64,000 nucleotides of DNA. Source: a gamma proteobacterium endosymbiont of Trioza apicalis (lineage in GTDB: Bacteria; Pseudomonadota; Gammaproteobacteria; Enterobacterales; G022558485). The position numbers and the translations under genes are program-made. The stretch is taken from positions 154,603 through 218,602 of the forward strand of contig CP066222.1 in the NCBI GenBank assembly GCA_022558485.1. Reading direction: 5' to 3'. The notes under the pieces are model-generated. The model was not told the origin of the DNA and did no database searches. It worked only from the letters and a program-made list of their open reading frames with translations. Positions 1 to 64,000 of the stretch are shown one piece after another. The number at the start of each line of letters is the position of its first letter. Position 1 is the first letter of the stretch.

Positions 1-1241
1 AAAATAAATGGAAAATTACGAGAATAATAACGAAAAAATAAAAATTTTAACCTTGAATCTTTAAAATTAAAATTAGATAAAATAAGTTTTTTAGGTGATA
101 ATTTAGATATTTTTTTTATAAAAAAATTATCATTTTTATTAAAAAAATTTTTATAAAGTTGTGAATCTACATTATTTCCATATTTAAATAAAAATTTTTT
201 AGAAAAAATATTTAATATTTTATTTTTTAAATTTTTATAATTCATCAACCAATTTAAATTTTTAAAACATAAATTAATATCAATATTTAAACGTAAAATA
301 TCTTTATTTCTCAAAAATTTTAAAGGTGTAATTATAGGAAATTTATTAATATGTAAAAAATACAATGGATTTATAATTTTATTATTTAATAAACAATTAT
401 TATTATAAAATTTTTTTTTTAATATATTTATATCTAAATGTTTTAATATTTCAACTTTATCAATTAAATTACAAACAATAAGTATATTTTTATTATATGG
501 ATGCCAAATTATTGGTAATATTATGCCAATATTATTATTTTTAATACCAAAAACAGAAGATATATAAATTAAAGGTTTATTAAAATTTATTAAAGATTTT
601 AATTTATATTTAAAACGATAATTATAAAAATAATTAAAAAGATTAGGTTTAATATTACGTATAAATTTAATTAATGATAATGTTGCATAAACATCAGATA
701 AAGCATCATGAGCATTATTATGTTTAATATCATTAAAAATACTTAAATCTTTTAATTTAAAACTAGTAACACCTCTATTATTTATAGGCCAATTAATACC
801 ATTAGGTCTTAAAATATAACAAGCATATACTATATTTATTACATCCAATCTTGCATTACCATTACTACAATTCCAATAATAAGAATTATAAAAATTACGA
901 TAAAAAAGATTACGAGTAAATTCATCATCAAAATTAATATTATTAAAACCAATTATACATGTGTTAGAAATATTAAATAATTTATAAATCTTAATAGAGA
1001 ATTCACTTTCTATTAAACCAGAATATAATACTTTTTGAGGAGTTATACCATTTATAATAACTGATTCTATTTTAGGAATGTAATCATTAGAAAATTTACA
1101 ATAATAAATTTTAGGTTCACTTATTTGAATAAAATTTTCATCAGTATGTATACAAGCAAATTGAGCAGGACGATCTAAAGCAGTATTAATACCAAATGTT
1201 TCATAATCATATATTATGAATGAAGATACTTTTTTATTCAT
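1..1241 (-). CDS. sbcB: Exodeoxyribonuclease I, partial (N-terminal ~413 codons; 3' end lies beyond the window start)
   Basis: Absent from the ORF track because it runs off the edge. The minus-strand frame is open from ATG (1241-1239) to position 1. Hand translation MNKKVSSFIIYDYETFGINTALDRPAQFACIHTDENF...FDDEFTRNLFYRNFY...NAHDALSDVYATLSLIKF...FFRYYSRNFP matches the E. coli SbcB motifs (HDYETFG, LDRPAQFA, NAHDAxxDVYAT, YRARNFP). Confidence 0.85.
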   Translation of the reverse strand, partial: MNKKVSSFIIYDYETFGINTALDRPAQFACIHTDENFIQISEPKIYYCKFSNDYIPKIESVIINGITPQKVLYSGLIESEFSIKIYKLFNISNTCIIGFNNINFDDEFTRNLFYRNFYNSYYWNCSNGNARLDVINIVYACYILRPNGINWPINNRGVTSFKLKDLSIFNDIKHNNAHDALSDVYATLSLIKFIRNIKPNLFNYFYNYRFKYKLKSLINFNKPLIYISSVFGIKNNNIGIILPIIWHPYNKNILIVCNLIDKVEILKHLDINILKKKFYNNNCLLNNKIINPLYFLHINKFPIITPLKFLRNKDILRLNIDINLCFKNLNWLMNYKNLKNKILNIFSKKFLFKYGNNVDSQLYKNFFNKNDNFFIKKISKLSPKKLILSNFNFKDSRLKFLFFRYYSRNFPFI

Positions 1242-1272
1242 TTAAATAAAATTTAATATATATTAATAATAA

Positions 1273-1346
1273 TCGGCGAGAGAGGATTTGAACCTCTGAC
1301 CAACTAGTCCCAAACCAGTTACGCTACCAAACTGCGCTACTCGCCG
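1273..1346 (-). tRNA. proM: tRNA-Pro (anticodon UGG)
   Basis: Reverse complement reads CGGCGAGTAGCGCAGTTTGGTAGCGTAACTGGTTTGGGACTAGTTGGTCAGAGGTTCAAATCCTCTCTCGCCGA. It forms a cloverleaf with a TTTGGGA anticodon loop and is near-identical in layout to E. coli proM. It is the last gene of an argX-hisR-(leuT)-proM type cluster. Confidence 0.9.
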
Positions 1347-1374
1347 ATATAAAATAAAAATAAAAAATAAATTG

Positions 1375-1448
1375 GGTGATTGATGGGATTCGAACCCATG
1401 ACAACTGGAATCACAATCCAGGACTCTACCAACTGAGCTACAATCACC
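1375..1448 (-). tRNA. hisR: tRNA-His (anticodon GUG) with encoded G-1
   Basis: Reverse complement reads GGTGATTGTAGCTCAGTTGGTAGAGTCCTGGATTGTGATTCCAGTTGTCATGGGTTCGAATCCCATCAATCACCC. The extra 5' G pairs with C73. The anticodon loop is TTGTGAT. Confidence 0.9.
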
Positions 1449-1469
1449 AAAATATATAATATTTATATT

Positions 1470-1542
1470 TACGCCTGACAGGATTCGAACCTGATACCTT
1501 TATCTCCGGAGGATAACGCTCTACCAATTAAGCTGCAGACGT
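1470..1542 (-). tRNA. argX: tRNA-Arg (anticodon CCG)
   Basis: Reverse complement reads ACGTCTGCAGCTTAATTGGTAGAGCGTTATCCTCCGGAGATAAAGGTATCAGGTTCGAATCCTGTCAGGCGTA. The anticodon loop is CTCCGGA. It is the first gene of the Arg-His-Pro cluster, as in the E. coli argX operon. Confidence 0.9.
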
Positions 1543-1658
1543 AAATATTAAACTGTATTTTGTAAAATTAAAATATTAAATATACATTTAGTATAATTAA
1601 ATATTTAAATAAATAATTTTATAATAAAATTAAAATAAAAGCAACTAACAAATCATAT

Positions 1659-2306
1659 TTACATAAAAAATTGTTTTTTTCTATAAATAAATAAATCTTT
1701 AATAGTAATCAAATTAATATTATAAATTTTACTAAATTTTTTTATTTCTAATGTACGAGCCATAGAACCATTATCATTAGTAATTTCACATAAAATTGCT
1801 GTTGATTTTAAACCAGCCATAGTTATTAAATCAACGGCTGCTTCTGTATGTCCTTTTCTTTCTAATATACCGCCAGGTTTGGTACATAAAGGAAATATAT
1901 GACCTGGTTTTTTTAATTTTTTAAAATTTAAATTATCACTTATAGCAGTAAAAATTGTATTTAATCGATCAGTAGAAGAAACACCAGTAGTAACTTTATA
2001 AGATTCTATACTAATAGTAAAACCTGTACGATAACGACTATTATTACTTTTAACCATCATTGGTATTTTTAATTGATAACAATAATCATCTATCAAACAT
2101 AAACATATAATACCACTACCGTATCTTATAGTAAGAGACATTTGATCAATAGTTATTTTTTCTGACGGAAAAATAATATCACTTTCATTTTCACGATTCT
2201 CATTATCAAATACTAAAACACCATGTCCGTAATATAAAGCACGTATTGCATTATTAATTTTATTAATAATATAATTTAATTTATTGAAAATTATTTTATA
2301 ATACAT
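1659..2306 (-). CDS. ribB: 3,4-dihydroxy-2-butanone 4-phosphate synthase (riboflavin pathway)
   Basis: 215-aa ORF with VLVFDNENRENESDIIFPSE, IRYGSGIICLC, KPGHIFPL and RKGHTEAAVDL, the hallmark RibB motifs. The length matches E. coli RibB (217 aa). Confidence 0.9.
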   Translation of the reverse strand: MYYKIIFNKLNYIINKINNAIRALYYGHGVLVFDNENRENESDIIFPSEKITIDQMSLTIRYGSGIICLCLIDDYCYQLKIPMMVKSNNSRYRTGFTISIESYKVTTGVSSTDRLNTIFTAISDNLNFKKLKKPGHIFPLCTKPGGILERKGHTEAAVDLITMAGLKSTAILCEITNDNGSMARTLEIKKFSKIYNINLITIKDLFIYRKKQFFM

Positions 2307-2374
2307 TAAAATTAAAATCCAAATAACATGTAATTTTTTTTATTTTTTAAATAAATTTAAAACTCAATTAAATA

Positions 2375-5227
2375 CTAAGAATAAAAAATTAAATCAAATT
2401 GTTTAAATAATTTTATTTTAATTTTAATATAATTATTTAATTTTATATTTTCTTTATTAACAATAATTAAAGGAGCTTTATTAATAAAATTAAAATTACT
2501 TAACTTAATAATTAAAAAATTAATTTTTATATTAATAAATAATATTTGATTAATCAATCGGAATGATTCATTTTTTATATCAAATAAATGTTTTATAGGA
2601 ATTAATAATTCAGCACCATCGATAAGTTTAACAATAGATAATGGTTTAACGTCATTAGTTGTTAAAAAAATAATTTTTTTAATTTTAGCAAAATTTATAA
2701 TAAAATCATAATATTTATTTACAAAAAAACCTATATTTTTTGTACTATTATATAATATAATATCAAATAATTGAGAAGATTTAATATTCATATCTAAACG
2801 AACAGATCTAATTAAAATAACAAATTTTTTTATCCATTTAAAATAAATAATATCATTATTATAAACTAATAAATTATTATAAACAGGAAAATGTTGAAGC
2901 ATAATTGTTGTATTACTAATTTTAAGTATAGTTTTAACACGTTGCCAAATAGTTTCTGTAATATATGGAATAATTGGATGAGATAAGCGTAATAATAATT
3001 CTAAAATTGTTAAAAGAGTATATTGAGTGCCATATAAATTATTACTAATTTTATTAAAAATTACAAATTTAGATGACTCTAAATACCAATCACAAAATTG
3101 ATTACGAATAAATTCATATAATACATGCACAGCTAAATCAAAACGATATTTATTTAATAATTCACTAAATATTTTAACTATTTTATTAAATTTCAATATA
3201 ATCCAACGATCAGGTAAAAAAAGTAATTTTTTATTAAAATCAGGATCATAAATAAAATTTTTAGTATGAAATAATATAAATCTACTAGCGTTCCATAATT
3301 TATTACAAAAATTACGATAACCTTCAAGTCTATTCATATCCCAATTAATATCACAACCAGGAGAAGCAAGAGAAGCAAGAGTTATACGCAAAGCATCAGC
3401 ACCATAAGATTTAATACCATTTGGAAATTGTTTTATGGTTCGTTTATTAATTTCATTAATTAAATTAGGTTTTAACAAATTTTTATTACGTTTTTTTAAT
3501 AAATTAGTTAATGAAATACCATTAATAATATCCAAAGGATCAATAACATTACCTTTAGATTTAGACATTTTAACACCTTGATCATCAAGAACCAAGCCAG
3601 TTATATAAACATCTTTAAAAGGTATTTGAAATTTACCATTTTTATCTTTAACCAAATAAATAGTTAACATAATCATACGTGCTATCCAAAAAAAAATAAT
3701 ATCAAAACCACTAACAATTAAATCTGTTGGATGAAATGTTTTTAATAAAAAAGTATTATTAGGCCAACCAAGAGAAACAAAAGTCCACAAACTAGAAGAA
3801 AACCAAGTATCTAATACATCACTATCTTGCTTAAGTAAAAAATTACTAGATAAATTATATTTTTTACGTACATCTAATTCATCATAACCTACATAAATTT
3901 TATTATTTATATCATACCAAGCAGGTATTCTATGTCCCCACCATATTTGTCTAGAAATACACCAATCTTGAATATTATTCATCCAATTAAAATAAATTCT
4001 TTCATATTTTTTAGGTATAAATTTAATATAACCCTTTTTTACAACTTCAATTGCTTGATTAACTAATAACTTAGCACGTAAATACCATTGATTAGTCAAC
4101 ATAGGTTCTACTATTGAATTACTACGATCACTGTAAGGTATATTATATTCATATAATTTAACATAAATAAAAATACCATAACGTTTAAATTCATTTATAA
4201 TTAATTTACGAGCATTAAATCTTTCAAGTCCTTGAAAAATATATGGAATTTTGTTACAATAATTATTACTAATATCACCGTTAATATTGAATATTTCAGT
4301 TTTTTTTCTAATATTACCATTAAAATTAAACATATTTATCATTAATAAATTATTAAATTTTCCAATTTTATAATCATTAAAATCATGAGCTGGTGTTAAT
4401 TTTAAACAACCAGAACCTTTTTTTATATTAACATAATTATCACTTATAATAGGTATACGACGACCTATTAAAGGCACATAAACAAAGCATCCTATTAATT
4501 TTTTATAACGTATATCATTTGAATTAACTGCTATAGCAGAATCACCAAATATAGTTTCAGGCCTAGTAGTAGCTATAATTAAATAATTAACATTATTAAA
4601 AATAACACCATCAGATAAAATATAACGCAAATACCATATATAACCTTTACAATTATAGTTTATAATTTCAAGATCAGAAATTGCAGTATTTAATTTAATA
4701 TCCCAATTAACTAAGCATTTTCCACGATAAATAAGATTATCATGGTATAAATTAATAAATGCAATTTTTACAGCATTAGAAAAACCGCGATCCATAGTAA
4801 AACGTTCATTTTCCCAATAAACAGAATTACCTAATCTTTTAATTTGTGAAGTAATAATTTTATTATATTTTCTTTTCCATAATAAAATCTTATCTATCAA
4901 AAAATCACGATTATAATTAAATCTAGTCTTTCCTTCTTCAATAATAATTTTATTCTCAACTACAACCTGAGTAGCAATACCAGCATGATCAGTACCTACT
5001 TGCCATAAAGTATTATTACCTTGCATACGTTTATAACGAATTAAAATATCCATAATTGTTTGTTGAAAAGCATGACCCATATGCAAACTACCAGTAATAT
5101 TAGGCGGAGGCATCATTATACAATAATTACCTAATGTAATATCATTATTTGGTTTAAAATAACCACATTGGTTCCATTCTTGATATAATAATTTTTCTAT
5201 ATATTGAGGATTATAATTTTTATCCAT
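2375..5227 (-). CDS. valS: Valine--tRNA ligase
   Basis: 950-aa ORF. The N-terminus MDKNYNPQYIEKLLYQEWNQCGYFKPN parallels E. coli ValS. It has the class I HIGH-type motif (PPNITGSLHMGHAF) and KMSKS (VKMSKSKGN). Confidence 0.95.
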   Translation of the reverse strand: MDKNYNPQYIEKLLYQEWNQCGYFKPNNDITLGNYCIMMPPPNITGSLHMGHAFQQTIMDILIRYKRMQGNNTLWQVGTDHAGIATQVVVENKIIIEEGKTRFNYNRDFLIDKILLWKRKYNKIITSQIKRLGNSVYWENERFTMDRGFSNAVKIAFINLYHDNLIYRGKCLVNWDIKLNTAISDLEIINYNCKGYIWYLRYILSDGVIFNNVNYLIIATTRPETIFGDSAIAVNSNDIRYKKLIGCFVYVPLIGRRIPIISDNYVNIKKGSGCLKLTPAHDFNDYKIGKFNNLLMINMFNFNGNIRKKTEIFNINGDISNNYCNKIPYIFQGLERFNARKLIINEFKRYGIFIYVKLYEYNIPYSDRSNSIVEPMLTNQWYLRAKLLVNQAIEVVKKGYIKFIPKKYERIYFNWMNNIQDWCISRQIWWGHRIPAWYDINNKIYVGYDELDVRKKYNLSSNFLLKQDSDVLDTWFSSSLWTFVSLGWPNNTFLLKTFHPTDLIVSGFDIIFFWIARMIMLTIYLVKDKNGKFQIPFKDVYITGLVLDDQGVKMSKSKGNVIDPLDIINGISLTNLLKKRNKNLLKPNLINEINKRTIKQFPNGIKSYGADALRITLASLASPGCDINWDMNRLEGYRNFCNKLWNASRFILFHTKNFIYDPDFNKKLLFLPDRWIILKFNKIVKIFSELLNKYRFDLAVHVLYEFIRNQFCDWYLESSKFVIFNKISNNLYGTQYTLLTILELLLRLSHPIIPYITETIWQRVKTILKISNTTIMLQHFPVYNNLLVYNNDIIYFKWIKKFVILIRSVRLDMNIKSSQLFDIILYNSTKNIGFFVNKYYDFIINFAKIKKIIFLTTNDVKPLSIVKLIDGAELLIPIKHLFDIKNESFRLINQILFINIKINFLIIKLSNFNFINKAPLIIVNKENIKLNNYIKIKIKLFKQFDLIFYS

Positions 5228-5267
5228 TGTAAATTTAATAAATATATGTTAAATAATAATAAATTAA

Positions 5268-5643
5268 ATAAAGCTAACCTTTAAGCCGGGTTCTGTCTAG
5301 GACAGTCATTCATCTAGGATAGCATTCACATACTAACTCAAGCGGCTCACCCAAGCTAAAGTACGGGTCATACAATAATAAGCTTTTATTTAGCCTTGCT
5401 CCGAGTGGAGTTTACAATGCCAATAATTGTTACCAATTATTCGGTGAGCTCTTACCACACCATTTCACCCTTACCTTTAATTTATTTTAAATTAATATAA
5501 TTTATGGCGGTTTATTTTCTGTTGCACTAGTCGTGAATTTTCACTCACCCAGGTGTTACCTGGCACTTTTACCCTATGGAGCCCGGACTTTCCTCAACTT
5601 ATTATATAAATTATAATAAAGCAGCGACTGTCTAGTTAACTTT
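5268..5643 (-). ncRNA. rnpB: RNase P RNA (M1 RNA, type A); ends approximate
   Basis: Reverse complement contains the universally conserved blocks AGGAAAGTCCGGGCTCCATAGGG, GTGCCAGGTAACACCTGGG, CGACTAGTGCAACAGAAA, GGTAAGGGTGAAATGGTGTGGTAAGAGC, AAACTCCACTCGGAGCAAGGC and ATCCTAGATGAATGACTGTCCTAGACAGAACCCGGCTTA. These are collinear with E. coli M1 RNA. The region is a conspicuous GC-richer island in an AT-rich spacer. Confidence 0.9.
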
Positions 5644-5685
5644 AAAAAATAAAATAATTATATATTTATTAATAATTTAAAATAT

Positions 5686-7014
5686 TTAAATTTTAAATAA
5701 AACACCATTTAATGTATTTAAATAAACATCTGTAATTTCAACATCAACAATTTGACCTATTATAGATGGTGAAGCTATTAAATAAACTAATCTATTATTT
5801 TCAGTTCTACCATAAAGTTTTTGAGGTTCTTTACGAAATAAACCCTCTATTAAAACTCGCTGAATTGTACCTTTCATTTGAAAACTAAATTGTATAGATT
5901 TTTGCATAATAAGTGATTGTAATAAATAAAGACGAGTTTTTTTTTCTTCTTTACTAACATCATCAATTAAATTAGCAGCTGGAGTACCAGGTCTGTTAGA
6001 ATAAATAAAACTAAAACTCATATCAAAATTAATTTCATTAATAAGATCGATTGTTTTATTAAAATCAGATCTAGTTTCACCAGGAAATCCTATGATAAAA
6101 TCAGAACTTATATGAATATTAGGTCTAACTTTTTTCAAACGACGTATTATTGATTTATATTGAGAAATAGAGTAACCACGTTTCATAACATTAAGAATAT
6201 TATCTGAACCACTTTGAACTGGTAAATGAACAAAGCTAACTAGTTTTGGTATTTCATAATAAACATTAATTAATTCATCTGTAAATTCAGCAGGATGACT
6301 AGTTAAATAACGAATACGTTTAATACCATTTATAGAAGATATTAAATGTAGTAATCTTGAAAAATTACATAAACTACCATTATTAAATAAAACACAATAA
6401 GAATTTACATTCTGACCTAATAAAATTATTTCACATACTCCTTTATTTACTAATTGGATAATCTCAGATAAAATATCATTACATGGTCTACTTATTTCTT
6501 CACCTCTGGTGTAAGGAACAACACAAAAAGTACAATATTTATTACAACCTTCCATTATGGATATATAAGCAATAGGTTTATTAAATGATTTATTATTAAA
6601 ATAATTAAATTTTTCATTTTTTAAAAAGCTAATATCTATTATAGGATTAGTTTTTATATATACATTATTAATCATTTCTGGCAAACGATGAATAGATTGA
6701 GGACCAAAAATAATATTAACATAATTAGCTCTTTTTAAAATAAGTTCACTTTCTTGGGATGCTACACAACCACCAACACCAATAATTAAATTTTTTTTAA
6801 TTTGTTTAAGTAAACGCCACCTACCTAATTGATGAAATAACTTTTCTTGAGCTTTTTCTCTAATAGAACATGTATTAAGTAGAATAATATCAGCATCTTT
6901 AGCGTTATTTATTAATTTAAAATTATTATTTTTAGTTAACAAAATTCCTATTTTAGATGAATCATATTCATTCATCTGACAGCCCCAAGTTTTAATATAT
7001 ATTTTTTTAGTCAT
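5686..7014 (-). CDS. miaB: tRNA-i6A37 methylthiotransferase (radical SAM)
   Basis: 442-aa ORF. The N-terminus [22 protein letters not shown] is nearly identical to E. coli MiaB. The radical-SAM CxxxCxxC motif is present ([13 protein letters not shown]). Confidence 0.95.
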
Positions 7015-7137
7015 TATAAAATTTAAAAATAAAAGTAAAATTAAATAAATAATTTAATTAATAAAATATTAAAATAATTTTTATTATAAAAATAAGTATT
7101 TAAATTTATTTAAACATATTTTAAGGAATATTAACTT

Positions 7138-7653
7138 ATGAAAAAAATAGGTATTTTTTATGGCAGCGATACAGGTAACACTGAAAATATTGCTAATATT
7201 ATTCATAAAAAAATAGGTTTTAATATAACAGATATTTATGATATATCAAATAGCAATAAAAATAACTTAGAAATATACAATAATTTAATATTAGGTATTC
7301 CAACTTGGTATTATGGAGAAGCTCAATGTGATTGGGAAAATTTTTTTCCAAAACTTAAAAAAATAAATTTTAGTAATAAAACCGTAGCAATTTTTGGTTG
7401 TGGTGATCAAGAAGATTATTCAGAATACTTTTGTGATGCAATGGGATTAATTTATAATATAATAAAACCATTAAAAGCTAAGTTAATTGGTTCATGGTCT
7501 ACAAAAAATTATTATTTTAAAAAATCAAAAGGATTATTAAATAATAATTATTTTGTTGGATTAGCTATAGATGAAGATAGACAACCAGAATTTACTAATG
7601 TAAGAATTAATAATTGGATAGAAAAAATTAAAAAAAAAATGAATTTAAAATAA
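7138..7653 (+). CDS. fldA: Flavodoxin (long-chain)
   Basis: 171-aa ORF with [19 protein letters not shown] (FMN phosphate-binding loop) and [17 protein letters not shown]. An AAGGA Shine-Dalgarno lies 9 nt upstream of the ATG. Confidence 0.9.
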
Positions 7654-7766
7654 TAAAATTAATATATAAAAATAATAAATAAAATATTAAAATAAGCAAT
7701 TAGTGAAATTAAAATAAATAATAATTATTTATATATTTTAAAAATAAAAATGTAATTTTAAATTAT

Positions 7767-9863
7767 TTAAATTTTAATATTTTTAAAAAATTCAATTTTA
7801 TCACCACTTTTAATATTAATATAATTATTTATACAAATACCACACTCCATACCACTAAGAACTTCATTAACACTATCTTTAAATCTACGTAATGATTCAA
7901 TTTCACCTTCATAAATAACTATATTTTTACGTAATATACGTATTTTATTATTACGTTTGATTATACCTTGGGTAACAATGCAACCAAAAGTAATTTTATT
8001 TTTATTTAAATTAAATATATTTCTTATTTCAGCTAAACCTGTAACATCTTTATGATATTTTAATTCTAACTTATTATTTATAATTTTTTTTATATCATCA
8101 ATTAAATGGTAAATTATTGAATAGTGCCAAATCTTTATATTTTTTAAATTAATAATACGCCGAACTGAATTATCAACACATACATTAAAAGCTATTAAAA
8201 TAGAATTTGAATTAATTGCCAACATTACATCAGTTTTATTAATGTTGCCTACACCTGAACTAATAATTTTTATTTTAATTTTATCAGTAGATAATTTATT
8301 TAATAAATCATTAATAGCTTCCATACTACCAAATACATTAGATTTTAATATTATGTTAACATCAGAAAATTTAATTTTATTTATATTATCAAATATATTA
8401 ATAGACTTTATTTGTTTTTTATTACTTAATTTAATTTCTTTAAATTTATTTCTACGATACAATGCTACTTCACGTGCTTTTTTTTCATTATAAACTACTA
8501 TTATCTCATCTCCGGCAATGGGGACACCTGATAAACCAAATATTTCAACTGGTAATGATGGACCAGCTGAATAAATATTTTTCCCGATTTCATTACGTAT
8601 TGCACGTACTTTTCCATATTCTGAACCACATAAAATTACATCTCCCACATTAAGAGTGCCCTCACGTACTAATATAGAAGCAACAGGACCACAACCTTTA
8701 TCTAAATAAGAATCAATTATAACACCACTAGCCATACCATTATATGTAACTTTTAAATCTAAAATTTCTGCTTGTAATATAATAGCTTTTAATAGATTAT
8801 TAATACCTAATCCAGATTTAGCAGATATATTAACAAATTGATTTTGCCCCCCCCAATCTTCAGGAGTAATATTATATTTAATTAATTCATTTTTAACTCT
8901 TTTTATATCAATATCTTTTTTATCTATTTTATTAATTGCAACTATTATAGGTACTTTTGCTAAAGTTGCTTGATTTATTGCCTCAATTGTTTGCAGCTTA
9001 ACACCATCATCAGCAGCAACAACTAAAACAACAATATCTGTAATTTGAGTTCCTCTTAATCTCATAGAGGTAAAAGCAGAATGTCCAGGTGTATCAATAA
9101 ATGTAATTTTTTTTTTATCTATTTCTACATAGTAAGCTCCAATACGTTGAGTAATACTTCCTGGTTCTTTAACTACTAATTTAGTAGATCTAATATAATC
9201 TATTAATGATGTTTTACCATGATCAACGTGACCCATAATAGTAATTATTGGAGCACGATATTTAATAATATTAATATTATTTATATTACGATTTAATATT
9301 ATAGACTTTTCTAATTTATTTTCATAAATTAAATTAACTTTATGACCCATTTTTTCTGCTATTAATTTAGCTGTCTTTTGATCTATAATTTTATCAATAT
9401 TAAATACTTTACCTAAATCTGTAAGTATTTTAATAACTTCAGAGTTTTTAACGGACATTTTATTTGATAATTCATTAATAGAAATGTTTTCACCAATTAT
9501 TACGTTTCTTCTAATAAACTTAACAAATTTTTTAGATTTTTTTTTTATAAAATTATTTACAAAATTTTTATTTTTATTATAATGGTTATTTTTAAAGTTT
9601 GAATGATTTATATTTGTTTTTATATTATTATAATCAAATGTATTAAATTTATAATTATTAATATTATTAACATCTTCAGCAATATCATTCACATTTTTAT
9701 ATAAATTATTTTTACCTAAAGAAAAACCTTTATTTTTTTTTTTAGTTTTGCGTAAATTATCTCCAAATTTATTAATAACTTTATTTTCTTTTTTATATTT
9801 CAATTTAAAATTTTTCTTTTTATTTTGATCTTTTAAAAATATTTTTTTAGATTTAATATTCAT
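7767..9863 (-). CDS. infB: Translation initiation factor IF-2 (shortened, Lys/Asn-rich N-terminal region)
   Basis: 698-aa ORF. G-domain motifs are GHVDHGKTSL, DTPGH and NKID. The C-terminal IF2 domains are conserved. It lies immediately downstream of the initiator tRNA, as in the metY operon. Confidence 0.95.
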   Translation of the reverse strand: MNIKSKKIFLKDQNKKKNFKLKYKKENKVINKFGDNLRKTKKKNKGFSLGKNNLYKNVNDIAEDVNNINNYKFNTFDYNNIKTNINHSNFKNNHYNKNKNFVNNFIKKKSKKFVKFIRRNVIIGENISINELSNKMSVKNSEVIKILTDLGKVFNIDKIIDQKTAKLIAEKMGHKVNLIYENKLEKSIILNRNINNINIIKYRAPIITIMGHVDHGKTSLIDYIRSTKLVVKEPGSITQRIGAYYVEIDKKKITFIDTPGHSAFTSMRLRGTQITDIVVLVVAADDGVKLQTIEAINQATLAKVPIIVAINKIDKKDIDIKRVKNELIKYNITPEDWGGQNQFVNISAKSGLGINNLLKAIILQAEILDLKVTYNGMASGVIIDSYLDKGCGPVASILVREGTLNVGDVILCGSEYGKVRAIRNEIGKNIYSAGPSLPVEIFGLSGVPIAGDEIIVVYNEKKAREVALYRRNKFKEIKLSNKKQIKSINIFDNINKIKFSDVNIILKSNVFGSMEAINDLLNKLSTDKIKIKIISSGVGNINKTDVMLAINSNSILIAFNVCVDNSVRRIINLKNIKIWHYSIIYHLIDDIKKIINNKLELKYHKDVTGLAEIRNIFNLNKNKITFGCIVTQGIIKRNNKIRILRKNIVIYEGEIESLRRFKDSVNEVLSGMECGICINNYINIKSGDKIEFFKNIKI

Positions 9864-9970
9864 AGTAATTTACTTATTAATTAAATAATAAATTTTCTTT
9901 ATTACAAATTTTATTTTAAAATTAAAATATATATATATATTTAAAAAAAAAAAAAAATTTAAAATAAATA

Positions 9971-10044
<74 letters not shown>

Positions 10045-10055
10045 TTAAATAAAAT

Positions 10056-10084
10056 ATTATACATTAATAAATATAAAAAATCAA
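10056..10084 (-). promoter_or_regulatory. Candidate sigma-70 promoter for metY-infB (TTGATT-17 nt-TATAAT)
   Basis: On the minus strand, TTGATT (10084-10079), a 17-nt spacer and a perfect TATAAT (10061-10056). This puts the predicted start a few nt before the mature tRNA 5' end (10044). TATAAT-like hexamers are frequent in this composition, so the call rests on geometry plus the -35 match. Confidence 0.45.
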
Positions 10085-10119
10085 GATATATAATTTATTT
10101 AAAATAATAAAATTTAAAA

Positions 10120-10155
10120 TATTTTAAGTATTTTAAAATATTTTAATTATTTTAA
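10120..10155. repeat. Four helically phased copies of the octamer TATTTTAA
   Basis: Exact TATTTTAA at 10120, 10129, 10139 and 10148 (start-to-start spacing 9, 10, 9 nt). The repeats sit in the divergent metY / rnc control region. Confidence 0.7.
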
Positions 10156-10200
10156 AATATAAATATAAAAATTTAAACATTAAATAAAGAATTTTATAAA

Positions 10201-10875
10201 ATGAATATTATATTAATAAAAAAATTTCAAAAAAAAATAGGTTATATTTTTAATAAATATAATCTTTTATTAAAAGCATTAACACATAGAAGTGCAAGTA
10301 AAAATAATAATGAAAGATTAGAATTTTTAGGCGACTCAATATTAAATTATGTTATAACTAATATATTATATAAAAAATTTCCTAAAGCAAATGAGGGAGA
10401 TATGAGTAGAATAAGAGCATTATTAGTAAAAAGCAAAACTCTTGCAGAAATAGGTCGTGAATTTAATTTAGGAAAATATTTAAAATTAGGACCTGGAGAA
10501 TTAAAAAGTGGAGGATTAAATAGACAATCAATTTTAGCAAATACACTAGAAGCCTTAATAGGCGGAATATTTTTAGACAGTAATATACAAACTATAAAGA
10601 AATTAATATTAACTTGGTATAAAAAACGCTTATCTAAAATAGATTTAAATGAAAAAGATCCCAAAACAAAATTACAAGAATATTTACAAGCGCGACACTT
10701 ATCAACACCATTATATTCAATAATACAAATACATGGTAATGCTCATAATCAAAAATTTATTACAAAATGTGTAATAAAAATTTCATCATATACAGTTATA
10801 GGAATAAGCACAAGTAAACGTAAGAGTGAACAAGTAGCAGCAAAAAAAATGTTAAAACTATTAAATAATATATAG
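10201..10875 (+). CDS. rnc: Ribonuclease III
   Basis: 224-aa ORF with the RNase III signature [12 protein letters not shown], a C-terminal dsRBD ([12 protein letters not shown]...[14 protein letters not shown]), and a length equal to the E. coli enzyme. Confidence 0.9.
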
Positions 10876-10953
10876 TAAATTAATTAATATAAAATTATTT
10901 TTAATATAAATTTAAATAATAAAATTAAATTAATATTTAAAACATTCAAGTAT

Positions 10954-12390
<1,437 letters not shown>

Positions 12391-12445
12391 TTAATTAATT
12401 AAAAATTAAATCAACAATTTTAATTTAAATAAAAGATTTTTTAAA

Positions 12446-13813
12446 TTATTTACCAATACAAAAATTTAAAAAAATTTTATCCAACAAATCCTGCGATGTA
12501 AATTTTCCAGTAATATTACAAATTAATTGATGTGATATTCGTAATTCTTCAGCTAAGAATTCAATAGGGTAATTAGACATAAATTTTTCTTTAGCTCTAA
12601 GTAAATGAATACTAGCAAGATCTAAAGCATTAATATGACGACGCCTTGCTAAAAATTTAAAATTAATATTATTATTAAATCCTGCGTTTTTTTTTAAATA
12701 ATTAAGTAACATTTTAACACCCTCACCTGAAATAGCTGAAATTGTAAAATAAAATAAATTATCTATTTTTTTAAAACCTACATCTTTAGATGTTATATTA
12801 AATTTATTAAATAATATAGTTATAGGAATATCTCTTTTAAGTTTTTTATTTAATTTTAATAATATTTTTTCTAAAGAATTAGATTTTAAAGTTAAAATAT
12901 CATTTGTTACCCAAAGAATATGATCAGCTTGTTTAACTTCCAACCAAGCTAATTTAATTCCAATACGTTCTATTTCATCATTAGTTTCACATATACCAGC
13001 TGTATCAATAATCTGCATAGGAACACCATCTACATAAATATTTTCTCGCAAAATATCTCTAGTTGTTCCTGAAATATTTGTAACAATTGCCACATCACGA
13101 TTAACAATAGTATTTAATAAACTAGATTTACCTACATTAGGTTTCCCAATAATAACAACTTTAATACCCTCACGTAATAAAACTCCTTGATAGGCTTCAC
13201 TTTTAACTATATTTATATTTGATATAATTTTATCTAAGAAAAAATTAATTTTATTATTAGATAAAGTATTTATTTCTTCATTAGGGAAATTAATAATACC
13301 TTCAATATAAACACGTAAATCAGTAATAAATTTAATTAATTTATTTATACGATTAGAAAAAAATCCACGAATAGAATTAATAGCTAAATTAACAGATTGA
13401 ACAGAATTAGCATTTATAAGATCGGATATTGCTTCAGCCTGTATTAAATCTAATTTATTATTTAAAAAAGCACGTTCTAAAAATTCACCAGGACGAGCAA
13501 TTCGAATTCCTTTATATGACAAAATGTGATTTAATAATAAATCTAAAACAATAGGACCACCATGACCTTGAAGTTCTAAAACATCTTCTCCAGTAAAAGA
13601 ATTAGGAGATAAAAAAAATAATGCAATACCATAATCTAAATGAATATTATTTTTACCTAAAAAAGGTAAATATTCTGCTTTACGAGGATAAAGTAATTTA
13701 CCCAATAATATATAAGATATTTTAGAAACTAAAGAACCAGAAATCCGTAAAATACCTATGCCACCTCTTCCATATGGAGTAGCAATAGCAACAATAGTAT
13801 CTATTTGTTTCAT
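12446..13813 (-). CDS. mnmE: tRNA modification GTPase MnmE (TrmE)
   Basis: 455-aa ORF with DTIVAIATPYGRGGIGILRISG at the N-terminus, the G-domain GKPNVGKSSLLN / DTAG, and the C-terminal FCIGK motif. Confidence 0.95.
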   Translation of the reverse strand: MKQIDTIVAIATPYGRGGIGILRISGSLVSKISYILLGKLLYPRKAEYLPFLGKNNIHLDYGIALFFLSPNSFTGEDVLELQGHGGPIVLDLLLNHILSYKGIRIARPGEFLERAFLNNKLDLIQAEAISDLINANSVQSVNLAINSIRGFFSNRINKLIKFITDLRVYIEGIINFPNEEINTLSNNKINFFLDKIISNINIVKSEAYQGVLLREGIKVVIIGKPNVGKSSLLNTIVNRDVAIVTNISGTTRDILRENIYVDGVPMQIIDTAGICETNDEIERIGIKLAWLEVKQADHILWVTNDILTLKSNSLEKILLKLNKKLKRDIPITILFNKFNITSKDVGFKKIDNLFYFTISAISGEGVKMLLNYLKKNAGFNNNINFKFLARRRHINALDLASIHLLRAKEKFMSNYPIEFLAEELRISHQLICNITGKFTSQDLLDKIFLNFCIGK

Positions 13814-13842
13814 TTAATAAACCTAATATAAATAATAAAAAA

Positions 13843-15474
13843 TTAAAATTTTTTATCATTTAATTTACATAAATCTAATTCATTAAAAATAAAAAATTGC
13901 TGAAAAATAGTTATTACATTATTTACTATATAATACAAAACTAAACCAGATGGTAACCAAAGAAAAAAAATTGTAAATAAACATGGCGTTAATAATATAA
14001 ATTTTTTATTATTAGAATTATTTAAAGTATTAAAGGATGTTTTTTGAACATAAAACATAGTTATACCCATTAATATAGGTAATATATAATAATGATCATA
14101 AGATGAAAGATCATTTATCCATAAAATAAATGGAGAATGACGTAACTCTATAGATTCAGATAAAGTATTATACAATGCTAAAAATATAGGCATTTGAATA
14201 ATCATTAATAAAAAACCACCTAATGGATTAACTTTTTCCTTTTTATATAATTTAATTATTTCCAAACCTTGAAGTTGATTATTAGTAACAAATTTTTCAC
14301 GTATTTTTTTTAATTTTGATTTAAGTAAATGCATTTTAATCATTGATATATATTGAGCTTTGGTTAAAGGATACATAATAAAACGAATTATTAAAGTAAT
14401 AATAATTATTGATAAACCCCAATTATAACTATAATTATAAATAAATTTTAATAATTTAAACAAAGGTTTGGATATAAACCATAGCCAACCATAATCAACC
14501 ATTAAATCTAAATGTGGAGCAACTAACAACATTTTATCTTGAATTTTAGGACCCATCCACAATACAGCACCTACATTAGTTTGATTACCTGGATAAATAA
14601 TAAAAGGTTTACTTTTAAAACCTATAATTATTTGTTTTTCTTTTTTTAAAAAATTAGAATATAATATATTTTTTTCTGAAAAATTAGGTATAAAAACAGT
14701 AGCAAAATATTTTTGAAACATAGAAATCCAATTAACATTAATATGAGAATTTAAATTTATTTCTTCAACATTTTTAAAACTATATTTTTTATATTTATCA
14801 TTAATATCATAATAAGCAAAATTACGATAATCATAAGATTGAGATAAAAAATTATTATGTAATAAAGGTAAATTTATAGATTGCTTAAGTTGACCATAAA
14901 ATATTAACTCTAAAGGTGTATTACTCATATTAATAATATTATATTTAATATTACAATTAAAATTACCACGCTTAAAAATAAAAGTTTTAATATAAATTAT
15001 ATTGTCAGAAGATATATATATTAATGGCACATGTAATTCATTTTGATTATTTTTTAAAATATATAAATCTTTATTAACATTAAAAAGAGGCTCATCATAA
15101 TTAATTAATTTATTTTGTTTATTATTAACAATACCACTTTGAGCTTGATAAATAAAATTTTTAGAAGTTACAAATAAATTTAATGGTTGCATTGAATTAA
15201 ATTTATCATTATAAGTTAATAAAGAAACCTGATTAATATTACCGCCTCTAGTACCAATTTTTAAAGATAATACATCAGTTATTACACTTATAATTTGTTC
15301 TTGTTTTTTTAAAATTAATGATTTTTTTAAATCACCTACTATATTATTAAAATTAGAAATCTCTTGTGAATATAATGTTGTAGGTTTAATAAAATTATCT
15401 ATTTTTAGAAATTGCCACATTATAAAAAATAAAAAAAGTAAAACTATGACAATAAAATTTCTTCGAAAATACAT
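13843..15474 (-). CDS. yidC: Membrane protein insertase YidC
   Basis: 543-aa ORF with one N-terminal TM segment, a large periplasmic domain and the conserved C-terminal 5-TM core (YGWLWFISKPLF, PLGGFLLMIIQMPIFLALY). Positioned between rnpA and mnmE. Confidence 0.9.
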   Translation of the reverse strand: MYFRRNFIVIVLLFLFFIMWQFLKIDNFIKPTTLYSQEISNFNNIVGDLKKSLILKKQEQIISVITDVLSLKIGTRGGNINQVSLLTYNDKFNSMQPLNLFVTSKNFIYQAQSGIVNNKQNKLINYDEPLFNVNKDLYILKNNQNELHVPLIYISSDNIIYIKTFIFKRGNFNCNIKYNIINMSNTPLELIFYGQLKQSINLPLLHNNFLSQSYDYRNFAYYDINDKYKKYSFKNVEEINLNSHINVNWISMFQKYFATVFIPNFSEKNILYSNFLKKEKQIIIGFKSKPFIIYPGNQTNVGAVLWMGPKIQDKMLLVAPHLDLMVDYGWLWFISKPLFKLLKFIYNYSYNWGLSIIIITLIIRFIMYPLTKAQYISMIKMHLLKSKLKKIREKFVTNNQLQGLEIIKLYKKEKVNPLGGFLLMIIQMPIFLALYNTLSESIELRHSPFILWINDLSSYDHYYILPILMGITMFYVQKTSFNTLNNSNNKKFILLTPCLFTIFFLWLPSGLVLYYIVNNVITIFQQFFIFNELDLCKLNDKKF

Positions 15475-15672
15475 TTCTATTGATCTCTAGAATCATGATT
15501 AGTTTTTTTTGGTAATAAAAAATTTAACTATCTAAACTAGATTTAGAATATTAAATATAAACTTTAAATTAACCAAAAACTATTAAATATACCAACATAT
15601 TTATAATATAATTTTATATCTTAAATTTAAATTAAGAATTAAATATAATTAAAATTAACTTTTTATAAAAAA

Positions 15673-16017
15673 TTAACAATAATAATTATACCATAATTTA
15701 TTTAATAATTTTGTTACAATATTATTATTAAATATAAATTCTTTTTTTTTAAAAATAACTATAAAATCCATACTATAAAGCATATGTTGATGTATTCTAA
15801 AACTTTCACGTATTAAACGTTTAATAAGATTGCGTTCATGGGATTTTTTAATATATTTTTTAGAAATTATTAAACCAATACGCGAATAACCTAATAAATT
15901 AACACAATTTAACATAATTATATATGATGTTTTAATTATTTGAGATTGTTTAAAAACCAAGGTAAAACAAGAAGGTTTTAATAAACGTACCTTTTTAGTA
16001 AAAGTAAATTTTATCAC
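15673..16017 (-). CDS. rnpA: RNase P protein component
   Basis: 114-aa basic ORF with [27 protein letters not shown] (the RNR motif region). It lies directly downstream of rpmH. Confidence 0.85.
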
Positions 16018-16029
16018 TTAAATAAAATT

Positions 16030-16173
16030 TTATTTAGAAGAAACTGTTAAATATAAACGACCCTTTGAACGACGACGTGATAAAATTTTTCGACCATTTT
16101 TTGTTAACATCCTATTACGATAACCATGTTTACGATTACGTTTTAATAAAGAAGGTTGGAAAGTACGTTTCAT
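16030..16173 (-). CDS. rpmH: 50S ribosomal protein L34
   Basis: Not in the ORF track because it is too short. Hand translation of the minus strand gives [47 protein letters not shown] (47 aa), nearly the E. coli L34 sequence. The stop codon is 13 nt before the rnpA start. Confidence 0.9.
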
Positions 16174-16353
16174 AAAACACCTGAAATTAAATATAAATAA
16201 ATAATTTATATATATCTTATTATAATAAAAATTATTTATTAAAAAAATAAATATTAAAAATATAAAAATATAATAAATATTTATAATATCATAAAATAAT
16301 AAATTATTAAAATATAAATATAAAAATTAAAATATAATTATATTAGTAATTCT

Positions 16354-17292
16354 TCAAAAAATTACTTTATTAAAACCTGCCATTAATGCTAATAATGCTT
16401 GACGAGCATAAATACCATTACGTGCTTGTTGAAAATAATAAGCATAAGGTGTATTATCTATTTCATAAGGTATTTCATTCATTCTTGGTAATGGATGTAA
16501 TATCCTTAAATTATCACGAGCTAAAAAAAACATTTTAGTATTTAAAATATGATTTGTTTTAATATTAGAATATTCTAATAAAGTCAGTCTTTCCTTTTGA
16601 ATACGTGTCATATATAAAATATCTAATTTGTTAATTATTTCATCAATACTATTATGAATACTATAATTAATATTTTTATTTTTCAATATATCTAAAATAC
16701 TGAGTGGTATAAATAATGTTGAAGTAGGAATAAAATAAAATCGATTATAACCAAATTTAGATAATGCTTTTACTAAAGAATGAACAGTACGATTATATTT
16801 TAAATCACCAACCATAGCAACATTAAGATTATTTAACTTACCTTGAGTCTCATAAATACTAAAAATATCTAATATAGTTTGAGAAGGATGCTCATTAGAA
16901 CCATCACCAGCATTTAAAATAGGAACACATTTAGAAAAATTAGAAATCATATTTATAATTCCTTCTTTAGGATGACGCATAATAATAACATCTACATAAC
17001 TACTTATAATTGACATAGTATCCACTAATGACTCATCTTTAACATTAGTAAAAACAGAATTATTATTATAAAAACTAACTATAGATGCACCAAGAAGTTG
17101 ACTTGCAATTTCAAAAGACAATCGCGTACGTATTGAAGGCTCATAAAAACAATTAGCAATAATTTTATTTTTTAATAAAAAAGGTTGAGGTTTTAATTTA
17201 AGTGCTTTAATGGTTTTTAATATTAATTTCAATTCTAAAATACTTAAATTATTCATTGAAATAATATGTTTTTGATAAAGCGGATTATTCAT
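16354..17292 (-). CDS. pyrB: Aspartate carbamoyltransferase catalytic chain
   Basis: 312-aa ORF with PSIRTRLSFE, the HPSQ motif (EHPSQTILD) and HPLPR. The length matches E. coli PyrB. No pyrI follows it. Confidence 0.95.
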   Translation of the reverse strand: MNNPLYQKHIISMNNLSILELKLILKTIKALKLKPQPFLLKNKIIANCFYEPSIRTRLSFEIASQLLGASIVSFYNNNSVFTNVKDESLVDTMSIISSYVDVIIMRHPKEGIINMISNFSKCVPILNAGDGSNEHPSQTILDIFSIYETQGKLNNLNVAMVGDLKYNRTVHSLVKALSKFGYNRFYFIPTSTLFIPLSILDILKNKNINYSIHNSIDEIINKLDILYMTRIQKERLTLLEYSNIKTNHILNTKMFFLARDNLRILHPLPRMNEIPYEIDNTPYAYYFQQARNGIYARQALLALMAGFNKVIF

Positions 17293-17564
17293 ATTAATTC
17301 CTTAAAATTAAATTAGATATTAATAAAAAAAATATAAATAGAATATTTTTAGATTTAAAAATCTATTAAAAATATTAAAAATTCATTATATATAAATATT
17401 TAATAAATTTCAATAAATAATTTTAAATATAATTAATATTGATTAATATAAATAAAAATTGTATAATATAATTTATTTTTATAAAAATAAATATTAATTA
17501 TTAATATAAATAATTTATTTTAATGTAAACAATAAAAAAAAAAAAATAAAAAGGAAGAAAATTA

Positions 17565-17900
17565 ATGAATAAAACAATAAAAAAAATAAAAGATCAATTA
17601 TTGAATAATCCAATCATTTTATATATGAAAGGTTCTCCAAAAATACCAACTTGCGGATTTTCTTTAAAAGCTGTAGAAATTTTAAAAAATTGTGGTGAAA
17701 AATTTGCTTATATAGATGTAATAATAAATAATGATATAAGAATTGAATTACCAAAATTTTCAAATTGGCCAACATTTCCACAATTATGGATTAATAATAA
17801 ATTAATTGGAGGATATGATATAATGAAAGAAATGCAAAAAAATGGAGAATTAAAATTATTAATAAAAAAAACAATAAAAAAATATAATAAAAAAAACTAA
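17565..17900 (+). CDS. grxD: Monothiol glutaredoxin (Grx4 type)
   Basis: 111-aa ORF with the CGFS active site (PKIPTCGFS) and WPTFPQLWINNKLIGGYDI. An AAAGGAAG Shine-Dalgarno lies upstream. Confidence 0.9.
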   Translation: MNKTIKKIKDQLLNNPIILYMKGSPKIPTCGFSLKAVEILKNCGEKFAYIDVIINNDIRIELPKFSNWPTFPQLWINNKLIGGYDIMKEMQKNGELKLLIKKTIKKYNKKN

Positions 17901-17965
17901 ATTTAAATTAAAATAATAAACATATAGATATTAAAATTTTAATTATTAATATAATTAACATCTAA

Positions 17966-18937
<972 letters not shown>

Positions 18938-18984
18938 TATTAAGAGTTTTAATTAATAACAATATTATATATCATTAAATTAAT

Positions 18985-19090
18985 GGGGGGTTGTATATTA
19001 TTAAATTTTTTTTATAAATCTGGTCAGGTCTGGAAAGAAGCAGCCATAATAAAATTAATTTAAATATAAACTTATACATAAAAACCCCCA
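18985..19090 (+). ncRNA. ffs: 4.5S RNA (signal recognition particle RNA); ends approximate
   Basis: GGGGGG at 18985-18990 pairs with CCCCC at 19085-19089 to close a long hairpin. The apex carries the SRP domain IV consensus TGGTCAGGTCTGGAAAGAAGCAGCCA (E. coli: CAGGUCAGGUCCGGAAGGAAGCAGCCA), including the GGAA tetraloop. Confidence 0.8.
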
Positions 19091-19141
19091 TTATATATTA
19101 ATTTTAATTTAATAATAATTATTTAATAACTATTTTAAAAA

Positions 19142-20104
19142 TTAAATTGATGAAATAATTACATTAGCTTTTTCTATAATATCTGAAGTATATGAAACCC
19201 TTAATTCTTCAATTAATGATAAAAACATTGATGCCTCAATTTTGTTAGCCTTCATTAAAAAAACTTTCTCTTCTAATAAATTTAACATTCCATAACGTGG
19301 ATTATCCATATTATCAGAAATATTTTTTTTTTTAAAAATAAATAAATCATTAAAATCCAATTTAAAAGTTATTTTATTATAACTCTTATAACTTCTTCCT
19401 ATTTTTTCTATAATAAAACCACGATTAAATTTTTTTCTAAAAGACCATATACCTTTAGATTTTAAAACAATATTCTTAATGGGATTAATTAATGTAGCTC
19501 TTTTAAATCTAGAAAAATCCACATAATCACTTATTGAAACACCAAGCATATTACAAAAATCCTCTATAGAAACAGTAAAATCTTTAACACCCTTAAATCT
19601 ACTTATTAATTCCAATATTCTCTTTTCATAACCACCTCTTAAAGATAATAATAATGTTATATCTATTTCTGAAAATCCAGAAGAATACTCAAGAAGATAT
19701 TTAGCAGCATCCTTATCCATTCTAATAAATAAAACACCATCTTCAAATAAAGCTTTACTTATTACAACAACCTTATTAAACATTTTTTTTTTAGGATCTT
19801 TTATCTCTAATATTTTACCCATAACTTTTGTGCCATCATATAAAGCTTTATATAAACCCTGCCTAGTTAAATGAAAATATTCTTCAAGATCTTTAGCATA
19901 ATATCTAAATTCAAAAATAATATCATTAGAAATAGAATTACTAAATTTTTCTTTATCTTGATTAGATTTTAAAGATTTAACTAAAAGTGTTATTAAATCT
20001 TGCTCTCTAGGTTTTAAATTCATACGGCTAGTAATTAATTGATGAGATTTTTTAACTGTAATTAAATTTTTCAAAATTTTCCTTATAAAATAACAATTAT
20101 TCAT
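19142..20104 (-). CDS. Hypothetical protein with a plasmid iteron-type replication initiator (Rep_3 / RepE / pi-like, double winged-helix) motif pattern
   Basis: 320-aa ORF on the same strand as rpoD. Its ATG lies 8 nt after the rpoD stop codon. Segments KSHQLITSRMNLKPREQDLITLLV, FRYYAKDLEEYFHLTRQGLYKALYDGTKVMGKILEI and FSEIDITLLLSLRGGYEKRILELISRFKG..FTVSIEDFCNMLGVS..DYVDFSRFKRATLINPIKNI follow the remembered Rep_3 profile pattern. Composition is balanced (not Ile/Lys/Asn-degenerate), so the ORF itself is very likely real. The family call is by eye only. Confidence 0.55.
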   Translation of the reverse strand: MNNCYFIRKILKNLITVKKSHQLITSRMNLKPREQDLITLLVKSLKSNQDKEKFSNSISNDIIFEFRYYAKDLEEYFHLTRQGLYKALYDGTKVMGKILEIKDPKKKMFNKVVVISKALFEDGVLFIRMDKDAAKYLLEYSSGFSEIDITLLLSLRGGYEKRILELISRFKGVKDFTVSIEDFCNMLGVSISDYVDFSRFKRATLINPIKNIVLKSKGIWSFRKKFNRGFIIEKIGRSYKSYNKITFKLDFNDLFIFKKKNISDNMDNPRYGMLNLLEEKVFLMKANKIEASMFLSLIEELRVSYTSDIIEKANVIISSI

Positions 20105-20112
20105 AATATATA

Positions 20113-22005
20113 TTAATCATCTAAAAAAGTACGTAATATATCAGATCTACTAGGATGACGTAATTTACGTAATGCTTTTGCTTCTATTTGACGAATGCGC
20201 TCACGAGTAACATTAAATTTCTTACCAACTTCTTCTAATGTGTGATCATTATTCATATCAATACCAAATCTCATACGTAAAACTTTAGCCTCTCTAATAG
20301 TTAAATCAGATAAAACATTTTTAGTAACAGATTTTAAACTCTCAGATGTGGCTAAATCTAACGGTAACTCTAACGTAACATCTTCAATAAAATCACCTAA
20401 ATTAGAATCTTCATCATCACCAACTGGTGTCTCCATTGATATTGGTTCTTTAGCAATTTTTAATATTTTACGAATTTTAATTTCTGAAATCATCATGCGT
20501 TTAGATAAATCCTCTGGAGATGGTTCATGTCCATTTTCTTGTAACATTTGACGAGAAATACGATTTAATTTATTTATTGTTTCAATCATATGTACTGGAA
20601 TTCGAATAGTGCGTGCTTGATCAGCAATAGAACGTGTAATTGATTGACGTATCCACCAAGTGGCATAAGTAGAAAATTTATAACCACGTCTATATTCAAA
20701 TTTATCAACTGCTTTCATTAAACCTATATTTCCTTCTTGAATTAAATCTAAAAATTGCAAACCACGATTAATATATTTTTTTGCAATAGATATAACTAAA
20801 CGTAAATTAGCTTCAATCATTTCTTTTTTAGCATTATTAATTTTTATAACACAAGTGGATATAATATTATTAATATTCTTTAATTCATTTAAACTTAAAT
20901 TTGTACTTTTTTCAATATCACGTATTTCTTTTAAATAAAAATATATATTTTTACTAAATTTATTTAATTTTTTTGACCATAACTCATTTTTTTCTAATAA
21001 AGAACCAAAAAACCCTATATTAATTTTATTTTTATACATTATTTTAATTAAAATTTTTTCAGGTAAATTACAAACTTTAATAAATAAATTAATAACTAAA
21101 TCTTCATAATAACAAACGCGATCAATTAACATACGAATATTATTAATAAAATATTCAAAGTATTTTGGTGTTAATTTAAATTGTTTAAAAATATTATAAA
21201 GATTGTTAATTTCTTTAAAAGAGTCAACATGATCACGACCATTAATACTAATTATAGATTTAGTAATATTATACTGCTTGCGTAATTCTGAAAATTTTTG
21301 ACAAGCTAAATTTGGATCTATATGATTATCAATATCTGCATCACTATTATTACAAGTTTCATTAAAAGAAAGATTATCTTTTTTTAGATTAATATTTTTA
21401 TTTTTAAAATTAACATTGCTCTTTATATTTTTATTAACTGATAATTTAAAATTATTACTAACAGAAAAAGATAAAATCTCTTTATTATTATTAAAATCAA
21501 TAAAACCAACAATAATATCAGAAAGACGTAATATACCAGCTTCAACACGCTCATATTGATCAATTATATAAGAAACAGATTTTGGGTACTTTATAACTAA
21601 ACGTTGAATTTGATTTATACCATCTTCAATACGCTTAGCTAACATTATTTCACCCTCACGAGATAAAAGATCAACAGTACCCATTTCACGCATATACATA
21701 CGTATTGGATCAATATTATATCCAACTTCAGAATCAATATTTAAAAGATTTTGACTAGATAATTCTTTAGTACTTTCATAAAAATTAGACAAACTCTCAT
21801 AATCTAATATAATATTATTAATATTTAATGTTTTTTCTAAAACTTTAATACCTGCATCATTAATTAATCTAATAATTTCTTTAATTTGCATAGACTCAAA
21901 AACATCATTAAGCAAATAATCATTAATATCTGAGAAGGTTAAATAACCTTTTTCTTTACCAAGAGTAATAAGCAATTTAAACTTATATTTTAAATTTTTA
22001 TTCAT
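20113..22005 (-). CDS. rpoD: RNA polymerase sigma-70 factor
   Basis: 630-aa ORF with highly conserved regions 2-4 ([58 protein letters not shown]; [15 protein letters not shown]; [30 protein letters not shown]). Downstream of dnaG. Confidence 0.95.
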
Positions 22006-22071
22006 AATAAATATCCATTTATCTTATATAAGATATTAATAAAATTATTTTAAATAATTTAAATATTTAAA

Positions 22072-23826
22072 TTATTTTTTTTTTGATAATATTTTATTTA
22101 TAAACCATAATTCCCTTTTTTCTTCTGTTGTTAAACCATAAATTCTATCATTATTAATTAATAAATCTTGACGTAAAATAAGTAATGAGTTAAATAAACT
22201 CAAGAGAGTTTCAATAAAAGTTTTTTCAATAAACTCTTTAGAAATTAAATAGTCAAAATTAGATAAAAACTTTAATATATTAAAATTTTTATCATCACGA
22301 TAATATTCTAATAATTGAGAAGTATTTAAAATAGTATTAGATTTACAAATTTTAACTAATTCTGTAAATAATTTCAAACCAGGCAAAGCATCTTTTTCAA
22401 TACCTTCAAAAGAAGGTACTAAAGTAAATAAAAAAGGATTTTGTAATAATAAACCTATTAATAAACGCATTATTGTTCTTTTAAAAACTAATAGAGATGG
22501 TATATTTAATTTAGTTGGTAATTTTAATAAAACTCTTTCTAAATGCATAGGATCTAAAATACCCAATTTAAATCCAAGCTTTCTACGTATATAAAAACGC
22601 AAAACATTACCTGGAATTTTATTTATTAAAGGTAATAATAAAGAACTTAATTTAACACGACCATCAATGCGACTTAAATCAACCTTAGATAAAAATGTAT
22701 TAAATAAAAAAGTGGACAATGAAGTATAATTTTTAATAAGTTTTTCAAAAGATTTCTTACCTATCTTCCTAATTAAAGTATCAGGATCTTGTCCTTCTGG
22801 TAAAAATATAAAACATAATTGTTTATCATCTGTTAAAAAAGGTAATACTTTTAATAAAAACCTCCAAGAAGCTAAACGTCCAGCACAATCACCATCATAA
22901 CAACAAATTATACGATTTGTGTAAAAATACATTAATTTAATATGATTAATAGTTGTCGAAGTACCTAAAGAAGATACTGCATAATTAATTCCAAATTGTG
23001 TTAAAGATATAACATCCATATAACCCTCTACTAATAATAATTGAGGTAATTTAGAAAATTTTTTTTGTATTTCATATAATCCATACAAAAGAGAGCCCTT
23101 ATCAAAAACAGTTGTTTTAGGTGAATTAAGATATTTTATATTATTATCATCATTAATGGCGCGACCCCCAAAAGCTACTACTTTACCATATGTATTTAAA
23201 ATAGGAAAAATAATACGATCTTTAAGTTTATCATAAAAATTAATACCATCATTTGAACAAATACTACCTAATTTATGAATCAAAGAAGAACTAATTTTAT
23301 TTTTTAAACAAAATTGTTTCAATTTATTTAAATTAGATGATGAATAACCAATTGAAAAAACTTTAATTATTTTTTCGTTTAAACCCCTATTTTTCAAATA
23401 ATCTCTAGCACGAATTCCGTATTTAGATTTTAATGTTTTTACATAAAATTTTTTTAATTTTTCTATTAAATAAAACAGATTTTTTTTTTCAATATATATT
23501 TTTTTATTTTTATTAAATATAGGTGAATCATATATTACTTTAACACCATAATAAGATGATATTTCTTTAATAGATTCAACAAAAGTTGAATTATCATATT
23601 TTATTAAAAAATCAATAGCATTTCCATGTATACCACAACCAAAACAATAAAAAAATTGCTTTTCTTGACTAACTGTAAATGATGGTGTTTTTTCATTATG
23701 AAAAGGACATAATATTTTAAAATTTTTACCAATTTTCTTTAATTTTATTTTAAGATTAATAATATCAACTATATCAGTTCTTAATAATAAATTATTTATA
23801 AAATGATAAGAGATTTTTTTAAACAT
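22072..23826 (-). CDS. dnaG: DNA primase
   Basis: 584-aa ORF with a zinc-ribbon (CPFHNEKTPSFTVSQEKQFFYCFGCGIHGNAIDF) and a TOPRIM domain (LLVEGYMDVISL, CYDGDCAGRLA). Lies between rpsU and rpoD. Confidence 0.95.
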   Translation of the reverse strand: MFKKISYHFINNLLLRTDIVDIINLKIKLKKIGKNFKILCPFHNEKTPSFTVSQEKQFFYCFGCGIHGNAIDFLIKYDNSTFVESIKEISSYYGVKVIYDSPIFNKNKKIYIEKKNLFYLIEKLKKFYVKTLKSKYGIRARDYLKNRGLNEKIIKVFSIGYSSSNLNKLKQFCLKNKISSSLIHKLGSICSNDGINFYDKLKDRIIFPILNTYGKVVAFGGRAINDDNNIKYLNSPKTTVFDKGSLLYGLYEIQKKFSKLPQLLLVEGYMDVISLTQFGINYAVSSLGTSTTINHIKLMYFYTNRIICCYDGDCAGRLASWRFLLKVLPFLTDDKQLCFIFLPEGQDPDTLIRKIGKKSFEKLIKNYTSLSTFLFNTFLSKVDLSRIDGRVKLSSLLLPLINKIPGNVLRFYIRRKLGFKLGILDPMHLERVLLKLPTKLNIPSLLVFKRTIMRLLIGLLLQNPFLFTLVPSFEGIEKDALPGLKLFTELVKICKSNTILNTSQLLEYYRDDKNFNILKFLSNFDYLISKEFIEKTFIETLLSLFNSLLILRQDLLINNDRIYGLTTEEKRELWFINKILSKKK

Positions 23827-23890
23827 AAAATTATCTAAATATTAATTTTTAATAAAAAAACAAAAAATATTTAAATTATTAATTTAAATA

Positions 23891-24106
23891 TTAATAAATA
23901 CGAAAACGTCTATTATTTTCACGAGTTATTTTTTTTGAATATCTTTTTATTGCAGATATTTTAGCACGCTTACGTATTGTAGTTGGTTTTTCATAAAATT
24001 CACGACGACGAACTTCTGATAAAATACCTGCTTTTTCACAAGAACGTTTAAAACGACGTAACGCTAAATCAAATGGTTCATTTTCACGTATTTTAATAAA
24101 AGGCAT
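23891..24106 (-). CDS. rpsU: 30S ribosomal protein S21
   Basis: 71-aa [52 protein letters not shown], near-identical to E. coli S21. Confidence 0.95.
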
Positions 24107-24203
24107 TTAAACTCCAAAATCATAATAAATTTTATTTTATAATAGAATTTTTAATTTGTAAAGTAAAATTATAAAACTAAAATAATAAAATTTTAATAAA
24201 ACA

Positions 24204-24232
24204 TTGACGAAATTAAATTAATATTATTAAAT
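24204..24232 (+). promoter_or_regulatory. Possible promoter for tRNA-Phe (TTGACG-17 nt-TTAAAT)
   Basis: A near-consensus -35 TTGACG at 24204-24209, a 17-nt spacer and a weak -10 TTAAAT at 24227-24232, about 10 nt before the tRNA 5' end. The -10 match is poor, so this is tentative. Confidence 0.3.
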
Positions 24233-24242
24233 ATTATTTATA

Positions 24243-24315
24243 GCCCGAATAGCTCAGTAGGTAGAGCAGTGGACTGAAAATCCCCGTGTCCTTGGTTCAA
24301 TTCCAAGTTCGGGCA
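24243..24315 (+). tRNA. tRNA-Phe (anticodon GAA)
   Basis: GCCCGAATAGCTCAGTAGGTAGAGCAGTGGACTGAAAATCCCCGTGTCCTTGGTTCAATTCCAAGTTCGGGCA is collinear with E. coli tRNA-Phe. There is one T:C mismatch in the anticodon stem (GTGGA / TCCCC). Confidence 0.9.
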
Positions 24316-24348
24316 AAATTTTTAAATATCTAACTAAATAAATAAAAA

Positions 24349-25143
24349 TTATATAGCAACAGATGCTTTAATAGTAGGATAAGGATTATATCCCAAAAAT
24401 TCAAAATCTTTAAAACGATAATCAAATAAAGATAAAGGTTTGCGATTTAAAAATAATTTAGGTAATAAACGAGGAGATCGAGTTAATTGTAAATCCACAT
24501 GTTTTAAATGATTCATATAAATATGAATATCCCCACCTGTCCATATAAATTCACCAATATTTAAATTACATTGTTGTGCTAACATATGAATTAATAATGC
24601 ATAGCTAGCTATATTAAATGGCAAACCAAGAAAAACATCACAAGAACGCTGATAAAGTTGACAAGAAAGAATATTATTAATTACATAAAATTGAAAAAAT
24701 GCATGACAAGGTAATAAAGACATTTTATTCAACTCACCAACATTCCAAGATGAAACAATAATACGACGAGAACTGGGATCTGATTTTAATTGATATATAA
24801 CTTCTGATAATTGATCAATACAACAACCATCACTTGTTTTCCAGGAACGCCATTGCTTACCATAAATTGGACCTAAATTACCGTTTTTATCAGCCCAATT
24901 ATTCCAAATAGATACATTATTATTATTTAAATAACTAATATTTGTATCACCATTGATAAACCATAATAATTCATAAATAATTGAACGTAAATGACAACGT
25001 TTTGTTGTTATTAAAGGAAAACCATCGATTAAATTAAAGCGCATTTGATAACCAAAAATTGATAAAGTACCTATACCAGTACGATCTTCTTTTTTTAAAC
25101 CTTTTTCGCGAACAATACGCATTAAATCTAAATATTGTTTCAT
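24349..25143 (-). CDS. thyA: Thymidylate synthase
   Basis: 264-aa ORF, the same length as E. coli ThyA. It has [15 protein letters not shown], the active-site [12 protein letters not shown] and [16 protein letters not shown]. Confidence 0.95.
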
Positions 25144-25274
25144 ATTAAAATCACCTAATATAAATTAAAATTTAAATTTAAAAAATATATAAAATTAATA
25201 TTAAATTTAATTAAAATATTATATAAAATAATAAACAAAATAAAATTAAATAATCTAAAATAAAGGTGATTAAA

Positions 25275-26831
25275 TTGATTCCAAATATATCAAATAAAAT
25301 TTCTTGGCTAAAAAATAATCCAGAAATAATTAAAAATATAAATAGAGGTATTGAACGAGAAAGTTTACGTATAAATTACAATGGTAATTTATCTAAAAAT
25401 TATCACCCAGAATCATTAGGATCACCATTAACTCATAAACTAATAACTACTGATTTTTCAGAAAATTTAATAGAATTTATAACACCAAAAATAAAAAATA
25501 TTAATTGTATGTTAACAATGTTACGTGATATTCATCGCCACACAACATCAAAATTAAATAATGAATTATTATGGCCAATGAGTATGCCATGTTATATAGA
25601 TAAAAATAAAAAAATTTTATTATCAAAATATGGAAATTCTCATATAGGACGTATAAAAAGTATATATAGAGAAGGACTTAAAAATAGATATGGAATTGCT
25701 AAACAAATTATTTCAGGAATACATTATAATTTTTCATTTTCAATCAATTTTTGGAAAGAACACGTTAAAATAAATAATAAAAAATATAATAAAGAATACA
25801 TTTCAAATAATTACTTCAAATTAATAAGAAATTATTATAGATTTGGTTGGATTATAACATATTTATTTGGAGCATCACCAGCAATTTGTTCGTCTTTTTT
25901 AAATAATTATTCTACTAAATTACCTTTTATAAAAACATATAAAAATACATTATATTTACCATATGCTACATCATTACGTTTAAGTAACTTAGGATATAAA
26001 AACAAATTTATTAATAATAACTTTTATATTGCATTTAATTCTTTAAAAGAATATAATTTAAAATTAAAATACTTAACTAAAACCCCATGTAATACATATA
26101 AAAAAATTGGATTAAAAAAAAACGAAAAATATTTACAATTAAATAATAATATATTACAAAATGAAAGTGAATTATACACATTAATAAGACCCAAAAGAAC
26201 AATTAATACAAATGAATCATTATCAGATGCTTTATTAAACAAAGGTGTAGAATATATAGAGATAAGATCTTTAGATATTAATCCTTTTTCACCAATAGGA
26301 ATAAATGAAAAACAAATAAGATTTATAGATATTTTTCTTATATGGTGTTCATTAATTAAATCTCCTAAGTTTAACAAAAACGAATTTAAAAATATTAATA
26401 AAAATTGGAATAAAATAATTCTAGAAGGTAAAAAACCCGAGTTACTAATTAATATAAATAATAAAAAAAAAACAATAAAAAAAATTGGATTATATATTTT
26501 AAAAGATTTAAAAAAAATTGCTAAAATTTTTGATAAATTAAATAATAATTATAAATATCAAAAAATTTGTAATAAAATAATAAAAAAAATTAAAAACCCT
26601 AATTTAACATTATCTTCATATTTACTTAATAAATTATTGAAATATGGTATTAACGATTTTGGATTAATTTTAGCAAAAAAACATAATAAAAAATTAAACA
26701 CAGAATCATTAGAAATAATAAATAATAAAAATTTTAAATATGAAAAAATAAAATCTAACAAATTGAACGAAAATTTAGAAAATAAAAACCAATCAAATTT
26801 CGAAAAATTTATTAAAAATTATAATAAATAA
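25275..26831 (+). CDS. gshA: Glutamate--cysteine ligase
   Basis: Collinear with E. coli GshA (RGIERESLRIN, LITTDFSENLIEFITP, YREGLKNRYG, FGWIITYLFGASPAICSSF, YIEIRSLDINPFSPIG). The track starts at GTG 25266. I prefer TTG 25275 (MIPNIS, matching E. coli MIPDVS, which also uses UUG) because AAGGTGAT (25263-25270) then sits at Shine-Dalgarno distance. Confidence 0.9.
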   Translation: MIPNISNKISWLKNNPEIIKNINRGIERESLRINYNGNLSKNYHPESLGSPLTHKLITTDFSENLIEFITPKIKNINCMLTMLRDIHRHTTSKLNNELLWPMSMPCYIDKNKKILLSKYGNSHIGRIKSIYREGLKNRYGIAKQIISGIHYNFSFSINFWKEHVKINNKKYNKEYISNNYFKLIRNYYRFGWIITYLFGASPAICSSFLNNYSTKLPFIKTYKNTLYLPYATSLRLSNLGYKNKFINNNFYIAFNSLKEYNLKLKYLTKTPCNTYKKIGLKKNEKYLQLNNNILQNESELYTLIRPKRTINTNESLSDALLNKGVEYIEIRSLDINPFSPIGINEKQIRFIDIFLIWCSLIKSPKFNKNEFKNINKNWNKIILEGKKPELLININNKKKTIKKIGLYILKDLKKIAKIFDKLNNNYKYQKICNKIIKKIKNPNLTLSSYLLNKLLKYGINDFGLILAKKHNKKLNTESLEIINNKNFKYEKIKSNKLNENLENKNQSNFEKFIKNYNK

Positions 26832-26847
26832 TTTTAATAATTTATGA

Positions 26848-26926
26848 ACGGAAGTGGCGAAATTGGTAAACGCACCAGATTTAGATTCTGGTATTTAATA
26901 TGCGAGTTCAAATCTCGCCTTCCGTA
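26848..26926 (+). tRNA. leuW: tRNA-Leu (anticodon UAG), with a reduced variable arm
   Basis: ACGGAAGTGGCGAAATTGGTAAACGCACCAGATTTAGATTCTGGTATTTAATATGCGAGTTCAAATCTCGCCTTCCGTA. The anticodon loop is TTTAGAT and the variable region is only about 10 nt. First gene of a Leu-Gln-Met cluster resembling the E. coli metT-leuW-glnU operon. Confidence 0.85.
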
Positions 26927-26938
26927 GTAATAAATAAA

Positions 26939-27012
26939 TGGGGTATAGCCAAGTTTGGTAAGGCAACGGGTTTTGATCCCGTCATACCCAGGTTCAAATC
27001 CTGGTACCCCAG
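26939..27012 (+). tRNA. tRNA-Gln (anticodon UUG)
   Basis: TGGGGTATAGCCAAGTTTGGTAAGGCAACGGGTTTTGATCCCGTCATACCCAGGTTCAAATCCTGGTACCCCAG is collinear with E. coli tRNA-Gln(UUG). Confidence 0.9.
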
Positions 27013-27042
27013 ATAATATATTTATTTTTAAAAAAATATAAA

Positions 27043-27116
27043 AGCTACGTAGCTCAGTTGGTAAGAGCGCAGCACTCATAACGCTGTGGTCACAGGTTCA
27101 ATTCCTGTCGTAGCTA
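27043..27116 (+). tRNA. metT: Elongator tRNA-Met (anticodon CAU)
   Basis: AGCTACGTAGCTCAGTTGGTAAGAGCGCAGCACTCATAACGCTGTGGTCACAGGTTCAATTCCTGTCGTAGCTA matches E. coli metT (GGCUACGUAGCUCAGUUGGUUAGAGC...GGUCACAGGUUCGAAUCCCGUCGUAGCC) rather than ileX or the initiator. Confidence 0.85.
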
Positions 27117-27163
27117 CATAAAAAATTTTTGTAATTAATTATAAAAATTTGAATAATAAAATA

Positions 27164-27248
27164 AGGAGAAGATGAGATTTGAACTCATGAAAAGTTTCCT
27201 TTTGCTGGTTTTCAAAACCAGTGCTTTAAACCACTCAGCCACTTCTCC
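27164..27248 (-). tRNA. tRNA-Ser (anticodon UGA)
   Basis: Reverse complement reads GGAGAAGTGGCTGAGTGGTTTAAAGCACTGGTTTTGAAAACCAGCAAAAGGAAACTTTTCATGAGTTCAAATCTCATCTTCTCCT. It is a type II tRNA with a long variable arm and anticodon loop TTTGAAA. Confidence 0.85.
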
Positions 27249-27296
27249 AGCAAAATAAATATATAAAATAAAATTCAAATATTGATATTAAATTAG

Positions 27297-27370
27297 TACG
27301 TTCTAATGGATTTGAACCATTGACCTTCACCACGTCAAGATGATGCTCTAACCAACTGAGCTAAGAACGC
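27297..27370 (-). tRNA. tRNA-Val (anticodon GAC)
   Basis: Reverse complement reads GCGTTCTTAGCTCAGTTGGTTAGAGCATCATCTTGACGTGGTGAAGGTCAATGGTTCAAATCCATTAGAACGTA, collinear with E. coli tRNA-Val(GAC). Confidence 0.9.
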
Positions 27371-27478
27371 ATATTTATATATATGTATATTATATTAAAT
27401 AACAATAATTAAGTTAATTAAATTAAATTAACATTTATTAAATAAACAAATTATTATTAATTATTATATAATACACAT

Positions 27479-28270
27479 ATGACGGAGTTTGTAATGGAAA
27501 TATTATTAAATTCATCTATGTGGATAGAATTAATAACTTTAATAATATTAGAAATTGTGCTAGGTATTGATAATATAGTATTTATTGCAATTATAACAGA
27601 TAAATTAATAATTGAACATCGTGATAAAGCTAGATTTATAGGTTTAACTTTAGCATTATTTATGCGTTTAGGATTATTATTATTAATTTCATGGCTTATT
27701 AACTTAAAAAAACCATTATTTAATATAGGTATTTATAATTTTTCTAGTAAAAATATTATTTTAATAATTGGAGGTATATTTTTAATAATTAAAAGTACAA
27801 CTGAATTATATAAAAATATTAAAAATAAAAAAAAAATAAAAAAAAAAATTAAAAATAAAAATAAAAATTTTTGGATAACAGTAATTCAAATTATAATTAT
27901 TGATATAATATTTTCTATAGATACAATTATTACAGCAGTTGGTATAGTTAATAATTTAATAATTATGATATCAGCTATTATTATTTCAATGCCTATTATA
28001 TTATTTACATCAAAAACTTTAACATTTTATATTAATAAATATAAAAAAATAATGATATTATGTTTAATTTTTTTATTAATAGTTGGATTAAACCTTGTAG
28101 CTAATGGTTTTAATATCAAAATTCCTAAAAAATATTTATATATTATTATAAGTATTTTACTAATAATTGAATTTATAGATAAAAAATATATTTTTAAAAA
28201 TAAATTTAAATATATATTAAAATTAATAATTAATAAAATAAATTCACTTATTAAACATAATAAAAAATGA
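27479..28270 (+). CDS. TerC-family integral membrane protein (YgdQ/YoaE-like)
   Basis: 263-aa polytopic ORF. The N-terminal WIELITLIILEIVLGIDNIVFIAI and a second IIIIDIIFSIDTIITAVG repeat are the paired TerC-family motifs. Confidence 0.7.
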   Translation: MTEFVMEILLNSSMWIELITLIILEIVLGIDNIVFIAIITDKLIIEHRDKARFIGLTLALFMRLGLLLLISWLINLKKPLFNIGIYNFSSKNIILIIGGIFLIIKSTTELYKNIKNKKKIKKKIKNKNKNFWITVIQIIIIDIIFSIDTIITAVGIVNNLIIMISAIIISMPIILFTSKTLTFYINKYKKIMILCLIFLLIVGLNLVANGFNIKIPKKYLYIIISILLIIEFIDKKYIFKNKFKYILKLIINKINSLIKHNKK

Positions 28271-28308
28271 ATAATTATAATTATTCATATAAAATTAAAT
28301 AAATTTAT

Positions 28309-28545
28309 TTATTTTTTATTAAATTTAATAAAATTAATAACAGATTTAACGGTAGTGATTTTTTCAATAAATTCATCTACAAATTCTATTTTATATTTTT
28401 TTTCTAATAACATTATTAATTCAATAATATCAAGAGAATTAGCACCCAAATCCTTAATTAAATAAGAATTCATACTAATTTTTTTTTGATTTATACCAAA
28501 CTGTTTTGAAATAATTCTTATTATTCTATTTTTAATATATTTCAC
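28309..28545 (-). CDS. acpP: Acyl carrier protein
   Basis: 78-aa ORF, the same length as E. coli ACP, with the phosphopantetheine site DLGANSLDIIELIMLLE. It has a GTG start preceded by an unusually strong GGGGGAGG Shine-Dalgarno-like block (28556-28564 on the complement). Confidence 0.9.
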   Translation of the reverse strand: MKYIKNRIIRIISKQFGINQKKISMNSYLIKDLGANSLDIIELIMLLEKKYKIEFVDEFIEKITTVKSVINFIKFNKK

Positions 28546-28584
28546 AAAAAATTATACCTCCCCCATTTTTTAAATAAAATTTAA

Positions 28585-28752
28585 TTAAAATATTTTACAA
28601 CCTTTATAAAAACCATTTAAAGTAATATGATGACGTAAATGAATCTCACCAGATAAATTATCCAATGATAAAGGAATAAATTTAGATAATGCATCATGTG
28701 ATCTACGCTTACCTCTCTTAGACCGAGTAGGTTTATTTTTTTGAACAGCCAT
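28585..28752 (-). CDS. rpmF: 50S ribosomal protein L32
   Basis: Not in the ORF track because it is too short. Hand translation gives [55 protein letters not shown] (55 aa). E. coli L32 is [22 protein letters not shown]...SGEKHLRHHIT. Confidence 0.9.
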
Positions 28753-28867
28753 AATAACCTCATTTTTTTTCCATAAAATAGAAATATAAAATATTTAAAT
28801 TATTTAATTTTATTTATAAATATATAAAATAATAAATTAATTAAAATAATTGTTTTAATTAAAAACA

Positions 28868-30946
28868 TTAAACGTCTTTAATACTTAAACGAATACGACC
28901 ATACTGATCTATTTCTAAAACCTTAACTAATACTTTTTGGTTAATTTCCAAATATTCATTTACTTTTTCTACATATTTACTAGATATTTTAGAAATATGC
29001 ACCAATCCTTCTTTGCCTCCATCCATTAAAATAAATGCTCCAAAATTAACAATACGCACAACTTTACCTTTATAAATATGTCCAACTTCAATATCAATAG
29101 TTATTTCTTTAATACGACGTATAGCATAACAAACTTTTTCATTGATATTAGCCGATACTTTAATAATACCATTATCCTCAATTTCAATAATAGCTCCAGT
29201 TTCTTCGGTAAGAGATCGTATAACTGATCCACGTTTACCAATAACATCTTTTATTTTTTTAGGATCAATTTTAATTATATATATACAAGGAGCAAATTTA
29301 GATATATTATCACGTGGTTTATTAATTTCTTTATTCATATTTTCTAAAATATATAAACGTGAAGCTTTAGCTTTATTCAATGCTAATCTAATAATTTCAT
29401 AAGTAATACCTTTAACTTTAATATCCATTTGAAGAGCTGTAATACCAAAAAAACCACCGGAAACTTTAAAATCCATATCACCAATATAATCTTCATCTCC
29501 AGATATATCAGATATTAGTATAAAATCATTACTTTCTTTTATAAGACCAATCGCAACACCTGCAACAGGTGTTTTAATCGGAACACCAGCATCCATAAGT
29601 GCCAATGAAGCACCACAAATAGATGCCATCGAAGAAGAACCATTTGATTCAGTAACTTCTGAAACTACACGTATAGTATAAGGAAATTGTTCATAATTAG
29701 GAATAATTGCTAATATACCTCTTTTTATTAAACGACCATGACCAATTTCACGACGCTTAGGTGATCCAATAATACCAATTTCTCCGACGCAAAAAGGAAG
29801 AAAATTATAATGTAATAAAAATCTATCAGTATATTCACCACTTAAATAATTAATATTTTGAGCATTACAATCAGTACCAAGAGTAACAGAAACAATAACT
29901 TGAGTTTCACCACGAGTAAATAATGCAGATCCATGAGTACGCGATAATATATTAGTACGTATGTCTAATTCACGAATCATATTTTTTTTACGACCATCAA
30001 TACGTAATTTTCTATTTAAAATACGTTTACGCATCATATTTTTAATTATATTATCAAAAATTAATTCAAGTTCATGTTTATTAATAAATAAACTATTGTT
30101 AATTAATTTATCAATCATATCAAATTTAATAATATTAATTAAAAAAGATCTTTCTTTTTTTTCATAAACACAATAAACACTATACAATCTATTTTTTATT
30201 AATAAATAAACTAAATTTTTTAAAATTAAATTTAATTTTTGATATTTAAAATTATATTTTAATTTACCAAAATCTTTTACTAATTTATTAATATTATTTA
30301 TAACTACTTTTTGATTATTATGACCATAAATTATAGCTTCTAACATTTGTTTTTCACTAAGTAATTTAGCTTCAGATTCAACCATTAATATTTCATCAAG
30401 AGTACCTGACACTATAAGATCTAATTTACTAAAAATTAATTCATTAAAAGTTGGATTTAAAACATATTTATTATCAATATAACCAACACGAGCAGCACCT
30501 ATTGGACCTTTAAATGGTATACTAGATAAACTTAAAGCAGCAGATACACCAATTATAGCAACAATATCTAAATTAACCTGAGGATCAAAAGATAAAACAG
30601 TAACAATAATTTGTATTTCATTTAAAAAACCCTGTGGAAATAATGGACGAATTGGACGATCAATTAACCTAGAAATAAAAATTTCTGTTTCACTAGGCCT
30701 TCCTTCTCTACGAAAAAAACCACCTGGAAAACGACCAGCGGCATAAGAACGCTCTTGATAATTTATAATCAAAGGAAAAAACTTTTGCCCAACTTTTGGT
30801 TTTTCATTAACTACTATTGTAACTAATATTTTAGTATCATCCATACTAATCATAACAGAAGAATTTGCTTGCCTAGCTACCATTCCAGTTTCTAATATTA
30901 CAATATGTTTACCATATTTAAACTTACGAACAATTAAATTAAACAA
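28868..30946 (-). CDS. pnp: Polyribonucleotide nucleotidyltransferase (PNPase)
   Basis: 692-aa ORF with two RNase PH domains ([18 protein letters not shown]), KH ([16 protein letters not shown]) and S1 ([13 protein letters not shown]) domains. Downstream of rpsO. Confidence 0.95.
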
Positions 30947-31013
30947 AATAATTTCCCTTAAAATTAAAATATATTTTATATAAAATATATATTTACAATA
31001 TTAATATTTTAAA

Positions 31014-31277
31014 TCAATGACGTAAATTATAATGACTTATTAAAGTAACATAAGAATTATAATCATTTTTTTTTAAATAATTTAATAATTTTTTACGTAA
31101 TGAAACCATTAATAACAAACCACGTTTACTATGAAAATCTTTTTTATGCATTAAAAAATGATTTTGTAAATAATTAATTTTTGTAGTTAAAATAGCTACT
31201 TGAACAGCAGAAGATCCAGTATCTTTATATGATTTACCATAATCAGAAATAATTTTAATTATTAATTTACTATTCAT
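31014..31277 (-). CDS. rpsO: 30S ribosomal protein S15
   Basis: 87-aa ORF with DTGSSAVQVAILTTKINYLQNHFLMHKKDFHSKRGLLLMVSLRKKLLNYLKK, collinear with E. coli S15. Confidence 0.9.
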   Translation of the reverse strand: MNSKLIIKIISDYGKSYKDTGSSAVQVAILTTKINYLQNHFLMHKKDFHSKRGLLLMVSLRKKLLNYLKKNDYNSYVTLISHYNLRH

Positions 31278-31417
31278 AAATGTATTTAAACCTCATAATA
31301 TAAAATATTAATAAAATATATTTTAATTTTAAATAAATAAAATTTAATGATTTATAATATATAAAATATAATATATGATGTATAATATATAATAATTATT
31401 AAATAAAAGGAAAAAAA

Positions 31418-32125
31418 ATGTCAACTATACATATTAATGCCAAAAAAAATGATTTTGCTAAAATTATTATAATGACTGGTGACCCGTTAAAAGCAAAATA
31501 TATTGCAAAAAAATTTTTATCTAATATTAAATTAATTAATAATATTCGAGGAATGTTAGCTTACACAGGTATTTACAAAAAAAAAAAAATATCTGTTATG
31601 GGACATGGTATAGGAATTCCATCTTGTTCTATATACATAAGAGAACTTATTAATAATTTTGGTATAAAAAAAATTATAAAAGCTGGATCATGCGGAGCTA
31701 TAAAAAATAATATTAAACTAAATGACATAATAGTAGGTATGGGAGCTAGTACTGATTCTAAAATAAATCGTAAAAATTTTAAAAATTATGATTTCGCTGC
31801 AATAGCTGATTTTAATTTAGTTAAAAATATAGTTGATGCAGCAAAATTATCTAAAATTAATATACATATTGGTAATATTTTCACAACAGATTTATTTTAT
31901 TCAAATAATACAAAGCTATTAAATCTATTAGAAAAATACAATATTTTAGGTATAGAAATGGAAGCAGCAGGTATTTATAATATAGCAGCAGAATTTGGTA
32001 TAAGCGCAATGACTATTTGTAATGTATCAGATCATATAAAAAAAAAAGAATCTTTAAGTGCAATTGAAAGACAATACACATTTAATGAAATGATTAAAAT
32101 AATATTAAAATCAATAAATTTATAA
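31418..32125 (+). CDS. deoD: Purine nucleoside phosphorylase (DeoD type)
   Basis: 235-aa ORF with [57 protein letters not shown] and [10 protein letters not shown], collinear with E. coli DeoD. Confidence 0.9.
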
Positions 32126-32147
32126 TCATAAATAAAATTTATTAAAA

Positions 32148-33551
32148 TTATTTATAGTTATAAATATTTGTATAATTATCAAAACGAGAACATTTTCCAT
32201 TAAAAATTAATCTTATAGTACCCATAGGACCATTACGTTGCTTACCAATTATTATTTCAGCAACACCTTTTAAATTACTATTTTCACGATAAACTTCCTC
32301 ACGATAAATAAACATAATTAAATCAGCATCTTGTTCTATAGAACCTGACTCACGAAGATCTGAATTAATTGGACGTTTATCAGAACGTTGTTCCAAACTA
32401 CGATTTAATTGAGATAAAGCTATAATAGGTACATTTAATTCTTTAGCTAAAGATTTTAAAGAACGTGAAATTTCAGATATCTCTAAAGTACGATTATCAG
32501 AAAGTGATGGAACACGCATTAATTGAAGATAATCAATCATAATAAGACTAAGACCGCCATGCTCACAAAATAAACGACGAGAACGCGTTCTTACTTCAGT
32601 AGGCGTTAAACCAGAAGAATCATCTACATATATATTACGTTTTTTTAATAAAAAAATCATAGTATTTGAGATACGAGCCCATTCCTCATTATTTAATTGA
32701 CCAGTTCGTATTTTATTTTGTTCAACACGAGATAAAGAAGATAACATACGTATCATAATTTGATCACTAAGCATTTCCAAACTAAAAATAAGAATAGGTT
32801 TTTTTACAAACATAGCTGCGTTCTCACATAAATTCATAGCAAAGGTAGTTTTACCCATTGAAGGTCTAGAAGCAATAATAATTAAATCAGATTTTTGAAA
32901 ACCAAATGTTTTTCTATCAAGATCTAAGTAACCACTGGAAACACCAGTAATATCATTTATTGGTTTTTTATAAACTTGTTCAATATTTAACATAGTACTT
33001 TCTAAAAGAAGATTAATATTTTTAGGTCCTATATTTTTTATAGTACGATTTTCTGCAATTTTAAATATTTTTGATTCAGCTAAATCTAATAAATCTTCAC
33101 TACTACGACCTTTAGGATCATAACCAGCATCAGCTATTTCATTTGCTACTAAAATCATCTTTCTAACTACTGCGCGTTCACGAACAATTTCAGCATAAGC
33201 ATATATATTAGCAATACTAGGGGTATTTTTCGATAATTCAGCTAAATAAGCGAATCCACCTACTGATTTTAATTCACCTGATTGTTCTAAAGATTCTGAT
33301 AGTGTAATTAAATCTATGGGCTTACCTAATTCATAAAGACATTGCATTTTATTAAAAATTTGACGATGAGATATATTATAAAAATCATTAACACTTATAC
33401 AATCAATTATACGATCCCATCGTTCATTATCTAACATTAAACCACCAAGTACAGATTGCTCAGCTTCTAATGAATATGGTGGAATTTTAAATTCTTTCAA
33501 TCTATTATTTCCAAAAATATTTACTTTTTTTATTTTCTTTTCAAAAGACAT
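32148..33551 (-). CDS. dnaB: Replicative DNA helicase
   Basis: 467-aa ORF with PPYSLEAEQSVLGGLMLDN, Walker A (ASRPSMGKTTFAMN), IMIDYLQLM and SQLNRSLEQRSDKRP. Confidence 0.95.
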   Translation of the reverse strand: MSFEKKIKKVNIFGNNRLKEFKIPPYSLEAEQSVLGGLMLDNERWDRIIDCISVNDFYNISHRQIFNKMQCLYELGKPIDLITLSESLEQSGELKSVGGFAYLAELSKNTPSIANIYAYAEIVRERAVVRKMILVANEIADAGYDPKGRSSEDLLDLAESKIFKIAENRTIKNIGPKNINLLLESTMLNIEQVYKKPINDITGVSSGYLDLDRKTFGFQKSDLIIIASRPSMGKTTFAMNLCENAAMFVKKPILIFSLEMLSDQIMIRMLSSLSRVEQNKIRTGQLNNEEWARISNTMIFLLKKRNIYVDDSSGLTPTEVRTRSRRLFCEHGGLSLIMIDYLQLMRVPSLSDNRTLEISEISRSLKSLAKELNVPIIALSQLNRSLEQRSDKRPINSDLRESGSIEQDADLIMFIYREEVYRENSNLKGVAEIIIGKQRNGPMGTIRLIFNGKCSRFDNYTNIYNYK

Positions 33552-33653
33552 AAATAAATACTCTATTAATAAATAAATTAAATTTTTATTATTATAACAT
33601 AAAATAAAAAATTATTTAAATTAATTTAAAATTTATAAAAGGATAATTTTAAT

Positions 33654-36197
33654 ATGAGAAAAATTTATTATCCTAAAAAAATAGAATCAGTAGCTCAAGA
33701 ATATTGGGATAAAAAAAAAATATTCAAATCAAAAGAAATTAAATATAAAAAAAAATATTATTGTCTATCAATGTTACCATATCCATCTGGAAATCTACAT
33801 ATGGGACATATAAGAAATTATACAATTGGCGATGTTATTTCAAGATATCAAAGAATGTTAGGTAAAAATGTATTACAACCAATTGGTTGGGATGCTTTTG
33901 GTTTACCAGCAGAAAATGCAGCTATAAAAAAAAATATTACACCAAAAAAATGGACATATACTAATATTAGTAATATGAAAAATCAACTTAAATTAATGGG
34001 ATTTAGTTACGATTGGAGTAGAGAAATTACAACATGTGACCCAGAATATTATCGTTGGGAACAATGGTTTTTTATATATTTATATAAAAAAAAAATGATT
34101 TATAAAAAAACAAAAATAGTTAATTGGTGTTATAAAGACAAAACAGTACTTGCCAATGAACAAGTTATTAATGGAAATTGTTGGCGTTGTGATACTAAAA
34201 TTACACTTAAAAAATTACCACAATGGTTTATTAAAATTACTGATTATGCAGAAGAATTATTAACTGAATTAAATAATTTAAAATACTGGCCTGAAAAAGT
34301 TAAAACAATGCAACGCAATTGGATAGGTAAATCTAATGGAATTGAAATTATATTTAAAATAAAAAATATGAAAAAAAACTTAAAAATATATACTAATAAA
34401 ATAAATATTTTAATGGGAGTTACCTATATTATACTTACAATAAACCATCCTTTATCTAAGAAATTATCAAATAAAAATAAAAAAATAAATAATTTTATAA
34501 AAAAAAATAAAATTATTATAAAAAATAAATATATAATTAAGCAAATAGGAATATTTACAAAATTATATGCAATACACCCATTTAATAAAAAATTATTACC
34601 TATATGGATTTCTAATTTTATAAATATAAATGAAAATATTAATTCAATTATGGCAATACCAGCTCACAATAAAAACGATCTAAAGTTTGCATACAAATAT
34701 TCAATACCCATAAAACCAGTAATGATCAATGAAAACAAAAAAAATTTTATATTATTTAATTCTAAAAAATTTAATGAATTAAATTTAAAATCAGCATTTA
34801 ATATTATTAATAATATTTTATTACTTAATAAAAAAGGATATAAAAAAACTAAATATAAATTACATGATTGGAATATTTCACGTCAACGTTACTGGGGAGC
34901 GCCAATTCCAATAATAACATTAGAAAATGGTGAAAAAAAAACTATAAATGAAAAAAAATTACCAGTAATTCTTCCAAATAAAATATCAAATAAAAAAACA
35001 AATAATTTTTTAAAAAATAAAAAATCTTGGTTACAAACAACTTATAAAGGTAAAAAAGCATTAAGAGAAACAGATACTTTTGATACATTTATGGAATCAT
35101 CTTGGTATTATGCTAGGTATACATGTCCTAATTACAAAAATGGAATACTAGATCCGATTAAAACAAAATATTGGTTACCAATAGATCAATATATAGGTGG
35201 AATTGAACACGCAATAATTCATTTATTATATTTCCGTTTTTATCATAAATTATTACGTGATGCTGGATTTGTAAATACAAATGAACCTGCAAAAAAATTA
35301 TTATGTCAAGGAATGGTTTTATCTAATTCATTTTACTATATTAATAATAATAAAGAAAAAATATGGATATCACCAGAAAAAATAAATATAAAAAAAAATA
35401 AAAAAAACAAAATTATTGAAATAAAAAATTATAAAGGAAAAGAAGTTATATGTAATGGTATGAGTAAAATGTCAAAATCTAGAAATAACGGTATAAATCC
35501 CAAAATAATTATTAATAAATATGGAGCTGATACCTTAAGACTATTTATAATATTTGCCGCACCAATAGAAATGGAATTAGAATGGAATCAATCTGGTATA
35601 GAAGGAGCGAATCGATTTCTTAAACGTATATGGAAATTAATTTATGAATACATAAAAAAAGGAATTATAAAAAACCATAATTATTTATCAATAAATAGTA
35701 AACAAAAAAATTTAATTTATAAAATAAACTCAACAATTAATAATGTGACAAATTATTTTAATAAAAATCAAAAATTAAATATAGCAATTTCTGAAATAAT
35801 GAAATTAGTAAATAAATTAAAAAAATTTATAATTAATAATAAACAAGATAGATATATATTACAAAAAGGATTAATTACAGTAATAAAATTATTATATCCA
35901 TTCACTCCTCATATATGTTTTTATTTATGGAAAATATTAAAAAATAATAAAAAAATTGATAATGAATTATGGCCCAAAATAAATAAAAAAATTATAGAAA
36001 AAAAAGAAATAATTATAATAATTCAAATAAATGGAAAAATGAGAAGTAAAATTTATGTTAAAAAAACAGATAATAAAGAATTTATAATAAATTATGCTAA
36101 AAAAATAAAAAAAATAAAAAAATACATAAACGAAAAAAAAATAAAAAAAATAATATATATACCTAATAAAGTATTAAATATATTAATTAATAATTAA
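33654..36197 (+). CDS. leuS: Leucine--tRNA ligase
   Basis: 847-aa ORF with the HIGH motif (PYPSGNLHMGHIRNY) and KMSKS (GMSKMSKSRNNG). The editing-domain region is strongly Lys/Asn-degenerate. Confidence 0.95.
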   Translation: MRKIYYPKKIESVAQEYWDKKKIFKSKEIKYKKKYYCLSMLPYPSGNLHMGHIRNYTIGDVISRYQRMLGKNVLQPIGWDAFGLPAENAAIKKNITPKKWTYTNISNMKNQLKLMGFSYDWSREITTCDPEYYRWEQWFFIYLYKKKMIYKKTKIVNWCYKDKTVLANEQVINGNCWRCDTKITLKKLPQWFIKITDYAEELLTELNNLKYWPEKVKTMQRNWIGKSNGIEIIFKIKNMKKNLKIYTNKINILMGVTYIILTINHPLSKKLSNKNKKINNFIKKNKIIIKNKYIIKQIGIFTKLYAIHPFNKKLLPIWISNFININENINSIMAIPAHNKNDLKFAYKYSIPIKPVMINENKKNFILFNSKKFNELNLKSAFNIINNILLLNKKGYKKTKYKLHDWNISRQRYWGAPIPIITLENGEKKTINEKKLPVILPNKISNKKTNNFLKNKKSWLQTTYKGKKALRETDTFDTFMESSWYYARYTCPNYKNGILDPIKTKYWLPIDQYIGGIEHAIIHLLYFRFYHKLLRDAGFVNTNEPAKKLLCQGMVLSNSFYYINNNKEKIWISPEKINIKKNKKNKIIEIKNYKGKEVICNGMSKMSKSRNNGINPKIIINKYGADTLRLFIIFAAPIEMELEWNQSGIEGANRFLKRIWKLIYEYIKKGIIKNHNYLSINSKQKNLIYKINSTINNVTNYFNKNQKLNIAISEIMKLVNKLKKFIINNKQDRYILQKGLITVIKLLYPFTPHICFYLWKILKNNKKIDNELWPKINKKIIEKKEIIIIIQINGKMRSKIYVKKTDNKEFIINYAKKIKKIKKYINEKKIKKIIYIPNKVLNILINN

Positions 36198-36240
36198 CAT
36201 TATTTAATATATAAAATTAAATTATATTAAAAGGAAAAAA

Positions 36241-37239
36241 ATGATTAATTTTAATATAAAAAAAATAAAAAAAAATATATATTCCTGTTATTTATTATTT
36301 GGCAATGATTACTTTGTAATACAAAAAAAAAAAAAACAAATTTTAAAAACAGCTAAAATATATAATTATCATGAAAACTATAATATATATATATATATAA
36401 ATACAGATTGGGAACCAATATATAAAATATGTCAAGAAAAAGATTTATTTTACAAAAAAAAAATCATAATATTAAATATTATAGATAATAATTATATAAA
36501 TATTAATAATAAATTATATAATTTAATATCTTTTTTAAAAGAAAACATATTATTAATTATACATGAAAATAAATCAATATTAAATTTTAAAAACTATAAT
36601 TGGTTTAAAGACTTTTATAAAAAAATAATTATAATAAATTGTAAAACACCTAAAAAAAAAAATTTTTACAATTGGATAATAAAATATACTAAAAAAAAAA
36701 AATTATTATTTGATATAAATAGTTATAAAAATATTTATTACAACTATAAAGGAAATTTATCAAACTTAAGCCAAATGCTAACCAGATTAAAACTAAATAA
36801 TAAAAATAAAAAAATATCATTAAAAAATATAAATAATGAATTAAATAACATTACAAATTTTACACCATATAATTGGATAACAACATCATTAAATAAAAAT
36901 ACAAAAAAAGCATTAAATATTTTAAATAAATTGAAATTAAAAAAAACAAATCCAATTTTATTATTAAGAATAATGCAATATTATATATTAAATATATTAG
37001 AAATAAAAAAAAATAAAAATAAGTTTTTTTTAAACAAAAAATATATAAAAAATAAATTAAATTTAATTAAAATTTCAAAAAATATTTCATTAATACAATT
37101 ACATTATGCAATAAAAATAATGACAAAAATAGAAATAAACATAAAAAAAAATAAAAATTGTTTTACATATATTAATTTAAAAACATTAACTTTATTAATT
37201 TGTAATGAATTAAAAATATTAAAAATAATAAATATTTAA
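36241..37239 (+). CDS. holA: DNA polymerase III delta subunit (highly diverged)
   Basis: 332-aa ORF directly after leuS, as in E. coli (lptE is missing). Recognisable islands are CYLLFGNDYFVIQ (E. coli AYLLLGNDPLLLQ), TDWEPIYKICQEKDLF and FTPYNWITTSL..NTKKALNILNKLKLKKTNPILLLRIMQ (E. coli FTPFHWVDALL..KSKRALHILQQLRLEGSEPVILLRTLQ). Confidence 0.7.
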   Translation: MINFNIKKIKKNIYSCYLLFGNDYFVIQKKKKQILKTAKIYNYHENYNIYIYINTDWEPIYKICQEKDLFYKKKIIILNIIDNNYININNKLYNLISFLKENILLIIHENKSILNFKNYNWFKDFYKKIIIINCKTPKKKNFYNWIIKYTKKKKLLFDINSYKNIYYNYKGNLSNLSQMLTRLKLNNKNKKISLKNINNELNNITNFTPYNWITTSLNKNTKKALNILNKLKLKKTNPILLLRIMQYYILNILEIKKNKNKFFLNKKYIKNKLNLIKISKNISLIQLHYAIKIMTKIEINIKKNKNCFTYINLKTLTLLICNELKILKIINI

Positions 37240-37287
37240 TAAAATAATATTAATAAATAAAATATTTTAAATAAAGGTAAAAAAATT

Positions 37288-37605
37288 TTGTCAAACAATA
37301 AAATAATGAATTATATTTTAAAAAAAATAAATAATAACGAAGGAAAAAATATTAAAATTTTAAATGTTAAAAATAAATCAAATATAACAAATTTTATAAT
37401 AATATGCACAGGGATATCTAATAAACATATTATGAACATTGCTAATAATATTATAAAAAAAATAAATTTAATTGGAATAAAAACAAAATATATAACAATA
37501 GAAAATAGTATAGATTGGATTGTTATTGATTTAAATAATATAATTATACATATTATGTTAAAAGAAACACGCAAACTATATAATATAGAACAATTATGGA
37601 TATAA
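37288..37605 (+). CDS. rsfS: Ribosomal silencing factor RsfS (YbeB)
   Basis: 105-aa ORF with a TTG start. GKNIKILNVKNKSNITNFIIICTGISNKHIMNIAN and DWIVIDLNNIIIHIMLKETRKLYNIEQLW are collinear with E. coli RsfS. Confidence 0.8.
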   Translation: MSNNKIMNYILKKINNNEGKNIKILNVKNKSNITNFIIICTGISNKHIMNIANNIIKKINLIGIKTKYITIENSIDWIVIDLNNIIIHIMLKETRKLYNIEQLWI

Positions 37606-37641
37606 ATTTAATAATTAATATATAATATTAAGTAGGTACTA

Positions 37642-38544
37642 ATGAAAAAAAATATAAAAAATCACAAAAAAGATATATATACAATAAAAGATATTATACG
37701 TTGGACAATTAGTAAATTTAATGCTTCAAAAATTTTTTATGGACACGGAACAGATAATCCTTTAGATGAAGCAATTCAGTTAATATTACCTAATTTATTC
37801 TTACCATTAGATTTTCCAAAAAATTTATATAATACAAATATAACCTTTAAAGAAAAATTAAAAATATTTAAAAAAGTAAAAGAAAGAATAAATAATAAAA
37901 TACCAATATCATATTTAACTAATAAAGCATGGTTTTGTGGTTTAGAATTTTATATAGATAAAAGAGTAATTATACCAAGATCACCTATAAGTGAAATTAT
38001 TAATAATAAATTTTATAATTTATTAAAATTTAAACCTAATTATATTCTTGATATGTGCACAGGATGTGGTTGTTTTGCAATTGCCTGTGCCTATTCTTTT
38101 CCTAAATCAGAAATAGATGCAGTAGATATTAATGTAAATGCTTTAAAAATTACAGAATATAATATTAAAAAACATAAAGTTAATAACAGAGTATTTCCAA
38201 TTTATTCTAATTTATTTAAAAATATAAAATTTAAAAAATATGATATTATTATTACAAACCCACCATATATAAACAATATAAACATTAATATTTTACCAAA
38301 AGAATATAAATACGAACCAATATCCGCGTTAAAAACAAAAAATAAAGGTTTAAAAATAATCAAAATTATTATTTCTTTAGCATCAAATTATCTATCTAAA
38401 AAAGGTATATTAATTTGCGAAGTAGGTAATAATATGTCAAAATTAATAAATAAATATCCTAAATTAAAATTTAAATGGTTTAAATTTAAAAATGGAGGCA
38501 ATGGTGTTTTTATTATAAAAAAAAAACACTTAATTAATTCATAA
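37642..38544 (+). CDS. prmB: Ribosomal protein L3 glutamine N5-methyltransferase
   Basis: 300-aa ORF with FYGHGTDNPLDEAIQLILP, PISYLTNKAWFCGLEFYIDKRVIIPRSPI, ILDMCTGCGCFAIACAY and the NPPY motif (IITNPPYI), collinear with E. coli PrmB (YfcB). Confidence 0.85.
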   Translation: MKKNIKNHKKDIYTIKDIIRWTISKFNASKIFYGHGTDNPLDEAIQLILPNLFLPLDFPKNLYNTNITFKEKLKIFKKVKERINNKIPISYLTNKAWFCGLEFYIDKRVIIPRSPISEIINNKFYNLLKFKPNYILDMCTGCGCFAIACAYSFPKSEIDAVDINVNALKITEYNIKKHKVNNRVFPIYSNLFKNIKFKKYDIIITNPPYINNININILPKEYKYEPISALKTKNKGLKIIKIIISLASNYLSKKGILICEVGNNMSKLINKYPKLKFKWFKFKNGGNGVFIIKKKHLINS

Positions 38545-38597
38545 TTTAAATAAAATTCAATAAATAAAATAAAATTAAATAATTCCAAGAGGCTTTA

Positions 38598-39467
38598 ATG
38601 ATAAGAATAATACTTTTCTTACTAAGTAATATATCAATTATGACAATTTTTGGTTTAATATTAGAGTTAACAAAAATTCAATCAAATAGTAAAATTGGAA
38701 TACTAATTATATCTAGTTTACTTAGCTTTGGAGGAGCTTTTATTTCTTTATTAACATCTAAATCTATAGCATTAAAAAAAGTAAATGGTATTATTGTAGA
38801 ATATCCAAAAAATAATATTGAAAAATGGATAACTAAAATAATTAAAAACCAAGCAAAAATAATGAAAATAAAAACACCTCAAATAGCAATTTATGAAACA
38901 TCAGATATTAATGCTTTCGCCACTGGATCATGTAAAAATAATGCACTAATAGCAATAAGTACAGGTTTATTACAAAAAATGGATAAAGATAAAATATCAG
39001 CAGTTATTGCACACGAAATAAGTCATATTGCTAATGGTGATATGATTACAATGACTCTTTTACAAGGAACCATTAATACATTTGTTATATTTATTGCTAA
39101 AATATTTACTAAATTAGTAATAAAATTAATATATAATAAAATAAATATAAAAAATAAATCATCTTTATATTTCATAATATCTAAAACATTAGAAATAATA
39201 TTTGCAACCTCAGCAAATATAATAACATTATGGTTTTCAAGATATAGAGAATTTCGTGCTGACGCAGGTTCAGCCAAAATAGTCGGCAAAGAAAAAATGA
39301 TTTCAACATTAAAACAATTAATAAAAAATCAAATTAAAGAACATGAAAGAAATATATTAACAACATTTTATATTCACACAAATTATAAAACTTTACATAA
39401 AATTTTTATGTCACACCCAACCTTACAAAAAAGAATAAAAGAACTTAATAATGAAACTTATTTTTAA
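38598..39467 (+). CDS. htpX: Membrane zinc protease HtpX
   Basis: 289-aa ORF with N-terminal TM segments and the HExxH motif (VIAHEISHIANGD), plus EFRADAGSAKIVG and MSHPTLQKRI. Confidence 0.9.
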   Translation: MIRIILFLLSNISIMTIFGLILELTKIQSNSKIGILIISSLLSFGGAFISLLTSKSIALKKVNGIIVEYPKNNIEKWITKIIKNQAKIMKIKTPQIAIYETSDINAFATGSCKNNALIAISTGLLQKMDKDKISAVIAHEISHIANGDMITMTLLQGTINTFVIFIAKIFTKLVIKLIYNKINIKNKSSLYFIISKTLEIIFATSANIITLWFSRYREFRADAGSAKIVGKEKMISTLKQLIKNQIKEHERNILTTFYIHTNYKTLHKIFMSHPTLQKRIKELNNETYF

Positions 39468-39572
39468 AAAAAATAATATAAATTATACTTTTAAAATTAT
39501 TAATTATAATGTATAATATTATTAATATTTTTAATATAATATTAACTATAATTTTAAAAAGAGATATTTATC

Positions 39573-41123
39573 ATGAAAGAACATTTATTTAAAATAATAA
39601 ATGTAAATAATTTTATATTTAAAAAAAAAAAAAAACAAGACAAAAAAAAACCTATTAATATTGTATTAATAGGTGGGGGTATTATGTCTGCAACATTAGG
39701 AATATATTTAAAAATAATAAAACCAAATTGGAAAATTAATATGTATGAACGTTTAAAAGACGTAGGAGAAGAAAGTTCAAATGGTTGGAATAATGCAGGA
39801 ACTGGTCATGCTGCTTTCTGCGAACTTAACTATACAAATTTAACAAATAAAAACACTATAGATATATCAAAAGCAATAAAAATAAATGAATCATTTGCTA
39901 TATCACTACAATTATGGTCTTTTTTAATAAAAAATAAAATTCTAAAAGATCCAAAAAAATTTATTAATAATGTTCCACATATGAGTTTTGTATGGAATAA
40001 TGATAATATAAACTTTTTAAAAAAACGTTATAATACATTAAAAACTAGTAATTTATTTAAAGGTATGATTTACTCAGAAGATATAAATCAAATAAAAAAA
40101 TGGGCACCACTTATTATAAATGGTAGAAATAATTCTCAAAAAATAGCAGCAACATATATGAAGATAGGAACAGATGTTAATTATGGTGAAATAACAAAAC
40201 AACTATTAAAAAACTTAAAAAAAAACATAAATTTTAATTTATATACAGAACATAACGTAACAAATATTAAAAGAAATAAGGATAAAACTTGGTGTTTAAA
40301 TATAATTAACAATAAAAAAGAAAAAATTAAAATAAAATCAAATTATGTGTTTATAGGTAGTGGTGGAGGATCATTAAAATTATTACAAAAATCTAATATA
40401 CCAGAAATGAATAATTTTGCTGGTTTTCCAGTTGGTGGACAATTTTTAGTAGCAACAAATCCTAAAGTAATATATAAACATTATGCTAAAGTTTATGGTA
40501 AAGCACCATTAGGTGCCCCACCTATGTCAGTGCCGCATATTGACACTCGTATTTTAAATGGAAAACAAGTATTACTATTTGGTCCTTTTGCTACTTTTAG
40601 TACTAAATTTCTAAAAAATGGTCAACATCTAGATTTAATTTATTCATTAACAAAAAAAAATATATTACCACTAATGCATGCAGGAATAGATAATATAAAA
40701 TTAATAAATTACTTAATTAAACAATTACTAATGTCAGATCAAGATAGATTAAATGCTCTTAGAAAGTATTACCCATTAGCTAATTACAATGATTGGACTT
40801 TAATTACAGCCGGACAAAGAGTACAAATTATAAAAAAAGATAAAAAAAAAGGTGGTATATTACAATTTGGAACAGAAACAGTAAGTTCTGCAGATGGTTC
40901 ATTATTAGCATTACTTGGAGCATCACCAGGTGCTTCTACTGCAGCATCTATTGCAATTAAAATACTTGAAATAATATTTAAAAAAAAAAAAAATAAAGAA
41001 AAATGGAAAGAAAAAATAAAAAAAATAATTCCATCATATAATAAAAAACTTAACGGAAATATATTATTAACGAATAGCATAAGATATAATACATCTAAAA
41101 TTTTAAATTTAAATTATATATAA
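39573..41123 (+). CDS. mqo: Malate:quinone oxidoreductase
   Basis: 516-aa ORF with LIGGGIMSATLG, ESSNGWNNAGTGHAA, VPHMSFVW, GFPVGGQFLV, APPMSVPHIDTR, LFGPFATFSTKFLK and LLGASPGASTAA, collinear with E. coli Mqo. Confidence 0.9.
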   Translation: MKEHLFKIINVNNFIFKKKKKQDKKKPINIVLIGGGIMSATLGIYLKIIKPNWKINMYERLKDVGEESSNGWNNAGTGHAAFCELNYTNLTNKNTIDISKAIKINESFAISLQLWSFLIKNKILKDPKKFINNVPHMSFVWNNDNINFLKKRYNTLKTSNLFKGMIYSEDINQIKKWAPLIINGRNNSQKIAATYMKIGTDVNYGEITKQLLKNLKKNINFNLYTEHNVTNIKRNKDKTWCLNIINNKKEKIKIKSNYVFIGSGGGSLKLLQKSNIPEMNNFAGFPVGGQFLVATNPKVIYKHYAKVYGKAPLGAPPMSVPHIDTRILNGKQVLLFGPFATFSTKFLKNGQHLDLIYSLTKKNILPLMHAGIDNIKLINYLIKQLLMSDQDRLNALRKYYPLANYNDWTLITAGQRVQIIKKDKKKGGILQFGTETVSSADGSLLALLGASPGASTAASIAIKILEIIFKKKKNKEKWKEKIKKIIPSYNKKLNGNILLTNSIRYNTSKILNLNYI

Positions 41124-41142
41124 TATTAAGATATTAATAAAT

Positions 41143-43665
41143 TTAATAAAAATTAATATCTTCAAGTGAAGTTGTTTCTAAATTACTTAATTTAGAAACA
41201 ACTTCATATTTTAATAAATCTAACATAACTTCAAACATCATAAAAGATTCACGTTTATATTCTTGTTTTGGATCTCTTTGAGCATAACACCTTAAATGAA
41301 TACTTTTACGCAAATAATTCATTGTTAATAAATGTTTTTTCCATAATAAATCAATTATCTTTAATACTATAAATTTTTCAGCATTACGAATAAACTTAAT
41401 ACCATATATTATTTTTTTTATATGATATTGTTCTAATAAATAATTAAGTATACTAATATATAAAATATTTTTATCTAAAATTAATTTATTTTCTATAAAT
41501 TTAATTAACGATACTTTAAAATTTAAATTAATTTTTAAATATTTACTTAAACCCAAAATATCATTATTTTTATTTAAAAATTTAAATGGAATATAAATAT
41601 TAATAATATTTTTTAATAAATCTTTACGCATAATCTTAATAAAATTACTAATATTTTCTAATTTAAGTAATTTATTACGTTGTTTATAAACAATATAACG
41701 TTGATCATTTAAAATATCATCATATTCTAATAATTGCTTGCGTATATTAAAATTACGATTAACAACTTTTTGTTGAGCTTTAATAATAGCTTTATCAATC
41801 CAAGGATGCTCAATAGGTTCATTTTTTTTTACAACAAAACTATTTAAAATTTTTAAAAAATAATCAGATAAAAAAATACGCATTAAATTATCTTCCATAG
41901 ATAAATAAAATCGTGATGAACCAATATCACCTTGACGACCTGAACGCCCGCGAAGTTGATTATCAATGCGTCTAGATTCATGCCTTTCAGAACCAATAAC
42001 ATGTAAACCACCAGCAGAAATAACAATATCACGACGTTTTTTCCAAATTATTTTTATATTATTAATATCATTTTTTTTTAAATATTTAAATTTTAATAAA
42101 TCAGTTTTCCAATTACCGCCAAGAATAATATCAGTACCACGACCGGCCATATTAGTTGAAATAGTAACAGAACCAGGCTTGCCAGCCTGAGCTATAATAT
42201 CAGCTTCTAAAGAATGGAATTTAGCATTAAGAACTTTATGAGAAATATTTAATTTATTTAATTCTTTTGAAATTAATTCAGATTTTTCAATAGAAATAGT
42301 GCCAATTAATACTGGTTGTTTTTTTTTTATACAAGAATTAATATCAAAAATAATAGCATTGATTTTTTCTTTTTCAGTCATATATACTAAATCTGTATAA
42401 TCCTTACGAATCATAGGACGATTAGTAGGTAACAATATAGTATCTAATTTATAAATTAATTTAAATTCTAATGATTCTGTATTAGCAGTACCAGTCATAC
42501 CAGCTATTTTTTTATAAAGACGAAAATAATTTTGAAACGTAATTGAAGCAAATATTTCATTTTCATTTTGTACATTTAAATTTTCTTTAGCTTCAACAGC
42601 TTGATGTAATCCATTAGACCAACGTCTACCTGGGATAACACGCCCTGTATATTCATCTATAATAAGAATTTCATTATTTTTAATAATATAATCTATATTA
42701 AGAAATAAAAAAAATCTAGCATGTAATGAAATAATAACATGATGAATTAATATAATATTATTTGGTAAATATAAAAATTCTCCTTTTTTTAATAATTTAA
42801 ATTTTATAAATAATTTTTCAATTAATATAAAACCTAATTCAGTTAAATTTATTTGACGATTTTTTTCATCAATTAAAAAATGACAGATATCTAAAAAATT
42901 TTTAATATTATTTTTTTTTTTAAAACATAAATTTTTAATAATTTTATTAATTTTTATATATAAATAAGATATATCTTCCGAAAAACCTGAAATAACTAAA
43001 GGAGTACATGCCTCATCTATTAATATAGAATCTACTTCATCTAATAATGCATAATATAAATTACGTTGAACACATTCTTTAATATTAGTAACCATATTAT
43101 CACGCAAATAATCAAAAACAAATTCATTATTAGTACCATAAGTAATATCAGCTTTATAAATTAATTTTTTAGCCCAAATAGGTAAATTTTGCAAATTAAC
43201 ACCAACAGTCAATCCTAAAAATTCAAATAATAAACGATTATAATCTGAGTCACGTTTAGCAAGGTAATCATTTACAGTAATAATATGAACACCTTTACAA
43301 AATAAAGCATTAATATAAGCTGGGAATGTTGCTGTTAATGTTTTTCCTTCACCGGTACACATTTCAATAATACAGCTATTATTTAACAATATACCGCCTA
43401 TTAACTGAATATCAAAATAACATATATTATTAATTCTTTTATTAACTTCACATATAACAGAAAAAATTTCAGGGAACATATTATCAATTAATTCACCATT
43501 TTTAATTCGATTACGAAACTCAGCAGTTTTATATGAAAGATCATTATTACTAAATTTATTAAAAATAAACTCCATGTTATTAATATTATTAACAATTATA
43601 CGCATACGACGAATTATACGATCATTTTTATTACCAAATATTTTCGTAAGTAATTTAAATAACAT
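41143..43665 (-). CDS. secA: Protein translocase ATPase SecA (C-terminal tail shortened)
   Basis: 840-aa ORF with MCTGEGKTLTATFPAY (Walker A region), DEVDSILIDEACTPLVISG, GMTGTA and NMAGRGTDIILGG. It ends without the Cys-rich zinc tail seen in E. coli SecA. Confidence 0.95.
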   Translation of the reverse strand: MLFKLLTKIFGNKNDRIIRRMRIIVNNINNMEFIFNKFSNNDLSYKTAEFRNRIKNGELIDNMFPEIFSVICEVNKRINNICYFDIQLIGGILLNNSCIIEMCTGEGKTLTATFPAYINALFCKGVHIITVNDYLAKRDSDYNRLLFEFLGLTVGVNLQNLPIWAKKLIYKADITYGTNNEFVFDYLRDNMVTNIKECVQRNLYYALLDEVDSILIDEACTPLVISGFSEDISYLYIKINKIIKNLCFKKKNNIKNFLDICHFLIDEKNRQINLTELGFILIEKLFIKFKLLKKGEFLYLPNNIILIHHVIISLHARFFLFLNIDYIIKNNEILIIDEYTGRVIPGRRWSNGLHQAVEAKENLNVQNENEIFASITFQNYFRLYKKIAGMTGTANTESLEFKLIYKLDTILLPTNRPMIRKDYTDLVYMTEKEKINAIIFDINSCIKKKQPVLIGTISIEKSELISKELNKLNISHKVLNAKFHSLEADIIAQAGKPGSVTISTNMAGRGTDIILGGNWKTDLLKFKYLKKNDINNIKIIWKKRRDIVISAGGLHVIGSERHESRRIDNQLRGRSGRQGDIGSSRFYLSMEDNLMRIFLSDYFLKILNSFVVKKNEPIEHPWIDKAIIKAQQKVVNRNFNIRKQLLEYDDILNDQRYIVYKQRNKLLKLENISNFIKIMRKDLLKNIINIYIPFKFLNKNNDILGLSKYLKINLNFKVSLIKFIENKLILDKNILYISILNYLLEQYHIKKIIYGIKFIRNAEKFIVLKIIDLLWKKHLLTMNYLRKSIHLRCYAQRDPKQEYKRESFMMFEVMLDLLKYEVVSKLSNLETTSLEDINFY

Positions 43666-43795
43666 ATTTATATTCCAAATACATTTATCATTAAAAAATT
43701 TAATTATTAGTTTGATTAAATAATTAAAATATATAATAAAAATATTATTATATTTTAATATAAAAATTTTAAATTTAAAAAAATGGAAATTTATT

Positions 43796-44287
43796 ATGAA
43801 TAAAAACTACCCCATACCTATACATAAACTTATAGAAAAAAAAAATATAAACACTAATACAAATTTGATAAAATTAAAAAAAAAAGCTTTTATAATAAAT
43901 AAAATTAATAAAAATATTAAAAAATTTATACCAAAATATATCAAATTAGATTATCGTATTATTAAAATTAATAAAAATATATTAATATTAGAAACAAATA
44001 ATATAAATTGGAAATTAAATTTAATTTCTGAGAAAAAAAAACTTTTAAATAAATTAAAATATATAATACCTTCAATTTCAAATATTACAATTAAAATAAA
44101 TAAAAATTTAAAAAAAACTAAAAATTTTTTAAATAAAAATAAAAATAAAATTAAAAATATAAAAAATTTAGAATTAAAAAAAAAAAAATTAAGCAAAAAA
44201 AGTGCAGAATATATTAATAATATAACAAAATATAGTGAAAAAAAATTAAAAAAAATAATAAAAAGATTTATAAAATTAGCTAATTAA
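43796..44287 (+). CDS. Hypothetical Lys/Asn-rich protein; possible DUF721/DciA-like helicase-operator remnant (speculative)
   Basis: 163-codon ORF divergent from secA. It is too long to be a chance ORF even in this composition (rough estimate of stop frequency above 0.1 per codon). A GGA lies 9 nt upstream of the ATG. The central segment FIPKYIKLDYRIIKINKNILILETNNINWKLNLISEKKKLLNKLKYIIPSISNITIKI resembles the DUF721 core pattern (hydrophobic strand, 'awa..L' helix, repeated-hydrophobic C-terminal strand). The call is from memory of the family profile only. Confidence 0.3.
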   Translation: MNKNYPIPIHKLIEKKNINTNTNLIKLKKKAFIINKINKNIKKFIPKYIKLDYRIIKINKNILILETNNINWKLNLISEKKKLLNKLKYIIPSISNITIKINKNLKKTKNFLNKNKNKIKNIKNLELKKKKLSKKSAEYINNITKYSEKKLKKIIKRFIKLAN

Positions 44288-44294
44288 AAATTAA

Positions 44295-45227
44295 TTATAA
44301 AAATTTTTTTTCAATAATATGAAGAATAGCACTTCTGGAGCAAAAATTATTAATAACCTCTTTATATGAAGGTTGTATTTTTTTTATTAATTTTAATTTT
44401 TTATTTATATTAAGTTTATTTAAAATATTTAATTTTATAATAGGACATCCTATTGTTAATTCAGATTTTGAACTATAATTTGATATAAAAAACTTAATTA
44501 ATTTATGCTCTAATGAATGAAAACTTATAACAACTAATCTTCCTTTAGGAGCTAAAATTTTAAACGAATCATTTAATACATTTTTTATTTTCTCAAATTC
44601 ATTATTTATATATATTCGAATAGCTTGAAAGGTTCTGGTTGCTGGATGTTTATATTTTTCATAAAAAGGAACAATATTAGTTATTAACTTAGATAATTGA
44701 AGAGTTCTAGTTATAGGTTTATTAATATTTTGATTAACAATTGCATTAGAAATTAATTTAGCAAATCTCTCTTCCCCAAAATTTTTAAGTACATTAAAAA
44801 TATCTTCCACTCTAGCATTAGAAAGCCATTGAGCGGCAGTTTGACCACATGTATAATTCATACGCATATCTAAAGGACCATCATTAATAAATGAAAAACC
44901 ACGGTTTGAATTATCAATTTGCATTGAAGATAAACCTAAATCTAATAAAATACCATTAACTTTACCAAATAAATTTAATTTAAGAGCATAATCTAATATA
45001 TTAGAAAAACAACCATGTTGAATATTAAAACATGAATTATTAATATTTAATGAATAAGTAATGGCATCTGGATCACAATCAATAGCGAATAATTTACCAT
45101 TTTTGTTTAATTTTGATAAAATAAGACGAGAATGACCACCAAAACCAAAAGTACAATCAAAATATATACCTCCAGGATTTATATTTAAACCTTTAATTGA
45201 TTCATTTAATAAAACAGTATTATGCAT
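44295..45227 (-). CDS. rsmH: 16S rRNA m4C1402 methyltransferase RsmH (MraW)
   Basis: 310-aa ORF with HNTVLLNESIKGLNINPGGIYFDCTFGFGGHSR, DLGLSSMQIDNSNRGFSF, DGPLDMRM and SFHSLE. Confidence 0.9.
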   Translation of the reverse strand: MHNTVLLNESIKGLNINPGGIYFDCTFGFGGHSRLILSKLNKNGKLFAIDCDPDAITYSLNINNSCFNIQHGCFSNILDYALKLNLFGKVNGILLDLGLSSMQIDNSNRGFSFINDGPLDMRMNYTCGQTAAQWLSNARVEDIFNVLKNFGEERFAKLISNAIVNQNINKPITRTLQLSKLITNIVPFYEKYKHPATRTFQAIRIYINNEFEKIKNVLNDSFKILAPKGRLVVISFHSLEHKLIKFFISNYSSKSELTIGCPIIKLNILNKLNINKKLKLIKKIQPSYKEVINNFCSRSAILHIIEKKFL

Positions 45228-45294
45228 TTAAAAAATCACCATAAATAAAAATTAAAAATTAATTAAATTAAATAATATAAGTATAAAAAATAAT

Positions 45295-46602
45295 ATGTTA
45301 AAAAAAATAAAAGCTATAAGAGGAATGAACGATTACTTTCCTAATGAAACAATATTTTGGCAAAATATTGAAAAAATATTTAAAAAAATATTAAATAATT
45401 ATGGATATAAAGAAATTCGTTTACCAATTATAGAACAAACTAATTTATTCCAAAGAGCTATTGGTAATATTACTGATGTAATAGAAAAACAAATGTATAC
45501 ATTTAAAAATTGTAAGGGAAAAAGTTTAACCCTAAGACCTGAAGGAACAGCTAGTTGTATAAGAGCAAGTATTGAAAATGGTATAATTTACAATCAAGAA
45601 CAACGTTTTTGGTATTACGGACCAATGTTTCGTTATGAAAAACCACAAAGGGGGAGATATAGACAATTTCACCAATTAGGAGTTGAAATGTTTGGACAAA
45701 AAGGACCAGATGTAGATGCTGAATTAATTTTAATAACTCAACGATTATGGAAATCTTTAGGTATAAATAAATATGTATCTCTAGAATTAAATTCTATAGG
45801 ATCAAAAAAAACAAGAGAAAATTATAATAAAATACTAATATCATTTTTTAAAAAAAACAAGTCATATTTAAATAAAAAATATTTAAAATTAATAAATAAA
45901 AATCCAATAAGAATTTTAGATAAAAAAGATCATAATATTAATAATTTAATTAAAAATATAAAAAAAATAACAGACTATTTAGATGAAAAATCAAAAAATC
46001 ATTTTAATAAATTATGCGAATTTTTAGACCACAATAAAATTAAATATAAAATAAATAACAATCTAGTAAGAGGATTGGATTATTATAATGATACAGTTTT
46101 TGAATGGATAACTAATAAATTAGGATCACAAAATACCATATGTGGTGGTGGACGATATGATAATTTAGTAGAACAACTAGGTGGTAAACCAACTCCTGCA
46201 ATAGGATTTGCAATAGGTATTGAAAGATTAATTATGTTAATAAAAATTACAAATCCTAATTTTAATAAATCACTAAAACCAAATGTTTATCTAGCAACTA
46301 TAGGTAAAAATATTAAAATAAAAGCATTTTTATTAGCAGAAAAAATAAGAAATGAAATACCAGAATTACAATTAATAACTAATTACGGTAAAAAAAATTT
46401 AAAAAAACAACTAATCCAAGCAAAGAAATATGAATCAAATATTATTCTAATAATAGAAAAAAATGAATCCAAGGAAGAATTAATAATTATGAAAAATCTA
46501 GTTACTAAAAAACAAGAAAAATTAACAATAAATAATATCATTTTAAAATTAAAAAAAATTATAAAATTTAATTCATATAAATTTACGGGAATCAATGATT
46601 AA
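45295..46602 (+). CDS. hisS: Histidine--tRNA ligase
   Basis: 435-aa ORF with [44 protein letters not shown] and GGGRYDNL, the class II motifs. The last 30 nt overlap the 3' end of convergent fusA. Confidence 0.95.
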
Positions 46603-48675
46603 TTTAGCAATATTATTAGGAGATTCATTATATTTTAAAAACTCCATAACATACGAAGCTCGACCTTGAGTTTGAGAACGCAAATCAGTAGCATAACCAA
46701 ACATTTCAGATAAAGGAACCTGAGCCTGTATAATTTTAATATTTATATTTTCTTCCATACCATCTATTATACCACGACGACGATTTAAATCACCAATTAC
46801 ATCACCCATATATTTTTCAGGTGTTTCAACCTCAACTTTCATAATAGGTTCTAATAAAACAGGATTTGCTTTCATAAAACCTTCTTTAAAAGCTATAGAA
46901 CTAGCTATTTTAAATGCTATCTCTGAAGAATCAACTTCATGATAAGATCCATCGAAAACAGTAACACGTATATCTACAATAGGATACCCAGCTAAAACAC
47001 CATTTTTTATTTGTTCTTGTATGCCCTTATCTATAGCAGATATATATTCTTTAGGAATAACACCACCAACAATTTTATTAATAAATTCATATCCTTTACC
47101 ATTAAATATAGGTTCAATTCGTAACCATACATGACCAAATTGACCGCGCCCACCAGATTGACGAATAAATTTACCTTCACGCTCAACAATATTACGAATA
47201 GTTTCACGATAGGCAACTTGAGGTTTACCAACCTTAGCTTTTACATTATACTCACGACGCATTCGATCAATTATTATTTCTAAATGAAGTTCGCCCATGC
47301 CCGCAATAATAATTTGACCAGATTCATCATCACTCCTAACTCTAAATGAAGGATCCTCTTGAGTTAATTTTATTAATGCGGAGTTCATTTTTTCTTGATC
47401 CACTTTAGTTTCAGGTTCAACAGCAACAGATATAACAGGATCTGGAAAACTCATAAGTTCAAAAGTAATAGGTGATAAAATATCACATAATGTATCACCA
47501 GTAGTAACATCTTTTAAACCAATAGCTGCAGCAATATCACCAGCAAAAACTTCTTTAATTTCTTCTCGTTTATTAGCATGCATCTGAACAATACGACCAA
47601 AACGTTCACGTTTTTGTTTAAGTGAATTTAAAACTATATCACCAGACTTAACTAATCCTGAATAAACACGAAAAAATGTTAAATTACCAACAAATGGATC
47701 ACTAATTATTTTAAAAGCTATAGCTGAAAATGGTTCATTATCTTTAGGTAATCGTTCTATATAAACACCATTATTATTTAATATACTTTTAGTTGAAAAT
47801 ATATCACTAGGTGATGGTAAAAAATCAACCACAGCATCAAGTAATGCTTGAATGCCTTTATTCTTAAAAGCCGAACCACAAATAACTAAAACAATATCAT
47901 TTTTTAAAACTCTTTTTCGTAAACCATTTTTTATTTCAATTTCATTTAATTTTTGTCCAGAAAAATACTTATCCATAAGTTCTTCAGATTCTTCAATTGC
48001 AGATTCTAAAAGTCGTTTTCTCCATTTATTAGATAAAATAATATATTTATCTGGAATATCCTTATAATAAAAAGATAAACCTTGATCCTTTTCATTCCAA
48101 TAAATAGCTTTCATTTTTATTAAATCAATAACGCCTACAAATTTCTCTTCTTTACCAATAGCTAATTGAATAGGGACAGGATTAGCACCTAAACGATATT
48201 TTAATTGTTTTATTACACGTAAATAATCAGCGCCCATTCTATCCATCTTATTAATAAACGCAATACGTGGAACTTTATATTTATTTGCTTGACGCCATAC
48301 AGTTTCTGATTGAGGTTGAACACCACCAACAGCACAATAAATCATAACAACACCATCAAGAACACGCATAGATCGCTCTACTTCAATAGTAAAGTCAACA
48401 TGACCAGGAGTGTCAATAATATTAATACGATGAGATTTAAACTGATTAGACATACCAGACCAAAAACAAGTAGTTGCAGCAGAAGTAATAGTTATACCAC
48501 GTTCTTGTTCTTGAACCATCCAATCCATAGTAGCTAAACCATCATGAACTTCTCCAATTTTATGATTAACACCTGTGTAAAATAAAATACGTTCAGTTAT
48601 AGTAGTTTTACCAGCATCTATATGAGCACTAATACCTATATTACGATAACATTCAATAGGTGTAATACGAATCAT
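46573..48675 (-). CDS. fusA: Elongation factor G
   Basis: Highly conserved ([29 protein letters not shown]). The track ORF begins at TTG 48687. I prefer ATG 48675-48673 ([12 protein letters not shown], matching E. coli MARTTPIARYRN), which is preceded by GAGG at Shine-Dalgarno distance. Confidence 0.95.
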
Positions 48676-48753
48676 AATAAACCTCAATAATATTGATATT
48701 TAAATTAAATTATTAAAAAAACATTTAATATTTTAATTAATTTCAAAATATCT

Positions 48754-49224
48754 TTACCAACGGTAATGAGCGAAGGCCTTATTAGAATCAGCTAAACGAT
48801 GAATTTCATCACGTTTTTTTATAGAATTACCTTTATTCTCTGATGCATCAAAAATTTCATTAGATAATCGTAAAATCATAGATTTATCATTACGATTACG
48901 AGCAGAATTAATAATCCAACGCATAGCTAAAGTATCACGACGATTGGAACGAACTTCTACTGGAACTTGATAAGTCGAACCACCAACGCGGCGTGACTTT
49001 ACTTCTACAATAGGACGTACATTTTCCAATGCAAGTTCAAATAATTCTAATTGACTTTTATTAGAAAATTTACTTAATTTATTTAAAGCAGAATATACAA
49101 TTTTTTCTGCAATAGATTTTTTACCATTCAACATTAACATATTTATAAATTTAGATAAAAGTTTAGATCCAAATTTAGGATCAGATAGAATCTTACGTTG
49201 ATAAATAATTTTTCGACGAGCCAT
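48754..49224 (-). CDS. rpsG: 30S ribosomal protein S7
   Basis: 156-aa [23 protein letters not shown]...[20 protein letters not shown], collinear with E. coli S7. Lies between rpsL and fusA. Confidence 0.95.
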
Positions 49225-49282
49225 AAATACCTCATTAAATTATTAATATATATACTTTTTTAAATTTTATTTATAATAAAAA

Positions 49283-49657
49283 TTATATTTTAAGTTTTTT
49301 AACACCATATTTAGAACGACTTTTTTTACGATTTTTTACACCAGAACAATCAAAAGCACCACGTATAACATGATATCTGACACCAGGTAAATCTTTAACC
49401 CTACCACCCCTAATAAGAACAACGGAATGTTCTTGTAAATTATGACCTTCACCACCTATATAAGAAGTTACTTCAAAACCATTTGTTAAACGAACACGAC
49501 AAACTTTACGTAACGCAGAATTAGGTTTTTTAGGTGTTGTAGTATAAACTTTAATGCATACTCCTCGTTTTTGTGGAGATCTAGATAAAGCAGGTACATC
49601 ACTTTTAATAACTTTTAAAGAACGTGATTTACGTACTAATTGATTAATAGTTATCAT
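49283..49657 (-). CDS. rpsL: 30S ribosomal protein S12
   Basis: 124-aa [15 protein letters not shown]...[57 protein letters not shown], near-identical to E. coli S12. Confidence 0.95.
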
Positions 49658-50305
49658 TTTTTTTTATTTTTTTTTCCATAAAATTAAATTTATATTTATA
49701 ATATTAAATTTTTATATAATTTTATAATTTTTTTTCTATATTTTTTTAAAACAATTACGTATACTTTTAATTTTTGGTTTAATATATAATAAATTTAACT
49801 TTAATTGAACAATAGGCCTTTTAAATGGATTTAAGATATTTTTTATTAAAGATATATTTTTTAATTTATTACTTTTAAATTTTAATTTATCATTATTATT
49901 TTTAAAATTATTATTCATAACAATATTATCCAATTTTTAATATAATTATTATATAATTTATAAATAAATATTTTCAAATAAAAATATTATATCATAAATA
50001 ATTTTATTATAAAATATATAAAACTAAATTAAAAAATTTAATTTTTTTTATAAATTTATATAAAAATAATTACAAAAAAATTTTTAGTAAATTTTTTAAA
50101 ATTAAATATAATAAATTATTAAAAATTTATTACATTTTTTAAAAAAAAATAATATAATAAAAAATACAAAAATTAAATTTTAATATTCTTTTATTATATT
50201 ACTTAATAAATTATTATTTTAAACAAAATTTAATATTAATTAATAAAATAATTTTTATTATATTAAAATAATAAAAATTATATTACAAATAAAATAAATT
50301 AAAAC

Positions 50306-50333
50306 TTGCAAATTATTAAATTTAATATATAAT
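50306..50333 (+). promoter_or_regulatory. Candidate sigma-70 promoter for tRNA-Gly (TTGCAA-16 nt-TATAAT)
   Basis: TTGCAA at 50306-50311, a 16-nt spacer and a perfect TATAAT at 50328-50333. The predicted start is about 7 nt before the tRNA 5' end at 50347. The G/C-containing -35 is rare in this spacer. Confidence 0.4.
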
Positions 50334-50346
50334 ATATTATATAAAA

Positions 50347-50418
50347 GCGGGAATAGCTCAGTGGCAGAGCATAACCTTGCCAAGGTTAGGGTCACGAGTT
50401 CAAATCTCGTTTCCCGCT
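50347..50418 (+). tRNA. tRNA-Gly (anticodon GCC)
   Basis: GCGGGAATAGCTCAGTGGCAGAGCATAACCTTGCCAAGGTTAGGGTCACGAGTTCAAATCTCGTTTCCCGCT is collinear with E. coli tRNA-Gly(GCC). Confidence 0.9.
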
Positions 50419-50852
50419 TTATTTTTTTTAAATATACTTAAAATAGAAAATACCTTTATTTGTATAATATGTAATATAGTATATATACCTTTAATTCTAG
50501 AGGGTGTTAAATAACGTGTTAATGATAATTTCTTAAAAAAAAAATAAATATCTTGATTAAAAATTTCAAAAAATGCAAGTCCGTTATAAAAAATAAATAT
50601 TAAAGTAATCAAACCTCTAATTATAGCAGTATCACTATAACCATAAAACTTAATAATACCATTAATATTAACCGTCATTACAATCCATACTTTACTTTGA
50701 CATGAAGTTATAAAATATTCTATTCTTAATAAATTTTTAGGTATAAAAATTAAATTATCACCTAATTCAATTATATAAAGATATTTTTCTTCCCAATTAA
50801 TACACCGTGAAAAATTTATAAATAATTTATCTTTACTTGGTAATAAAAACAT
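50400..50852 (-). CDS. sufE: Cysteine desulfuration protein SufE
   Basis: 150-aa ORF with LPSKDKLFINFSRCINWEEKYLYIIELG and the persulfide Cys in SCQSKVWIVM. The last gene of the suf operon. The reading frame runs 19 nt into the opposite-strand tRNA-Gly. Confidence 0.85.
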   Translation of the reverse strand: MFLLPSKDKLFINFSRCINWEEKYLYIIELGDNLIFIPKNLLRIEYFITSCQSKVWIVMTVNINGIIKFYGYSDTAIIRGLITLIFIFYNGLAFFEIFNQDIYFFFKKLSLTRYLTPSRIKGIYTILHIIQIKVFSILSIFKKNKAGNEI

Positions 50853-50878
50853 AAAATCAACCCTTAAACTTAATTATA

Positions 50879-52123
50879 TCAATTAAATAAAAACAAAATT
50901 CTTAATAAACTTTTAATTAAAAAATCAATATCTTTAAAATTTATATACATAGCTAAAGATATACGACACATACCAGAAACATTGTAAAAATTCATTAATG
51001 GCATAGCACAATGATGACCAGTCCTTATAGCTATTCCGTATTGATCAAGAAAACAAGAAATATCATAAGGATGATATTTATCAATATTAAAAGATATTAC
51101 ACCTATACGATCATATAAACCATAAAATCTTAAACCTGGAATTTTAAATAACATAACTATAGCATAACGCATTAATTCATATTCATAAACATGAATATTA
51201 ATCAAACCTATTTTCAAAATATAAACAAAAGCAGCTCCTAATCCTATTATACCTACAATATTAGGTGAGCCAGCTTCAAAACGCCAAGGAGATTCATTAA
51301 AAATAACAATTTTTTCTACTAAACTTACTTTATTTATCATAGATCCACCTCCTTCCCAAGGAGGCATAATATCAAATAACATTTTTTTTCCATAAAGAAT
51401 ACCAATACCAGATGGACCATAGAATTTATGTCCAGAAAAAACATAAAAATCACAATCTAATATTTGCATATCTATATTTTGATGTATAATACCTTGAGCA
51501 CCATCTATAACAATAATAGAATTACTTAAAGTACGTATTATAGATATTAATACCAATAAAGGATTTAATATACCTAAAACATTAGACAATTGAGTTATAG
51601 AAAATATTCGAGTATTTTTATTTATAAAAAAATGTAATTTAGATAAATCTATAATACCTTCTAATAATAACGGTATATAACACAACGTTATTTTTTTTTC
51701 TTTAATTAATATCTGCCAAGGAACAATATTAGCATGATGTTCCATTTCAGTTATTAAAATATTGTCACCAAATTGCAAATAACAACGACACCAACTATTA
51801 ACAACTAAATTAATCCCTTCAGTAGAACCTTTAATAAAAACAATTTCTTCATTTAAATTTGAATTAATAAAATTAGCTATATTTTTTCTTATATTTTCCA
51901 TATAAGTAGTAGCTTTATTACTTAATAAATATAAACCACGATGAACTGAAGAATATTTTTTACAATAAAAATTATTAGAACATAAAATAACATCATTTGG
52001 TTTTTGTGAACTAGCTGCACTATCAAGATAAATTAATGGATAATTATTTACATATTGTGTTAAAATTGGAAAATCTAAACGTACTTTTTCAATTGGATAA
52101 CTCATTATTATATCGAACTCCAA
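50879..52123 (-). CDS. sufS: Cysteine desulfurase SufS
   Basis: 414-aa ORF with YLDSAASSQKP, the PLP-lysine in FSGHKFYGPSGIGILYG and the catalytic Cys in RTGHHCAMPL. The likely true start is the internal ATG at 52105 (MSYPIEKVRLDFP, matching E. coli MIFSVDKVRADFP). Confidence 0.95.
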   Translation of the reverse strand: MEFDIIMSYPIEKVRLDFPILTQYVNNYPLIYLDSAASSQKPNDVILCSNNFYCKKYSSVHRGLYLLSNKATTYMENIRKNIANFINSNLNEEIVFIKGSTEGINLVVNSWCRCYLQFGDNILITEMEHHANIVPWQILIKEKKITLCYIPLLLEGIIDLSKLHFFINKNTRIFSITQLSNVLGILNPLLVLISIIRTLSNSIIVIDGAQGIIHQNIDMQILDCDFYVFSGHKFYGPSGIGILYGKKMLFDIMPPWEGGGSMINKVSLVEKIVIFNESPWRFEAGSPNIVGIIGLGAAFVYILKIGLINIHVYEYELMRYAIVMLFKIPGLRFYGLYDRIGVISFNIDKYHPYDISCFLDQYGIAIRTGHHCAMPLMNFYNVSGMCRISLAMYINFKDIDFLIKSLLRILFLFN

Positions 52124-53402
52124 AAAAATTTCGAGTAATAAATAAAAATAAAAAAATAATTAATTTATTACAATTAATTATTTTTATTATTTCTGACGCA
52201 AAACCATAAATAATTATTTTATAAGAATTAAAATAAGAAATACCACGAGATTGCAAATAAAATAATTGATTTTTATCAATCTGTAAAACAGTAACACCAT
52301 GATTGCATTTAACATCATCAGTATAAATTTCTAAATATGGTTTTGTATTTATCTCAGATAAATTATTCAATAATAAATTATGATTAATCATTAAACTTTC
52401 AGTTTTAATTATATTTTTAAATATTTTTATTAAACCATAAAATATTAATTTACAACAATAAAATAATATAATTTTATATAATTGATAACTAAAACAAAAA
52501 TTTTTTTTATGCTCAATATAAGTATTAATATTAATTATACTATATTTAAAAGGAATACATAAAGTATAAATAAAAAAATTTGATCTCTTAGAATTAAATT
52601 TAATATTAAAATTATAATAATTTAAAATACCACTAAAAATAAATATTTTATATATTATAGTAGAAGAATAATAAACATTAATATCATTATAATCAAAAAA
52701 ATAATTTAAATTATTTTCAGATATTAATTTTGTATAATTCAAAAAAGCAATATTAGAAACACTAATACTAGTTCTTGAAATACAAAAACAATATTTTTTA
52801 GAAAAACTTACAAAATGCTCAATAATTTTACCTTTGGATTTAAATTTTAAATCAATATGATGACGATATTGAATCATATTTAACAATTTTTTTTTTTTTA
52901 AACCTGTGCTTATATGTAAAATATATAAAGGTTTAATTACCTTACAATTTTCAGGTAAATAAATATATGTAATTTGTCTACACAAACTCTCCATTAAATA
53001 TAAAAAAAAATCTACTTTAATAAATTCAAATAAATAATTATAATTAGATTTAATATCAAAACACCACAAACCAATATCAACATCACTTAAATACTTACTA
53101 AAAAATCCATCTATAAAAACTAACCTATAAGCATTAATATTTAAACTTAAATTATTCAAATCATATATTGTTATTTTTTTTTTTAGATTATTTACATAAT
53201 TATAATTTAATAACCATTCTATTGGAGAATATTTTAAAAATTTATCTTTTATATTTGGCAATCCAAGATATTCAACATTTAACCAATATAAATAAATTTT
53301 AGGAATACATAATTCACCATTCCTAACAAAAAACTGATACCATTGATTTAAAATTTTTAAATTATTATTATTTTGAAAGCCACTCATAACCTCGTTCCTC
53401 AA
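52089..53402 (-). CDS. sufD: Fe-S cluster assembly protein SufD (diverged)
   Basis: 437-aa ORF between sufC and sufS. The C-terminal block YTDDVKCNHGVTVLQIDKNQLFYLQSRGIS matches the SufB/SufD family signature. The start is uncertain (MSGFQ at 53387 is possible). Confidence 0.75.
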   Translation of the reverse strand: MRNEVMSGFQNNNNLKILNQWYQFFVRNGELCIPKIYLYWLNVEYLGLPNIKDKFLKYSPIEWLLNYNYVNNLKKKITIYDLNNLSLNINAYRLVFIDGFFSKYLSDVDIGLWCFDIKSNYNYLFEFIKVDFFLYLMESLCRQITYIYLPENCKVIKPLYILHISTGLKKKKLLNMIQYRHHIDLKFKSKGKIIEHFVSFSKKYCFCISRTSISVSNIAFLNYTKLISENNLNYFFDYNDINVYYSSTIIYKIFIFSGILNYYNFNIKFNSKRSNFFIYTLCIPFKYSIININTYIEHKKNFCFSYQLYKIILFYCCKLIFYGLIKIFKNIIKTESLMINHNLLLNNLSEINTKPYLEIYTDDVKCNHGVTVLQIDKNQLFYLQSRGISYFNSYKIIIYGFASEIIKIINCNKLIIFLFLFITRNFFGVRYNNELSN

Positions 53403-54108
53403 GTTTTTTTACTAAAGTAAAATCACCAGATTTTACAATAGAACCTTGATATAAAACATGAACATAGTCAGGTTTAATATAATTTAAAATACGCTGATAA
53501 TGAGTTATAATTATAAAAGAACGTTTTTTATTACGTAATAAATTTACAATATAAGAAACAATTTTTAATGCATCAATATCTAAACCAGAATCTGTTTCAT
53601 CTAAAATACATAAATCTGGTTCAAGAAGTATCATTTGTAAAATATCATTTCTTTTTTTTTCACCCCCAGAAAAGCCCACATTAACATATCGATTAAGTAA
53701 ATTAGTAGACATATTAAGTAATTTTATTTTTGATAATACAAAATCAAGAAAATCAAATTTATTTAGCAACGACTTATTTCTATATTTACGTAATGAATTT
53801 ACAGCATTTTGCAAAAAAACTTTATTACTAACACCTGGTATCTCTACAGGATATTGAAAAGATAAAAATAAACCCTCACATGCTCTTTCTTCAGGTAATA
53901 AAGTTAATAAATTAAAATTTTTAAATAAAACCTCGCCTGTTATAATTTTATAATAATCATAACCAGCTAACATCATAGATAAAGTACTTTTACCTGAACC
54001 ATTAGGCCCCATTATAGCATGTACTTCACCTGATTTCACTTTAAGATTTAAATTTTTAAGTATTAAAACATCTTCGATACTAACACTCACATTTTTAATA
54101 AATAACAT
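53368..54108 (-). CDS. sufC: Fe-S cluster assembly ATPase SufC
   Basis: 246-aa ORF with Walker A (GPNGSGKSTLS), the ABC signature (FSGGEKKRNDILQ) and Walker B (LCILDETDSGLD). Confidence 0.95.
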   Translation of the reverse strand: MLFIKNVSVSIEDVLILKNLNLKVKSGEVHAIMGPNGSGKSTLSMMLAGYDYYKIITGEVLFKNFNLLTLLPEERACEGLFLSFQYPVEIPGVSNKVFLQNAVNSLRKYRNKSLLNKFDFLDFVLSKIKLLNMSTNLLNRYVNVGFSGGEKKRNDILQMILLEPDLCILDETDSGLDIDALKIVSYIVNLLRNKKRSFIIITHYQRILNYIKPDYVHVLYQGSIVKSGDFTLVKKLEERGYEWLSK

Positions 54109-54180
54109 AAATAAAAATTCCTATACAAAATTAATTCATATTATCTTATATTAAAAAATAAGTGTTAAATAAAAATAAAT

Positions 54181-55674
54181 TTAACCAACACTGTTTTTTA
54201 AACTTATACTTAACAATTTTTGCGCTTCAACAGAAAACTCTAAAGGTAATTTATAAAAAATATTTTTACAAAAACCATTAATAATTAATATTAACGCAGT
54301 ATCTTTACTAATACCACGTTGACGACAATAAAATAATTGATCTTCATTAACACTAGATATTGTAGCTTCATGCTCTAATATAGATGTATTATTACTAATT
54401 TCTATACATGGAAAAGTATTAGAAATACATTTATTACCAACAAGCATAGAATCACACTGTGTAAAATTACGAGAATTAACAGCATTAAACATAATTTTTA
54501 ACAAACCACGATAAGTATTTACACTCATACCAATAGAAATTCCTTTTGAAATAATAGTAGATTTAGTATTTTTACCTATATGAATCATTTTAGTTCCAGT
54601 ATCAGCTTTTTGATATCCATTTGTTAAAGTTACAGAAAAAAACTCACCAATTGAATTATTTCCATATAAAATTACACTTGGATATTTCCAAGTAATAATT
54701 GATCCAGTTTCAGATTGAGTCCAAGACATTTTAGAATTTTCACCAAAACACAAAGCACGTTTAGTAACAAAATTTAATATACCTTTATTTAAATTATCTC
54801 CAACAGACCAATTTTGAACAGTAGAATATCTAACAATAGCATTTTTAAAAATAATTACCTCAACAACAGCAGCATGTAATTGATAATTATCACGTGATGG
54901 AGATGAACAACCCTCAATATAACTAACATAACTTCCTTCTTCTGCAATAATAATTGTTCGCTCAAATTGACCAGTTTTAAAAGAATTAATTCGAAAATAT
55001 GTAGATAATTCTATTGGACAATATATATTTTTAGGTATATATACAAAAGTACCATCAGAAACCATTGCAGAATTAAGTGCAGAAAAAAAATTATCATTAA
55101 AAGAAACAATAGTACCTAAATATTTACGTATTAATTTTGAATATTTACACAAAGCCTCATTAAAAGAACAAAAAATAACACCTTGCTGAGAAAGTTTATT
55201 ACAATAAGTGGTAGATACTGATACAGAATCAAAAATAGCATCTACTGCTATTTGATCATTATCATTAGTTGGAATACCAAGTTTATTAAAAGTATTTTTT
55301 ACCTCTGTAGTTAAATAATTTTTATTTTCATAAATATTTAATTCAGAAATTTTATTTTTATTTAAATTATTAGATATAGGAGTAGAATAATAACTATAAT
55401 CATTATAATTCAAAGAAGTATAATTAGCATTTAACCAATGGGGTTCTTTCATAATAATCCACGATTTATAAGCGTTCAAACGAAATTTAAGCATCCAATT
55501 AGGTTCGAATCTCTTTAATGAAATAGCATAAACAACATTTTTACCAATACCCCTAACCAATTCTTCAGTAACTAATTTAGTAAAAAACCCTTCTTTATAA
55601 AACTGTTTCTCAAATAAAGATGATTCAATAAAATTGAAATCATTAGAAACATTAACATCATTATCATATTCCAT
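54181..55674 (-). CDS. sufB: Fe-S cluster assembly scaffold SufB
   Basis: 497-aa ORF with YVSYIEGCSSP, AAVVEVI, KMIHIGKNTKSTIISKGIS and HEATISSVNEDQLFYCRQRGIS. Confidence 0.95.
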   Translation of the reverse strand: MEYDNDVNVSNDFNFIESSLFEKQFYKEGFFTKLVTEELVRGIGKNVVYAISLKRFEPNWMLKFRLNAYKSWIIMKEPHWLNANYTSLNYNDYSYYSTPISNNLNKNKISELNIYENKNYLTTEVKNTFNKLGIPTNDNDQIAVDAIFDSVSVSTTYCNKLSQQGVIFCSFNEALCKYSKLIRKYLGTIVSFNDNFFSALNSAMVSDGTFVYIPKNIYCPIELSTYFRINSFKTGQFERTIIIAEEGSYVSYIEGCSSPSRDNYQLHAAVVEVIIFKNAIVRYSTVQNWSVGDNLNKGILNFVTKRALCFGENSKMSWTQSETGSIITWKYPSVILYGNNSIGEFFSVTLTNGYQKADTGTKMIHIGKNTKSTIISKGISIGMSVNTYRGLLKIMFNAVNSRNFTQCDSMLVGNKCISNTFPCIEISNNTSILEHEATISSVNEDQLFYCRQRGISKDTALILIINGFCKNIFYKLPLEFSVEAQKLLSISLKNSVG

Positions 55675-55683
55675 AATTTTAAA

Positions 55684-56067
55684 TTATTTAAAACCAAAAC
55701 TCTCACCACAACCACATGCATATTGAGCCTTAGGATTATTAAATTTAAAAACACAGTTCAAACCTTCTCTTATATAATCAAGTTTAGTGCCATCTATTAA
55801 TGGCATAATTTCAAAAGGAACATATAATTTAATACTTTTACATTTATATAATAAATCGTAATCATTTAATTTATAAATTTTTTCTAAAAAATAACTATAA
55901 CCAGCACAACCTGATTTCTTAATATTAAGACACAATCCAATTATAGAAATTTCCTCACTAATTAATTTATTAATTTGCTTAGAAGCTGAATTAGTCAATA
56001 ATAAACCATTCCATACTTTATTTTTAATTAAAGAAGAAGAATCTTTATTATTTTTAAATAATTTCAT
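55684..56067 (-). CDS. sufA: A-type Fe-S carrier SufA
   Basis: 127-aa ORF with GCAGYSY and the C-terminal CGCGESF motif. The first gene of the suf operon by position. Confidence 0.9.
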   Translation of the reverse strand: MKLFKNNKDSSSLIKNKVWNGLLLTNSASKQINKLISEEISIIGLCLNIKKSGCAGYSYFLEKIYKLNDYDLLYKCKSIKLYVPFEIMPLIDGTKLDYIREGLNCVFKFNNPKAQYACGCGESFGFK

Positions 56068-56283
56068 TAAATTTATCCCATAAATGTATAATTAATTAAT
56101 TATTCAGTGAATTTTAAACAAAAAATTTTAACTTACATTTAAATTAAATTAAATTAATAAGTTATTTTTATGATATAATAAATATTCATTATATTAATAA
56201 ATTATTAACTATGTTAAAATTAAAAAAAACAAATTTACTTTATAAATAAATATAAATTTTATTTAATAAAAATATAAAAAAAT

Positions 56284-57375
56284 ATGAATTATAAAATATT
56301 AGCAAATAAGTGGAGGCCTAAAACATTTAACGATGTAGTTGGCCAAGAACATGTAATAAAAGCTCTTATAAATAGTATTAATTCAGGTAAAATACATCAT
56401 ACATATTTATTATCAGGAACAAGAGGTATTGGAAAAACTACCATAGCACGTTTATTAAATAAATCATTAAACTGCGAAAATGGAATAACAGTAAACCCAT
56501 GTAATAAATGTATAAATTGTCATGAAATAAACCATGATAAATTTATAGATTTTATTGAAATTGATGCAGCATCAAAAACTAAAGTAGAAGATATTAAAGA
56601 AATTATAGATAATATTGAATATACTACAAGCAGAGGTAGGTTTAAAATTTATCTTATAGATGAAGTCCATATGTTATCTAAATATAGCTTCAATGCATTA
56701 TTAAAAACATTAGAAGAACCACCTAGTCATGTTAAATTTATATTAGCAACAACAAATCCAAATAAGATACCCAACACAATTTTATCTAGATGTTTACAAT
56801 TTTATTTAAACGCTTTTAATCCTATACAAATTTATAAACAAATTGAAAAAATATTAAAATTAGAAAATATTAAGGCAGAATCATTAGCTATAAAATTAAT
56901 AGCGAAAAATGCCAATGGTAGTATGAGAGATGCTTTAAATATTACAGATCAAGCTATAGCTATAAACAAAAAAAAAATAAAAGTAGATACGATACAAATA
57001 ATGTTAGGTTTAATAAATATTAATCAACCATTAACATTATTAGAAATATTAATTAAAGCTAATAGTGAAATGTTACTTCTACAACTAAACAAATATAACT
57101 TAAATGGAGTACAATATAAAAATATAATAATAGAAATGTTATCATTATTACATCATATTGCAATAAAAAAAATAACAAATAATACAAAAACAAAAAAACC
57201 TAATAGATTACAAAAATTAATTTCAGAATTTTCCTTAAAAGAAATACATTTTTTTTATAAAATACTCATAAAAGGAAATAAAGAATTAAAATATGCTAAA
57301 AATTATAAAATGGGAGTAGAAATGATATTACTACGTATAATAACCTTTCATCCTAGAAATAAAAATAATAAATAA
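56284..57375 (+). CDS. dnaX: DNA polymerase III clamp-loader subunit, gamma-length (domains I-III only)
   Basis: 363-aa ORF with LANKWRPKTFNDVVGQEHV, Walker A (GTRGIGKTTIARL), the zinc module (CENGITVNPCNKCINCHEI), DEVHMLS and SRC (LSRCLQF). It stops where E. coli tau continues for about 280 more residues. Confidence 0.9.
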   Translation: MNYKILANKWRPKTFNDVVGQEHVIKALINSINSGKIHHTYLLSGTRGIGKTTIARLLNKSLNCENGITVNPCNKCINCHEINHDKFIDFIEIDAASKTKVEDIKEIIDNIEYTTSRGRFKIYLIDEVHMLSKYSFNALLKTLEEPPSHVKFILATTNPNKIPNTILSRCLQFYLNAFNPIQIYKQIEKILKLENIKAESLAIKLIAKNANGSMRDALNITDQAIAINKKKIKVDTIQIMLGLININQPLTLLEILIKANSEMLLLQLNKYNLNGVQYKNIIIEMLSLLHHIAIKKITNNTKTKKPNRLQKLISEFSLKEIHFFYKILIKGNKELKYAKNYKMGVEMILLRIITFHPRNKNNK

Positions 57376-57501
57376 AATATAATAAAAAATTTTATTTAAA
57401 AAAATTCTATTTAGAAATTAAAATAAATATAAAAAAAACAATATCTTTTAAAAAAAAAAAAAGATAATTAATATTTTTAAAATAAAAATTAAGGTATATT
57501 A

Positions 57502-59391
57502 ATGAATATTGAAAATAAAAAAACTTACGGATTTCAATCAGAAGTTAAAGAATTATTACATTTAATGATTAATTCACTTTATTCTAATAAAGAAATTTTT
57601 TTAAGAGAGCTTATTTCTAATGCATCGGACGCAGCAGATAAATTAAGATTTTTAGCTATATCAAATCCAGATTTATACGAAAAAGATAATAAATTATTAG
57701 TACGTATATCATGCTCAAAAAAAAATAGAACAATTATTATTAATGATAACGGAATAGGTATGAATAATAAAGAAGTAATAGATAATTTAGGAACAATAGC
57801 TAAATCTGGAACAAAAGATTTTATTAAATCAATAAAAAAAGACATATCTAAAAAAGAACAACTAATAGGCCAATTTGGTGTTGGTTTTTATTCAGCATTT
57901 ATTATTGCTAAAAAAATAAAAGTACGCACAAGAGCCGCGGGTGATAAAATAAATAAAGGAACATTATGGGAATCAAATGGAGAAGGTACTTATACTATTA
58001 GTAATATAATAAAAAACAAAAGAGGAACAGAGATAACTCTTTATTTAAAAGAAAATGAAGATGAATTTTTAAATAACTGGCGCATTCAAAATATTATAAA
58101 AAAATATTCTGATCATATTACTTTACCAATTGAAATAAAAGAAGAAAAAAAAAATAAAGAAGACAAAGTCTTAACATGGAAAAAAATAAATAAAGCAAAA
58201 GCATTATGGACAAAAAATAAAATAGAAATTACAAAAAAAGAATATAAAGAATTTTACAAAAACAACTTTCAAGATGTAAATGATCCAATAATTTGGAGTC
58301 ATAATCATATAGAAGGACAACAAGAATATATTAGTTTATTTTATATTCCTAAAAAAGCAGCTTGGGATATATGGAATCGCGAATACAAAAGTGGGTTAAA
58401 ACTATATGTAAAAAGAGTTTTTATAATGGATAATGCAGAACAATTAATACCTAAATACTTAAGATTTATAAGAGGATTAATAGATTCTAATGATTTACCT
58501 TTAAATATTTCAAGAGAAATATTACAAGATAATAATATAGCTCAAAATTTAAAAAAAAATATAAGTAAAAAAATTTTAAATATGCTTACAAAATTAGCTA
58601 AAGAAGATAAAGAAAAATATCAATCTTTCTGGAAAGAATTTGGATTAATTTTAAAAGAAGGACCAAGCGAAGATCAAAATAATAGCGAAACAATAACTAA
58701 ATTACTAAGATTTACTACTAATTACACAGAAAATGAATTACAAAATGTATCATTAGAAGATTATGTAAAACGTATGATTAAAAATCAAGATAAAATTTAT
58801 TATATAACAGCAGATAATTATACAACCGCAAAAAATAGTCCTCATCTAGAATTATTACATAAAAAAGGCATAGAAGTATTATTATTATCTGATAGAATTG
58901 ATGAATGGATGATAAGTTATATTCCCAAATTTAAAGGGAAATCTTTTCAATCTATAAGTAAAAAAGATCCAGAATTAGAAAAATTAATAAAAAAAAATAA
59001 TAAAAAACAAGAAAAAAATGAAGAAAAATTAAAAACATTTATTGAACGTATTAAAAATTATTTAGGAGAAAGAATTAAAGAAGTAAAAATTACAAATAGA
59101 TTAATCAACACCCCATCAGTAGTTACTACTGATATAAATGATATGAGTACACAAATGGTAAAAATATTTAATGCAGCAGGACAATCAGCCCCGGAAATTA
59201 AATACATATTTGAATTAAACCCAGAACATAAGATAATAAAAAATATAACTTTAATTGAAAAAGATGAGTTATTTAATGAATGGATTGAATTATTATTAGA
59301 ACAAGCATTATTAGCCGAAAGGGGAAATCTAGAAGATCCTAATAAATTCATTAAACGTATAAATAAATTATTAAGTAAAAAAATTAATTAA
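57502..59391 (+). CDS. htpG: Chaperone HtpG (Hsp90)
   Basis: 629-aa ORF with [45 protein letters not shown] and LNISREILQ. Confidence 0.95.
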
Positions 59392-59394
59392 ATA

Positions 59395-59443
59395 AAAAAA
59401 AAACGACAGGTTGTTTATCAACCTGTCGTTTCAGTTTTTTTTT
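59395..59443. terminator. Bidirectional Rho-independent terminator between convergent htpG and holB
   Basis: A perfect 12-bp stem AAACGACAGGTT (59401-59412) / AACCTGTCGTTT (59420-59431) with a 7-nt loop. It is flanked by A9 (59395-59403) on the left and T9 (59435-59443) on the right, so either transcript reads hairpin plus U-tract. It is the clearest G/C-containing hairpin I found in the window. Confidence 0.75.
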
Positions 59444-59453
59444 AAAAAAATTA

Positions 59454-60443
59454 TTATTTAACATTATTTAAACAACGCTCCCAACTTAATAATCCATTAA
59501 CAAGTAATAATTCACAATTAACACCATCTATTTCATGTTTTTGTCTTAAATAAAAAAACCAATATTGCCACTGTATATGTAACGTTTCTATAGAACAAAA
59601 TTTAGCAATAATATTAATTAAAAAAAATTTATCATAATTAATTAAAAATTTATACAAACCCAATTTACATTTAATAGAATCATTAATTAAAGTAAGTAAC
59701 CAATGTAAAGACCAATCATCTTTAGATAACTTTAATAAAGGTAATAATAATAACATATTATACGAATAAATAGCTCTATATAATGTATCATATAAAATAA
59801 TACGTTCTTGCCAACGAAGAGGATGTAATATAGATTTTGCGATTAATGGACCACCACCACACAATCTTAATGCAATACGAGAAATATAAGAATTATAACC
59901 ACCATTATATTTCAACCATTTAATACCTAAGTTTTCACTTGGAACAGGAATATACCAATATAAACACCTACTTTTAATAGTAGGCAATAAATACTTTAAA
60001 ATTTTACAACTTAATATAAAATAAGTATTTAACGGAGGTTCCTCTAATATTTTCAATAAAGCATTAGATGCTTGTTTTGTCATAGATTCACTACGAGGCA
60101 ACCAAACTACTTTATTACCATTATGATGAGGACTGTTATGTAAATTATTAATAACATCTCTAATATCATCTATACCTAATTTTAAAAAATTTTTTAAAGG
60201 CTCTAATTTATAAAAATCAGGACAATTACCTAATTTCATTAATTTACAATTATTACAAACACCACAAATTTCAATATCTGTTTTTTTATTACATAATAAC
60301 CACATACTTATAAAATAACACAATATATCCTCACCATTACCTGGTTGTCCATGCAATAATATTGCATGATAACTACTTAATTGCTTATAATGAATTAATA
60401 TTTGCTTATATAATAAACTTAGCCAAGGATATTTTGATCTCAT
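59454..60443 (-). CDS. holB: DNA polymerase III delta-prime subunit
   Basis: 329-aa ORF with YPWLSLLYKQIL, HAILLHGQPGNGED, a Cys cluster (CGVCNNCKLMKLGNCPDF), ASNALLKILEEPP and the SRC motif (IKSRCLYW), collinear with E. coli HolB. Confidence 0.85.
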   Translation of the reverse strand: MRSKYPWLSLLYKQILIHYKQLSSYHAILLHGQPGNGEDILCYFISMWLLCNKKTDIEICGVCNNCKLMKLGNCPDFYKLEPLKNFLKLGIDDIRDVINNLHNSPHHNGNKVVWLPRSESMTKQASNALLKILEEPPLNTYFILSCKILKYLLPTIKSRCLYWYIPVPSENLGIKWLKYNGGYNSYISRIALRLCGGGPLIAKSILHPLRWQERIILYDTLYRAIYSYNMLLLLPLLKLSKDDWSLHWLLTLINDSIKCKLGLYKFLINYDKFFLINIIAKFCSIETLHIQWQYWFFYLRQKHEIDGVNCELLLVNGLLSWERCLNNVK

Positions 60444-60470
60444 AAAATTAATAACTTATATTAAAAAAAA

Positions 60471-60935
60471 TTAACAAATAATACGATTTTTATTAATTAA
60501 CCACTCACGTTTTTTTATAATAACACGTTTATCAATTTTTTTTTTACCTTTAGCAATACCAATTCTTACTTTAACAAAAGATTTCTGCAAAAAAATATAA
60601 AGCACAACTATTGTATAACCTGTAAATTTAATAGCATTAATTAATAAATTAATTTCATACTTATTTAATAACAATTTACGAACACGAGTAGCATTATAAA
60701 AAAAATACAAATTAGACTTTGATAAAGGTTGGAAAAAAGCACCAAATAAAAAAATCTCACCTTTAATTGAAACAACATAACTATTATCTATATTTATTTT
60801 TTTTTTACGAAATGATTTAATCTCCCAACCTTTAAGCACAATACCAGCATTAAATTCTTGTTTTATAAAATATTTATATTTAATATGTTTATTTTCTATA
60901 ATAAAACCAGATTTAAATTTTGTTTTTTTTATCAT
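60471..60935 (-). CDS. smpB: SsrA-binding protein SmpB
   Basis: 154-aa ORF with IENKHIKYKYFIKQEFNAGIVLKGWEIKS, RVRKLLLNKYEI and the basic C-terminal tail. No tmRNA gene lies adjacent in this window. Confidence 0.9.
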   Translation of the reverse strand: MIKKTKFKSGFIIENKHIKYKYFIKQEFNAGIVLKGWEIKSFRKKKINIDNSYVVSIKGEIFLFGAFFQPLSKSNLYFFYNATRVRKLLLNKYEINLLINAIKFTGYTIVVLYIFLQKSFVKVRIGIAKGKKKIDKRVIIKKREWLINKNRIIC

Positions 60936-60970
60936 AATACTTATAAATAAACTATTAAATTAAATTAATT

Positions 60971-60996
60971 ATTAATTAATTAATTAATTAATTAAT
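60971..60996. repeat. Tetranucleotide microsatellite (ATTA)6, self-complementary
   Basis: ATTAATTAATTAATTAATTAATTAAT, read directly from the sequence. It sits in the 73-nt lipB-smpB spacer. Confidence 0.8.
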
Positions 60997-61008
60997 AATT
61001 AATTTAAT

Positions 61009-61632
61009 TTAAAAAAAAGATAAAAATCTTATTAATTCTTTAATTAAAACTAACAAAACAAAATCAAAATTAATATTAACATTATAAGATAAGTCAAATA
61101 ATTGAGTCATACTTAAACCCAAATACCCACAAGGATTAATATAACTAAAGGGTAATAAATTCATATTAATATTTAAAGCAAAACCATATAAAGAACAACC
61201 TTTACTAATACGCAAACCAATAGAACAAATTTTTTTCGCGCCAACATATACTCCAGGAGCATCGTAACAAGTATGACCTTTAATTAAAAAAAATAAAAGA
61301 GTAGATATTACTACATTCTCTAAAATAAAAATAAATTTACGTATATTTAATTTTCTACGATTCAAATCTAATAAAAAATAAACTAATTGTTGACCAGGAG
61401 AATGATATGTAATTTGACCACCTCTATCACTTTTAATAACTGGAATATTATTTATAATAAAATTATTTTTAATATTAACATAACGACCTTGTGTAAAAAC
61501 TTCAAAATGTTGAACAAACCAAATCTCATCAATACTATATTTATTACGAAATTTAGTAAAAAAATACATATCATTAACAATATTTATATATGATTTCAAA
61601 CCTAATTTACGAATAATTAAACTTTTAATCAT
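61009..61632 (-). CDS. lipB: Octanoyltransferase (lipoyl(octanoyl) transferase)
   Basis: 207-aa ORF with IWFVQHFEVFTQG, RGGQITYHSPGQ, KKICSIGLRISKGCSLYGFALNINMNL and the active-site region INPCG. Confidence 0.9.
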   Translation of the reverse strand: MIKSLIIRKLGLKSYINIVNDMYFFTKFRNKYSIDEIWFVQHFEVFTQGRYVNIKNNFIINNIPVIKSDRGGQITYHSPGQQLVYFLLDLNRRKLNIRKFIFILENVVISTLLFFLIKGHTCYDAPGVYVGAKKICSIGLRISKGCSLYGFALNINMNLLPFSYINPCGYLGLSMTQLFDLSYNVNINFDFVLLVLIKELIRFLSFF

Positions 61633-61646
61633 AATAAAATCTCTAG

Positions 61647-61910
61647 TTAAAGAATAATTTTAACTAAATCTAATTTTTTTAGTTTTATATATAATTTTTC
61701 CAATTGATAAGAATAATAAATAATAATAATAATAGATAATGAATAATATTTTTTTAAATTACTAATTTTAATATAAGATAAGTAAACATATCTAACATAA
61801 AACCTTATAATTTTAATTATTTGATAAATTAATTTTTTATAATTATTACATATAATTTTCAAAGTAAATAAACAAGGAAATTTTAATAATTTATTAAATT
61901 TATTTTTCAT
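61647..61910 (-). CDS. ybeD: YbeD-family (DUF493) small protein
   Basis: 87 aa, exactly the E. coli YbeD length and in the same position upstream of lipB. MKNKFNKLLKFPCLFTLKII matches E. coli [20 protein letters not shown], and the C-terminal KLDLVKIIL matches KIDIVRMVL. Confidence 0.7.
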   Translation of the reverse strand: MKNKFNKLLKFPCLFTLKIICNNYKKLIYQIIKIIRFYVRYVYLSYIKISNLKKYYSLSIIIIIYYSYQLEKLYIKLKKLDLVKIIL

Positions 61911-61957
61911 AAATACCTAAATATAAAATTAAAATTATTAATTAATTTTAATTATTA

Positions 61958-63760
61958 TTAAATATCAGTAATTTTTAAAAATGATAAAAATACTTCCTGA
62001 GGTAATTTAATATTACCTAATAATTTCATACGTTTTTTACCCTCTTTTTGTTTTTTTAATAATTTTTTTTTACGAGTGACATCCCCACCGTAACATTTAG
62101 CTATAACATTTTTACGTAATTGTTTTATTTTTAAAGAAAAAATAAAATTACTACCTATAGCAGCTTGAATAACAATATCAAATTGATGTCTAGGTATTAA
62201 AGATTGAAGCTTGCGAACATAATTACGACATATATATAACACATTACTACGATGTATTATTAAAGATAATGGATCTATTATTTTTTTATTTATAAAAAAA
62301 TCAACACAAACAATATCTGATATCTTGAAATATTTAAAAACATAATCAAGAGAGGCATAACCATGAGAAATAGATTTAATTTTATTAAAAAAATCATATA
62401 TTATTTCAGACATAGGTATTTCATATATAATTAATACTTGGTTGGTATAATATATTATATCAATTTGAATACCACGTTTTTTTTCACATAAAGAAATAAT
62501 ATTTCCTAAATAAATTTTAGGTGATAATATACAACATTTAGCAATTGGCTCTCTAAATTCAATAATATTATTCAAAGATTTTAATTTAATAGGATTATCA
62601 ATATATAATAATTTATTATTTTTTATTAATACTTCATAAATTAATGTTGGATTAGTAATTAACAATTCTATATTATATTCACGCTCCAATCTTTCTTTTG
62701 TAATTTCCATATGTAATAAACCAAGAAAACCACAACGAAAACCATAACCTAAACTAGAGGAAAACTCAGATTCATAAAATAAAGAAGAATCATTTAAACT
62801 AAATTTATTAAGAGCATTATAAAGTAATTTGTATTTATTAGAGTCTATAGAAAACAAACAAGCATAAACCTGAGGTTTAATTTTTTTAAAACCAGGTAAT
62901 AATTTACAGGAAGAATTATATAAATGAGTTATAGTATCACCAACTATAACACTTAAAATATCTTTAATAGAACAAATTAACCAACCAACATCACCACAAT
63001 GTAATACATCACGATCTATGAGTTTAGGTGTAAAAATACCTAATCTGTCAACATTATAGAATTTATTTGTACTAACAATTTTTATTTTATCACCTTTATA
63101 TAAGGTACCATTTTTAATACGTACCAAGATTATAACACCTAAATATTTATCAAACCAAGAATCAACAATTAAAGCTTGAAGATAATGATTAGGATCACCT
63201 ATTGGAGCAGGAATATATTTAATAATTTTTTCAACAATATTATAAATACCCTGACCATTTTTTGCTGAACAATATAATATATCATTAGAATTAATACCTG
63301 TAATATCTTGAATTTCCTTAGAAACACGGACTAAATCAGCATTTAATAAATCAATTTTATTTAATACAGGAATAACCTTTAAATTCATAGAAATAGCTAT
63401 TTTAAAATTAGCTAAAGTTTGAGCTTTAACTCCTTGGCTGGCATCAACTAAAAGTAAAGCACCCTCACAAGCAGAGAGTGATCTAGAAACTTCATAAGAA
63501 AAATCAACATGTCCAGGTGTATCAATAAAATTAAGATTATAAATTTGATTATTTAAAGAACGGTAAGTTAACATAACACTTCGTGCTTTAATAGTAATAC
63601 CTCTTTCACGTTCTAAATCCATAGAATCTAAAACTTGACATGTCATTTCACGTTTACTCAAACCACCACAAATTTGAATTAAACGATCAGATAATGTAGA
63701 CTTTCCATGATTTATATGAGCAATTATAGAAAAATTTCTTGTTTTATCCATTTTATACAC
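61958..63760 (-). CDS. lepA: Elongation factor 4 (LepA)
   Basis: 600-aa ORF with [24 protein letters not shown] and NKID, plus the LepA-specific C-terminal domain ([24 protein letters not shown]). The likely true start is MDKTRNF at 63751. Confidence 0.95.
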
Positions 63761-63819
63761 TTAGATTATTATCTTAATTTAATTAAAAATATTTTTAAAT
63801 AAAATTAAAATTAATAAAA

Positions 63820-64000
63820 TTATTTAAAAACATGACCCATTTTATTTATTTTAGAACTCAAATAATACAAATTATTAAAATTCTTTCCTAAAACCAAAGG
63901 TATTATTTCAATAATATTAACTCCAGATCTTATTAAGATTTTTACCTTTTCTGGATTATTAGTAAGTAATATAATTTTTTTTATACCTAAAATATTAAAT
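63820..64000 (-). CDS. ribA: GTP cyclohydrolase II, partial (C-terminal ~59 codons; 5' end lies beyond the window)
   Basis: Not in the ORF track because it is truncated by the edge. Hand translation of the minus strand gives ...GIKKIILLTNNPEKVKILIRSGVNIIEIIPLVLGKNFNNLYYLSSKINKMGHVFK-stop. The E. coli RibA C-terminus is ...[55 protein letters not shown]. Confidence 0.8.
   Translation of the reverse strand, partial: FNILGIKKIILLTNNPEKVKILIRSGVNIIEIIPLVLGKNFNNLYYLSSKINKMGHVFK

Follow-up and report, generated by a model that had tools for sequence, protein, structure and literature searches.

A plasmid-type Rep_3 initiator gene directly behind rpoD in the chromosome of a psyllid symbiont, a candidate initiator of chromosome replication

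The chromosome (∼253 kb) of the co-primary symbiont of Trioza apicalis (carrot psyllid) carries directly behind rpoD a gene, rep, whose product is, judged by its sequence profile and predicted fold, a genuine plasmid-type initiator of the Rep_3 family. We regard it as a domesticated plasmid initiator that would most likely serve as a site-specific initiator of chromosome replication, a reading that we prefer to the others considered below but hold tentatively. In the published description of the genome, a supplementary table names the product of rep just as 'replication initiation protein', and neither its derivation from a plasmid nor dnaA is discussed. The following features were located in the stretch of 64 kb that was analysed (referred to as the window):

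18999..19068, (+) strand: ffs (SRP RNA), convergent with rep (Rfam RF00169, 45.4 bits compared to a gathering score of 40)
19142..20104, (-) strand: rep, Rep_3-family initiator (ORF list, Pfam Rep3_N, NCBI annotation, family alignment)
20075..20112, (-) strand: remnant of the rep leader (the blastn alignment with locus L007 reaches 20112; aligned with plasmid leaders)
20113..22005, (-) strand: rpoD (sigma-70; ORF and Pfam domains; C-terminus intact, ending in RTFLDD and the stop codon)
22072..23826, (-) strand: dnaG (primase; ORF and domain evidence)
23891..24106, (-) strand: rpsU, first gene of the rpsU-dnaG-rpoD operon (ORF and domain evidence)
32148..33551, (-) strand: dnaB, replicative helicase (Pfam DnaB and DnaB_C)

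The open reading frame of rep comprises 320 codons on the (-) strand (window positions 19142-20104, from the ORF list and the sequence), starting at an ATG at 20104-20102 that is separated by 8 nt from the TAA stop codon of rpoD (20115-20113). An initial annotation of this DNA had given the same coordinates, the same start and stop codons and the same gap, all of which were reproduced on the sequence, and the three peptide segments that it had singled out are all present in the translation. With ∼9% stops expected per random codon at the local composition, the chance of 320 open codons is ∼1e-14. We consider an alternative start, the TTG at 20074-20072, likelier than the ATG at 20104, because both the NCBI call (P0001, 310 aa) and the family alignment, which begins at ILKNLITVKK, point there; the coding sequence would then span 19142-20074 (310 aa) and the gap to rpoD would be 38 nt. 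A Shine-Dalgarno sequence (AAGGA) is located 5' of this TTG at 20084-20080, and an identical protein of 310 aa is annotated in NCBI as 'replication initiation protein'. The gene had been described at first as fused to the rpsU-dnaG-rpoD operon: it is indeed adjacent and on the same strand, but it forms a separate open reading frame and there is no translational fusion.

The gene order rpsU-dnaG-rpoD-rep-(ffs)-trxB was found in 23 contigs from many sequencing runs (>20 independent assemblies), and six of these loci compared base by base with the window were 99.93-99.94% identical to it, with one synonymous SNP in rep. An assembly chimera or a contamination is ruled out by the same context in these independent assemblies and by the host-like composition of the gene; the location of rep on the chromosome is real and not extrachromosomal. 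The canonical operon has no such fourth gene, a point already raised in the initial annotation: its order is kept here, but rep follows rpoD without a terminator. A Sodalis-like contig shows the usual operon ending, rpoD followed by convergent mug. No close sister genomes were found in searches with RpoD and DnaG, the best non-self RpoD matches being only 58-60% identical and no DnaG match being above 53%. The best DnaG match (P0145) was an unusual one and belongs to a contig with an ordinary rpoD-mug ending.

Downstream of rep, ffs occupies the gap of 204 nt. Between rpoD and rep no terminator-like hairpin was found, and the leader remnant shows a -10-like TATATAT directly after the rpoD stop codon. 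A promoter scan returned 50 sites compared to 53.6 expected, which says nothing at 78% A+T. To judge from the sequence, rep is likely co-transcribed with dnaG and rpoD, because a promoter would find no space except within rpoD, a terminator is lacking and the -35 element and operator of the plasmid are gone. As promoter scans are uninformative at this A+T content, rep may also be transcribed independently.

The assignment to the Rep_3 family is based on a match to Pfam Rep3_N (PF01051) with 60.5 bits (cutoff 22.4, E=3.1e-16), which covers profile positions 1-140 of 141, while Rep3_C (PF21205) was undetected in rep by sequence at E<=1. Three parts of the protein were delimited, partly with the help of an AF2 model (pLDDT 79):

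19604..20059, (-) strand: first winged-helix domain (WH1), residues 16-167 (Pfam PF01051; AF2 pLDDT mostly 73-93)
19343..19603, (-) strand: second winged-helix domain (WH2), about residues 168-254 (model alignment to the whole RepE54 and pi chains)
19145..19300, (-) strand: C-terminal three-helix extension, residues 269-320 (helices of the AF2 model)

The model aligned with the whole RepE54 and pi chains over ∼235 columns (TMt 0.63-0.70). In a Foldseek search against the PDB the top 49 matches were all RepE54, pi, RepA-WH1 or MSBI1.176 Rep (E down to 4e-7), the best of them being RepE54 and pi bound to iterons. By sequence neither rep alone nor a family profile matched any PDB entry, and only the fold comparison works. 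According to the predicted structure, a second winged-helix domain is present and the protein adopts the two-domain fold of RepE and pi. The homology to double winged-helix initiators of the Rep_3 type, as proposed before, is thus supported by the Rep3_N match above the curated cutoff and by the two winged-helix domains of the model. The extension is predicted to consist of helices at residues 269-282, 288-301 and 307-318; it is common to the Arsenophonus subfamily, missing from RepE and pi, and 61-65% identical to that of the homologs P0002 and P0003. WH1 shows 86% identity to the closest plasmid homolog over residues 31-145, and WH2 83% identity to P0002 over residues 146-254.

The nearest relatives of rep are Arsenophonus plasmid initiators (74-79% aa identity), one of which is located on the complete 94-kb plasmid paPv3 beside parA/parG. 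Upstream of these Arsenophonus genes lie 22-bp iterons, a DnaA box TTATCCACA and an inverted-repeat operator, the latter observed as ATGACATTTTT...AAAATGTCAT upstream of the gene in L007, L008 and L011. When the leader of rep is compared to the plasmid leaders, the operator inverted repeat, the -35 element, the DnaA box and the iterons are all missing. No autorepression operator is present at rep; the 3' end of rpoD sits at that position, and rpoD coding sequence has replaced the plasmid -35/operator region. What survives of the plasmid DNA is the coding sequence with ∼35 nt of leader. Homology with the plasmids ends at the stop codon of rep, and no plasmid DNA is left 3' of the gene, because ffs fills the downstream gap. 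The earlier suggestion of a captured plasmid initiator is borne out by these comparisons, which narrow the donor family and support an iteron replicon of Arsenophonus plasmids as the probable source. Since the plasmid relatives have a DnaA box beside their iterons, the ancestral replicon was probably DnaA-assisted.

We propose that a Rep_3 gene from an Arsenophonus-type plasmid would have entered the symbiont chromosome well after the rapid divergence of the lineage had begun, would have been trimmed to its coding sequence and ∼35 nt of leader, with loss of iterons, DnaA box, operator and -35 element, and would now be expressed by read-through from rpsU-dnaG-rpoD. Rep would recognise repeated sites at an origin in another part of the ∼253-kb chromosome, melting AT-rich DNA there and bringing in first DnaB and then DnaG and Pol III; acting in trans in this way, it would take the place of DnaA. 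The genes dnaB, dnaG, dnaX and holA are all retained, and by analogy with pi, RepA and TrfA the product of dnaB would be the protein that a Rep_3 initiator has to load. We regard Rep as chromosomal initiator in place of DnaA as plausible from the sequence, if just short of probable.

Integrated plasmids in E. coli can provide a second active origin or serve as a backup for DnaA, and Rep could be an accessory or secondary initiator of this kind if another part of the genome held an intact DnaA/oriC, which we consider unlikely. Our data cover the window for dnaA and the window with its flanks for iterons and leave ∼170 kb of the genome for such a system, the plasmid relatives use a DnaA box beside their iterons, and the genome paper describes 'most' replication genes as present but does not name the missing ones. 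However, dnaA is not located at its usual place beside rpmH (16031-16174, (-) strand), where we found pyrB as upstream neighbour, in agreement with the empty slot noted in the initial annotation. A DnaA signature was not detected in the six-frame translation of the 64-kb window, nor was a cluster of DnaA boxes found there, and TTATNCACA occurs once in the 64 kb compared to 4.9 times expected. The genome paper and its 8 supplements do not mention dnaA at all, and the 'Replication initiation' row in the supplements contains only 'DNA primase, replication initiation protein', i.e. primase and Rep. Judged from the 64-kb window and the published gene inventory, dnaA appears to be missing genome-wide.

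We searched for an origin on which Rep could act. Neither ancestral iterons (core MTGACATTRGA) nor iterons of any other kind were found in the 64-kb window or in ∼18 kb of flanks (∼82 kb together), the exact ancestral core occurs in no symbiont locus examined, and in the window the counts of the ancestral patterns, ACAWYWYMTGACATT and a pair of CTGACATT cores spaced by 22 nt, equal those in shuffled sequences. All close relatives have an iteron array beside the gene, but rep has none: the downstream gap holds ffs and the upstream gap consists of 8-38 nt of plasmid leader. De novo searches (repeat search, TRF and clustered k-mer scan) yielded only AT-rich low complexity and coding repeats, and copies of TTACGTAA in the 3' end of rpoD were rejected as iterons because they are Leu-Arg codons. 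The non-coding stretch of 688 nt at 49658-50345 was discarded as an origin, having neither defined repeats nor a skew switch, and the gap of 662 nt at 26832-27493 turned out to hold five clustered tRNA genes. Within the ∼82 kb examined, the cognate plasmid origin is absent. As no GC-skew switch was found in the 64-kb window, any origin would be located tens of kb from rep, unlike in every plasmid relative. A fixed replication origin probably exists, because strand asymmetry is strong and uniform across the window.

An initiator and its origin can be separated, as pir supplied in trans supports the R6K gamma-ori, and Rep might act in trans for a separate small replicon or for an unassembled piece that blocks circularisation, the other element carrying only iterons. 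The published assembly is unclosed despite 6000x coverage, the authors of the genome suspected a missing piece, and no iterons are found near rep, all of which would fit such an element. However, all contigs of comparable abundance proved to be eukaryotic when the same authors rechecked them, no iteron-bearing contig without rep was observed among the relatives, and a gene-poor extra plasmid would be unparsimonious in a genome of 253 kb. We judge this explanation doubtful.

The composition and evolution of rep bear on whether the protein still functions. Its GC content of 22% equals the median of the genes in the window, compared to 10-11% for decaying genes and ∼5% for non-coding DNA; GC3 is 11%, as in the neighbouring genes, and 23-29% in the plasmid homologs. 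The composition of rep is fully ameliorated to the host. The hand counts of G+C in the initial annotation (14/60 at 19501-19560 and 4/60 at 36241-36300) were reproduced exactly, and its argument for purifying selection is upheld by the GC content at the gene median, by a dN/dS of 0.08-0.13 with saturated dS and by the conservation of all family-invariant residues. At positions conserved to at least 85% only four substitutions were observed, three of them conservative. The sequence comparisons indicate an intact protein maintained by purifying selection. The amino-acid branch length of Rep (0.15) is about one third of that of RpoD (0.47) and about one quarter of that of DnaG (0.58), and this far shorter branch points to a late capture by horizontal transfer.

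Constraint on the protein would also be expected if Rep no longer initiated replication and had become, by exaptation, a regulator that binds DNA or a nucleoid protein. Rep dimers act as repressors on plasmids, genomes of this small size have few transcription factors, and Rep is constrained yet has no cognate repeats nearby. On the other hand, both winged-helix domains and all family-invariant residues are kept, with 83-86% identity to plasmid initiators that are active, the operator of the gene itself is gone and no palindromic target was detected, so that we give such an exaptation a low probability. That rep is what a plasmid integration left behind, no longer functional but not yet decayed, as a fairly recent capture relative to the age of the lineage and the deletion of the flanking plasmid DNA might suggest, is very improbable, because 320 codons stayed open at a dN/dS of ∼0.1 while synonymous sites became saturated and GC3 fell from 23-29% to 11%, the GC content is far above that of decaying genes and non-coding DNA, and the deletion removed the surroundings but spared exactly the coding sequence and the ribosome-binding site.

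The reading of Rep as initiator of the chromosome can be extended to a natural case of integrative suppression, to which we give slightly less credence than to the initiator role itself. The only chromosome (253 kb) would be replicated by a Rep_3 protein from a co-resident Arsenophonus plasmid, acquired after the loss of dnaA or enabling this loss; its synthesis would be tied to primase and sigma-70 instead of being autoregulated, and the origin would be far from the gene, possibly in the unclosed region of the assembly. Genomic context, dN/dS, conserved residues and GC content all suggest a plasmid initiator that resides in the chromosome and has been kept functional.

Ever since genomes of insect endosymbionts without dnaA were first sequenced, it has been asked how their replication starts. 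To our knowledge, the proposals so far are host control and recombination-dependent initiation, and none names a replacement initiator; our literature search found no plasmid-type initiator linked to a DnaA-less symbiont. The rep locus provides a concrete and testable candidate. If the proposed role is true, Rep would be the first replacement initiator identified in a DnaA-less insect endosymbiont, and its acquisition would be a case in which a genome that was already reduced captured a functional gene horizontally. The capture suggests that a highly reduced, AT-driven genome is still able to gain and fix a foreign gene. The probable type of donor is an Arsenophonus plasmid, and Arsenophonus has been reported from other psyllids. 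The locus would also be an example of the rewiring of a plasmid gene, which is without its former autoregulatory operator and now follows an operon that couples translation, priming and transcription, from which it is presumably expressed.

Among known systems, the closest is the initiator of the Arsenophonus nasoniae plasmid paPv3 (NZ_CP123507.1, WP_026824025.1) with its relatives in A. nasoniae DSM 15247, Ca. A. triatominarum and Ca. Phlomobacter fragariae, which belong to the same subfamily as rep. The identity is 74-75% at the amino acid and 76-77% at the nucleotide level over the whole coding sequence, and the region of the TTG start and the C-terminal three-helix extension are shared. 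However, the members of this group are found on plasmids or plasmid-like contigs with iterons, DnaA box, operator and parA/parG, whereas rep is located in a chromosomal housekeeping operon without these elements. RepE (mini-F), pi (R6K) and RepA (pPS10/pSC101) share the Pfam family (WH1) and the two-domain fold with rep, but only 13-16% sequence identity, and rep has the additional C-terminal domain, no adjacent iterons or operator and no location on a plasmid.

In E. coli, integration of an F, R1 or R6K replicon can rescue dnaA mutants (integrative suppression). Plasmid-derived origins have also been discussed for Bacillus subtilis, with chromosomes driven by oriN/RepN (PMC3245932, PMC4207641). 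The idea is the same, namely that a chromosomal plasmid initiator takes over when DnaA is unavailable. However, those are laboratory constructs or selections in which the plasmid origin is kept beside rep, whereas the case described here is natural and old enough for full amelioration, only the rep gene is visible, and the takeover is a candidate reading of the sequence.

RctB of Vibrio is a plasmid-derived initiator of a secondary chromosome. Such secondary chromosomes and chromids (bioRxiv 10.1101/264945) likewise depend on a domesticated initiator of plasmid type, which serves an essential replicon and is coupled to the cell cycle. However, chromids represent a second replicon alongside a DnaA-driven chromosome, with the origin adjacent to the initiator gene, while rep resides in the only known chromosome, apparently without dnaA.

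Wigglesworthia and Carsonella are DnaA-less insect endosymbionts. Loss of dnaA has been described for Blochmannia as well (PMC4389277). Like the genome that carries rep, all three are tiny, AT-rich symbiont genomes without a reported dnaA. Within the literature that we searched, we know of no replacement initiator identified in any of them. In contrast to these three, the T. apicalis symbiont offers with rep a concrete candidate for a replacement initiator.

The rep gene is a Rep_3-family initiator ORF placed last in the minus-strand cluster rpsU-dnaG-rpoD-rep:

19142..20104, minus strand: rep ORF, 320 codons from its ATG

We confirmed in the sequence that this ATG (20104-20102) lies 8 nt past the rpoD stop codon (20115-20113), as the initial annotation had it; the three peptide blocks quoted there all occur in the rep translation, and its two hand counts of G+C were exact on recount. 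Its heading spoke of an ORF fused to the operon's 3' end; rep is a separate ORF whichever start is used, not a translational fusion. The likelier start is a TTG at 20074, with AAGGA at 20084-20080 ahead of it, because the identical 310-aa product in the NCBI annotation begins there and conservation across an alignment of 22 homologs sets in at ILKNLITVKK. Between rpoD and rep no terminator-like hairpin was found. The genome paper (PMC11842425; CP066222) describes a co-primary symbiont of the carrot psyllid with 253 kb and 20.4% GC, named 'Ca. Triozidicola socius' in a later paper; circularisation of the assembly failed even at 6000x coverage, and the authors considered that the chromosome might be linear or a piece might be missing. 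The gene order rpsU-dnaG-rpoD-rep, then convergent trxB, was found in 23 contigs from many sequencing runs. Base-by-base comparison of six such loci with the window gave 99.93-99.94% identity and one synonymous SNP in rep; an assembly artefact at rep is therefore ruled out. Elsewhere in the window a (TTAA)n-type simple repeat (60960-61005) separates lipB from the following gene. The three fetched Logan contigs all stop at 60983, among the places listed, so that the repeat acts as an assembly breakpoint rather than a biological boundary.

The proposed homology to Rep_3, RepE and pi initiators was borne out by a profile search, in which Pfam Rep3_N (the first winged-helix domain, WH1) matched residues 16-167 and scored 60.5 bits (cutoff 22.4). 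NCBIfam gave a weak RepM match only, and single-protein and profile queries by sequence against the PDB gave no match. We modelled Rep with AlphaFold2 on the 22 homologs (pLDDT 79), and the best 49 Foldseek PDB matches of this model were all RepE54, pi, RepA-WH1 or MSBI1.176, with about 235 columns and target TM-scores of 0.63-0.70 for RepE54 and pi. The C-terminus carries an extra three-helix domain (residues 269-320) common to close relatives. Rep is thus, by the Pfam match and the predicted fold, a double winged-helix Rep_3 initiator plus a C-terminal three-helix domain, and by sequence and fold a typical representative of a family already known. Its relatives have the following identities to Rep:

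Closest protein, on a Logan contig: 79%
Arsenophonus nasoniae and Ca. A. triatominarum initiators: 74-75%
A further contig: 63%
Other Arsenophonus and Phlomobacter copies: 40-53%
Photobacterium, Vibrio and Shewanella plasmids: ~32-45%

The top PLSDB match (75%) is the initiator of paPv3, a complete circular plasmid of A. nasoniae (94,250 bp), where it neighbours parA/parG, HU and ssb genes. In the relatives, the region 5' of rep has a classical iteron-origin layout. We counted four or five iterons of 22 bp, sharing the core (C/A)TGACATT(G/A)GA, in the plasmid or plasmid-like loci L007 and L009 and two in the truncated contig L008, with a reduction to one in L011. A DnaA box, TTATCCACA or a one-mismatch variant, lies directly past the last iteron at these approximate sites:

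L007:120-135
L009:2040-2050
L008:50-60
L011:9810-9820

After the DnaA box follows an inverted-repeat operator overlapping the rep promoter, clear in L007, L008 and L011. Because the plasmid relatives bear a DnaA box beside their iterons, the ancestral replicon of Rep was probably DnaA-assisted.

The symbiont shares with these plasmids the coding sequence only (76-77% nucleotide similarity), from just past the rpoD stop to the rep stop. At the rpoD-rep junction the alignment retains about 35 nt of the plasmid leader, with a -10-like TATATAT and a ribosome-binding site. Missing are the -35, operator, DnaA box and iterons, and rpoD coding sequence occupies their position. With operator and -35 replaced by rpoD, rep has lost its autoregulation, and its transcription would have to originate inside rpoD or read through it. 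On the 3' side, the 204-nt gap between rep and trxB contains the SRP RNA gene, convergent with rep:

18999-19068, plus strand: ffs (SRP RNA), shortened to 70 nt against a 97-position model, Rfam score 45.4 against a gathering score of 40

We next consider the origin. The ancestral iteron motif is no commoner in the window than in shuffles, and its exact core occurs in none of the fetched symbiont loci. The initial annotation had proposed looking for iteron clusters at the GC-skew switch; neither general repeat-finding programs nor a scan for clustered k-mers detected a repeat array in the window, none was seen in ~18 kb of flanks from Logan contigs, and the window contains no skew switch. The sizeable gaps are all accounted for by RNA genes, except one stretch upstream of rpsL:

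5266-5643: RNase P RNA
26848-27370: five tRNA genes
49658-50345: largest non-coding stretch, 688 nt, GC 5.8%, between rpsL and tRNA-Gly

This stretch has no ORF, no RNA-family match and no defined repeats, only AT repeats at 50208-50301 with a weak period of 20-23 nt; possible readings are the remains of a gene, an extended promoter region or an unwinding element. Across the window, GC skew at third positions, counted on the plus strand, is -0.53 for minus-strand genes and -0.05 for plus-strand ones; the minus strand carries 68% of coding bases. Given this uniform skew, the minus strand behaves as the leading strand throughout, which implies a fixed right-to-left replication direction and a fixed origin outside the window, probably past its right end. 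Rep might instead act in trans as initiator of a separate or unassembled replicon, which we consider unlikely. As a separate observation, the symbiont contig L022 carries about 12 copies of a 9-nt tandem repeat (TAATAAATT-like) at L022:3722-3860, ~3.9 kb past the right end of the window; it sits at the 3' end of a 362-aa ORF in the rpoA position, with no Pfam match on record, and would encode an (N-K-F)n tail.

The dnaA slot next to rpmH had been described as empty, and indeed pyrB, not dnaA, precedes rpmH. The DnaA signature motif is absent from all frames of the window, and TTATNCACA occurs once in these 64 kb against 4.9 expected. Neither dnaA nor dnaC is mentioned in PMC11842425 and its eight supplements, where the 'Replication initiation' entry lists only 'DNA primase, replication initiation protein'. 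It is quite probable that dnaA is genuinely absent from the genome. That Rep serves as an accessory beside an undetected DnaA would match its probable ancestry and seems improbable next to these results.

The argument for purifying selection was upheld. The GC content of rep (22.0%) equals the median of window genes, compared to 10-11% in decaying genes and ~5% in non-coding DNA; its frame is open and all family-invariant residues are retained. Only F68Y, D89Y (common to its subfamily), L180I and E182D change positions conserved at 85% or more. The dN/dS relative to the nearest plasmid genes is 0.08-0.13 (Nei-Gojobori; dS saturated), and ~0.13 on the symbiont branch (three-point estimate). We are confident that rep is functional. 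Its GC3 (11%) matches its neighbours (4-11%) and not the plasmid copies (23-29%), hence its residence is long enough for compositional equilibration. Symbiont amino-acid branch lengths are 0.15 for Rep, 0.47 for RpoD and 0.58 for DnaG, and among 5.8 billion proteins we found none more than 60% (RpoD) or 53% (DnaG) identical. Judged from these sequences, Rep must have arrived late in the history of the lineage, because it resembles its relatives more than the symbiont sigma-70 resembles any sigma-70. The best DnaG matches are in Sodalis-allied bacteria, not Arsenophonus (a long branch, and weak evidence), which suggests that Rep may have crossed lineages. In the same window holA (36241-37239, 10.9% GC) and a 163-aa ORF (43796-44287, 10.2%) lie far below the gene median of 22%, which suggests much weaker constraint or ongoing decay.

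Rep_3 monomers bind iterons via both winged-helix domains, WH1 and WH2, open a neighbouring AT-rich element and bring in DnaB, while dimers repress the rep promoter at the inverted repeat. The latter function is left without a target in the symbiont, and the former would require binding sites elsewhere on the chromosome. The genes dnaB, dnaG, dnaX and holA are all in the window. The dnaX product (56284-57375, plus strand) has just 363 aa, comprising domains I-III at gamma length, without the tau C-terminal region, which in E. coli binds both DnaB and the alpha subunit of the polymerase. In the best-supported reading, which we hold tentatively, Rep is a domesticated initiator that would be co-produced with primase and sigma-70 and would start replication at the chromosomal origin of a DnaA-less genome; this central claim is testable with existing data. 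Exaptation of Rep as a DNA-binding regulator would fit the loss of its iterons and is doubtful for a protein with all family-invariant residues retained. That rep is an undecayed remnant is very unlikely for a gene under such selection.

The rep gene goes undiscussed in PMC11842425, and the literature searched yielded no description of a plasmid-type initiator in a symbiont that lacks DnaA. In a Sodalis-like contig the operon ends in the usual way, with rpoD and then convergent mug, where the symbiont has rep. In contrast to the Rep_3 family context, the symbiont gene has no adjacent iterons, no operator and no plasmid location. A domesticated initiator of this kind is similar in arrangement to laboratory integrative suppression, oriN-driven Bacillus chromosomes and chromid initiators such as RctB; unlike these three, however, the symbiont case is natural and in the sole chromosome, with rep reduced to the gene alone inside the rpsU-dnaG-rpoD operon.
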